Assembly: GCF_048403405.1 (NCBI RefSeq)
Contig: NZ_CP183129.1
Reading direction: 5' to 3' (one strand)
Length of the DNA stretch: 64,000 nt
Source: Escherichia coli
Lineage (GTDB): Bacteria > Pseudomonadota > Gammaproteobacteria > Enterobacterales > Enterobacteriaceae
The translations under genes were made by a program, and so were the position numbers. The notes below the pieces were generated by a model. It had not been told where the DNA came from. It made no database searches and saw nothing but the letters and a program-made list of their open reading frames with translations. Shown here piece after piece: positions 1 through 64,000 of the stretch (positions within the stretch are counted from its first letter, which is position 1; every line of letters begins with the position of its first letter).

Positions 1-1
1 G

Positions 2-235
2 GTGGCTGAGCGGATGGGAATTGCCCCACAACAGATGCTGTTTGTTGGCGACTCACGCAATGATATTCAGGCAGCAAAAGCGGCAGGTTGCCCATCAGTT
101 GGCTTAACCTACGGATATAACTACGGCGAGGCTATCGATCTCAGCCAGCCTGATGTAATTTATCAGTCTATAAATGACCTTCTGCCCGCATTAGGGCTTC
201 CGCATAGCGAAAATCAGGAATCGAAAAATGACTAA
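2..235 (+). CDS. gph: phosphoglycolate phosphatase, C-terminal part (5' end outside window)
   Basis: ORF runs to window start; HAD-type C-terminal sequence; stop overlaps trpS start as in E. coli. Confidence 0.8.
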
Positions 236-1232
236 GCCCATCGTTTTTAGTGGCGCACAGCCCTCAGGTGAATTGACCATTGGTAACTACATGGGTGCGC
301 TGCGTCAGTGGGTAAACATGCAGGATGACTACCATTGCATTTACTGTATCGTTGACCAACACGCGATCACCGTGCGCCAGGATGCACAGAAGCTGCGTAA
401 AGCGACGCTGGATACGCTGGCCTTGTATCTGGCTTGTGGTATCGATCCTGAGAAAAGCACCATTTTTGTTCAGTCCCACGTGCCGGAACATGCGCAGTTA
501 GGCTGGGCATTGAACTGCTATACCTACTTCGGCGAACTGAGCCGCATGACGCAGTTTAAAGATAAATCTGCGCGTTATGCCGAGAACATCAATGCTGGTC
601 TGTTTGACTATCCGGTGCTGATGGCTGCGGACATCCTGCTGTATCAAACTAATCTGGTACCGGTGGGTGAAGACCAGAAACAGCACCTGGAACTGAGCCG
701 CGATATCGCCCAGCGTTTCAACGCGCTGTATGGCGAGATCTTTAAAGTGCCGGAGCCGTTTATTCCGAAATCTGGCGCGCGCGTAATGTCGCTGCTGGAG
801 CCGACCAAAAAGATGTCCAAGTCTGACGATAACCGCAATAACGTTATCGGCCTGCTGGAAGATCCGAAATCGGTAGTGAAGAAAATCAAACGCGCGGTCA
901 CCGACTCCGACGAGCCGCCGGTAGTTCGCTACGACGTGCAGAACAAAGCGGGCGTTTCCAACCTGCTGGATATCCTTTCTGCTGTAACGGGCCAGAGCAT
1001 TCCGGAACTGGAAAAACAGTTCGAAGGCAAGATGTATGGTCATCTGAAAGGTGAAGTGGCTGATGCCGTTTCCGGTATGCTGACTGAATTGCAGGAACGC
1101 TATCACCGTTTCCGCAACGATGAAGCCTTCCTGCAACAGGTGATGAAAGATGGCGCGGAAAAAGCCAGCGCGCACGCTTCCCGTACGCTAAAAGCGGTGT
1201 ACGAAGCGATTGGTTTTGTGGCGAAGCCGTAA
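228..1232 (+). CDS. trpS: tryptophan--tRNA ligase
   Basis: 334 aa ORF, class I aaRS, matches E. coli TrpS length and sequence from memory. Confidence 0.95.
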
Positions 1233-1246
1233 TTTAACATTAATGC

Positions 1247-1275
1247 CAAAAACCGGGGAAACCCGGTTTTTTTAT
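1247..1275 (+). terminator. rho-independent terminator after trpS
   Basis: GC hairpin ccgggg/ccccgg followed by a T-run. Confidence 0.6.
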
Positions 1276-1392
1276 CCTCTTTTTGCAATAATCCGAAAAA
1301 ATGTGAAGCGCCTCGCCGTTTCCACATCTCGCAGTTGCCACTTATCTTCATTTTTATGAAGATATAAATATTCACTTTATTGAAAATTTACT

Positions 1393-2298
1393 ATGCGTCG
1401 AACGTTTATCAAAAAAGAAGGCGTCGTCATCACGACACTGGCCCGTTATTTGTTGGGTGAAAAGTGCGGTAATCGACTGAAAACCATAGATGAGCTGGCA
1501 ACTGAATGCCGTTCATCCGTTGGCCTGACGCAGGCCGCGTTGAAAACGCTGGAATCAAGCGGAGCGATACGGATAGAACGCCGTGGGCGTAATGGCAGTT
1601 ATCTGGTGGAAATGGATAACAAAGCGCTGCTGAGTCATGTGGATATCAACAATGTGGTGTGCGCGATGCCCTTGCCCTATACCCGTTTGTACGAAGGCCT
1701 GGCGAGCGGATTGAAAGCTCAGTTTGATGGTATTCCTTTTTACTATGCGCACATGCGCGGCGCGGATATTCGCGTGGAGTGTTTACTTAACGGCGTGTAT
1801 GACATGGCGGTTGTTTCCCGACTGGCGGCGGAAAGTTATCTCACGCAAAAAGGGTTATGCCTCGCGCTGGAGCTGGGGCCGCATACCTACGTTGGCGAGC
1901 ACCAGTTGATTTGCCGTAAAGGCGAGTCCGCAAACGTGAAGCGCGTGGGGCTGGATAACCGTTCGGCGGATCAGAAAATCATGACCGATGTCTTTTTTGG
2001 CGATAGTGATGTGGAACGTGTCGATCTCTCTTATCACGAGAGTTTACAACGCATTGTTAAAGGCGATGTTGATGCGGTGATCTGGAACGTGGTGGCGGAA
2101 AACGAACTGACCATGCTGGGATTAGAAGCGACGCCGCTCACAGACGATCCGCGATTTTTACAGGCCACCGAAGCCGTAGTTTTGACGCGAGTCGATGATT
2201 ACCCAATGCAACAATTGCTGCGTGCAGTTGTTGATAAACAGGCCCTGCTTGCCCATCAACAACGAGTGGTCAGTGGGGAACAGGAACCCAGTTATTAA
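1393..2298 (+). CDS. yhfZ: uncharacterised protein with N-terminal HTH-like region (putative regulator)
   Basis: 301 aa ORF, first gene of the yhf/php cluster. Confidence 0.8.
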   Translation: MRRTFIKKEGVVITTLARYLLGEKCGNRLKTIDELATECRSSVGLTQAALKTLESSGAIRIERRGRNGSYLVEMDNKALLSHVDINNVVCAMPLPYTRLYEGLASGLKAQFDGIPFYYAHMRGADIRVECLLNGVYDMAVVSRLAAESYLTQKGLCLALELGPHTYVGEHQLICRKGESANVKRVGLDNRSADQKIMTDVFFGDSDVERVDLSYHESLQRIVKGDVDAVIWNVVAENELTMLGLEATPLTDDPRFLQATEAVVLTRVDDYPMQQLLRAVVDKQALLAHQQRVVSGEQEPSY

Positions 2299-2314
2299 AC
2301 GAAAGGCATCTGAA

Positions 2315-2677
2315 ATGGAAACCAGACTCAACCTGCTTTGCGATGCAGGCGTTATTGATAAGGACATCTGCAAAGGCATGATGCAGGTCGTCAATGTCCT
2401 GGAAACAGAGTGCCATCTACCGGTGCGCAGTGAGCAAGGAACGATGGCGATGACACATATGGCGAGTGCACTGATGCGCAGTCGCCGTGGTGAAGAAATA
2501 GAGCCGCTGGATGACGAATTGCTGGCAGAGCTGGCGCAATCCACTCACTGGCCAGCCATTTTACAATTGCATCAGGTGTTGTTGAAGGAATTCGCGCTGG
2601 AAGTTAACCCGTGTGAAGAAGGCTATTTGCTGGCCAACCTTTATGGATTATGGATGGCTGCTAACGAAGAGGTTTGA
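2315..2677 (+). CDS. yhfY: uncharacterised protein YhfY
   Basis: Internal ATG (METRLNLL...) with upstream gaaagg RBS, 17 nt after yhfZ stop; 120 aa. Confidence 0.7.
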   Translation: METRLNLLCDAGVIDKDICKGMMQVVNVLETECHLPVRSEQGTMAMTHMASALMRSRRGEEIEPLDDELLAELAQSTHWPAILQLHQVLLKEFALEVNPCEEGYLLANLYGLWMAANEEV

Positions 2678-2760
2678 AGCTCCCGACAAATCCACGTCGC
2701 ATAATCTAAATATTCAGAAAAATGAATATTTAATTCAAGGAACAGAAACGAGGCAACAAG

Positions 2761-3924
2761 ATGTTTGTAGAAGCATTGAAACGCCAGAACCCGGCGCTAA
2801 TTTCCGCCGCACTAAGCTTGTGGCAAAAGGGCAAGATCGCCCCGGACAGCTGGGTGATCGACGTGGATCAGATACTGGAAAACGGTAAGCGGCTGATTGA
2901 GACGGCGCGGCTTTACGGCATTGAACTGTATCTGATGACTAAGCAGTTTGGTCGTAATCCGTGGCTGGCGGAAAAACTGCTGCCATTAGGCTACAGCGGC
3001 ATTGTGGCGGTGGATTACAAAGAGGCGCGAGTCATGCGCCGCGCCGGTTTGCCGGTGGCGCATCAGGGGCATCTGGTACAAATCCCTTGTCATCAGGTTG
3101 CTGACGCCGTTGCACAGGGCACCGACGTCATCACCGTGTTTACTCTCGACAAAGCGCGGGAAGTTTCTGCGGCAGCGGTGAAGGCCGGACGTGTGCAGTC
3201 TGTGCTGCTCAAAGTTTATAGCGACGATGATTTTCTTTATCCGGGGCAGGAGAGCGGTTTTGTACAGCATTCGCTGCACGAGGTGGTTGCTGATATTAAG
3301 AAACTGCCGGGGCTGCATTTAGCCGGACTAACCCATTTCCCTTGCCTGCTTTGGGATGAGGCTGCCGGGAAAGTTTTGCCGACACCGAATCTTCACACGC
3401 TGGTACAAGCACGGGATCAACTGGCGAAATCTGGTATTGCGATTGAGCAACTGAACGCGCCTTCAGCGACCAGCTGCACTTCGCTGCCATTGCTGGCGGA
3501 ATACGGTGTGACTCATGCCGAACCCGGTCATGCGCTGACGGGCACTATTCCGGCAAACCAGCAGGGCGATCAGCCTGAACGTATCGCGATGCTCTGGTTA
3601 AGTGAAATCTCCCATCATTTTCGTGGCGACAGCTACTGCTACGGCGGCGGTTACTACCGTCGTGGTCACGCGCAACATGCGCTGGTGTTTACGCCAGAAA
3701 ATCAAAAGATTACTGAAACCAATCTCAAAACTGTGGATGACAGCAGTATCGACTACACCCTGCCGCTGGCAGGCGAGTTTCCGGTAAGCAGTGCAGTAGT
3801 GCTCTGTTTTCGCACGCAGATTTTTGTCACCCGTAGCGATGTGGTGCTGGTGTCTGGTATTCATCGTGGCGAACCGGAAATCGTCGGTCGTTATGACAGC
3901 CTCGGCAACCCTCTGGAGGCGTAA
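2761..3924 (+). CDS. yhfX: alanine-racemase-like PLP-dependent enzyme (putative)
   Basis: 387 aa ORF in conserved cluster. Confidence 0.8.
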   Translation: MFVEALKRQNPALISAALSLWQKGKIAPDSWVIDVDQILENGKRLIETARLYGIELYLMTKQFGRNPWLAEKLLPLGYSGIVAVDYKEARVMRRAGLPVAHQGHLVQIPCHQVADAVAQGTDVITVFTLDKAREVSAAAVKAGRVQSVLLKVYSDDDFLYPGQESGFVQHSLHEVVADIKKLPGLHLAGLTHFPCLLWDEAAGKVLPTPNLHTLVQARDQLAKSGIAIEQLNAPSATSCTSLPLLAEYGVTHAEPGHALTGTIPANQQGDQPERIAMLWLSEISHHFRGDSYCYGGGYYRRGHAQHALVFTPENQKITETNLKTVDDSSIDYTLPLAGEFPVSSAVVLCFRTQIFVTRSDVVLVSGIHRGEPEIVGRYDSLGNPLEA

Positions 3925-5151
3925 ATGGCGCGATTTGTGGTGTTAGTGATTGATAGCTTTGGCGTAGGGGCAATGAAAGATGTCACGTTGGTGCGTCCGC
4001 AGGATGCCGGGGCGAATACCTGTGGTCACATCCTGAGCCAGTTGCCGCATTTGCAGCTATCAGCGCTGGAGAAGCTGGGGCTAATCAACGCATTGGGTTA
4101 TGCACCAGGTGATATGCAACCGTCAGATTCCGCAACCTGGGGGGTGGCAGAGCTGCAACATGAAGGTGGCGATACCTTTATGGGGCATCAGGAAATTTTA
4201 GGCACGCGCCCGTTACCGCCGCTGCGGATGCCTTTTCGCGATGTGATTGACCGTGTTGAGCAGGCATTAGTATCCGCCGGTTGGCAGGTGGAGCGCCGTG
4301 GCGATGATCTGCAATTTCTGTGGGTCAATCAGGCGGTTGCGATTGGCGATAATCTCGAGGCGGATTTAGGCCAGGTCTATAACATCACCGTCAATCTCTC
4401 TGTGATCTCTTTTGACGACGCAATCAAAATTGGTCGTATCGTGCGTGAGCAGGTACAGGTCGGTCGGGTCATTACATTTGGCGGCCTGTTAACTGACAGT
4501 CAACGCATTCTCGATGCCGCAGAAAGTAAAGAAGGGCGCTTTATTGGCATTAATGCGCCGCGTTCAGGCGCTTATGACAACGGCTTCCAGGTCGTGCATA
4601 TGGGCTACGGTGTTGATGAAAAAGTGCAGGTGCCGCAAAAACTGTATGAAGCGGGCGTGCCAACCGTGCTGGTGGGTAAGGTGGCGGATATCGTCAGCAA
4701 TCCTTATGGCGTGAGCTGGCAAAACCTGGTGGATAGCCAGCGGATTATGGATATCACCCTCGACGAATTTAACACGCATCCGACGGCGTTTATTTGCACC
4801 AATATCCAGGAAACCGACCTCGCTGGTCACGCGGAAGACGTCGCACGTTATGCCGAACGTTTGCAGGTCGTTGACCGTAACCTTGCCCGGCTTATTGAGG
4901 CGATGCAGCCAGATGATTGCCTGGTCGTGATGGCGGATCACGGTAACGATCCGACCATTGGTCACAGCCACCATACCCGCGAAGTGGTGCCAGTGCTGGT
5001 TTATCAGCAAGGGATGGTCGCTACGCAGCTCGGTGTGCGCACCACGCTTTCTGATGTGGGGGCTACCGTGTGTGAATTTTTCCGTGCGCCACCGCCACAA
5101 AATGGTCGCTCTTTTCTTTCCTCCCTCCGGTTTGCAGGAGACACCCTATGA
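3925..5151 (+). CDS. yhfW: phosphopentomutase-like metalloenzyme (putative mutase)
   Basis: 408 aa ORF; contains DHGNDPT motif typical of the phosphopentomutase family. Confidence 0.8.
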
Positions 5152-6026
5152 GTATTGATCCGACGGGTTACACCCTCGCCCATGAGCATCTGCATATTGA
5201 TCTCTCCGGCTTTAAAAACAACGTGGACTGCCGCCTTGATCAGTATGCGTTCATTTGCCAGGAGATGAACGACCTGATGGCCCAGGGCGTGCGTAATGTG
5301 ATTGAGATGACCAACCGTTACATGGGGCGAAATGCGCAATTTATGCTCGATGTGATGCACGAAACTGGCATCAACGTGGTGGCCTGTACCGGTTATTACC
5401 AGGATGCGTTTTTCCCGCAACATGTGGCGACCCGCAGCGTACAGGAACTGGCGCAGGAGATGGTCGATGAAATTGATCAGGGTATCGATGGCACGGAACT
5501 GAAAGCCGGGATCATCGCGGAGATCGGCTCCAGCGAAGGGAAGATTACGCCGCTGGAAGAGAAGGTGTTTATTGCCGCCGCGCTGGCACATAACCAGACC
5601 GGACGCCCGATCTCCACGCATACGTCGTTCAGCACGATGGGGCTGGAACAACTGGCTCTGTTGCAAGCCCACGGAGTTGATCTTTCGCGCGTCACCGTTG
5701 GTCACTGCGATCTGAAAGACAACCTCGACAACATTTTGAAGATGATCGATCTCGGCGCGTATGTGCAGTTCGACACCATCGGCAAGAACAGTTACTACCC
5801 GGACGAAAGGCGCATTGCGATGCTCCACGCGCTACGTGACCGTGGTTTGCTGAACCGCGTCATGCTGTCGATGGATATTACGCGCCGCTCCCATTTAAAA
5901 GCCAACGGTGGTTATGGCTATGACTATTTATTGACCACCTTTATTCCGCAATTGCGCCAGTCAGGATTCAGTCAGGCCGATGTGGATGTGATGTTACGTG
6001 AAACTCCCTCTCAATTTTTCCAATAA
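5148..6026 (+). CDS. php: phosphotriesterase homology protein (amidohydrolase superfamily)
   Basis: 292 aa ORF; N-terminal HEHLHID metal-binding HxH motif. Confidence 0.85.
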
Positions 6027-6036
6027 GGACAGACTC

Positions 6037-6390
6037 ATGAAAAAGATTGGTGTTGCAGGCTTACAGCGTGAGCAGATTAAAAAAACCATTGAAGCGACGG
6101 CTCCTGGCTGTTTTGAAGTTTTCATTCACAACGACATGGAAGCGGCAATGAAAGTCAAATCCGAGCAACTGGATTACTACATCGGCGCGTGTAATACCGG
6201 TGCGGGCGCGGCATTGTCGATTGCCATCGCGGTGATTGGCTATAACAAAAGTTGCACCATTGCCAAACCAGGCATTAAAGCGAAAGACGAACATATCGCC
6301 AAAATGATCGCCGAAGGGAAAGTGGCGTTTGGGCTTTCCGTTGAGCACGTCGAACACGCGATTCCGATGCTGATTAACCATCTGAAATAA
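6037..6390 (+). CDS. yhfU: small uncharacterised protein YhfU
   Basis: 117 aa from internal ATG with aaggac RBS right after php stop. Confidence 0.7.
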   Translation: MKKIGVAGLQREQIKKTIEATAPGCFEVFIHNDMEAAMKVKSEQLDYYIGACNTGAGAALSIAIAVIGYNKSCTIAKPGIKAKDEHIAKMIAEGKVAFGLSVEHVEHAIPMLINHLK

Positions 6391-6401
6391 AAGGCACGAC
6401 T

Positions 6402-7706
6402 ATGGATCTGTATATTCAGATTATCGTGGTGGCGTGCCTGACGGGTATGACATCGCTTCTGGCGCATCGCTCGGCGGCTGTTTTTCATGACGGTATCCGC
6501 CCGATCCTGCCACAACTGATTGAAGGCTATATGAACCGTCGCGAGGCGGGGAGTATCGCTTTTGGTCTGAGCATTGGTTTTGTGGCCTCGGTGGGGATCT
6601 CGTTTACCCTGAAAACCGGGCTGCTCAACGCATGGTTACTCTTTCTTCCTACCGATATCCTCGGCGTACTGGCGATAAACAGCCTGATGGCGTTTGGTCT
6701 TGGCGCTATCTGGGGCGTGTTGATCCTTACTTGCCTGTTGCCGGTAAACCAGCTGCTGACCGCGCTACCGGTGGATGTATTAGGTAGCCTGGGGGAATTA
6801 AGCTCACCGGTGGTTTCAGCTTTTGCACTGTTCCCGTTGGTGGCGATTTTCTACCAGTTTGGCTGGAAGCAAAGTCTGATCGCCGCCGTGGTGGTACTGA
6901 TGACCCGTGTGGTGGTAGTGCGCTATTTCCCGCATCTCAATCCGGAATCCATCGAAATCTTTATTGGCATGGTGATGCTGCTGGGGATCGCGATAACTCA
7001 CGACCTGCGTCATCGTGATGAAAATGATATTGATGCCAGCGGGCTTTCGGTGTTTGAAGAACGCACGTCGCGGATTATCAAAAACTTACCGTATATCGCT
7101 ATTGTCGGGGCGCTGATTGCCGCCGTTGCCAGCATGAAGATTTTTGCTGGCAGTGAAGTGTCGATCTTCACACTGGAGAAAGCATATTCCGCAGGCGTAA
7201 CGCCGGAACAATCACAAACGCTGATTAACCAGGCAGCTCTGGCGGAATTTATGCGCGGGCTGGGTTTTGTACCGTTGATTGCCACCACCGCGTTAGCCAC
7301 TGGTGTGTATGCAGTTGCGGGCTTTACCTTTGTTTATGCGGTGGGCTATCTCTCGCCGAATCCGATGGTTGCAGCGGTATTAGGCGCAGTGGTTATTTCG
7401 GCGGAAGTCCTGCTGCTTCGTTCGATCGGCAAATGGCTGGGGCGCTACCCGTCGGTGCGTAATGCGTCGGATAACATCCGTAACGCCATGAATATGCTGA
7501 TGGAAGTGGCGTTGCTGGTCGGTTCGATTTTCGCAGCAATTAAAATGGCGGGTTATACCGGATTTTCTATCGCAGTTGCCATTTACTTCCTCAACGAATC
7601 CCTGGGCCGTCCGGTACAGAAAATGGCGGCACCGGTCGTGGCAGTAATGATCACCGGTATTCTGCTGAATGTTCTTTACTGGCTTGGCCTGTTCGTTCCG
7701 GCTTAA
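6402..7706 (+). CDS. yhfT: integral membrane protein, putative transporter
   Basis: 434 aa, highly hydrophobic with many predicted TM segments. Confidence 0.8.
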   Translation: MDLYIQIIVVACLTGMTSLLAHRSAAVFHDGIRPILPQLIEGYMNRREAGSIAFGLSIGFVASVGISFTLKTGLLNAWLLFLPTDILGVLAINSLMAFGLGAIWGVLILTCLLPVNQLLTALPVDVLGSLGELSSPVVSAFALFPLVAIFYQFGWKQSLIAAVVVLMTRVVVVRYFPHLNPESIEIFIGMVMLLGIAITHDLRHRDENDIDASGLSVFEERTSRIIKNLPYIAIVGALIAAVASMKIFAGSEVSIFTLEKAYSAGVTPEQSQTLINQAALAEFMRGLGFVPLIATTALATGVYAVAGFTFVYAVGYLSPNPMVAAVLGAVVISAEVLLLRSIGKWLGRYPSVRNASDNIRNAMNMLMEVALLVGSIFAAIKMAGYTGFSIAVAIYFLNESLGRPVQKMAAPVVAVMITGILLNVLYWLGLFVPA

Positions 7707-7717
7707 GGAAGGCACCT

Positions 7718-8803
7718 ATGAAGACGTTTCCTCTGCAAAGCCTGACGATTATTGAGGCGCAGCAAAAGCAGTTTGCGCTGGTGGACACGATTTGCCGCCA
7801 TTTTCCTGGTAGCGAATTTCTTACCTGCGGTGATTTGGGATTAACGCCGGGACTGAATCAACCGCGCATTACCCAGCGTGTGGAACAGGTGCTGGCTGAT
7901 GCATTTCACGCACAGGCTGCGGCGCTGGTACAGGGCGCGGGTACTGGCGCGATCCGTGCGGCGTTGGCGGCTTTGCTCAAACCGGGGCAGCGTCTTCTGG
8001 TGCATGACGCGCCGGTTTACCCGACGACTCAGGTCATTATTGAGCAGATGGGGCTGACGCTTATCACTGCTGATTTCAATGACCTGTTGGCACTGAAGCA
8101 GGTTGTCGACGAGCAACAACCAGATGCCGCGCTGGTGCAGCATACGCGCCAGCAGCCGCAGGACGGGTACATTCTGGCAGATGTGCTGGCAACGTTGCGC
8201 TCGGCTGGCGTTCCTGCATTAACCGATGACAACTATGCGGTGATGAAGGTAGCGCGAATTGGCTGCGAATGCGGGGCAAATGTCTCGACTTTTTCCTGCT
8301 TCAAGCTGTTTGGGCCGGAGGGTGTTGGCGCGGTGGTAGGCGATGCTGATGTTATTAACCGTATTCGCGCCACGCTCTACTCCGGCGGCAGCCAGATTCA
8401 GGGCGCTCAGGCGTTGGAAGTCTTGCGTGGGCTGGTGTTTGCGCCAGTGATGCACGCGGTGCAGGCGGGGGTATCTGAACGGTTGCTGGCCTTGCTCAAC
8501 GGTGGTGCAGTTCCGGAAGTGAAAAGCGCCGTCATTGCCAATGCACAGTCGAAGGTGTTGATTGTCGAGTTTCATCAGCCGATTGCCGCCAGAGTGCTGG
8601 AAGAGGCGCAAAAGCGCGGTGCCTTGCCTTACCCGGTTGGTGCAGAGTCGAAATATGAAATTCCACCGCTCTTTTATCGACTTTCCGGAACGTTTCGCCA
8701 GGTGAATCCGCAACTCGAACATTATGCGATTCGTATTAACCCAAATCGCAGCGGTGAAGAGACGGTGCTGCGGATTTTGCGTGAGAGTATTGCCAGTATT
8801 TAA
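7718..8803 (+). CDS. yhfS: uncharacterised enzyme, putative PLP-dependent
   Basis: 361 aa ORF, last gene of the cluster. Confidence 0.8.
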   Translation: MKTFPLQSLTIIEAQQKQFALVDTICRHFPGSEFLTCGDLGLTPGLNQPRITQRVEQVLADAFHAQAAALVQGAGTGAIRAALAALLKPGQRLLVHDAPVYPTTQVIIEQMGLTLITADFNDLLALKQVVDEQQPDAALVQHTRQQPQDGYILADVLATLRSAGVPALTDDNYAVMKVARIGCECGANVSTFSCFKLFGPEGVGAVVGDADVINRIRATLYSGGSQIQGAQALEVLRGLVFAPVMHAVQAGVSERLLALLNGGAVPEVKSAVIANAQSKVLIVEFHQPIAARVLEEAQKRGALPYPVGAESKYEIPPLFYRLSGTFRQVNPQLEHYAIRINPNRSGEETVLRILRESIASI

Positions 8804-8843
8804 TCTTGTGCATGATGTTTTCGAAAAGAATGCAGAAATAAAT

Positions 8844-8869
8844 ACGCCCTCGGGTAACCCCGAGGGCGT
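8844..8869. terminator. bidirectional hairpin between convergent yhfS and yhfL
   Basis: Perfect inverted repeat acgccctcggg-taac-cccgagggcgt. Confidence 0.55.
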
Positions 8870-8909
8870 CAGGCAATTAAACCGGTGTTAGCCGATTTCT
8901 GTCAGAGAC

Positions 8910-9077
8910 TTACTGTGCAGTAGGACCGCAACCGCCAATGATTTTAGAAATAGAAATTGCCGGGTGCAGCAGGTAGTCGTAAGAGCAGTTCTTATCACGG
9001 TTTTCAATATGACCAGTACATGCAGTTAACGTAGCCAGTACTGCGCCTACCAGTGCAACTTTAATAAATTTGTTCAT
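8910..9077 (-). CDS. yhfL: small lipoprotein
   Basis: 55 aa minus-strand ORF MNKFIKVALVGAVLATLTAC... with LTAC lipobox; below ORF-track length cutoff. Confidence 0.75.
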   Translation of the reverse strand: MNKFIKVALVGAVLATLTACTGHIENRDKNCSYDYLLHPAISISKIIGGCGPTAQ

Positions 9078-9293
9078 TTACATTCCCTATGTATTATATA
9101 TTAATTAATATTCATTGATTATATGAATATAAGCAGACTGCTCATTAAGAACGATACAGGAATATTCAATTAGCGTCAGTGAGCGATTGATTTAATTTTG
9201 TAAGTCGCTGTAACGGTGAATATAACCCATTAGCAGACAATATTTATTAAGGGGGTATCTTTTTATCTGCTGAATATATAAAGAGAGTTGTAA

Positions 9294-9320
9294 ACGAAAA
9301 AGGCCAGACTTCTCTGGCCC
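9294..9320 (-). terminator. terminator after cysG
   Basis: Hairpin ggccaga/tctggcc followed by a T-run on the minus strand. Confidence 0.5.
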
Positions 9321-9328
9321 TGGTTAAA

Positions 9329-10702
9329 TTAATGGTTAGAGAACCAGTTCAATTTATCGCGCAGGCCAACAACCCGACCAATAATAATTAGCGATGGACT
9401 GTTCATTTGCTGCGCCAGTTCGCCCAGCTGCGTGAGCGTACCGTCAATCACGCGCTGCGTGACTGCCGTTCCGTTTTCGACAATTGCCACCGGCATTTCG
9501 CCAGGCATACCGTGTTCAATCAGCTTTTGCTGAATAGTCGCAGCCTGATTCAGCCCCATATAAAACACCAGCGTCTGTTTTTCTGCCGCCAGGTTTTCCC
9601 AGTCCAGTTCGCCACCGGTTTTTAAGTGTCCGGTAATTAAGCGTACGCTCTGGGCATAATCGCGATGCGTGAGCGGAATACCCGAATAGGCAGAGCAACC
9701 AGAAGCTGCGGTAATACCCGGAACCACCGAGAACGGAATACCCGCGTTGCACAGTGTTTCCAGCTCTTCGCCACCACGGCCAAAAATAAACGGATCGCCA
9801 CCTTTCAGCCGCACCACGCGTTTGCCTTTTTGCGCTTCCCGCAGCAGGATCTGGTTTATCTCTTCCTGCGGTACGCAGTGGTATCCCGCGCGTTTGCCGA
9901 CGAAAACGCGATCCGCATCGCGGCGTACCAGATTCATAATATCGTCAGAAACCAGACGGTCGTAGACCACCACATCTGCCTGCTGAATTTGTTGCAGTCC
10001 TTTTAGTGTCAGCAGCCCGGCATCGCCCGGACCTGCGCCAACCAGCACCACTTCACCGCGATGGTCGAGCGGTTCGTTGATTAACTGTTCGGTCGTTTCA
10101 GTAATGGCTTTCTGATCGTTGTTTGCCAGCGACTGCGCCAGGCGGTCATTAACGAACAGTTTTTCCCAGAAACGGCGACGCTCACCCATCGTGGCGAACT
10201 GTTGTTTCACTCGCCCGCGTAATTGCCCGGCGTATTTCGCCACCTGGCCCAGATGCAACGGCAGCAGTGATTCAAGTTTTTCGCGTAACAGGCGCGCCAG
10301 AACCGGAGAGGTGCCGCCAGAGGAGACCGCGACCATTAGCGGTGAGCGGTCAATAATCGACGGCATAATAAAGCTGGCGGCTTTCGGCGCATCGACCACG
10401 TTACAGAAGATGCGACGAGCTTCAGCGGCTTCACTGACGCGCTGGTTAAGCGCGTCATCATCCGTCGCAGCAATTGCCAGCCAGCAGGTGTCGAGAAGGC
10501 TTTCATCAAATGGCCCTTCGACGAGGGTTAACATGCCTGCATCTGCCCATGCGGTGAACTGTGGAATAAACGCTAATGCATTCACCGTTAAGCGAGCGCC
10601 TGCGTCTAACAGCAACCTTGCTTTGCGTTCCGCGACATCACCACCGCCGACAATCAGACAGTCGCGATCGCGTAATTGGCAAAATATAGGCAAATGATCC
10701 AC
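9329..10702 (-). CDS. cysG: siroheme synthase
   Basis: 457 aa ORF, matches E. coli CysG. Confidence 0.95.
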
Positions 10703-10720
10703 GTAAAAACCCCTTAGTAA

Positions 10721-11527
10721 TTAACCGGCAGCTGTTTCAGTTTGATTAAATTTGTCCGCAACCGGACGATTCGCTTTCGGCGTAGCATACCAATAACCCA
10801 ATCCCATGAATACGGCACCTGATAAAGTATTACCCAGCGTCACCCACAGCAGGTTATGACCAATACCCGCCAGCGTGTAGGCTTCGCTGTGGTTGCCAAA
10901 CCAGGAGAGGGCGAACAGCGTCATGTTAGCGATGGAGTGCTCGTAGCCGGACGCGATAAATGCCAGCAGACACCACCAGATAGCGATAAATTTCGCCGCC
11001 CCTTCAGTGCGCAGCGCCATCCAGATTGCCAGGCAAACCAGCCAGTTACACAATGCACCTTTGAAGAACAGTACCATTGCCGGTGCAGTGGTTTTTGCCA
11101 GCGCGACGGAGTGAACGATGCTGGTATCTACCGGCAGCAGGCTACCGCCACCCCAGCTATAGAGCATGGCGACAAAGACGGAACCGACCAGGTTACCCAG
11201 CCAGGTTTGCGGCAGGATTGCCCACATTTGCCCGTGGCTGATAGTGCCCGCTTTCACCCCAAAGGTGAGGAACATGGTGTGTCCGGTGAACAGTTCAGAA
11301 CCAGCAATAATGACCAACGTTAAGGCGATACCAAAGGTCGCGCCCATCACCAGAGGACGTACGGACGGGTCGAGCAAATTACCGAGCGTGAAAATCAGGA
11401 TGATCCCAAGACCCACATACGCGCCCGCCATGGCGGAGCTGACCCAGAAGCCGAGCGGGTTATTTGCCGACAGGCGTGCAATGCGCGCAGCGTTAGCCGC
11501 ACACTTATTAATAGTGTCTGTAAACAT
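10721..11527 (-). CDS. nirC: nitrite transporter
   Basis: 268 aa hydrophobic ORF, formate/nitrite transporter family. Confidence 0.95.
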   Translation of the reverse strand: MFTDTINKCAANAARIARLSANNPLGFWVSSAMAGAYVGLGIILIFTLGNLLDPSVRPLVMGATFGIALTLVIIAGSELFTGHTMFLTFGVKAGTISHGQMWAILPQTWLGNLVGSVFVAMLYSWGGGSLLPVDTSIVHSVALAKTTAPAMVLFFKGALCNWLVCLAIWMALRTEGAAKFIAIWWCLLAFIASGYEHSIANMTLFALSWFGNHSEAYTLAGIGHNLLWVTLGNTLSGAVFMGLGYWYATPKANRPVADKFNQTETAAG

Positions 11528-11652
11528 TTGATTATCCTTTAAAAAATAAAAACAAAAAATAAAACAAAAAGTTTAAAAAATGTCCTGCAATATACCGAAG
11601 GTTATTACAGGACCATGCAAAAAGGGGAGGCATTGCGCCTCCCGTTAAAACA

Positions 11653-11979
11653 TTAACCGCGTAGCTGCACCACGCCGTCTTTCACTCGCGCGTCGTAATG
11701 CTTGACGGAAAACTGTTCGTCTTCCATGCACAAGCCGTCGCTTAAGCGAAAACGCTGTTTTTTCAGCGGGCTGGCGACCCACAGCTCGCCCTGGTGTTCC
11801 GCAATCAGCCCGCGTGACAGCACGCTGGACTCGAAGAACGGATCGATGTTGCTGATCGCAAACACCTGGTCGCTGTGATACGGGCGGAAAATCGCTACCT
11901 GCTCGTCACCTAACAGCGCGCAGACGCCGGTTTCAGGCAGGATGTCATCGATTTTGCAGATGTCTTTCCACTGGCTCAT
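11653..11979 (-). CDS. nirD: nitrite reductase small subunit
   Basis: 108 aa ORF overlapping the nirB stop. Confidence 0.95.
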   Translation of the reverse strand: MSQWKDICKIDDILPETGVCALLGDEQVAIFRPYHSDQVFAISNIDPFFESSVLSRGLIAEHQGELWVASPLKKQRFRLSDGLCMEDEQFSVKHYDARVKDGVVQLRG

Positions 11980-14519
11980 GCGTTGTCCTCCACCAGAGTT
12001 ACCGGGATACGTTCATACGGCGTTGCCGGACGGTGCTGTTCGCGCTCTGGCACCATCTGCACGTTCGGGTCACGCTTGTCGCTGTTGATGAAGTGTTTGA
12101 AGCGAGTCTGCGCGGACGGTGTATTGACCGTTTCAGTCCACTCACACACTACCGCTTCACGCAGGCGCGCCATCTCTTCTTCCAGATGAGCGTTCAGCCC
12201 CAGTTTGTCGTCAATGATCACCGCTTTCAGGTAATCGATGCCGCCTTCAAGGTTTTCTAACCACGGCGCGGTACGCGTCAGTTTGTCGGCAGTACGGATG
12301 TAGAACATCATGAAGCGGTCGAGATATTTGATCAGCGTTTCGCGATCGATATCCGCCGCCAGCAGATCCGCATGACGCGGTTTCATGCCGCCGTTACCGC
12401 AAACATACAGGTTCCAGCCTTTTTCGGTGGCGATGATACCCACGTCTTTACCCTGGGCTTCTGAACATTCACGGGTACAGCCGGAGACACCGAACTTCAT
12501 TTTGTGCGGCGTACGGATGCCTTTGTAGCGGTTTTCCAGTTCCACGCCGAGGCCGACGCTGTCGCCAACGCCGTAGCGGCACCAGGTGCTACCCACGCAG
12601 GTTTTCGCCATACGCAGTGCTTTCGCATAGGCATGACCGGTTTCGAAGCCAGCTTCAATCAGCTGACGCCAGATCTCCGGCAGATCGTCTTTCTGTGCGC
12701 CAAACATCGCCAGGCGCTGGGAGCCGGTGATTTTGGTGTAGAGATTAAATTCACGCGCGATACGACCTACTGCCATCAGCCCTTCCGGGGTGATTTCACC
12801 GCCCGGAGAACGCGGGATCACCGAGTAGGTGCCGTCTTTCTGGATGTTAGCGAGGAAGTTATCGTTAGAATCCTGCAGCGGAGTATGTTCCGGTTTCAGA
12901 ATGTATTCGTTCCAGCAGGAGGCCAGCAGCGAACCGACGGTCGGTTTACAAACTTCACAACCGTAGCCTTTGCCGTGTTTCGCCAGCAGTTCTTCGAAGG
13001 TTTTAATGCCTTCAACGCGGATTAAATGGAACAGTTCCTGACGCGAATAAGCAAAGTGTTCGCACAGGTTGTTGTTAACTTCGATGCCCTGTTTCGCCAG
13101 TTCCGCGTTCAGTACCTGAGTGACCAGCGGGATACAGCCACCGCAGCCAGTACCCGCTTTGGTTTCAGCTTTCAGCGCCGCAACGGTGTGACAGCCTTTG
13201 TTGATAGCAGCAATCAGGTCGCCTTTGGTGACGTCGAAGCAGGAGCAGATTTGCGCGCTGTCCGGCAGTTTATCAACACCGATAGACGGCTTACCGCTAC
13301 CAGAGTGCGCCGGCAGAATCAGAGAATCCGGGTTTTCCGGCAGCTCGATAGCATTCAGCACCAGTTGCAGCAGGTTGCCGTAGTCGCTGGTATCGCCCAC
13401 CAGTACCGCACCGAGCAGGGTTTTGTTGTCTTCGCTGACAATAAGGCGTTTGTAGATCTCTTTGCTTTCGTCGAGGTAAACGTAGCTACGTGCGCCAGGT
13501 GTGCGACCGTGCGCATCACCAATACCGCCTACGTCTACGCCCAGCAGTTTCAGCTTGGCGCTAAGGTCAGCACCTTCAAAGGCGTTTTCGCTACCGAGAA
13601 TATGGTCAACGGCGACCTGCGCCATTTTGTAGCCTGGTGCTACCAGACCAAATACACGGTTGTTCCAGCTTGCGCATTCACCGATGGCGTAGATATCCGG
13701 ATCGGAAGTCTGGCAGGAATCATTAATGACAATACCCCCACGCGGAGCAACGTCCAGACCACACTGGGTTGCCAGCTTATCGCGCGGACGGATACCGGTA
13801 GAGAAGACGATAAAGTCGACTTCCAGTTCGCTGCCGTCGGCAAAACGCATGGTTTTACGCGCTTCAACACCTTCCTGCACAATCTCAAGGGTGTTTTTGC
13901 TGGTGTGAACGCGCACGCCCATACTTTCGATTTTGCGACGCAGCTGCTCGCCGCCCATCTGATCAAGCTGTTCCGCCATCAGCATAGGGGCAAATTCGAT
14001 AACGTGGGTTTCAATACCTAAGTTTTTCAGCGCGCCAGCGGCTTCCAGACCTAACAGGCCGCCACCAACAACGGCACCGCGTTTGCTGCGACGGGCACAG
14101 GATTCAATGGCGTTGAGGTCTTCAATGGTGCGATAGACAAAGCAGTCCTGAGTATCAGAACCTTTGATTGGCGGGATCCACGGGTAGGAACCGGTCGCCA
14201 TGATCAGCTTGTCATAAAAAACGGTGCGCCCGGCGCTGGAGTGAATCACCTTCTCCTGACGGTTGATGGTGATAGCGCGTTCGCCGACCAGAACTTTGAT
14301 GCCGTGTTTCTCGTAGAAGCCTTCGCGCACCAGCGACAGCTCTTCGGCGGTGTGGTGAGAGAAGTAAGACGAGAGGTGTACGCGGTCATAAGCGATGCGC
14401 GGTTCTTCACAGAAAACGGTAATATCAAAGTTGGCCGCATCAGATTTATCAAGAAGATCTTCGATAAAGCGATGGCCGACCATACCGTTACCGATAATTG
14501 CGAGTCTGACTTTGCTCAT
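11976..14519 (-). CDS. nirB: NADH-dependent nitrite reductase large subunit
   Basis: 847 aa ORF; N-terminal FAD/NAD Rossmann GxGxxG. Confidence 0.95.
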   Translation of the reverse strand: MSKVRLAIIGNGMVGHRFIEDLLDKSDAANFDITVFCEEPRIAYDRVHLSSYFSHHTAEELSLVREGFYEKHGIKVLVGERAITINRQEKVIHSSAGRTVFYDKLIMATGSYPWIPPIKGSDTQDCFVYRTIEDLNAIESCARRSKRGAVVGGGLLGLEAAGALKNLGIETHVIEFAPMLMAEQLDQMGGEQLRRKIESMGVRVHTSKNTLEIVQEGVEARKTMRFADGSELEVDFIVFSTGIRPRDKLATQCGLDVAPRGGIVINDSCQTSDPDIYAIGECASWNNRVFGLVAPGYKMAQVAVDHILGSENAFEGADLSAKLKLLGVDVGGIGDAHGRTPGARSYVYLDESKEIYKRLIVSEDNKTLLGAVLVGDTSDYGNLLQLVLNAIELPENPDSLILPAHSGSGKPSIGVDKLPDSAQICSCFDVTKGDLIAAINKGCHTVAALKAETKAGTGCGGCIPLVTQVLNAELAKQGIEVNNNLCEHFAYSRQELFHLIRVEGIKTFEELLAKHGKGYGCEVCKPTVGSLLASCWNEYILKPEHTPLQDSNDNFLANIQKDGTYSVIPRSPGGEITPEGLMAVGRIAREFNLYTKITGSQRLAMFGAQKDDLPEIWRQLIEAGFETGHAYAKALRMAKTCVGSTWCRYGVGDSVGLGVELENRYKGIRTPHKMKFGVSGCTRECSEAQGKDVGIIATEKGWNLYVCGNGGMKPRHADLLAADIDRETLIKYLDRFMMFYIRTADKLTRTAPWLENLEGGIDYLKAVIIDDKLGLNAHLEEEMARLREAVVCEWTETVNTPSAQTRFKHFINSDKRDPNVQMVPEREQHRPATPYERIPVTLVEDNA

Positions 14520-14577
14520 TTTTGCCTCGATTTCTTTTCTATTACCGCCTACCTTAACGATTCAGCAACCCCGCTTA

Positions 14578-14591
14578 TTGATGTAAATCAA
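14578..14591 (-). promoter_or_regulatory. FNR binding site of the nirB promoter
   Basis: Perfect TTGAT-N4-ATCAA palindrome about 65 nt upstream of nirB ATG. Confidence 0.7.
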
Positions 14592-14604
14592 ATTCACCTT
14601 TATA

Positions 14605-14620
14605 TACTCCTTAAGGGGTA
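14605..14620 (-). promoter_or_regulatory. NarL/NarP 7-2-7 heptamer pair
   Basis: TACTCCT-TA-AGGGGTA inverted heptamers just upstream of the FNR site. Confidence 0.5.
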
Positions 14621-14740
14621 TATTGCTGATTTGTATAAATTTTCTTAAGTCACGGAATTGTCTGACATTTCATGTTTGTGCAAAAAATAGACAAAATGAA
14701 CGGGTTTATAGAAATAGATGCACGTAGCGGGGTAAGAGAG

Positions 14741-14772
14741 GAAAAGGCCGGACGACGATAGTGTCGTCCGGC
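14741..14772 (-). terminator. hairpin after tsgA
   Basis: Inverted repeat gccggacgac/gtcgtccggc immediately 3' of tsgA stop. Confidence 0.5.
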
Positions 14773-14780
14773 ATGAACAA

Positions 14781-15962
14781 TTAATGAGAGGTCAGGGTGT
14801 TATGCTGACGGTGACGGCTGACGAAACCTAACAGGAAGCACATCACAAAGACGACAGCGTACAGACCGTTTGCTGTAAGCAGTGCCGCCTGCGGACCGCT
14901 ATGTTCAACAATCGGGCCGGTAACCACAAAGGTCAACATAGTACCGATGGTCCCGCAGGTCAGGACAAAGTTAACCAGTTTTGGCGATGGTACTTTGGTC
15001 TGCTGTGAACCCAAAGTGATGATGGTGGTATAGATTGCGCTGGAGAAGAAGCCCAGGGCGAGAATTGACCACGCCATATGTGCCGGTGTTCCGGTGTTAA
15101 AGACGTACATCAGAATCGCAGCCAGACCAGCCAGTACGGTCAGGATACGTTGCAAATCGAAGAAGCGAAGAATAAAGCTGAACGCCCACATGCCGACCAT
15201 ATATGACATCCAGAAGTTACTCACCAGCGTGCCCGCGTCGTTCAGGCTCATGCCCAGGCCTTTGGCATACTCCGGCACCCAGGAGATAAAACCTAACTGA
15301 CCGAGGATGTAGCACAGTGCCGCAATGGAGAGAAACAGCACGCCGATCCCCCACTTTTCTTTCTCTACCGGAGCATCCGTTTTTGGCGCATGTTTGCCCA
15401 GCGCCGGGAACTCACAGCCGAAGGTCAGAATAAAAATAGCGACATACACCAACCCGATGCAGGCATAAACCCAGTACCACTCAATGCTGCGCGCCAGTAG
15501 AAACGCGGCGATCATTGGGAAAATCATCCCAGCCATACTGAAGAAGGAGTCGGTAAATAACAGGCGGGAACCGCGCTGACGCCCTTCATACATTTGTGTT
15601 ATCAGGAATGTACCAATCGACATGGTGATGCCGCTGACCACCCCGAGAATGAACATCGCCGCCGAGAACAGCGCCAGGCTGTGGCTGAACATCAAACCGG
15701 CAACCGCCAGCACCATCAGGAGAAAGCCAAAACGTAACTGCGTTTTCAACGGGACGATTTCCATCAGCCAGGCGTTGAGGAAGATAGAGATTAAAATGCC
15801 GGCGTTGAGGAAGGTGAAGGTGTTACTCATACTGGAAACAGGCAGATTGAAATAATCGGCGATATTTCCCATCACCATCCCGGTGACAATAACCAACGCA
15901 CCGGTCAGTGCGTAGGAGAGAAAGCTAATCCATGTGAGCTTAATGCGATTGCTGTTAGTCAT
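14781..15962 (-). CDS. tsgA: MFS family membrane protein
   Basis: 393 aa hydrophobic ORF. Confidence 0.9.
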
Positions 15963-16223
15963 GATTGGCCTGCGTTCAAAAATAAAATGGCATAGCGGGC
16001 TATGCCGCGAGCGGGCGATTTTAGGTGATTTTGTGATCTGATTAAGTGTTTTATTGCAATCGGTTGCTAAATTGCATTTTAAGAGGTGATTTTGATCACA
16101 GAATAAAAAGTGATCGTCAGGTTACATATATTTCAGATACGTAAAATTAGGTAAAGGGATGGCCTTGTTCTTGAAGGCTATTTAGAATCTCTTCACTTGC
16201 TTTTTTTCTGCTCTGTTTGTTAA

Positions 16224-16805
<582 letters not shown>

Positions 16806-16812
16806 TGATTTC

Positions 16813-16840
16813 TCGCGCGGGCAATCTTGCCCGCGCTTCT
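16813..16840 (+). terminator. hairpin after ppiA
   Basis: Inverted repeat gcgcgggcaa/ttgcccgcgc. Confidence 0.5.
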
Positions 16841-16909
16841 GCTCTCCCGGCGTAACCCGGATTTGCCGCTTATACTTGTGGCAAATGGACACGTTCAGGG
16901 AGGCATCAA

Positions 16910-17077
16910 GTGAAGAAACTCACCGATAAGCAAAAGTCCCGTCTCTGGGAGCTTCAGCGTAATCGTAATTTCCAGGCCAGTCGCCGTCTTGAAGGCGTCG
17001 AGATGCCTTTAGTCACTCTTACTGCCGCAGAGGCTTTAGCGCGCCTTGAAGAGCTGAGGAGGCACTATGAGCGATAA
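16910..17077 (+). CDS. yhfG: small protein upstream of fic, antitoxin-like
   Basis: 55 aa GTG-start ORF overlapping the fic start; contains SRRLEG matching the [ST]xxxE[GN] Fic-inhibitory motif. Confidence 0.7.
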
Positions 17078-17669
17078 ATTCGGCGAAGGGCGCGATCCGT
17101 ATCTTTATCCTGGCCTTGATATCATGCGTAACCGGCTGAACATCCGCCAGCAGCAGCGGCTGGAACAGGCCGCTTACGAAATGACGGCGCTGCGTGCTGC
17201 GACCATTGAGCTTGGTCCGCTGGTGCGCGGTTTACCGCATTTGCGCACTATCCATCGCCAGCTGTATCAGGATATTTTCGACTGGGCGGGGCAATTGCGT
17301 GAAGTTGATATTTATCAGGGCGATACGCCGTTCTGCCACTTTGCCTATATCGAAAAAGAGGGCAATGCCCTGATGCAGGATCTGGAGGAAGAAGGTTATC
17401 TGGTTGGCCTGGAGAAAGAGAAGTTCGTCGAGCGGCTGGCACATTACTATTGTGAAATCAACGTGCTGCATCCCTTCCGTGTGGGAAGCGGACTGGCACA
17501 GCGGATCTTCTTCGAGCAACTGGCGATTCATGCGGGCTACCAACTGAGCTGGCAGGGTATCGAAAAAGAGGCCTGGAATCAGGCAAATCAGAGTGGGGCA
17601 ATGGGGGATCTCACCGCACTGCAGATGATATTTAGCAAAGTGGTAAGCGAAGCCGGGGAATCTGAGTAA
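17067..17669 (+). CDS. fic: Fic family protein
   Basis: 200 aa; Fic motif region reads [12 protein letters not shown]. Confidence 0.9.
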
Positions 17670-17700
17670 AATAGCGCGGTTCTTTCGTACCGGAGCCGCC

Positions 17701-18264
17701 ATGATCCTGCTTATAGATAACTACGATTCTTTTACCTGGAACCTCTACCAGTACTTTTGTGAACTGGGGGCGGATGTGCTGGTTAAGCGCAACGATGCGT
17801 TGACGCTGGCGGATATCGACGCCCTTAAACCACAAAAAATTGTCATCTCACCCGGACCCTGTACGCCAGATGAAGCCGGGATCTCGCTTGACGTTATTCG
17901 CCACTATGCCGGGCGCTTGCCGATTCTTGGCGTTTGCCTCGGTCATCAGGCAATGGCACAGGCATTTGGCGGCAAAGTTGTGCGCGCAGCAAAGGTCATG
18001 CACGGCAAAACCTCGCCGATTACACATAGCGGTGAGGGCGTATTTCGGGGGCTGGCAAATCCACTTACCGTGACACGCTACCATTCGCTGGTGGTGGAAC
18101 CTGACTCATTACCAGCGTGCTTTGAAGTGACGGCCTGGAGCGAAACCCGCGAGATTATGGGGATTCGCCATCGCCAGTGGGATCTGGAAGGTGTGCAGTT
18201 CCACCCGGAAAGTATTCTCAGCGAACAAGGACATCAACTGCTGGCTAATTTCCTGCATCGCTGA
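17701..18264 (+). CDS. pabA: aminodeoxychorismate synthase glutamine amidotransferase subunit
   Basis: 187 aa class I glutamine amidotransferase. Confidence 0.95.
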
Positions 18265-18334
18265 TTTCTGATTGCTATTAAGTGATTTTTTATGCATATT
18301 TTGTGATTATAATTTCACATTGGTTTATGCGTAA

Positions 18335-19573
<1,239 letters not shown>

Positions 19574-19630
19574 GACGCATCAGGCCAAAGATGTCGGATG
19601 CGGCGTGAACGCTGTATCCGATGGTTTAGC
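19574..19630. repeat. REP-like extragenic palindromic element
   Basis: gtcggatgcggcgtgaacgctgtatccg resembles the REP consensus; sits between convergent argD and yhfK. Confidence 0.4.
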
Positions 19631-19635
19631 CTGCA

Positions 19636-21726
19636 TTACGCCTTCGAATCCCGCAACTTGCGACTCAGCCAAATCCCGTGATGCGGTCGCTGACGCCATG
19701 CCATCGACGAAATGGTGTGCATGGTGTTCAGATGACCAATAACCCGCTGTAAATGCTGTTCCAGCGTACCTGCCGCGCCTTCGTGCGGCTGCATCTCCGG
19801 CGCATCCATGATATTGGCATCGCCAGAACTACCCGGTTCGTCATACTCTAGTCGCTGCTGACAACGCTGAATGGCGATTTCACAAGACTGTAAATACTCT
19901 TGTGCCAGTTCAGGTGGCAATGCCCGGTGTTCCCGCGCCAGCGTGGTCATGGCATTAATATGCTCAACAATAAACTGGCTGTGCGTTACCCACAGTTTCA
20001 TATCTGCCAGATAATGGCTGTTAAACGCCGGTTCCTGCATCGCCTGATTCAATGAGTTATACAGAGTGTTATGCGCTTGATTCACCCGCATTCGCTGCCA
20101 GGCCAGTGGCGTAGGTTGCGGATCCTCGCTCAGAATCAAGCGAATCGCTTCCTGATAGGCTTCTAAAGCGTCATGGGCGTTCTTACGCAATAACCCGCTC
20201 TGCCACTGCGGCCACAGCCAGACAGTACCGCCGAAAGCAATTAAACAACCAATAATGGTATCGATAAGACGTGGAAGGATGTACTGCTCACCGTTCAACC
20301 ACAATAGTTGCAGGGTATACACTGCGGTAATGGTAAAACCGACCGTCGCCCAGCCGTAGTTTTTGCGCAATATCAGGTAGCTGGCGAGGGTGGTAATCAG
20401 CATCAGGGTCAGGGTGTAACCTTCGGGAATTTTAAAGTGCAGGGCAACGCCCGCAATGATTAACCCGACCACGGTTCCCACGGAGCGATTCACAATCCTC
20501 AGACGGGTTGCGCCATAGCCATTTTGCGTCACCAGCAATACCGTCATCAGGATCCAGTACGACTTCGGCAGATGCAGTGCGGTGCCCATCAGGCTGGCAA
20601 CGCTTAACATCACACTGAGTCGTCCGGCATTGCGTAGCGCTGGAGACTTTAGTGACAGATAACTTTTCAGCGCCGGAAGTAACGGCATTCGCCGCTGTTT
20701 ATCGGCCAGTAAGTCACGGGCATAGAGCGGTTTTTGGGTGCGCAGCACGCGGGCGATGCGGCTGAAATGCCAGTAGCAGAATTGCCCAACCGGATTATCC
20801 GGATGCTGGCGGGCGATTTTTTCCAGTGCGCCAATTTGCTTCTCCATCGTAAAACGCGTCGGCAGGCGATGGTAAAGAATGTCATCAGCCAGCACGCGCA
20901 GGCGAGCGGCGACGGTTTGCGCATTCCAGCGGATAACTTCTTCCGCATGGCTACGCTCGACCAGTTTTTGCACCTCTTCCGGCTGATGCAAACTGACCGA
21001 AATATGTTCCTGTAAATCCAGCGCCTCCTGGAAAATACGCAGCATCCGCTTGTAATCGGTATTATTTTGCGCGGAAAGCATATGCATTTGCTGATAGCAC
21101 TGGGTAATTAGATCGACCGCTTTTTGCTGGCGCACCAGCAGCGGCGGCAGCGCTTTTTCAGGGTCGGTGTGCTGGGTAAGCAGGCTGTATTTGGCTTCAC
21201 AATAATCTGCCAGTTCGCGGTACAGCAGACTTAGTGACTCGCGCAGCGGTTGTTCGCGCCAGATCCAGAACCAAAACCAGTTAAACAATCCGTACCAGAG
21301 AGTGCCCAACGCATAGATGAGCAACGGTTCCCAGACCGGCATGTATCCTGCCAGACTGAGGGTAAAAATGGCGGCGAGCAGCGATGCGGGAAGCAATTTT
21401 GCGTGCAATGGCCCCAGCTCAGCAGTGACGCCAAGTACCAGCGTTAATCCGGTCAGCAAAAAGGGCAGAGGAACATCTTTTGCCAGTAGTAGCTGTGTCA
21501 GCAAGCTACAGGTGGCAAACAGCGACGCACCAATGATTAAGCGTTTGAAAAAACGTTTATGAGGCGTATCAAGGCCCGCAATATTGCAACAGGCAGGAAC
21601 GAGGGAGAAGAGCAGACCGAATCGTAATTCGCCAAGCATTAACCCAACGGCCACGGGCAAACATAGCACCAGCGTTTGTCGAAGTGCATAGTTGATATCG
21701 GGGTGATAAATCAGTCTGCGCCACAT
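19636..21726 (-). CDS. yhfK: inner membrane protein YhfK
   Basis: About 696 aa from MWRRL start; hydrophobic N-terminal half. Confidence 0.85.
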   Translation of the reverse strand: MWRRLIYHPDINYALRQTLVLCLPVAVGLMLGELRFGLLFSLVPACCNIAGLDTPHKRFFKRLIIGASLFATCSLLTQLLLAKDVPLPFLLTGLTLVLGVTAELGPLHAKLLPASLLAAIFTLSLAGYMPVWEPLLIYALGTLWYGLFNWFWFWIWREQPLRESLSLLYRELADYCEAKYSLLTQHTDPEKALPPLLVRQQKAVDLITQCYQQMHMLSAQNNTDYKRMLRIFQEALDLQEHISVSLHQPEEVQKLVERSHAEEVIRWNAQTVAARLRVLADDILYHRLPTRFTMEKQIGALEKIARQHPDNPVGQFCYWHFSRIARVLRTQKPLYARDLLADKQRRMPLLPALKSYLSLKSPALRNAGRLSVMLSVASLMGTALHLPKSYWILMTVLLVTQNGYGATRLRIVNRSVGTVVGLIIAGVALHFKIPEGYTLTLMLITTLASYLILRKNYGWATVGFTITAVYTLQLLWLNGEQYILPRLIDTIIGCLIAFGGTVWLWPQWQSGLLRKNAHDALEAYQEAIRLILSEDPQPTPLAWQRMRVNQAHNTLYNSLNQAMQEPAFNSHYLADMKLWVTHSQFIVEHINAMTTLAREHRALPPELAQEYLQSCEIAIQRCQQRLEYDEPGSSGDANIMDAPEMQPHEGAAGTLEQHLQRVIGHLNTMHTISSMAWRQRPHHGIWLSRKLRDSKA

Positions 21727-21730
21727 CGGG

Positions 21731-21765
21731 GGAAACAAAATGGCGCGCTACCAGGTAACGCGCCA
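21731..21765 (-). terminator. terminator after crp
   Basis: Hairpin gcgcg-ttacctggta-gcgcg followed by a T-rich run on the minus strand. Confidence 0.6.
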
Positions 21766-21776
21766 CTCCGACGGGA

Positions 21777-22409
21777 TTAACGAGTGCCGTAAACGACGAT
21801 GGTTTTACCGTGTGCGGAGATCAGGTTCTGATCTTCCAGCATCTTCAGAATGCGTCCCACGGTTTCACGAGAACAGCCGACAATCTGACCGATTTCCTGA
21901 CGGGTAATTTTGATTTGCATACCGTCCGGGTGAGTCATAGCATCCGGTTGTTTTGCCAGGTTCAGCAGAGTCTGTGCAATGCGGCCCGTCACGTCGAGGA
22001 ACGCCAGGTTGCCCACTTTCTCTGAAGTGACTTGCAGGCGACGCGCCATCTGTGCAGACAGACGCATCAGAATGTCCGGGTTTACCTGAATCAATTGGCG
22101 AAATTTTTTGTACGAAATTTCAGCCACTTCACAGGCGGTTTTCGCACGTACCCATGCGCTACGTTCCTGGCCCTCTTCAAACAGGCCCAGTTCGCCAATA
22201 AAATCACCCTGATTCAGATAGGAGAGGATCATTTCTTTACCCTCTTCGTCTTTGATCAGCACTGCCACAGAGCCTTTAACGATGTAGTACAGCGTTTCCG
22301 CTTTTTCACCCTGGTGAATAAGCGTGCTCTTGGATGGGTACTTATGAATGTGGCAATGAGACAAGAACCATTCGAGAGTCGGGTCTGTTTGCGGTTTGCC
22401 AAGCACCAT
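21777..22409 (-). CDS. crp: cAMP receptor protein
   Basis: 210 aa, identical to E. coli CRP as recalled. Confidence 0.97.
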
Positions 22410-22710
22410 GCGCGGTTATCCTCTGTTATAAGCTTTCTCCAGAGCCAGATAACGCCGCTGTCTCTGGATTGCCGAAATATGCTTCCCGCTACCTGGGAAG
22501 GGGCTATCAACTGTACTGCACGGTAATGTGACGTCCTTTGCATACATGCAGTACATCAATGTATTACTGTAGCATCCTGACTGTTTTAGCATAGCTTTCG
22601 CTTTGTGTCTCCTGGTGTCTCGCTTCAGCATGACCCAGGTCGCCTTCCGTTGCGCGATTTGGTTAGTACGCGTACTCTGTCAGGAAAATTGACGCAGTGG
22701 AGTAGCAAAA
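22410..22710. promoter_or_regulatory. crp / yhfA divergent promoter region
   Basis: 300 bp divergent intergenic region; individual sites not resolved. Confidence 0.45.
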
Positions 22711-23115
22711 ATGCAAGCGCGAGTGAAGTGGGTCGAAGGGTTAACTTTTCTGGGCGAATCCGCCTCTGGTCTCCAGATTTTAATGGACGGCAACTCAGGC
22801 GATAAAGCACCAAGTCCGATGGAAATGGTGTTGATGGCGGCGGGGGGTTGCAGTGCCATCGATGTGGTTTCTATTCTGCAAAAAGGGCGTCAGGATGTGG
22901 TCGATTGTGAAGTAAAATTGACCTCTGAACGCCGCGAAGAGGCACCACGCCTGTTTACGCACATTAATCTGCATTTTATCGTCACCGGTCGCGACCTGAA
23001 AGACGCAGCGGTTGCGCGTGCGGTTGATCTCTCTGCCGAGAAATATTGTTCAGTAGCGTTGATGCTGGAAAAAGCGGTGAATATTACTCACTCGTATGAA
23101 GTGGTTGCCGCGTGA
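22711..23115 (+). CDS. yhfA: OsmC-family protein YhfA
   Basis: 134 aa ORF. Confidence 0.85.
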   Translation: MQARVKWVEGLTFLGESASGLQILMDGNSGDKAPSPMEMVLMAAGGCSAIDVVSILQKGRQDVVDCEVKLTSERREEAPRLFTHINLHFIVTGRDLKDAAVARAVDLSAEKYCSVALMLEKAVNITHSYEVVAA

Positions 23116-23169
23116 TTTAACTATCCCGTTGTGAAGCCGGATAGTATTTTATCCGGCGTAATAGCAGAG

Positions 23170-24039
23170 TTACTCGATTTTCTTTCCCTCCATCAATCGT
23201 TGCACCAGTGGCAGCATAATTAATTCCATTGCCAGACCCATTTTGCCGCCCGGTACCACTAACGTATTGATGTGGGAAATGAATGAGCCTTGCAACATCG
23301 CCAGCAGCCAGGGGAAATCGATCCCTTCCAGATTACGAAAATGGATCACCACAAAGCTTTCATCCAGCGACGGGATAGCTTTTGCCGCGAACGGGTTTGA
23401 AGTGTCGACGGTGGGAACGCGCTGGAAGTTAAGATGGGTGCGGGAAAACTGCGGTGTGATGTAGTTGATATAGTCTTCCATTGAGCGCACTACCGAGTCC
23501 ATCACTGCTTCTCGTGAGTGCCCGCGCTCGCTGGTGTCGCGGATCAGTTTTTGAATCCACTCAAGGTTAACGATAGGCACCACGCCGACCAGTAAGTCCA
23601 CATGCTGCGCAACGTTATGCTGTGGCGTGACTACGCCGCCGTGTAAACCTTCATAAAACAGTACATCAGTGGGTTCCGGTAAAGGTTGCCAGGGGGTGAA
23701 TGTCCCCGGTACCTGATTCCACGGTACGGCTTCATCGTAGGTATGCAGATATTTGCGAGATTTCCCTTTGCCGCTCTGACCGTATTCAATGAAGGTTTGT
23801 TCCAGCAGGCCGAAGTCGTTCGCTTCGGGGCCGAAGTAGCTGATATGCCGCCCGGCGTCGCGTGCTTTGCGGATCGCCATGTCCATTTCCGGGCGGGTGT
23901 AACGGTGAAAACTGTCGCCTTCCACCTCAGCTGCATGCAGATTTAACTGCGCGAATATTTTACGAAACGCGAGGCTGGTGGTGGTGGTCCCCGCGCCGCT
24001 GGATCCTGTTACCGCAATGACCGGATGTTTGGCAGACAT
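23170..24039 (-). CDS. prkB: phosphoribulokinase homolog
   Basis: 289 aa with P-loop GSSGAGTTT. Confidence 0.9.
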   Translation of the reverse strand: MSAKHPVIAVTGSSGAGTTTTSLAFRKIFAQLNLHAAEVEGDSFHRYTRPEMDMAIRKARDAGRHISYFGPEANDFGLLEQTFIEYGQSGKGKSRKYLHTYDEAVPWNQVPGTFTPWQPLPEPTDVLFYEGLHGGVVTPQHNVAQHVDLLVGVVPIVNLEWIQKLIRDTSERGHSREAVMDSVVRSMEDYINYITPQFSRTHLNFQRVPTVDTSNPFAAKAIPSLDESFVVIHFRNLEGIDFPWLLAMLQGSFISHINTLVVPGGKMGLAMELIMLPLVQRLMEGKKIE

Positions 24040-24092
24040 AGTAACTCCATGACTTAGCTATCATTATTATCTCGTCCGCCGACGGTTGCAGG

Positions 24093-24311
24093 CTATTCGC
24101 GAAACTGACTGCGCGGCATGATATTGACCGTTTCGTGCAGCTCCGACCATACCAGCACCGCTTCTCCGCACTGTAGCTGGCGTTTGACGTCGGCGACTTT
24201 CTGTTCAAGTGTACGCTCATGTTCACCATAATCGGTGCCTTCACGTAACACAAAGCTTTCAATTAAATTTTCCAGCGTTTCGGGGGAGAGGTCTTGCCAC
24301 GGAATCAACAT
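24093..24311 (-). CDS. yheU: small protein YheU
   Basis: 72 aa ORF overlapping yheT start. Confidence 0.8.
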
Positions 24312-25327
24312 GATTTCGCCTCCAGATACGTTGTTAACCAGTCAGGAATGCGTGACTCCAGCCACATTTGCGGATGAAGTAATGTACCGCCAATAAAGCC
24401 AACATGACCGCCATGTTCAGTCAGTTGATACTCCACCTGCGGGGGGAGACTTTCCGGTTTCGGGATCACCTGATGATCCATAAACGGATCGTCTTTGGCG
24501 TGAATAATCAGCGTCGGTTTGGCGATCCGGTTCAGCATCGGCATGGCGCTACACTGACGATAATAGTCGATAGCGTCAGCGTAGCCGTGAATCCTGGCGG
24601 TGATTAGATCGTCAAATTCACGGATGCGACGTACCGATTTTAATTGCGCGAGATTTATCGGCAGCGTTCCGGGGTAGGCAGCCAGCTTGCGTGTGGCATT
24701 GGCTTTTAACAGGTTCAGCAAGTAACGCTGATAAACGCGGGAAAAGCCCTTTTCCATATGGTAACTACAGGCTTCCAGCATAAACGGCGCAGAGACAATC
24801 ACCGCCGCATCAACCGGGAGATCATTGCCTTCTTTTGCCAGCAAACAGGCCAGCATATTACCGCCGAGCGAATAGCCGACGGCAGCCGTTGGCGCATGAC
24901 CAAACTCGCGTTGCAGCCAGCGTAAAAACCAACTGGCGTCTTCGGTTTCGCCCGAATGGTAAATGCGGTGCATACGGTTTGGTTCACCGCTGCATCCGCG
25001 AAAATGCATCACCACGCCCAGCCAGCCGCGCTTTTGCGCCGCCTCAACCAGACCGTGGGCGTAAGGGCTATTGAGACTGCCTTCGAGCCCGTGAAACACG
25101 ACTAAACGCGGTTTATGCCGCGCCTGTGCAGGATCTTCACTCCACGCGAGATCGACAAAATCGCCGTCGGGCAACTCCAGTCGCTGCCAGTGCGGGGTGA
25201 ATTTCACCTTGCGACGAAACAGACGCGGCAGCATGGTTTGTAGATGACAATTGCTAAAGCCGCGCATAGGGGTGAATTCAGCACTGCTGCTGAATTCATT
25301 GGCATCGGTCGTCGTTATCTGCGCCAT
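24305..25327 (-). CDS. yheT: alpha/beta hydrolase YheT
   Basis: 340 aa with GYSLGG nucleophile elbow. Confidence 0.85.
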
Positions 25328-27240
25328 CAGTTGCTTTGGCCTTCCAGCAGCATCTGCTCAAGCTGCTCCTGGGCTTCCAGCCACGCCATTTCGCACTCTT
25401 CCAGGCCGGATTTGGCGCTGGCTTGCTGTTGCAGGCAGGCGGTCAGTTCTGCTTTACGGCTTTGATCGTACAGTTCGCTGTCGCCGAGTTTCTCTTCCGC
25501 CTGCGCCAGCTGTGCGTTCAGCTTTTCCATCTCTTTTTCCAGACGGGCGATCTCTTTACGCAGCGGTTGGGTTTGCGCACGCAGCTCCGCTTCCCGACGC
25601 TTCTGATCTTTACGTGCCTGGGCGCTGTTTGCGTTCTCTTTTGGCGCTTCGGCGGTCTGGTTTTCCTGCTTTTGTACGTCGCTCAACCACTGTTGATAAT
25701 CTTCCAGATCGCCGTCGAACGGTTCGACTTTACGATCGTGAACCAGGTAGAGATCGTCAGTGGTGGAACGCAGCAAATGACGGTCGTGCGAGACGACAAC
25801 CAGCGCGCCTTCGAACTCGATTAATGCTTCAGTCAGTGCCTGACGCATGTCGAGGTCAAGGTGGTTAGTCGGTTCGTCGAGCAGCAGCAGATTCGGACGC
25901 TGCCAGACAATTAATGCCAGCACCAGGCGGGCTTTTTCCCCACCGGAGAAGCGGCGCGTTTCTTCCGTCACTTTATCGCCCTGGAAACCAAAGCCGCCGA
26001 GGTAGTCACGCAGTTTTTGCTCCAGTTCCTGCGGCGCTAAACGTGCCAGATGTTGAATAGGCGATTCGTCGGCGCGCAGGTATTCCAGTTGATGCTGGGC
26101 GAAGTAGCCGAGCTTGATCCCTTTCGCCAGACCAATTTCACCGCTGACTGGCTCAAGTTCACCGGCTAACAGTTTGATTAATGTCGATTTACCCGCGCCA
26201 TTGCGGCCTAACAGACCAATGCGCGAGCCGGGCACCAGGTTCAGTTTAATCGAGTCGAGAATAATGCGATCGCCATAGCCTGCGCTGACCTTTTCCATCT
26301 TCAGTAACGGATTTGGCAGGCTTTCCGGCGCGCGGAAGCTAAAACGGAACGGGTTGTCGACGTGCGCGGGGGCAATCAGCTCCATACGCTCCAGCATCTT
26401 AATGCGGCTCTGGGCCTGCTTCGCTTTGGTGGCTTTGGCACGGAAACGGTCGATATAACTTTGCAGATGCGCCACGCGTTCCTGCTGGCTTTCGTACATC
26501 GCTTGTTGCTGCGCCAGACGGGTGGCGCGCTGCACTTCAAACGAACTGTAGTTGCCGGTGTACTCGAACATGCTTTGTTGTTCGATATGAATAATTTTAT
26601 CAACGATCGGATCGAGGAAGTCGCGGTCGTGAGAGATCAGGATCAGCGTGCCCTGATAGCTCTTCAGCCATTTTTCCAGCCAGATAACGGCATCGAGATC
26701 GAGGTGGTTAGTCGGTTCGTCGAGCAGCAGCAAGTCTGAACGGCAAATCAGCGCCTGGGCAAGGTTAAGACGCATACGCCAGCCACCGGAGAAATCACTC
26801 ACCGGGCGCTCCAGTTGTTCATTGCTGAAACCGAGGCCGTGCAGCAGGCTGGCGGCACGGGAGCGAATACTCCATGCGTCGATAGCATCCAGCTTGCCAT
26901 GAATGGTGGCGATGGCGTGCCCGTCGTTACGTTCGTTGGCGTCGTGTAGCTGCGCTTCCAGTTGACGATATTCACGGTCGCCGTCAATGACATATTCCAG
27001 CGCCGCTTGCGGTAACGCCGGCGTTTCCTGATTCACCCACGCCAGTTGCCAGCTTCCCGGAAAGGTGTAGCTGCCGCCGTCGGCGCTGATTTCATTTTTC
27101 AGCAATGCCAGCAGGGTAGATTTACCACAGCCGTTTTTACCCACCAGGCCGACTTTCTGCCCGGGGTTGATGGTGGCGGTGGCATTATCCAGCAGGACGC
27201 GCACGCCGCGACGAATTTGTAACGAGGAGAAAACAATCAT
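25327..27240 (-). CDS. yheS: ABC-F family ATPase
   Basis: 637 aa with two ABC cassettes (GKNGCGKST, GRNGAGKST). Confidence 0.9.
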   Translation of the reverse strand: MIVFSSLQIRRGVRVLLDNATATINPGQKVGLVGKNGCGKSTLLALLKNEISADGGSYTFPGSWQLAWVNQETPALPQAALEYVIDGDREYRQLEAQLHDANERNDGHAIATIHGKLDAIDAWSIRSRAASLLHGLGFSNEQLERPVSDFSGGWRMRLNLAQALICRSDLLLLDEPTNHLDLDAVIWLEKWLKSYQGTLILISHDRDFLDPIVDKIIHIEQQSMFEYTGNYSSFEVQRATRLAQQQAMYESQQERVAHLQSYIDRFRAKATKAKQAQSRIKMLERMELIAPAHVDNPFRFSFRAPESLPNPLLKMEKVSAGYGDRIILDSIKLNLVPGSRIGLLGRNGAGKSTLIKLLAGELEPVSGEIGLAKGIKLGYFAQHQLEYLRADESPIQHLARLAPQELEQKLRDYLGGFGFQGDKVTEETRRFSGGEKARLVLALIVWQRPNLLLLDEPTNHLDLDMRQALTEALIEFEGALVVVSHDRHLLRSTTDDLYLVHDRKVEPFDGDLEDYQQWLSDVQKQENQTAEAPKENANSAQARKDQKRREAELRAQTQPLRKEIARLEKEMEKLNAQLAQAEEKLGDSELYDQSRKAELTACLQQQASAKSGLEECEMAWLEAQEQLEQMLLEGQSN

Positions 27241-27367
27241 AAGGTGCCGTATGTTCAGACTATGTTAACTTATCATTATGATAATGTAATGTATGGGCGA
27301 GCTGCCGCACCGGGCGCAATGGTAGCCCAAAACAGCGACTATACACAAAAACCATACCGGGAGGGGG

Positions 27368-27922
27368 ATGATGTCTCAGCCAGCGAAAGTTTTGCTGCTG
27401 TATGCCCATCCGGAATCTCAGGACTCGGTGGCAAACCGGGTACTGCTTAAACCGGCCACGCAGCTCAGCAATGTTACCGTGCACGACCTTTACGCGCACT
27501 ATCCCGATTTTTTTATTGATATCCCCCGTGAGCAGGCATTACTGCGCGAGCACGAGGTGATTGTCTTTCAGCATCCTCTTTATACCTATAGCTGCCCGGC
27601 GCTACTGAAAGAGTGGCTGGACCGGGTATTAAGCCGTGGTTTTGCCAGCGGGCCGGGAGGAAACCAACTGGCGGGAAAGTACTGGCGTAGCGTGATTACC
27701 ACCGGCGAGCCGGAAAGTGCTTACCGTTATGACGCCTTGAATCGCTACCCGATGAGCGATGTTCTGCGCCCCTTTGAACTAGCGGCGGGCATGTGCCGGA
27801 TGCATTGGTTGAGTCCCATCATTATTTACTGGGCGAGACGGCAAAGCGCACAGGAGCTGGCGAGTCACGCCAGAGCCTACGGTGACTGGCTGGCAAATCC
27901 GCTGTCTCCAGGAGGCCGCTGA
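27368..27922 (+). CDS. kefG: KefB ancillary flavodoxin-like protein
   Basis: 184 aa; stop overlaps kefB start (tgATGg). Confidence 0.9.
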
Positions 27923-29727
27923 TGGAAGGTTCCGATTTTTTACTCGCAGGAGTGTTGTTTCTCTTCGCGGCGGTGGCTGCGGTGCCGCTGGCATCGCGGC
28001 TGGGTATTGGCGCTGTGTTGGGATATTTGCTGGCAGGGATTGCAATTGGCCCGTGGGGGCTGGGTTTTATTAGCGACGTCGATGAGATCCTCCACTTTTC
28101 GGAACTCGGCGTGGTGTTCCTGATGTTTATCATCGGCCTGGAGTTGAATCCCTCCAAGCTTTGGCAATTGCGGCGTTCGATTTTTGGCGTAGGTGCGGCA
28201 CAGGTGCTGTTAAGCGCGGCGTTGCTGGCGGGATTATTGATGCTGACGGATTTCGCCTGGCAGGCGGCGGTGGTCGGTGGCATTGGCCTTGCGATGTCTT
28301 CAACTGCAATGGCGTTGCAATTGATGCGTGAGAAAGGGATGAATCGCAGCGAATCCGGGCAGTTAGGTTTCTCGGTACTGCTGTTTCAGGATCTGGCGGT
28401 GATCCCGGCACTGGCGTTAGTGCCGTTGTTGGCGGGTTCGGCAGACGAACATTTCGACTGGATGAAGATCGGCATGAAGGTGCTGGCGTTTGTCGGCATG
28501 CTGATTGGCGGGCGCTATTTACTGCGTCCGGTATTCCGTTTTATTGCAGCTTCTGGTGTGCGGGAAGTGTTCACCGCCGCGACGCTGCTGCTGGTGTTGG
28601 GTTCCGCATTGTTTATGGATGCGCTGGGGCTGTCGATGGCGCTCGGTACGTTTATTGCGGGCGTGCTGCTGGCGGAAAGTGAATATCGTCATGAACTGGA
28701 AACGGCTATCGATCCCTTCAAAGGCTTGCTGCTCGGTTTGTTCTTTATCTCTGTCGGCATGTCACTCAACCTCGGGGTGCTTTATACCCATCTGTTGTGG
28801 GTAGTGATAGCTGTGGTTGTGCTGGTGGCGGTGAAAATTCTCGTGCTGTATCTGCTGGCGCGATTGTATGGCGTGCGTAGCTCAGAGCGGATGCAGTTTG
28901 CTGGCGTGTTGAGTCAGGGCGGTGAGTTTGCCTTTGTGCTCTTTTCTACCGCTTCTTCACAACGCTTATTCCATGGCGACCAGATGGCGCTGTTACTGGT
29001 GACGGTGACGCTTTCCATGATGACCACGCCGCTGCTGATGAAGCTGGTAGATAAATGGCTATCCCGCCAGTTTAACGGACCGGAAGAAGAAGTCGAAAAA
29101 CCGTGGGTCAACGATGATAAACCGCAGGTCATTGTCGTGGGCTTTGGGCGTTTTGGTCAGGTGATTGGTCGCTTGCTGATGGCAAATAAAATGCGCATTA
29201 CTGTGCTGGAGCGGGATATCAGCGCCGTTAACCTGATGCGCAAATATGGCTACAAAGTTTATTACGGCGACGCCACGCAGGTCGATCTGTTACGTTCTGC
29301 GGGTGCAGAGGCCGCTGAGTCTATCGTCATTACCTGTAACGAGCCGGAAGACACCATGAAACTGGTGGAAATATGCCAGCAGCACTTTCCGCATTTGCAT
29401 ATTCTTGCGCGAGCGCGCGGACGTGTGGAAGCGCATGAGTTATTACAGGCAGGGGTGACGCAGTTTTCCCGTGAAACATTCTCCAGTGCGTTAGAGCTGG
29501 GGCGCAAGACGCTGGTCACGCTTGGCATGCATCCGCATCAGGCACAGCGGGCGCAACTGCATTTTCGCCGCCTGGATATGCGGATGCTGCGAGAGCTCAT
29601 CCCAATGCATGCCGATACCGTACAAATTTCTCGCGCCAGGGAAGCCCGACGCGAACTGGAAGAGATTTTCCAGCGTGAAATGCAACAAGAACGACGCCAG
29701 CTGGACGGCTGGGATGAATTTGAGTAG
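27922..29727 (+). CDS. kefB: glutathione-regulated K+ efflux system protein
   Basis: 601 aa; membrane domain plus C-terminal Rossmann-like regulatory domain. Confidence 0.95.
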
Positions 29728-29736
29728 AGGGTAAAG

Positions 29737-29937
29737 ATGGCAATCCGAAAACGTTTTATTGCGGGCGCAAAATGCCCGGCCTGTCAGGCGCAGGATTCAA
29801 TGGCGATGTGGCGCGAAAATAATATTGATATTGTTGAATGTGTTAAGTGCGGACATCAGATGCGAGAAGCGGACAAAGAAGCCCGCGATCACGTTCGCAA
29901 AGATGAGCAAGTGATCGGGATTTTTCATCCGGACTAG
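29737..29937 (+). CDS. yheV: zinc-ribbon protein YheV
   Basis: 66 aa with CPAC...CVKCGH motif. Confidence 0.8.
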   Translation: MAIRKRFIAGAKCPACQAQDSMAMWRENNIDIVECVKCGHQMREADKEARDHVRKDEQVIGIFHPD

Positions 29938-30031
29938 CGATATGCGCCGAGTTTTTTTAAGCTAGTGAGTACACGGCTGCAGAATTCCGCTACAATCTGC
30001 GCCACTATTCTTCCCATGCTCAGGAGATATC

Positions 30032-30622
30032 ATGAAAGTAGCAAAAGACCTGGTGGTCAGCCTGGCCTATCAGGTACGTACAGAAGACGGTGTGTTGGTT
30101 GATGAGTCTCCGGTGAGTGCGCCGCTGGACTACCTGCATGGTCACGGTTCCCTGATCTCTGGCCTGGAAACGGCGCTGGAAGGTCACGAAGTTGGCGACA
30201 AATTTGATGTCGCTGTTGGCGCGAACGACGCTTACGGTCAGTACGACGAAAACCTGGTGCAACGCGTTCCTAAAGACGTATTTATGGGCGTTGATGAACT
30301 GCAGGTAGGTATGCGTTTCCTGGCTGAAACTGACCAGGGTCCGGTACCGGTTGAAATCACTGCGGTTGAAGACGATCACGTCGTGGTTGATGGTAACCAC
30401 ATGCTGGCCGGTCAGAACCTGAAATTCAACGTTGAAGTTGTGGCGATTCGCGAAGCGACTGAAGAAGAACTGGCTCATGGCCACGTTCACGGTGCGCACG
30501 ATCATCACCACGATCACGACCACGACGGTTGCTGCGGTGGTCATGGCCACGATCACGGTCATGAACACGGTGGCGAAGGCTGCTGCGGCGGTAAAGGTAA
30601 CGGCGGTTGCGGTTGCCACTAA
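30032..30622 (+). CDS. slyD: FKBP-type peptidyl-prolyl isomerase / metallochaperone
   Basis: 196 aa with His/Cys-rich C-terminal tail. Confidence 0.95.
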   Translation: MKVAKDLVVSLAYQVRTEDGVLVDESPVSAPLDYLHGHGSLISGLETALEGHEVGDKFDVAVGANDAYGQYDENLVQRVPKDVFMGVDELQVGMRFLAETDQGPVPVEITAVEDDHVVVDGNHMLAGQNLKFNVEVVAIREATEEELAHGHVHGAHDHHHDHDHDGCCGGHGHDHGHEHGGEGCCGGKGNGGCGCH

Positions 30623-30639
30623 TACCGAAAAAGTGACAA

Positions 30640-30667
30640 AAAAGCGGGGGAATCCCCGCTTTTTTTA
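30640..30667. terminator. bidirectional terminator between slyD and slyX
   Basis: Hairpin aaaagcgggg-aat-ccccgcttttt flanked by A- and T-runs. Confidence 0.55.
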
Positions 30668-30671
30668 CGCC

Positions 30672-30890
30672 TCAATAATGTGGCGGTGGCGTTTCTTCAG
30701 CCTGCGACGCGATGTTCGACGGCTGGCTGGCTTTTAGCTTCTCGGTCAGCAGACGCAGATGATCGCGCAGTTTCGCCATCTCCATTTCATGAGCGGTCAC
30801 CGTGACGTTCAGTTCTTCAATGGTGATTTCCTGAAAAGCCAGTCGGCTCTCCAGCTCTGCCAGGCGTGCTTCCAATGATAAATCCTGCAT
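30672..30890 (-). CDS. slyX: SlyX protein
   Basis: 72 aa coiled-coil-like ORF. Confidence 0.85.
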
Positions 30891-31110
30891 GATTCACCTC
30901 TTTTGTCGAATGGTCGCCGCGGATTCTACTTAACTTTGCTGCCCGAGACAGCACTCATTTCGCGGTCATCGAAACTAATTTAAACAAAAAGAGTCTGAAA
31001 ATAGATGATAATAGGGCGTGTCTGTATGTAGATTTGTTCGACAACGCTTTATAGTACCCTTCTGATAATAGTTAACCCTGGGGTGAGATGCCCCGATCCT
31101 GGAGATATGG

Positions 31111-31925
31111 ATGAAATCACTGTTTAAAGTAACGCTGCTGGGGCGACCACAATGGCCGTTGCCCTGCATGCACCGATCACTTTTGCTGCTGAAGCTGCAA
31201 AACCTGCTACAACTGCTGACAGCAAAGCAGCGTTCAAAAATGACGATCAGAAATCAGCTTATGCACTGGGTGCTTCGCTGGGTCGTTACATGGAAAACTC
31301 TCTTAAAGAACAAGAAAAACTGGGCATCAAACTGGATAAAGATCAGCTGATCGCTGGTGTTCAGGATGCATTTGCTGATAAGAGCAAACTCTCCGACCAA
31401 GAGATCGAACAGACACTGCAAGCATTCGAAGCTCGCGTGAAGTCTTCTGCTCAGGCGAAGATGGAAAAAGACGCGGCAGATAACGAAGCGAAAGGTAAAG
31501 AGTACCGCGAGAAATTTGCCAAAGAGAAAGGTGTGAAAACCTCTTCAACTGGTCTGGTTTATCAGGTAGTCGAAGCCGGTAAAGGCGAAGCACCGAAAGA
31601 CAGCGATACTGTTGTCGTGAACTACAAAGGTACGCTGATCGACGGTAAAGAGTTCGACAACTCTTACACCCGTGGTGAACCGCTCTCTTTCCGTCTGGAC
31701 GGTGTTATTCCGGGTTGGACAGAAGGTCTGAAGAACATCAAGAAAGGCGGTAAGATCAAACTGGTTATTCCACCAGAACTGGCTTACGGCAAAGCGGGTG
31801 TTCCGGGGATCCCACCGAATTCTACCCTGGTGTTTGACGTAGAGCTGCTGGATGTGAAACCAGCGCCGAAGGCTGATGCAAAGCCGGAAGCTGATGCGAA
31901 AGCCGCAGATTCTGCTAAAAAATAA
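31111..31925 (+). pseudogene. fkpA: periplasmic FKBP-type PPIase FkpA, reading frame broken in the signal-peptide region
   Basis: MKSLFKVTLL in frame 1 from 31111; rest of protein (MAVALHAPITFAAEAAK..., 257 aa) in another frame from 31152; junction is GGGG run 31140-31143. Confidence 0.7.
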
Positions 31926-31932
31926 GCATTAA

Positions 31933-31966
31933 GAACCGCCGCCTGACCAGGCGGCGGTTTTTTTAT
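31933..31966 (+). terminator. rho-independent terminator after fkpA
   Basis: Hairpin ccgccgcc-tgaccag-gcggcgg followed by T7. Confidence 0.65.
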
Positions 31967-32091
31967 TACAGGCCGGATATAATTAGTGCTGGAAAGCGGA
32001 ACCTCCGCTGTATTAATTTAGTTACCCGCATCATTAATGAGCCTGCCCTGAAAAGTTAACGACAGGCTCCTGAAAAGGAGTGTTTTTTTTC

Positions 32092-33199
<1,108 letters not shown>

Positions 33200-33200
<1 letters not shown>

Positions 33201-33559
33201 TGAAACGAATTGCGTTTGTTTTTTCTACTGCGCCTCATGGTACAGCTGCAGGCCGGGAAGGTTTAGATGCTTTACTGGCAACTTCCGCATTAACTGACGA
33301 TCTGGCTGTCTTCTTTATAGCTGATGGCGTTTTTCAGCTGCTGCCAGGACAAAAGCCCGATGCAGTGCTGGCGCGTGATTACATTGCTACTTTTAAATTG
33401 TTGGGTCTGTACGACATTGAACAGTGCTGGGTTTGTGCGGCTTCACTGCGCGAACGCGGGTTAGATCCGCAGACACCCTTTGTTGTCGAAGCCACGCCGC
33501 TCGAAGCAGATGCCTTACGCCGCGAACTCGCCAACTACGATGTTATTTTGAGGTTTTGA
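33200..33559 (+). CDS. tusC: sulfurtransferase complex subunit TusC
   Basis: 119 aa, translationally coupled to tusD. Confidence 0.9.
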
Positions 33560-33566
33560 GGCGTTT

Positions 33567-33854
33567 ATGTTGCACACATTACATCGTTCACCCTGGCTGA
33601 CGGATTTTGCTGCGCTGCTGCGTCTGCTCAGTGAAGGCGACGAACTGCTGTTATTGCAAGATGGTGTAACTGCCGCAGTTGACGGTAACCGCTACCTTGA
33701 AAGTCTGCGTAATGCCCCCATTAAGGTCTATGCCCTGAACGAAGACCTTATTGCCCGCGGTTTGACTGGTCAAATTTCGAACGATATCATTCTCATTGAC
33801 TATACTGATTTCGTCAGACTTACGGTTAAGCACTCCAGCCAGATGGCCTGGTGA
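33567..33854 (+). CDS. tusB: sulfurtransferase complex subunit TusB
   Basis: 95 aa. Confidence 0.9.
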
Positions 33855-33876
33855 TGGCGGGATCGTTGTATATTTC

Positions 33877-34354
<478 letters not shown>

Positions 34355-34435
34355 TGGTTCTCCGTTAAGTAAGGCCAAACGTTTTAACTTAAATGTCAAA
34401 CTAAACTCGTAGAGTTTTGGACAATCCTGAATTAA

Positions 34436-34921
<486 letters not shown>

Positions 34922-35005
34922 TCCCTTCGGAGTTTTAGTCACCAGGCGGGCGCTTCCAGTAAGCAGCCCGCTTTGGGCTACTTAAATTGAACGCCTAAAA
35001 GATAA

Positions 35006-37132
<2,127 letters not shown>

Positions 37133-37145
37133 GCCTAAGGGTTAA

Positions 37146-38387
<1,242 letters not shown>

Positions 38388-38411
38388 TTACACGTTAATT
38401 AGTTTCGAATT

Positions 38412-38439
38412 AAAAAGGGCGCTTCGGCGCCCTTTTTGC
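38412..38439 (+). terminator. terminator after tufA
   Basis: Hairpin aaaagggcgc-ttcg-gcgccctttttg. Confidence 0.65.
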
Positions 38440-38569
38440 TGCCCGTAATTTGAGCTCGAAATATTTAGTCGTAATTTCACTCGCTGAACTATGGCGCAAA
38501 TAAAACTGTGCTATTGTAATCATAACCATTCTCATTTACACTTTGCGCAGAATTTGAACGGGAGCAATC

Positions 38570-38764
38570 ATGTACGTTTGTTTGTGTAATGGTGTAAGTG
38601 ACAAAAAAATTCGCCAGGCAGTCCGTCAGTTTCATCCGCAATCTTTCCAACAATTGCGTAAGTTTATTCCTGTGGGAAATCAATGCGGTAAGTGCATTCG
38701 CGCCGCGCGCGAAGTGATGCAGGACGAGTTGATGCAGATGCCAGAATTTAAAGAGATTGCCTGA
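38570..38764 (+). CDS. bfd: bacterioferritin-associated ferredoxin
   Basis: 64 aa with CxC...CGKC [2Fe-2S] ligands. Confidence 0.9.
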   Translation: MYVCLCNGVSDKKIRQAVRQFHPQSFQQLRKFIPVGNQCGKCIRAAREVMQDELMQMPEFKEIA

Positions 38765-38836
38765 AGCCCACGCTTATTTTTTGACATCCCGCTAGCCCCA
38801 TCTACGCTCTAATAGTGGAAGCGGAGGGACTATAAA

Positions 38837-39313
38837 ATGAAAGGTGATGTTAAAATCATAAATTATCTCAATAAACTATTGGGAAATGAGCTTGTCGCAA
38901 TCAATCAGTATTTTCTCCATGCCCGGATGTTTAAAAACTGGGGCCTGATGCGTCTCAATGACGTCGAATACCATGAATCTATCGATGAGATGAAACACGC
39001 TGATAAATATATCGAGCGTATTTTGTTTTTAGAAGGAATCCCCAACTTACAGGATTTAGGCAAACTGGGGATTGGTGAAGATGTCGAGGAGATGCTGCAA
39101 TCCGACCTGCGATTAGAACTGGAAGGCGCTAAGGATCTCCGTGAGGCTATCGCGTATGCCGACAGCGTTCATGACTATGTTAGCCGTGATATGATGATCG
39201 AGATCCTTGCCGATGAAGAAGGTCATATTGACTGGCTCGAAACTGAGCTGGATCTCATCGGTAAAATCGGTCTACAAAATTACCTGCAATCACAAATAAA
39301 AGTTAAAGATTAA
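38837..39313 (+). CDS. bfr: bacterioferritin
   Basis: 158 aa ferritin-like. Confidence 0.95.
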
Positions 39314-39777
39314 CGGCCTGCCAGCAAACTATCCCAGCCTACAACGAAACCCGCAGCCGCCAGAAATGGCCCAAACGGCAGCGGGTTTTTTAATGACTCT
39401 TTTCCTCTCATGAGCAGACCAATAACTACGGCTCCGCAAGCGAATGAGGCAGCAAGGAAAACCAGTCGTGGCAAGAAGGTCCATGTATGCCAGGCACCAA
39501 GGGCGGCGAGAAACTTCACATCACCATAGCCTAATCCTTCTTTATGACGCAGTATGCGATACCCCCAGTAAATGACAGCGAATGTGCCGTAACCAATAAT
39601 CGCCCCCCATAACGCATCGGCTAAACCGTCAGGATTACAAACCTGATAGAACAAAAGACCTGACCAGAGTAACGGGCACGTAAATCTGTCAGGTAACAAG
39701 CCATGCTTTGCATCCCAGAAAAAAAGTAGGGCTGATAAACAAGCGTACAAAATCAGAAAGGGAAGGGTAGCGTCCAT
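39310..39777 (-). CDS. short prepilin (leader) peptidase, A24 family
   Basis: 155 aa hydrophobic ORF with [14 protein letters not shown] motif; 3' end overlaps bfr stop; corresponds to the position of gspO/hopD. Confidence 0.7.
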
Positions 39778-39950
39778 AAAACATCCTCTGTAATTGGAGT
39801 ATCACCATCGAATAACTCCGGATGCTCAGCAACAGAGAAATCGCTGATTTGTTAACCTGGTTCCGGTGAAAAACGCTATCTTCACAACTTTACAAATTTC
39901 GTGGAATACAGCTCGCAATCTGCGCGTTGCGATTAATTTCTACCCGATGC

Positions 39951-39978
39951 TTGCGTCAGGCTCAGATTTGCGTATAAT
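39951..39978 (+). promoter_or_regulatory. S10 operon promoter
   Basis: TTGCGT (39951-39956), 16 bp spacer, TATAAT (39973-39978), GC-rich discriminator. Confidence 0.55.
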
Positions 39979-40467
<489 letters not shown>

Positions 40468-40487
40468 TCAGGTCATTGAGCGATTGA

Positions 40488-42883
<2,396 letters not shown>

Positions 42884-42896
42884 TTTTAGAGGATAA

Positions 42897-43178
<282 letters not shown>

Positions 43179-43183
43179 GGTAG

Positions 43184-45112
<1,929 letters not shown>

Positions 45113-45136
45113 TACAGTACGCTCTCTCGATACGAA

Positions 45137-45168
45137 TAAACGGCTCAGAAATGAGCCGTTTATTTTTC
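45137..45168 (+). terminator. S10 operon terminator
   Basis: Hairpin aacggctca-gaaa-tgagccgtt followed by a T-run. Confidence 0.65.
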
Positions 45169-46526
<1,358 letters not shown>

Positions 46527-46537
46527 GGTAGGGTTAC

Positions 46538-46846
<309 letters not shown>

Positions 46847-46873
46847 TTGTCACCAATTGAATCACGGGAGTAA

Positions 46874-48181
<1,308 letters not shown>

Positions 48182-48186
48182 GGTAG

Positions 48187-49320
<1,134 letters not shown>

Positions 49321-49327
49321 GTAGCAG

Positions 49328-51310
<1,983 letters not shown>

Positions 51311-51323
51311 TCGGGGTGATTGA

Positions 51324-52370
<1,047 letters not shown>

Positions 52371-52395
52371 AGCTTAGTACCAAAGAGAGGACACA

Positions 52396-53385
52396 ATGCA
52401 GGGTTCTGTGACAGAGTTTCTAAAACCGCGCCTGGTTGATATCGAGCAAGTGAGTTCGACGCACGCCAAGGTGACCCTTGAGCCTTTAGAGCGTGGCTTT
52501 GGCCATACTCTGGGTAACGCACTGCGCCGTATTCTGCTCTCATCGATGCCGGGTTGCGCGGTGACCGAGGTTGAGATTGATGGTGTACTACATGAGTACA
52601 GCACCAAAGAAGGCGTTCAGGAAGATATCCTGGAAATCCTGCTCAACCTGAAAGGGCTGGCGGTGAGAGTTCAGGGCAAAGATGAAGTTATTCTTACCTT
52701 GAATAAATCTGGCATTGGCCCTGTGACTGCAGCCGATATCACCCACGACGGTGATGTCGAAATCGTCAAGCCGCAGCACGTGATCTGCCACCTGACCGAT
52801 GAGAACGCGTCTATTAGCATGCGTATCAAAGTTCAGCGCGGTCGTGGTTATGTGCCGGCTTCTACCCGAATTCATTCGGAAGAAGATGAGCGCCCAATCG
52901 GCCGTCTGCTGGTCGACGCATGCTACAGCCCTGTGGAGCGTATTGCCTACAATGTTGAAGCAGCGCGTGTAGAACAGCGTACCGACCTGGACAAGCTGGT
53001 CATCGAAATGGAAACCAACGGCACAATCGATCCTGAAGAGGCGATTCGTCGTGCGGCAACCATTCTGGCTGAACAACTGGAAGCTTTCGTTGATTTACGT
53101 GATGTACGTCAGCCTGAAGTGAAAGAAGAGAAACCAGAGTTCGATCCGATCCTGCTGCGCCCTGTTGACGATCTGGAATTGACTGTCCGCTCTGCTAACT
53201 GCCTTAAAGCAGAAGCTATCCACTATATCGGTGATCTGGTACAGCGTACCGAGGTTGAGCTCCTTAAAACGCCTAACCTTGGTAAAAAATCTCTTACTGA
53301 GATTAAAGACGTGCTGGCTTCCCGTGGACTGTCTCTGGGCATGCGCCTGGAAAACTGGCCACCGGCAAGCATCGCTGACGAGTAA
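52396..53385 (+). CDS. rpoA: DNA-directed RNA polymerase subunit alpha
   Basis: 329 aa. Confidence 0.98.
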
Positions 53386-53401
53386 CCGGATCACAGGTTA
53401 A

Positions 53402-53809
<408 letters not shown>

Positions 53810-53822
53810 TCTGAAGCAACGT

Positions 53823-53850
53823 AAAAAAACCCGCCCCGGCGGGTTTTTTT
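53823..53850 (+). terminator. terminator after rplQ (alpha operon)
   Basis: Hairpin aaacccgcc-ccggcgggttttttt. Confidence 0.7.
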
Positions 53851-53915
53851 ATACCCGTAGTATCCCCACTTATCTACAATAGCTGTACTCTTTTTGTTCA
53901 TCCCCTGGAGTATTT

Positions 53916-54284
53916 ATGTGGTTACTTGACCAGTGGGCAGAGCGTCATATTACTGAGGCACAATCCAAAGGTGAGTTTGATAATCTTCCGGGAAGTGGCG
54001 AGCCATTGATTCTGGATGATGATTCACACGTGCCACCGGAATTACGTGCGGGGTATCGCTTGCTGAAGAATGCCGGTTGCTTACCGCCAGAACTTGAGCA
54101 GCGGAGGGAAGCAATACAGCTTCTGGATATCCTCAAAGGTATCCGTCATGATGATCCGCAATATAAAGAGGTTAGTCGTCGATTGTCATTACTGGAATTG
54201 AAGCTGCGACAAGCTGGATTGAGTACCGATTTTTTACGCGGCGATTATGCTGACAAGTTGTTGGACAAAATCAACGATAACTAG
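53916..54284 (+). CDS. yhdN: DUF1992-family protein YhdN
   Basis: 122 aa ORF. Confidence 0.8.
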   Translation: MWLLDQWAERHITEAQSKGEFDNLPGSGEPLILDDDSHVPPELRAGYRLLKNAGCLPPELEQRREAIQLLDILKGIRHDDPQYKEVSRRLSLLELKLRQAGLSTDFLRGDYADKLLDKINDN

Positions 54285-54294
54285 TGGAGTATGT

Positions 54295-54720
54295 ATGTAT
54301 CGCATTGGTGAGCTGGCAAAAATGGCAGAAGTAACACCCGACACGATTCGTTATTACGAAAAGCAGCAGATGATGGAGCATGAAGTGCGCACCGAAGGTG
54401 GGTTTCGCCTGTATACCGAAAGCGCTCTCCAGCGATTGAAATTTATCCGCCATGCCAGACAACTTGGTTTTAGTCTGGAGTCGATCCGCGAGTTGCTGTC
54501 GATCCGTATCGATCCTGAACACCATACTTGTCAGGAGTCAAAAGGCATTGTGCAGGAAAGATTGCAGGAAGTCGAAGCACGGATAGCCGAGTTGCAGAGT
54601 ATGCAGCGTTCCTTGCAACGCCTTAACGATGCCTGTTGTGGGACCGCCCATAGCAGTGTTTATTGCTCGATTCTTGAAGCTCTTGAACAAGGAGCGAGTG
54701 GCGTTAAGAGTGGCTGTTGA
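54295..54720 (+). CDS. zntR: MerR-family Zn(II)-responsive regulator
   Basis: 141 aa from MYRIGELAK (MerR HTH); C-terminal Cys cluster. Confidence 0.9.
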   Translation: MYRIGELAKMAEVTPDTIRYYEKQQMMEHEVRTEGGFRLYTESALQRLKFIRHARQLGFSLESIRELLSIRIDPEHHTCQESKGIVQERLQEVEARIAELQSMQRSLQRLNDACCGTAHSSVYCSILEALEQGASGVKSGC

Positions 54721-54775
54721 TTTTTTGCACTGACAGGATTACACTCGCGCCGTTAAATAACCAACTGGAGTTTTT

Positions 54776-54994
54776 ATGAGCCGATATCAGCATACTAAAG
54801 GGCAGATAAGGGATAATGCGATAGAAGCATTACTACATGATCCCTTATTCCGACAGCGAGTAGAGAAAAATAAGAAAGGGAAAGGCAGTTACATGCGAAA
54901 AGGAAAACATGGCAATCGGGGGAACTGGGAGGCCAGTGGCAAGAAAGTAAATCACTTTTTTACCACTGGCCTTCTGCTTTCAGGCGTTTGTTAA
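54776..54994 (+). CDS. arfA: alternative ribosome-rescue factor A
   Basis: 72 aa, [10 protein letters not shown]...; 3' stem-loop within the coding region. Confidence 0.85.
54931..54971 (+). promoter_or_regulatory. stem-loop in the arfA 3' coding region (candidate RNase III processing site)
   Basis: Inverted repeat ggccagtgg (54931-54939) / ccactggcc (54963-54971). Confidence 0.55.
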
Positions 54995-55401
54995 GAGCGG
55001 TTATTCTGCTCTTTCAGCAAATCACGAATTTCTGTCAGTAATACTTCTTCTTTAGTTGGTGCTGGTGCGGCTGCTGGTTCTTCTTTTTTCCGATTCAGTT
55101 TGTTGATTAGCTTAATCGCCATAAAGATGGCAAAGGCCACAATCAGAAAATCAAAGACGTTTTGAATGAAGACACCGTAATGCATCACAACAGCAGGGAT
55201 ATCCCCCTGCGCATCGCGTAGCGTGACAGCAAACTGTTTAAAGTCGATCCCGCCAATTAATAAGCCCAGAGGTGGCATGATGATATCGGCAACCAGTGAA
55301 GATACAATCTTCCCGAATGCCGCACCGATAATGACACCCACCGCCAAATCCACCACGTTCCCGCGCATCGCAAATTCGCGAAATTCTTTAATAATGCTCA
55401 T
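54991..55401 (-). CDS. mscL: large-conductance mechanosensitive channel
   Basis: 136 aa, matches MscL. Confidence 0.96.
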
Positions 55402-55530
55402 GTTATTCTCCCTATGAAGCCGACAACCATAAGTCTAACAAATGTTAAGCCATTTTCCTGCCAGGAATGAATTTAATTAATCCTTGATAATCAAAGGGAA
55501 ATAATAAGGCGTCATTAGACGCCTTATTAA

Positions 55531-56907
55531 TTACAAGAAGAAAGGGCTTGGCTGGAAGAGTCTTTCGACGTCGGTAATAAACTTTTTATCTGTGAGGAAC
55601 ATAATTACGTGATCGCCTTGCTCAATGCGCAGATTGTCATTGGCAATCATCACGTCGTTTCCACGTACCACCGCTCCAATAATCGTTCCTGGCGGTAGCT
55701 TGATTTCATCAATGACTCTGCCGACAACGCGTGAGGTACTTTCATCACCGTGAGCAACGGCTTCAATAGCTTCTGCTACGCCGCGGCGCAATGAGGAAAC
55801 ACCAACAATATCTGCTTTTCGCACATGGCTAAGCAACGCGGAAATCGTTGCTTGTTGCGGTGAAATCGCAATATCGATCACGCTCCCCTGAACCAGATCC
55901 ACATAAGCGCGACGCTGGATCAATACCATCACCTTTTTCGCACCCATACGTTTGGCGAGCATGGCTGACATGATATTGGCCTCGTCATCGTTGGTGACGG
56001 CAATAAACAGATCAACTTGATCGATATGTTCTTCGGCCAGCAGTTCTTGATCCGACGCATCACCAAAAAAGACGATCGTATTCTGCAACTTTTCCGCCAG
56101 TTCGGCAGCGCGTTGCTGATTACGTTCGATGAGTTTAACGCTGTAATCTTTTTCCAGACGACGCGCCAGCCCTGCACCGATATTACCGCCACCAACCAGC
56201 ATGATCCGCTTATACGGTTTTTCCAGTCGCTGTAATTCACTCATCACCGCGCGGATATGCTGTGAAGCGGCAATAAAGAACACTTCATCACCAGCTTCAA
56301 CAATGGTCGAACCTTGCGGACGAATGGGGCGATCGTGGCGGAAAATTGCTGCCACACGAGTATCGATATGTGGCATATGTTCGCGCATGGTCGAAAGTGC
56401 ATTACCAATCAGCGGGCCGCCATAATAGGCTTTAACCACAGCGAGGCTGACTTTACCCTCAGCGAAGTTCACCACCTGCAATGCGCCGGGATACTCAATC
56501 AGTCGGTAAATATTATCGATAACCAACTGCTCTGGTGCGATCAGATGATCAATCGGTACAGCATCTGAATGAAATAGCTTATCGGCATCGCGCACGTAGT
56601 CTGGTGAGCGGATACGAGCGATGCGATTAGGGGTGTTGAAAAGTGAGTAGGCTACCTGGCAGGCAACCATATTGGTTTCATCTGAACTGGTTACAGCAAC
56701 CAGCATATCGGCGTCGTCGGCACCTGCCTCCCGCAATACGCGTGGATGAGAGCCATGCCCCTGCACGACTCGCAGGTCAAATTTATCCTGCAAGGTCCGC
56801 AGACGCTCACCGTTGGTATCGACAACAGTAATATCGTTGTTCTCGCCAACCAGGTTTTCCGCCAGTGTGCCGCCAACCTGGCCGGCACCCAGAATGATAA
56901 TTTTCAT
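55531..56907 (-). CDS. trkA: Trk K+ uptake system NAD-binding protein
   Basis: 458 aa with two Rossmann GxGxxG motifs. Confidence 0.96.
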
Positions 56908-56928
56908 CAGTCGCGACCCGTTATCTCA

Positions 56929-58218
56929 TCACTTTTTGATTAGCTTAGCGTAAAAGAAGCCGTCGCCCTCTTCGGCACCAGGCAGATTTTGCTTACCCGG
57001 TTGTTCTGGTGTTCCTGTTTCGCAAAGTTCGGCATCAGCGGTACGTTGCAAAAAGGCTTTAATCTGCAGGCTATTCTCTTCCGGTAACACCGAACAGGTG
57101 GCATAGACCAGGGTTCCACCGGATTTTAAATGCGGCCAAATGGCGTCGAGAATTTCAGACTGCAATTGCGCGAGTTCCGGGATATCGCGATCGCGACGTA
57201 ACCATTTAATATCCGGATGGCGACGAATCACACCGGTTGCTGAACAAGGCGCATCTAATAAAATGCGATCAAACTGTTGCTCGCCACACCATTGGGAAGG
57301 GTAGCGGCCATCACCTTGTTTCACGGTCGCCTTCATACCAAGGCGTTTTAAATTGTCGTAAACGCGAGAGAGGCGCTGTTCGTCAATATCAACCGCAACA
57401 ACCTGCGCTTCTGGTGCCACCTCAAGGATATGCGTTGTTTTACCGCCGGGGGCGGCACAAAGATCCAAAATGTGTTCACCGTTTTGTGGCGCAAGCCAGC
57501 TCATGCAACCTTGTGCTGATGCATCCTGAACGGTAACCCATCCGTCTTCAAAACCAGGTAGCGCATGAACAGGTGCAGGTGTTTCCAGCCGTACAGCATC
57601 AGGGTAATCCGCATGCGGGAAACCTTTCATTCCTGCTTCATCCAGCAATGCAAGCCAGCTGTCGCGGGAATGATGCGTACGATTAACGCGCAGCCACATT
57701 GGCGGACGCTGGTTATTGGCTTCGACGATGGATTGCCACTGCTCTGGATACGCTTTTTGCAGACGCTTCAGCAACCAGGAAGGATGCAGATAACGTGCAT
57801 CACTGGCATTAAACTCGGCTAATAACTCTTCTTGCTGACGCTGGAACTGGCGTAATACACCGTTTATCAACCCTTTAAGTTGCGGGCGCTTAATTGCGAT
57901 AGCGCCTTCAACCGTTTCAGCCAGCGCAGCATGAGGTGGTATGCGGGTATAAAGCAGTTGATACAAACCAACCATAATCAGGTAATGCACAGTGCGCTGT
58001 TTGCCGGTCATCGGACGGGCCATTAACTTATTAATCAGCCAGTCTAACTGTGAAAGCGTACGCAGTACGCCAAAGCACAACTCTTGAAGAAGTGCTTTGT
58101 CTTTATCGGAAACTTTTTGCTGGAGCGGTGGCAGAATGTTGCTTAATGATTGCCCTTGCTCGACGACTTGTTCAACGGCCTGGGCCGCCATGCTACGTAA
58201 ATTACGTTGTTTTTTCAT
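56929..58218 (-). CDS. rsmB: 16S rRNA m5C967 methyltransferase
   Basis: About 429 aa from MKKQRNL start; SAM-dependent MTase motifs. Confidence 0.93.
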
Positions 58219-58263
58219 AAGTATAAAAATGCCCGGCAAGACCGGGCTTAGAAGAGTGGACTA

Positions 58264-59211
58264 TCAGACCAGACGGTTGCCCGGAACAAACCATTCCCGA
58301 CGAGAGTTCAGGAGGTCTTGCGCGCTCATCGCTTTCTTACCCGCAGGTTGTAACGAGAGCAGGTTCAGGATGCCATCACCAGTCGCAACCTGAATGCCTT
58401 GTTTGTTGGCTTCAAGGATCGTTCCTGGTGCAGCGTTGGTTGTCGTATCAATGACCGATGCTTTCCAGACTTTAACCGGCTGTCCTTCAATTTCCAGCCA
58501 GCTCATTGGCCATGGATTGAAAGCGCGAATGCAGCGTTCAAGCTGTGCTGCCGAAAGTGACCAGTCAATACGCGCTTCTTCTTTACTCAACTTTTCGGCG
58601 TAAGTGACAAGAGTTTCGTCCTGAACTTCTGGTTTCGCCGTGCCGTCTGCCAATTGTTTCAACGTGGTGATAAGCCCTTGTGGGCCAAGCTCTGCCAGCT
58701 TGTCGTACAGCGTACCACTGGTATCTTCTGCAGTAATCGGGCAGGAGAGCTTATAGAGCATGTCACCGGTGTCTAAACCAACATCCATTTGCATAATGGT
58801 CACACCAGTTTCTGCATCACCCGCCCATAGTGAGCGTTGGATTGGTGCAGCACCGCGCCAGCGTGGCAGCAGTGAACCATGAACGTTGATACAGCCAAGA
58901 CGCGGCATCTCCAGCACTGCTTTAGGCAGAATTAAGCCATAGGCGACGACAACCATAACATCAGCCTGTAGATCGGCGACCAGTTGCTGGTTTTCTTGTG
59001 GACGCAGGGAAACCGGTTGAAAAACGGGCAGACCTTTTTCCTCAGCCAGAACTTTAACCGGGCTGGGCATCAGTTTTTTACCGCGTCCTGCTGGTCGGTC
59101 TGGCTGGGTGAACACGCCAACGACGTTATGACCAGAAGACAACAGCGCGTCGAGATGACGCGCTGCAAAGTCAGGTGTACCCGCAAAAATAATACGTAGT
59201 GATTCTGACAC
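58264..59211 (-). CDS. fmt: methionyl-tRNA formyltransferase
   Basis: 315 aa. Confidence 0.96.
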
Positions 59212-59225
59212 GTTAGTTCTTATCC

Positions 59226-59735
59226 TTAAGCCCGGGCTTTCAGACGATCCAGTTTTTCAACTTTCTGACGAATACGTTGTTGTTTCAGCGGTGACAGATA
59301 ATCCATAAACAGTTTGCCGACCAGGTGATCCATCTCATGCTGAATACAGATGGCTAACAGACCGTCTGCTTCCAGTTCAAATGGTTTACCGTCGCGGTCC
59401 AGGGCGCGAATTTTAACTTTCTCTGCGCGTGGCACTAAAGCACGTTGTTCAGGGATCGACAGGCAACCTTCTTCAATGCCTGTTTCGCCGCTTTTTTCTA
59501 AAAGCTCCGGATTGATTAACACCAGCCGTTCGTCACGGTTTTCCGAAACATCAATAACAATGATACGTTGATGGATATCAACCTGGGTTGCCGCCAGGCC
59601 AATACCTTCTTCTGCGTACATCGTCTCGAACATATCATCGACGATACGCTGAATTTCTGCATTCACTTCTTCTACCGGTTTAGCAACTTTGCGAAGCCGC
59701 TCGTCCGGAATATGTAACACTTGCAAAACTGACAT
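59226..59735 (-). CDS. def: peptide deformylase
   Basis: 169 aa with EGCLS and HEMDH motifs. Confidence 0.97.
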
Positions 59736-59864
59736 AAATCTCCAGAGATGTGTTCAGGAGTTAGAAAGATTATTTCTTCTATTCTAGACAAATCCCCCTC
59801 TGATTGACAGCATCACTGACCAATCGCAAAGATTGCTAAGGCTGCTTATGGCAGGGAGATAAGG

Positions 59865-60989
59865 ATGGTCGATACAGAAATTTGGCTGCGTTTAATGAGC
59901 ATCAGCAGCTTGTACGGCGATGATATGGTCCGTATAGCTCACTGGCTGGCAAAACAGTCGTATATTGATGCGGTTGTATTGCAGCAAACAGGGCTTACAT
60001 TGCGGCAGGCACAACGCTTTCTTTCATTTCCGCGAAAGAGTATCGAAAGCTCACTTTGTTGGTTGGAGCAACCCAACCATCATTTAATCCCTGCGGACAG
60101 CGAATTTTATCCTCCTCAACTTCTTGCGACGACAGATTACCCCGGCGCACTGTTTGTTGAAGGAGAACTGCACGCGCTGCATTCATTTCAGCTTGCCGTA
60201 GTGGGGAGTCGGGCGCATTCATGGTATGGCGAGCGATGGGGACGATTATTTTGCGAAACTCTGGCGACGCGTGGAGTGACAATTACGAGTGGACTGGCGC
60301 GTGGAATCGATGGTGTGGCGCATAAAGCGGCCTTACAGGTAAATGGCGTCAGCATTGCTGTATTAGGGAATGGACTTAATACCATTCATCCGCGTCGCCA
60401 TGCCCGACTGGCTACCAGTTTGCTTGAACATGGTGGGGCTCTTGTCTCGGAATTTCCCCTCGATGTTCCTCCCCTTGCTTACAATTTCCCACGAAGAAAT
60501 CGCATTATCAGTGGTCTAAGTAAAGGTGTACTGGTGGTGGAAGCGGCTTTGCGCAGTGGTTCGCTGGTGACAGCACGTTGTGCGCTTGAGCAGGGACGTG
60601 AAGTTTTTGCCTTGCCGGGTCCATTAGGGAATCCGGGAAGCGAAGGGCCTCACTGGTTAATAAAACAAGGTGCGATTCTTGTGACGGAACCGGAAGAAAT
60701 TCTGGAAAACTTGCAATTTGGATTGCACTGGTTGCCAGACGCCCCTGAAAATTCATTTTATTCACCAGATCAGGAAGACGTGGCATTGCCATTTCCTGAG
60801 CTCCTGGCTAACGTAGGAGATGAGGTAACACCTGTTGACGTCGTCGCTGAACGTGCCGGCCAACCTGTGCCAGAGGTAGTAACTCAACTACTCGAACTGG
60901 AGTTAGCAGGATGGATCGCAGCTGTACCCGGCGGCTATGTCCGATTGAGGAGGGCATGCCATGTTCGACGTACTAATGTATTTGTTTGA
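59865..60989 (+). CDS. dprA: DNA-protecting protein DprA (Smf)
   Basis: 374 aa, divergent from def. Confidence 0.9.
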
Positions 60990-61434
60990 AACCTATATTC
61001 ACACAGAAGCTGAGTTGCGTGTGGATCAAGACAAACTTGAACAGGATCTTACCGACGCAGGATTTGATCGAGAAGATATCTACAATGCCCTGCTTTGGCT
61101 GGAAAAGCTTGCGGATTATCAGGAAGGACTGGCAGAACCGATGCAACTGGCCTCTGATCCACTCTCCATGCGTATTTATACCCCTGAAGAGTGTGAAAGG
61201 CTGGATGCCAGCTGTCGTGGTTTTCTGCTTTTCCTTGAGCAAATTCAGGTGCTTAACCTTGAAACCCGTGAAATGGTGATAGAGCGAGTGCTCGCGCTGG
61301 ATACCGCAGAGTTCGACCTGGAAGACCTGAAATGGGTAATCCTGATGGTGTTGTTCAATATTCCGGGCTGCGAAAATGCGTACCAGCAAATGGAAGAATT
61401 ACTCTTTGAAGTGAATGAAGGTATGCTGCATTAA
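60961..61434 (+). CDS. smg: Smg protein
   Basis: 157 aa overlapping dprA 3' end. Confidence 0.88.
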
Positions 61435-61462
61435 TCATTTCTTTAATTCAGCATAAGTTGTT

Positions 61463-62005
61463 ATGGCAAAATCAGCACTGTTCACGGTGCGTAATAATGA
61501 GTCCTGCCCAAAGTGCGGGGCTGAACTGGTTATTCGATCCGGGAAACACGGTCCGTTTCTTGGATGCTCACAGTATCCGGCGTGTGACTACGTCCGTCCT
61601 CTGAAATCTTCAGCGGATGGACATATCGTCAAAGTTCTGGAGGGGCAGGTTTGCCCTGCATGTGGCGCAAATCTGGTATTACGCCAGGGACGCTTTGGTA
61701 TGTTTATTGGTTGCAGTAACTACCCTGAATGCGAACATACCGAACTTATCGATAAACCGGACGAAACAGCAATTACATGCCCCCAATGCCGGACGGGCCA
61801 TCTGGTCCAGCGCCGCTCCCGTTATGGCAAAACGTTTCACTCCTGTGATCGCTACCCGGAGTGTCAATTTGCCATTAACTTCAAACCCATAGCTGGAGAA
61901 TGCCCTGAGTGTCATTATCCGCTACTCATCGAAAAGAAAACCGCGCAGGGTGTAAAACACTTTTGTGCCAGTAAACAATGTGGAAAGCCGGTTTCGGCGG
62001 AATAA
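61463..62005 (+). CDS. yrdD: topoisomerase-I-type zinc-ribbon protein
   Basis: 180 aa with four tandem C4 zinc-ribbon repeats. Confidence 0.88.
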
Positions 62006-62009
62006 TAAC

Positions 62010-62528
62010 GTGAATAATAACCTGCAAGGAGACGCTATCGCAGCTGCGATAGATGTTCTCAATGAAGAACGTGTCATCGCCTATCCAACGGAAGCCGTTT
62101 TCGGTGTTGGGTGTGATCCTGATAGCGAAATAGCAGTGATGAGACTGTTGGAGTTAAAACAGCGTCCGGTTGATAAGGGGCTGATTTTAATCGCAGCAAA
62201 TTACGAGCAGCTTAAACCCTATATTGATGACACCATGCTGACTGATGCGCAGCGTGAAACCATTTTTTCCCGCTGGCCAGGTCCTGTCACCTTTGTCTTT
62301 CCCGCGCCTGCGACAACACCGCGCTGGTTGACGGGCCGCTTTGATTCGCTTGCTGTACGAGTCACCGACCATCCGTTGGTGGTTGCTTTGTGCCAGGCTT
62401 ATGGTAAACCGCTGGTTTCTACCAGTGCCAACTTGAGTGGATTGCCACCTTGTCGAACAGTAGACGAAGTTCGCGCACAATTTGGCGCGGCGTTCCCGGT
62501 TGTGCCTGGTGAAACGGGGGGCGTTTAA
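62010..62528 (+). CDS. tsaC: threonylcarbamoyl-AMP synthase TsaC, apparently C-terminally truncated by a -1 frameshift
   Basis: GTG start, YrdC-family; frame ends at 62528 after a G6 run, the +1-shifted frame continues 17 codons to a TAA at 62579-62581 just before the aroE ATG. Confidence 0.8.
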
Positions 62529-62585
62529 ATCCTTCAGAAATCCGCGATGCCCTGACGGGTGAACTGTTTCGACAGGGGTAACATA

Positions 62586-63404
62586 ATGGAAACCTATGCT
62601 GTTTTTGGTAATCCGATAGCCCACAGCAAATCGCCATTCATTCATCAGCAATTTGCTCAGCAACTGAATATTGAACATCCCTATGGGCGCGTGTTGGCAC
62701 CCATCAATGATTTCATCAACACACTGAACGCTTTCTTTAGTGCTGGTGGTAAAGGTGCGAATGTGACGGTACCTTTTAAAGAAGAGGCTTTTGCCAGAGC
62801 GGATGAGCTTACTGAACGGGCAGCGTTGGCTGGTGCTGTTAATACCCTCAAGCGGTTAGAAGATGGACGCCTGCTGGGTGACAATACCGATGGTATAGGT
62901 TTGTTAAGCGATCTGGAACGTCTGTCTTTTATCCGTCCTGGTTTACGTATTCTGCTCATTGGCGCTGGTGGAGCATCTCGCGGCGTACTACTGCCACTCC
63001 TTTCCCTGGACTGTGCGGTGACAATCACTAATCGGACGGTATCTCGCGCAGAAGAGTTGACTAAATTGTTTGCGCACACTGGCAGTATTCAGGCGTTGGG
63101 TATGGACGAACTGGAAGGTCATGAGTTTGATCTCATTATTAATGCAACATCCAGTGGCATCAGTGGTGATATTCCGGCGATCCCGTCATCGCTCATTCAT
63201 CCTGGCATTTATTGCTATGACATGTTCTATCAGAAAGGAAAAACTCCTTTTCTGGCATGGTGTGAGCAGCGAGGCTCAAAGCGTAATGCTGATGGTTTAG
63301 GAATGCTGGTGGCACAGGCGGCTCATGCCTTCCTTCTTTGGCATGGCGTTCTGCCTGATGTAGAACCGGTCATCAAACTATTGCAACAGGAGTTGTCAGC
63401 GTGA
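62586..63404 (+). CDS. aroE: shikimate dehydrogenase
   Basis: 272 aa from [17 protein letters not shown]. Confidence 0.95.
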
Positions 63405-63658
63405 ATCAGGCCATCCAGTTTCCGGATAGGGAAGAGTGGGACGAGAATAAAAAATGTGTATGTTTTCCCGCTCTCGTGAATGGTATGCAACTGACATGCG
63501 CGATCTCTGGCGAGAGTCTGGCGTATCGCTTTACTGGAGATACGCCAGAACAGTGGTTAGCGAGTTTTCGTCAGCATCGCTGGGACCTGGAAGAAGAAGC
63601 GGAAAACTTAATTCAGGAACAAAGTGAAGATGATCAAGGCTGGGTCTGGTTACTCTGA
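63401..63658 (+). CDS. yrdB: small protein YrdB
   Basis: 85 aa, GTG start overlapping aroE stop. Confidence 0.8.
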
Positions 63659-64000
63659 TCCAGATATTCGTCCTTCCATTTCACGTAATTATTCGCGGAA
63701 TAGCGTAACCCAGCCTTCTCTTCATCACTTAACGGGCGGATCTGTTTGACGGGGCTACCGAGATACAGATATCCGCTCTCCAGCCGTTTATTTTGTGGGA
63801 CCAAGCTACCCGCACCAATCATCACATCATCTTCTACTATTGCGCCATCAAGTAAAATTGAGCCCATCCCAACCAAAACTCGATTGCCAATGGTGCAGCC
63901 GTGGAGCATCACCTTGTGACCAACAGTGACATCTTCGCCAATGGTTAATGGGTTGCCATCTGGGTTGTACGAGGATTTATGAGTGACATGCAACATACTG
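63634..64000 (-). CDS. yrdA: hexapeptide-repeat (gamma-carbonic-anhydrase-like) protein, C-terminal part (5' end outside window)
   Basis: Minus-strand ORF running off the window end. Confidence 0.8.
   Translation of the reverse strand, partial: SMLHVTHKSSYNPDGNPLTIGEDVTVGHKVMLHGCTIGNRVLVGMGSILLDGAIVEDDVMIGAGSLVPQNKRLESGYLYLGSPVKQIRPLSDEEKAGLRYSANNYVKWKDEYLDQSNQTQP

Follow-up and report, generated by a model that had tools for sequence, protein, structure and literature searches.

In the window, as we call the 64,000-nucleotide stretch of Escherichia coli contig NZ_CP183129.1 (assembly GCF_048403405.1) that was analysed here, yrdD is a 180-codon gene within the string dprA-smg-yrdD-tsaC-aroE (Table 1). 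Its coding sequence is identical at the DNA level (100%) to loci that RefSeq annotates as yrdD in E. coli, for example that of strain 118UI, and the surrounding 901 bases match many RefSeq E. coli chromosomes at 100% identity. The region is matched in 5425 of 5426 complete E. coli genomes, where the genes are annotated smg, yrdD and tsaC. In strain 118UI, the full arrangement reads mscL-trkA-rsmB-fmt-def on the minus strand, dprA-smg-yrdD-tsaC-aroE-yrdB on the plus strand, followed by yrdA and an rRNA operon. The gene string named in an earlier, sequence-only reading of this DNA is borne out by the open reading frames, by the RefSeq annotation of the identical E. coli locus, and by the same gene order in 77 of 80 Enterobacterales species loci (the best 80, see below). 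The copy of tsaC in the window has its frame shifted by a 1-bp deletion within a G run.

Other kinds of element at yrdD were rejected. Rfam gave zero matches across positions 59000–64000, leaving no RNA element at the gene, and the minus-strand open reading frames contained within yrdD (78 and 51 residues) are unsupported as an opposite-strand gene. A consensus scan for a promoter or terminator belonging to yrdD itself produced no signal beyond the shuffle expectation, and no CRP-S site is evident by eye 5′ of dprA, in positions 59736–59864. A mobile-element origin is likewise unsupported: the plasmid and phage matches are mostly chromosomal DNA filed under those names, or full-length topA.

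Table 1. Genes of the dprA-smg-yrdD-tsaC string and zinc ribbons of YrdD, in window positions.
Feature	Position	Strand	Description
dprA	59865..60989	+	ORF and RefSeq annotation of the identical locus; first in the string, divergent from def-fmt-rsmB
smg (DUF494)	60961..61434	+	29-nt overlap with dprA; ends 28 nt upstream of yrdD
yrdD coding sequence	61463..62005	+	ATG-started ORF, 180 aa plus TAA stop
zinc ribbon 1	61499..61609	+	aa 13-49; C15-x2-C18...C35-x5-C41; PF01396 63.6 bits alone
zinc ribbon 2	61646..61756	+	aa 62-98; C64-x2-C67...C84-x5-C90; PF01396 71.5 bits alone
zinc ribbon 3	61772..61888	+	aa 104-142; C106-x2-C109...C128-x5-C134; PF01396 62.6 bits alone
zinc ribbon 4, divergent	61895..61987	+	aa 145-175; C147-x2-C150...C168-x4-C173; PF01396 16.4 bits alone
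tsaC	62010..62581	+	GTG start 4 nt past the yrdD stop

Cysteine is the commonest residue of YrdD (16 of 180), and all 16 cysteines lie within four motifs, whose first cysteines are spaced by 49, 42 and 41 residues. The mean of 44 agrees with the repeat spacing of about 45 residues given in the sequence-only reading, and the motif strings quoted there, including CPECHYPL, are all found in the protein. The same reading described four repeats of Cx2C...Cx5-6C; the four repeats stand, and the second knuckle is to be corrected to Cx5C in three ribbons and Cx4C in one. All 16 cysteines are invariant in 31 Enterobacterales orthologues, as well as in 24 stand-alone homologues and seven full-length TopA relatives.

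A Pfam search with the whole protein returned PF01396 (Zn_ribbon_Top1) as the sole family above cutoff, at 182.1 bits (E 1.3e-54) over four stretches, far beyond what chance would give. Each stretch has its four cysteines in two knuckles, as C4 ribbons do; the outcome that would have spoken against the assignment, cysteine pairs outside C4 ribbons, did not occur. The fourth ribbon falls under the PF01396 gathering cutoff of 32 bits when scored alone, yet is recovered as the fourth stretch in the whole-protein scan; it is without the GxF(I/L)GC strand-3 motif and carries the Cx4C second knuckle. Ribbons 1–3 are canonical and ribbon 4 is divergent. An AlphaFold model of YrdD (31 orthologues, pLDDT 77.7) consists of four β-strand modules, and its only significant fold matches in the PDB are E. 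coli topoisomerase I (4RUL, the top match) and complexes of RNA polymerase (RNAP) with topoisomerase I (9GDA/C/H). Among solved structures, the best sequence matches are again to E. coli topoisomerase I (4RUL, 9GDA and related entries, E ~4e-11), in the D5–D7 zinc ribbons.

The catalytic part of a topoisomerase is missing. Neither Toprim (PF01751) nor Topoisom_bac (PF01131) was matched in YrdD by Pfam. The TopA equivalog model TIGR01051, whose cutoff is 456.4 bits, gives YrdD 58.1 bits through model positions 592–630 only, and the other NCBIfam TopA equivalog models match YrdD with their C-terminal parts alone, far under cutoff. Because the catalytic families are unmatched and the TopA models stay under cutoff, YrdD is not a topoisomerase, and the RefSeq product names ‘DNA topoisomerase family protein’ and ‘type I DNA topoisomerase’ overstate a protein devoid of a catalytic domain. 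The description of YrdD as a tandem array of four zinc ribbons of the topoisomerase type, lacking a catalytic domain, holds on all three counts: the fourfold PF01396 match, the sub-cutoff TIGR01051 score, and the C-terminal domains of topoisomerase I as best structures.

Much of this has been published. Tan 2015 described YrdD as four 4-Cys ribbons (PMC4678816), and Zn-dependent ssDNA binding by YrdD is credited to Cheng 2014 (Biometals) in the form in which PMC4678816 cites it. YrdD binds both iron and zinc, with excess zinc displacing iron in vivo, as summarised by Li 2019 (PMC6495748), for which Cheng 2014 is among the sources. Expression of yrdD is repressed by chromosomal relaxation (Peter 2004, PMC545778), and the gene is listed among those induced by hypernegative supercoiling (2021 review, PMC8301835). 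The sequence-only reading had professed no knowledge of the function of such a ribbon array; this holds for the physiological role and falls for the in vitro activity, in view of the published Zn-dependent ssDNA binding, Fe/Zn competition and supercoiling-responsive expression. The architecture and in vitro activity of YrdD are already known, and the original observation is correct but ordinary. Interaction data for YrdD were not found in the papers mentioning yrdD that were searched. A literature search on ‘VC0050’, which we take to be the Vibrio cholerae locus tag of the yrdD homologue, gave nothing relevant to yrdD.

The known structure of E. coli topoisomerase I (EcTopoI) with ssDNA allows the DNA-contacting residues of YrdD to be predicted. 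In 4RUL, ssDNA is held chiefly via stacking on strand-3 aromatic residues, namely F616 (D5), Y728 (D7) and F780 (D8), assisted by Y622, R724 and F725, and D6, with Leu at the stacking position, does not bind DNA (PMC4678816). In HMMER and family alignments, F32 and Y38 of ribbon 1 correspond to F616 and Y622 of D5, and alignment to 4RUL residues 658–750 places R77, F78 and F81 of ribbon 2 at R724, F725 and Y728 of D7. Across 24 stand-alone homologues, F32 is F in 22 and Y38 is Y in 21, both residues being kept in 7/7 full-length relatives; R77 is R or K in 20, F78 is invariably Y or F, and F81 is F in every one. The same homologues invariably have Y or F at Y87 of ribbon 2, and in ribbon 3 they retain R or K at R120 (22/24), F at F125 (23/24) and Y at Y131 (22/24); these positions, too, align with the stacking residues of EcTopoI. 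The ssDNA-stacking positions of YrdD are likewise kept in full-length TopA enzymes. Ribbon 4 has K165 three residues ahead of C168, at a position that is variable among relatives, and may not bind DNA because the strand-3 aromatic motif is missing.

Taken with 4RUL, the conserved residues suggest that ribbons 1–3 would each stack a strand-3 aromatic residue and the Arg/aromatic pair of the β2–β3 turn on about 3 nt. If each of these ribbons accommodates ~3 nt, as D5, D7 and D8 do, the array would by homology grip a site of ~10–12 nt of ssDNA, and would do so only with Zn, not Fe, in the Cys4 sites. The metal chemistry could also be read as the main function, YrdD serving as an Fe/Zn buffer or sensor through its four Cys4 sites, with DNA binding as a by-product. 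The sixteen invariant cysteines fit such a role, as does the displacement of iron by excess zinc in vivo (PMC6495748); TopoI itself, however, shows the same Fe/Zn behaviour (PMC6495748), and the neighbouring genes serve DNA and RNA metabolism, with no metal-homeostasis genes among them. The conserved non-cysteine residues, moreover, are exactly the TopoI ssDNA-stacking positions, none of which a pure metal buffer needs, and we give a mainly metal-handling protein little credence.

The relatives of YrdD point to where the array came from. Among 1.84 billion representative proteins, 7394 relatives were found, and the nearest full-length ones are TopA enzymes of ~754–773 residues with exactly four ribbons. 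YrdD is collinear from end to end with the last ~165 residues of these enzymes at 41–46% identity. The alignment to TopA of a Lamellibrachia endosymbiont (762 aa, residues 587–750) has 46% identity over 164 residues with two gaps (E 3e-52); identity is 44.8% with Neisseria gonorrhoeae TopA and 41.7% with Legionella adelaidensis TopA, and metagenomic TopA enzymes give similar collinear alignments. When ribbons are scored one against another, the diagonal is highest, a pattern clearest in ribbons 3 and 4: ribbon 3 of YrdD has ribbon 3 of TopA as its best match, and ribbon 4 is the positional counterpart of the fourth TopA ribbon. The collinear block and the diagonal scores together indicate that the four-ribbon array was inherited whole. 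A recent duplication of the E. coli TopA tail was rejected, since E. coli TopA (865 aa, 4RUL) scores 46 bits against YrdD (E 4e-11) versus 166 bits for the dprA-linked TopA.

The genes for these TopA enzymes occupy the position that yrdD takes in E. coli. Full-length topA is found in the order dprA-smg-topA (loci L005, L011, L100, L101 and L102) in L. adelaidensis, where the locus reads rsmB-fmt-def <> lysM-dprA-smg-topA, in N. gonorrhoeae, in the Lamellibrachia tubeworm symbiont, and in two metagenomic loci. It directly follows dprA in further loci (dprA-topA, L007–9), a Coxiellaceae metagenome-assembled genome (MAG) having fmt-rsmB...dprA-topA, and it is itself followed by tsaC in a gammaproteobacterial MAG (dprA-topA-tsaC, L096). 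The general slot in Betaproteobacteria and basal Gammaproteobacteria is def-fmt<>[lysM]-dprA-[smg]-topA, with tsaC next in one locus; two of the seven full-length TopA whose context was looked up are not dprA-linked (L010 and L097/98; 860 and 795 aa). In N. meningitidis, dprA-smg-topA is co-transcribed, and dprA and topA are co-localised in 14 of 24 phyla (Hovland 2017, PMC5817196). The stand-alone gene sits in the topA slot in Aeromonas caviae, with the order fmt-def <> dprA-smg-yrdD-tsaC...aroE, and also in E. coli, Pseudoalteromonas and Vibrio, and the Pasteurellaceae genus Mergibacter has stand-alone yrdD in yrdD-tsaC-aroE. The orthologous group comprises the stand-alone four-ribbon proteins of Enterobacterales, Vibrionales, Aeromonadales, Alteromonadales and Pasteurellales, of ~175–200 residues, with four ribbons only, encoded after dprA-smg and/or before tsaC, and YrdD has this profile throughout.

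From this distribution we infer that yrdD very probably goes back to an ancestral topA whose catalytic ~580 residues were lost in place, in the ancestor shared by these five orders. A neighbour-joining tree puts the stand-alone YrdD proteins in one group adjoining the dprA-linked TopA; being midpoint-rooted, without support values, and built on ~165 repetitive residues, it leaves the direction of change unproven. The topA in this position would have shed its N-terminal ~580 residues once another topA, of the 865-residue E. coli type, did the enzymatic work, and the leftover tail would then have been retained under strong purifying selection. The yrdD literature examined does not state a link to the dprA-topA cluster. 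A topA remnant left in place would explain both the mislabelling of yrdD as a topoisomerase in databases and its topA-like expression, which follows supercoiling. Haemophilus influenzae is said to have ‘two topoisomerase I genes’ (PMC5817196), and our guess is that one of them is of the yrdD type, which would explain that statement.

Descent from a topoisomerase tail also bears on whether YrdD acts on RNAP, as a free copy of a TopoI C-terminal-like region that tunes, by competition or mimicry, the TopoI–RNAP coupling that prevents R-loops. The C-terminal domains of TopoI bind RNAP, and a free 14-kDa C-terminal fragment, when overproduced, displaces TopoI from transcription units and is toxic, causing hypernegative supercoiling and R-loops (PMC9352719); supercoiling-responsive expression of yrdD and the RNAP–TopoI complexes among its best fold matches would suit such a role. 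However, the RNAP-binding 14-kDa fragment is, on our reading, D8–D9, which is zinc-free (Tan 2015), whereas YrdD resembles the zinc ribbons of TopoI instead (best at residues 658–750, with only 4.9 bits to 765–794). YrdD moreover descends from a different TopA type, so that one would not expect it to have inherited the interface for E. coli RNAP, and the search for interaction data in the literature mentioning yrdD, noted above, came back empty. An action on RNAP is thus improbable.

If yrdD is the remainder of a larger gene, the question arises of whether it still has a function. Conservation and dN/dS were assessed on the best 80 loci from a scan of genome contigs with Smg alignments, all from Enterobacterales species; a protein search with Smg had only close enterobacterial relatives among the matches listed. 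In these loci, yrdD is intact in 78 of 80 species, and the smg–yrdD gap is 20–30 nt in 77. Median dN/dS against the window sequence is 0.025 for smg, 0.062 for yrdD, 0.079 for tsaC, 0.094 for aroE and 0.197 for dprA; dS is saturated (~1.5), and the values are comparative only. Even with saturated dS, this comparison excludes a decaying relic: yrdD is under strong purifying selection, and a decaying pseudogene was rejected on its dN/dS and its intactness.

The gene has decayed in two insect symbionts. Only fragments of yrdD are left in Pantoea sp. Nvir, where dprA is without a long open reading frame; in Ca. Erwinia dacicola, yrdD carries the substitution C90Y as well as two in-frame stops, and dprA has two stops. 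The genes smg and tsaC are intact in both. That YrdD is a functionless, decaying relic of a lost topA would agree with this pseudogenisation, with its descent from a truncated enzyme, and with the absence of a yrdD phenotype from the literature searched. Against it stand a dN/dS below that of the essential gene tsaC, intact genes in nearly all of the best 80 loci, 16 cysteines invariant across long-diverged orders, the near-universal presence in E. coli genomes, and ssDNA binding in vitro (Cheng 2014, as PMC4678816 cites it), and the conservation data effectively refute it.

The joint decay of yrdD and dprA is weak evidence that yrdD is tied to dprA and not to tsaC or smg, from a sample of two related symbiont lineages from a group in which loss of recombination genes is common anyway. 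It also bears on whether YrdD is a nucleic-acid-binding accessory of TsaC in t6A tRNA modification, presenting tRNA or other RNA to the threonylcarbamoyl-AMP synthase. The two genes are 4 nt apart in the window and overlap in Mergibacter; Pasteurellaceae keep yrdD-tsaC-aroE together with dprA and smg elsewhere; and one in-frame YrdD–TsaC fusion is predicted (P0339, four ribbons plus Sua5_yciO_yrdC). This fusion, however, comes from a single contig of one sequencing run and could be created by a single stop-codon change, and the adjacency is perhaps simply inherited, given that in L096 tsaC comes after full-length topA as well. There are also many bacteria with tsaC and no yrdD. With tsaC intact despite the decay of yrdD in both symbionts, TsaC does not require YrdD, and we regard an accessory of TsaC as quite unlikely.

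In our assessment, YrdD is likely a non-enzymatic, Zn-dependent ssDNA-binding protein made up of nothing but the four-ribbon module that ends a type IA topoisomerase at its C terminus; its relic origin, mechanism and role are the inferred parts of this account. At the least certain step, YrdD would bind ssDNA exposed in over-wound (hypernegatively supercoiled) DNA or in recombination or uptake intermediates. A role on ssDNA is supported because yrdD shares the expression pattern of topA, rising with negative supercoiling and falling on relaxation, and because of the genetic tie to dprA. A bolder version, which we think doubtful, holds that a piece of a lost topoisomerase was domesticated as YrdD, an ssDNA reader responsive to supercoiling that partners DprA in protecting ssDNA or handing it over during uptake, during recombination, or under R-loop and over-winding stress. 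Were this partnership real, the targeting module of an enzyme would have outlived the enzyme and gained a regulatory or protective role, and the co-decay in symbionts and the dprA-topA linkage across phyla would reflect a true partnership between DprA and the TopA tail. As a TopA tail on its own, YrdD offers a handle on the unexplained linkage of dprA and topA, by way of a possible functional interaction with DprA. Since both the domain composition and the binding of ssDNA in vitro have been published, describing them again opens little; the added value is modest and chiefly evolutionary, and lies in the origin from the topA slot, in how strongly the gene is selected, and in its joint decay with dprA.

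Three known systems frame the non-enzymatic ssDNA-binding protein proposed here. The published E. coli yrdD is the same gene (100% DNA identity), matching in its four 4-Cys ribbons and its Zn-dependent ssDNA binding (PMC4678816), with no difference. The TopA enzymes of 754–773 residues encoded in dprA-(smg)-topA clusters of Neisseria, Legionella, Coxiellaceae and sulfur-oxidising symbionts share with YrdD four collinear ribbons, the same slot and the flanking genes. Unlike these enzymes, YrdD is without the ~580-residue Toprim/Topoisom_bac part and therefore cannot cleave or relax DNA. The D5–D7 region of EcTopoI (4RUL) resembles YrdD in its PF01396 fold family, its Cys4 site and its aromatic and Arg stacking residues, whereas the sequences are distant (46 bits) and the D6 domain of EcTopoI, which carries an inserted helix, is not DNA-binding. 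EcTopoI combines three zinc ribbons with two zinc-free ribbon-like domains (D8–D9), whereas YrdD is built from four zinc ribbons and has no counterpart of D8–D9.

The genes dprA, smg, yrdD and tsaC are packed tightly in the window, as if translationally coupled, with a 29-nt overlap between dprA and smg and a spacing of 4 nt between yrdD and tsaC. The yrdD-tsaC junction, tight elsewhere, is interrupted in the Vibrionaceae MAG locus L002, whose cluster includes Vibrio hepatarius, by an inverted purK-purE pair inserted between the two genes. In P0339, a 369-aa ORF found on a single contig from a single sequencing run (locus L099), a four-ribbon YrdD is joined in frame to TsaC (Sua5_yciO_yrdC domain), in the neighborhood smg-[yrdD::tsaC]-hemF-aroE.

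In two insect symbionts, Pantoea sp. Nvir and Ca. Erwinia dacicola, dprA and yrdD are both pseudogenes, damaged by fragmentation, in-frame stops and the substitution C90Y, which affects a cysteine of zinc ribbon 2. The intervening smg and the downstream tsaC are intact in both species.

The essential gene tsaC carries a 1-bp deletion in the window. Sequence comparison revealed a run of six G residues versus seven in E. coli 118UI; the deletion shifts the frame, and the window ORF stops at 62528, ending '...PGETGGV*', with the final ~19 residues of TsaC missing. Two explanations are possible: a sequencing error in the homopolymer, or a TsaC that is genuinely truncated at its C-terminus.

Coordinates of the features discussed
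Feature	Sequence	Position	Detail
dprA/smg overlap	window	60961-60989	
tsaC	window	62010-62581	G run ~62516-62521
purK-purE insertion	L002	1975-3601	
YrdD-TsaC fusion P0339	L099	972-2081	
Symbiont locus, Pantoea sp. Nvir	L086	4900-7010	
Symbiont locus, Ca. Erwinia dacicola	L078	18-1334	

Apparent mobile copies of yrdD in the plasmid and phage collections were rejected as database labelling artefacts. The PLSDB 'plasmid' entries NZ_CP119142.1, NZ_CP134663.1 and NZ_AP026896.1 are megabase-sized chromosomes (chromosomes so labelled: N. gonorrhoeae, 2.17 Mb; E. coli, 4.9 Mb; Aeromonas, 4.9 Mb), and the INPHARED 'phage' entries OR851424.1 and AFYI01000003.1 are short bacterial fragments or whole-genome contigs with yrdD.

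Four YrdD-like proteins (P0364, P0386, P0367 and P0388) combine four ribbons with long extensions of low-complexity sequence, in which Q, A and E are abundant and no Pfam domain was found. The extensions are N-terminal and span 200-440 aa in P0364, P0386 and P0388, the last from a cluster that includes Succinimonas sp.; P0367 is extended at both ends, by ~160 aa at the N-terminus and ~250 aa at the C-terminus.

Follow-up and report, generated by a model that had tools for sequence, protein, structure and literature searches.

A premature stop in Escherichia coli tsaC probably reflects one G missed from a seven-G tract

The gene tsaC is essential in Escherichia coli, as the preliminary description of this locus had stated and as its lethal deletion shows (PMC9654439). 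In the stretch of E. coli DNA analysed here (64 kb, in the following called the window), the reading frame of tsaC is interrupted by a premature stop codon directly after a run of six G residues. This raises the question whether the truncated C-terminus of the enzyme is dispensable or whether one base is missing from the assembled sequence; both options had been offered in the preliminary description.

As written, tsaC starts with the GTG codon at 62010 and is 572 nt long; with one G restored it measures 573 nt, corresponding to 190 aa and a stop codon. At the tract the frame reads GGT GAA ACG GGG GGC GTT TAA, and the translated product consists of 171 native residues and one non-native Val, while 19 native residues (R172-G190) are missing. 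The preliminary description had placed the end of the frame at 62526-62528, just after GGGGGG at 62516-62521, and had proposed that one extra G carries it on to the TAA at 62579-62581, just ahead of aroE. Coordinates and translation agree with the first statement, and the translation of the repaired frame, which yields 190-aa TsaC ending at this native stop codon, as well as the annotated relatives, agree with the second. Its counts had to be corrected, as translation gives 19 lost native residues instead of 17 codons, and a truncated form of 172 aa instead of 173 aa. The out-of-frame remnant encodes, among others, P175, S176, I178, D180, and the invariant R188. The locus has the standard order yrdD-tsaC-aroE-yrdB-yrdA, adjoins rrnD, and retains the conserved E. 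coli synteny yrdD-tsaC-aroE in the window. The coordinates of all features are summarized in Table 1.

Table 1. Features of the tsaC locus and of the second contracted homopolymer in the window.
Feature	Position	Strand	Basis or remark
yrdD, upstream neighbour, intact	61463..62005	+	fixes synteny yrdD-tsaC-aroE
tsaC (yrdC/rimN), L-threonylcarbamoyladenylate synthase type 1	62010..62581	+	translation, NF007919, PGAP annotation of relatives
G6 homopolymer, site of the putatively missing base	62516..62521	+	G7 in each of the six nearest relatives and, overall, in ~99% of complete E. coli genomes
Premature TAA resulting from the frame change	62526..62528	+	as-written product of 172 aa, ending ...GETGGV
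Out-of-frame remnant, native R172-G190 and native TAA	62522..62581	+	translation; conservation; Pa-Sua5 alignment
aroE, shikimate dehydrogenase, intact	62586..63404	+	ATG 5 nt past the native tsaC stop, matching annotated relatives
rpsQ-rplN spacer, tract of T5 (nearest relatives: T6)	45163..45167	+	second one-base homopolymer contraction in the window, ascribed to the same error signature

The gene is the same as tsaC of E. coli K-12 (YrdC/RimN, b3282; PDB 1HRU and 2MX1), with which it shares the synteny yrdD-tsaC-aroE and the GTG start codon. The repaired 190-aa protein matched the K-12 structures 2MX1 and 1HRU at E = 6e-124 and E = 4e-123, respectively, and differed from the solved sequences at three residue positions (G7/R, I41/T, and A80/V). 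While the K-12 gene contains a G7 tract, the window as written contains G6, resulting in the 172-aa open reading frame (ORF) without R172-G190. The 90%-identity cluster holding TsaC also lists 180-aa ‘DNA topoisomerase family protein’ sequences (P0005, P0007, P0009, and P0012-P0014); these are YrdD, the product of the gene upstream of tsaC, and their presence in the cluster may be a clustering artefact caused by read-through or fused ORF calls.

The family models were covered over their full length only by the repaired frame, not by the ORF as written. For the TsaC equivalog model NF007919 of NCBIfam (cut-off 175) the score rose from 253.1 bits as written to 280 bits after repair, and coverage from positions 2-159 of 176 to 2-176 of 176 with one G added; for PF01300 (Sua5_yciO_yrdC) of Pfam (cut-off 25.1) the score rose from 152.5 to 157.3 bits, and coverage from 2-149 of 178 to 2-178 of 178. 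The ATP-binding tetrad K50xR52/S139xN141 of TsaC, which is named in PMC6004061, is kept in the ORF as written. Concerning the threonine-binding set, i.e., the equivalents of T33, S181, and R195 of Pa-Sua5, T27 is present, but S176 and R188 lie past the premature stop codon, where the shifted frame (62522-62581) still encodes both intact.

The retained tetrad and the score of 253 bits against the TsaC equivalog would be in keeping with a real deletion that leaves a 172-aa TsaC active enough for growth, with a C-terminal arm that is dispensable in vivo. Such a reading could also draw on PMC6004061, which, citing Teplova 2000 and Harris 2015, describes the last ~20 residues of Ec-TsaC as a flexible arm; the same paper reports that the conformation of this arm responds to ATP and proposes a role in ATP binding or gating, which speaks against its being dispensable. 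We examined how natural homologues end. Among 1.84 billion cluster representatives searched, the best 150 were analysed, and their ends were read from local HMMER coordinates, as global MAFFT alignment forces out-of-frame tails into register. Local matches extended to residue 183 or further in 130 of the 150 representatives, and in another two they stopped at 178-181 and were followed by 7-13 more residues. The remaining 18 stopped before residue 165 and resemble fragments or frameshifted calls; 17 of them had 22-174 unrelated trailing residues, and one ended at the end of the match. According to the local coordinates, none of the 150 representatives had a natural end at 165-175, i.e., near residue 171.

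In 123 diverse full-length homologues, positions 172-190 had practically no gaps up to and including R188, and their conservation was on a par with that of the remaining protein, with a mean top-residue frequency of 0.48 compared to 0.51 elsewhere. Six positions were invariant in this set, R188, K50, R52, R117, S139, and N141, and the catalytic tetrad accounts for four of the five besides R188. Within the lost segment, high frequencies were also found for I178 (0.96), P175 (0.85), and D180 (0.84). In a profile alignment to 6F89, S176 of the E. coli protein aligned with the threonine-binding S181 of Pa-Sua5. Because this local alignment stops at residue 181 (181/186), we infer the equivalence of R188 to R195 of Pa-Sua5 from spacing and invariance. 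T33, S181, and R195 of Pa-Sua5 bind threonine, and all three were reported to be necessary for TC-AMP synthesis in yeast Sua5 (PMC10321239). Since the lost segment of this essential enzyme is conserved and functionally important, the 172-aa TsaC is predicted to be inactive, and a viable isolate is accordingly unlikely to have such a lesion in reality. The idea of a dispensable C-terminus is thus opposed by the coverage of the Pfam and NCBIfam models, by the invariant R188 and the near-invariant I178 as well as by P175, D180, and S176, by the alignment of S176 with S181, and by the lack of any natural short homologue among the 150 representatives; a sufficiently active 172-aa enzyme is hardly credible.

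The preliminary description had suggested comparing tsaC with that of related strains. The six nearest genomes among the RefSeq complete E. coli genomes were TUM14771, GN02461, 4621, TUM1226, OX030728, and MS 69-1, and G7 was found in all six, which favours a homopolymer error. No gap-free match to the window was present among the RefSeq complete E. coli genomes. Each of the six spans 25,002 bases where the last part of the window has 25,000, and therefore all of them have two extra bases; for TUM14771, base-by-base comparison identified these as belonging to a T6 and a G7 tract. In these nearest relatives the tsaC tract is the sole G/C run of at least seven bases across the 64 kb. Over the whole 64 kb, the window differed from TUM14771 by four substitutions and three indel events, every one of the latter in a homopolymer. 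From TUM14771 to the window, these are GG to GGGG at 31140-31143, T6 to T5 at 45163-45167, and G7 to G6 at 62516-62521, and two of the three disrupt conserved genes (fkpA and tsaC). Three homopolymer indels beside four substitutions are unlike neutral divergence between near-identical genomes and like an uncorrected long-read consensus.

In fkpA (31111-31925), the window reads CTGCTGGGGCGACC where TUM14771 and all 5,423 complete E. coli genomes read CTGCTGGCGACC. The insertion at 31140-31143 adds two bases at codon 11, within the signal peptide; translation from the ATG at 31111 ends after 79 aa, and the remainder of FkpA is readable only from an internal ATG at 31152 (257 aa). This insertion is private to the window; it may be a true mutation that inactivates fkpA, or an error of the assembly.

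To place the tsaC allele among other E. coli, we used a query of 80 bases with the tract at its centre, which matched 5,423 complete genomes. The exact 6-G allele was found in 51 of them. The other 5,372 fell into the 95-99% identity band, and every one that was listed or inspected has one extra base (G7). Because 5,372 of 5,423 genomes differ from its 80-base stretch, and those listed or inspected are G7, the window departs by one base from the norm. The 51 carriers belong to unrelated backgrounds, including the K-12-sized laboratory strains C600, NH-21, 19213, and TUM24769 as well as STEC, APEC, ETEC, and clinical isolates, and the 678-bp haplotype of the window is common to only three of them. 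The carriers instead group as adjacent accessions by submission series or sequencing project, i.e., UID/UCPROB (13 genomes), CM1812xx-CM1813xx (five), CRE, CUVET16, CP1272xx-3xx, and CP183xxx/CP187284 (four each), and CP1465xx and CDC 2013C/2014C (three each).

In all three 6-G records that were inspected, PGAP marks tsaC as a ‘frameshifted’ pseudogene with the same 572-nt span (V8955_RS12510 in NZ_CP146564.1, ACYTVN_RS21830 in NZ_CM142696.1, and AC5OFA_RS19455 in NZ_CM181231.1), while the inspected 7-G records are annotated with an intact 573-nt gene. These pseudogenes have the identical lesion at the identical position as the window, but their SNP backgrounds differ from it. The preliminary description had held that a 6-G allele shared by related genomes with a conserved short C-terminus would speak against an error. 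The allele is indeed shared by 51 genomes; these, however, are unrelated by descent, and in the three inspected PGAP treats the gene as frameshifted.

The exact 172-aa TsaC also appeared among the protein calls of NCBI and Logan assemblies, on 201 contigs (221 index blocks). These blocks are mostly Logan contigs of 2-5 kb, and six exceed 1 Mb, which may point to noisy data; examples are GCA_037022705.1 (JBAMFL010000563.1) and Logan SRR30896155. Judged by these calls, the apparently false tsaC pseudogene is widespread in public assemblies beyond RefSeq.

The recurrent and independent origins of the 6-G allele on several backgrounds could be expected if the G tract were a contingency locus, i.e., a simple-sequence repeat whose phase variation turns tsaC on and off within natural populations. 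The carriers are sorted by sequencing project, though, and not by ecology or lineage, and an unrelated T tract is shortened in the same assemblies (see below). Moreover, tsaC is a housekeeping gene and essential (PMC9654439), which would make the ‘off’ state lethal. A contingency locus would be expected to vary in tract length within a gene that is dispensable, and to do so along lineages or ecology; this pattern was not found here, and we consider the chance of phase variation close to negligible.

The second one-base contraction in the window offers an independent site. The T tract of the rpsQ-rplN spacer lies 17 kb from tsaC, between the S10 and spc operons and just past a terminator-like hairpin at ~45140-45159. 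Its T5 allele was found in 79 of 5,425 genomes. Among the 60 T5 genomes listed, 28 also have the 6-G allele of tsaC, compared to 0.56 expected (hypergeometric P = 1.6e-44). Some T5 carriers are without the tsaC lesion, e.g., WP3-S18-ESBL-08 and WP3-W18-ESBL-07, so that the shorter T tract may be genuine in certain lineages.

Pairwise comparisons were used as controls. The window and B1.H1.18 have both contractions in common, yet they differ by 101 substitutions over the 22-kb stretch that holds both sites, and a shared haplotype therefore does not account for the joint contractions. When B1.H1.18 was compared to 118UI, seven substitutions and four one-base homopolymer deletions were found, and every deletion was in B1.H1.18. 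The ‘C600’ K-12 assembly differed from MG1655 over 38.8 kb by two substitutions, by exactly the contractions T6 to T5 and G7 to G6, and additionally by a small, local deviation within the 23S rRNA. Both tracts are thus contracted on three unrelated backgrounds, in assemblies that otherwise hardly differ from high-quality relatives, and the contractions are therefore a property of the assemblies and not of the bacteria.

Further observations were made on the two control assemblies. In B1.H1.18, acrF (L001 33167-36270) is annotated as frameshifted, owing to a C5 to C4 contraction relative to 118UI (indel at L001 33786), and an A5 to A4 contraction relative to 118UI is located upstream of the 16S rRNA gene (L001 22624). 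The ‘C600’ assembly NZ_CM181231.1 (host Homo sapiens, blood, Taiwan) has, between aroE and yrdB/yrdA, an insertion of the IS3 family (L008 21014-22176) that is absent in MG1655, and it contains variant accessions for rplP, rpsE, and rplO.

The G7 to G6 change could still be a real mutation with an inactive 172-aa product, if the cells survived on a small fraction of full-length TsaC, made by -1 ribosomal slippage on G_GGG_GGC or by slippage of RNA polymerase, or contributed by G7 cells in a mixed culture. Formally, the 6-G tract provides an X_XXY_YYZ heptamer in the zero frame (G GGG GGC, 62516-62522), and a -1 shift at this site brings back the native frame; G runs are prone to slippage, and the allele has been observed repeatedly. 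The slippery heptamer, though, exists in the 6-G allele only, and the arrangement is unconserved, as in ~99% of genomes the tract is an in-frame G7. We found no downstream stimulatory RNA structure: the minimum free energy was -14.8 kcal/mol compared to a shuffle mean of -15.5 (z = 0.25), and 110 of 200 shuffles folded at least equally well. A search for Rfam elements at the tsaC tract gave none. Programmed recoding of tsaC was rejected on these two grounds, the missing downstream structure (z = 0.25) and the missing Rfam match. A run of six G is also short for transcriptional slippage, and neither the clustering by sequencing project nor the link to the intergenic T contraction is predicted by a biological rescue. 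Survival by slippage or by a mixed culture is therefore very unlikely.

Taken together, we consider the G6 tract of tsaC to be a homopolymer under-call, in which one G of G7 was missed in the assembly consensus, with a probability of about 0.9 on the comparative sequence evidence. The change comprises a single base, is confined to a homopolymer, and is absent in the closest relatives; it recurs across unrelated backgrounds, in clusters that follow the sequencing projects, and the assemblies affected show further homopolymer contractions. Of the two options in the preliminary description, the homopolymer error is the one supported, by the six G7 relatives, the project clustering, the scattered backgrounds, and the joint T5 contraction. 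A G7 tract read one base short in a long-read-type assembly would leave a G6 consensus, while the organism would keep the normal G7 allele and make 190-aa TsaC; the cause is presumably a base-calling or polishing error.

This agrees with published work: the consensus errors that remain in nanopore assemblies are chiefly homopolymer indels, with shifted reading frames as a result (PMC8011154), and in long-read assemblies it is false homopolymer deletions that predominate (PMC12007338). Like these nanopore and PacBio errors, the lesion in the window is a one-base deletion in the longest G/C run of the region that frameshifts a conserved gene, and such errors recur across assemblies and are mended by comparison with close relatives (PMC8011154, PMC12007338); the likeness of the window to them is drawn from comparative evidence only. 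As the truncation almost certainly corresponds to a missed G, a typical long-read error, tsaC is very probably intact, with normal 190-aa TsaC being made and no biological truncation.

Three points run counter to an under-call. The indel in fkpA (GG to GGGG, +2) is not a classic one-base contraction of a long homopolymer. The exact 172-aa protein occurs on 201 NCBI and Logan contigs, and if Illumina data underlie some of these assemblies, the allele would be genuine in some cases. Finally, G7 tracts are genuine mutational hot spots. Hence it could be argued that the tsaC tract is hypermutable and that some natural E. coli, this isolate included, are truly frameshifted and stay alive by -1 slippage or by an active 172-aa enzyme without R188; we regard this as highly improbable.

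For practical purposes, the result marks the window as derived from an assembly with uncorrected homopolymer errors, and caution is due with any further single-base frameshift of this genome. About 1% of the RefSeq ‘complete’ E. coli genomes would have the same false tsaC pseudogene, and the tsaC G7 tract together with the rpsQ-rplN T6 tract can provide a rapid check, at two sites, for long-read assemblies that were left unpolished. As biology, the case of tsaC matters little, because the gene is very probably intact. If the allele were true, it would challenge the essentiality of full-length TsaC or the need for its invariant C-terminal arginine.
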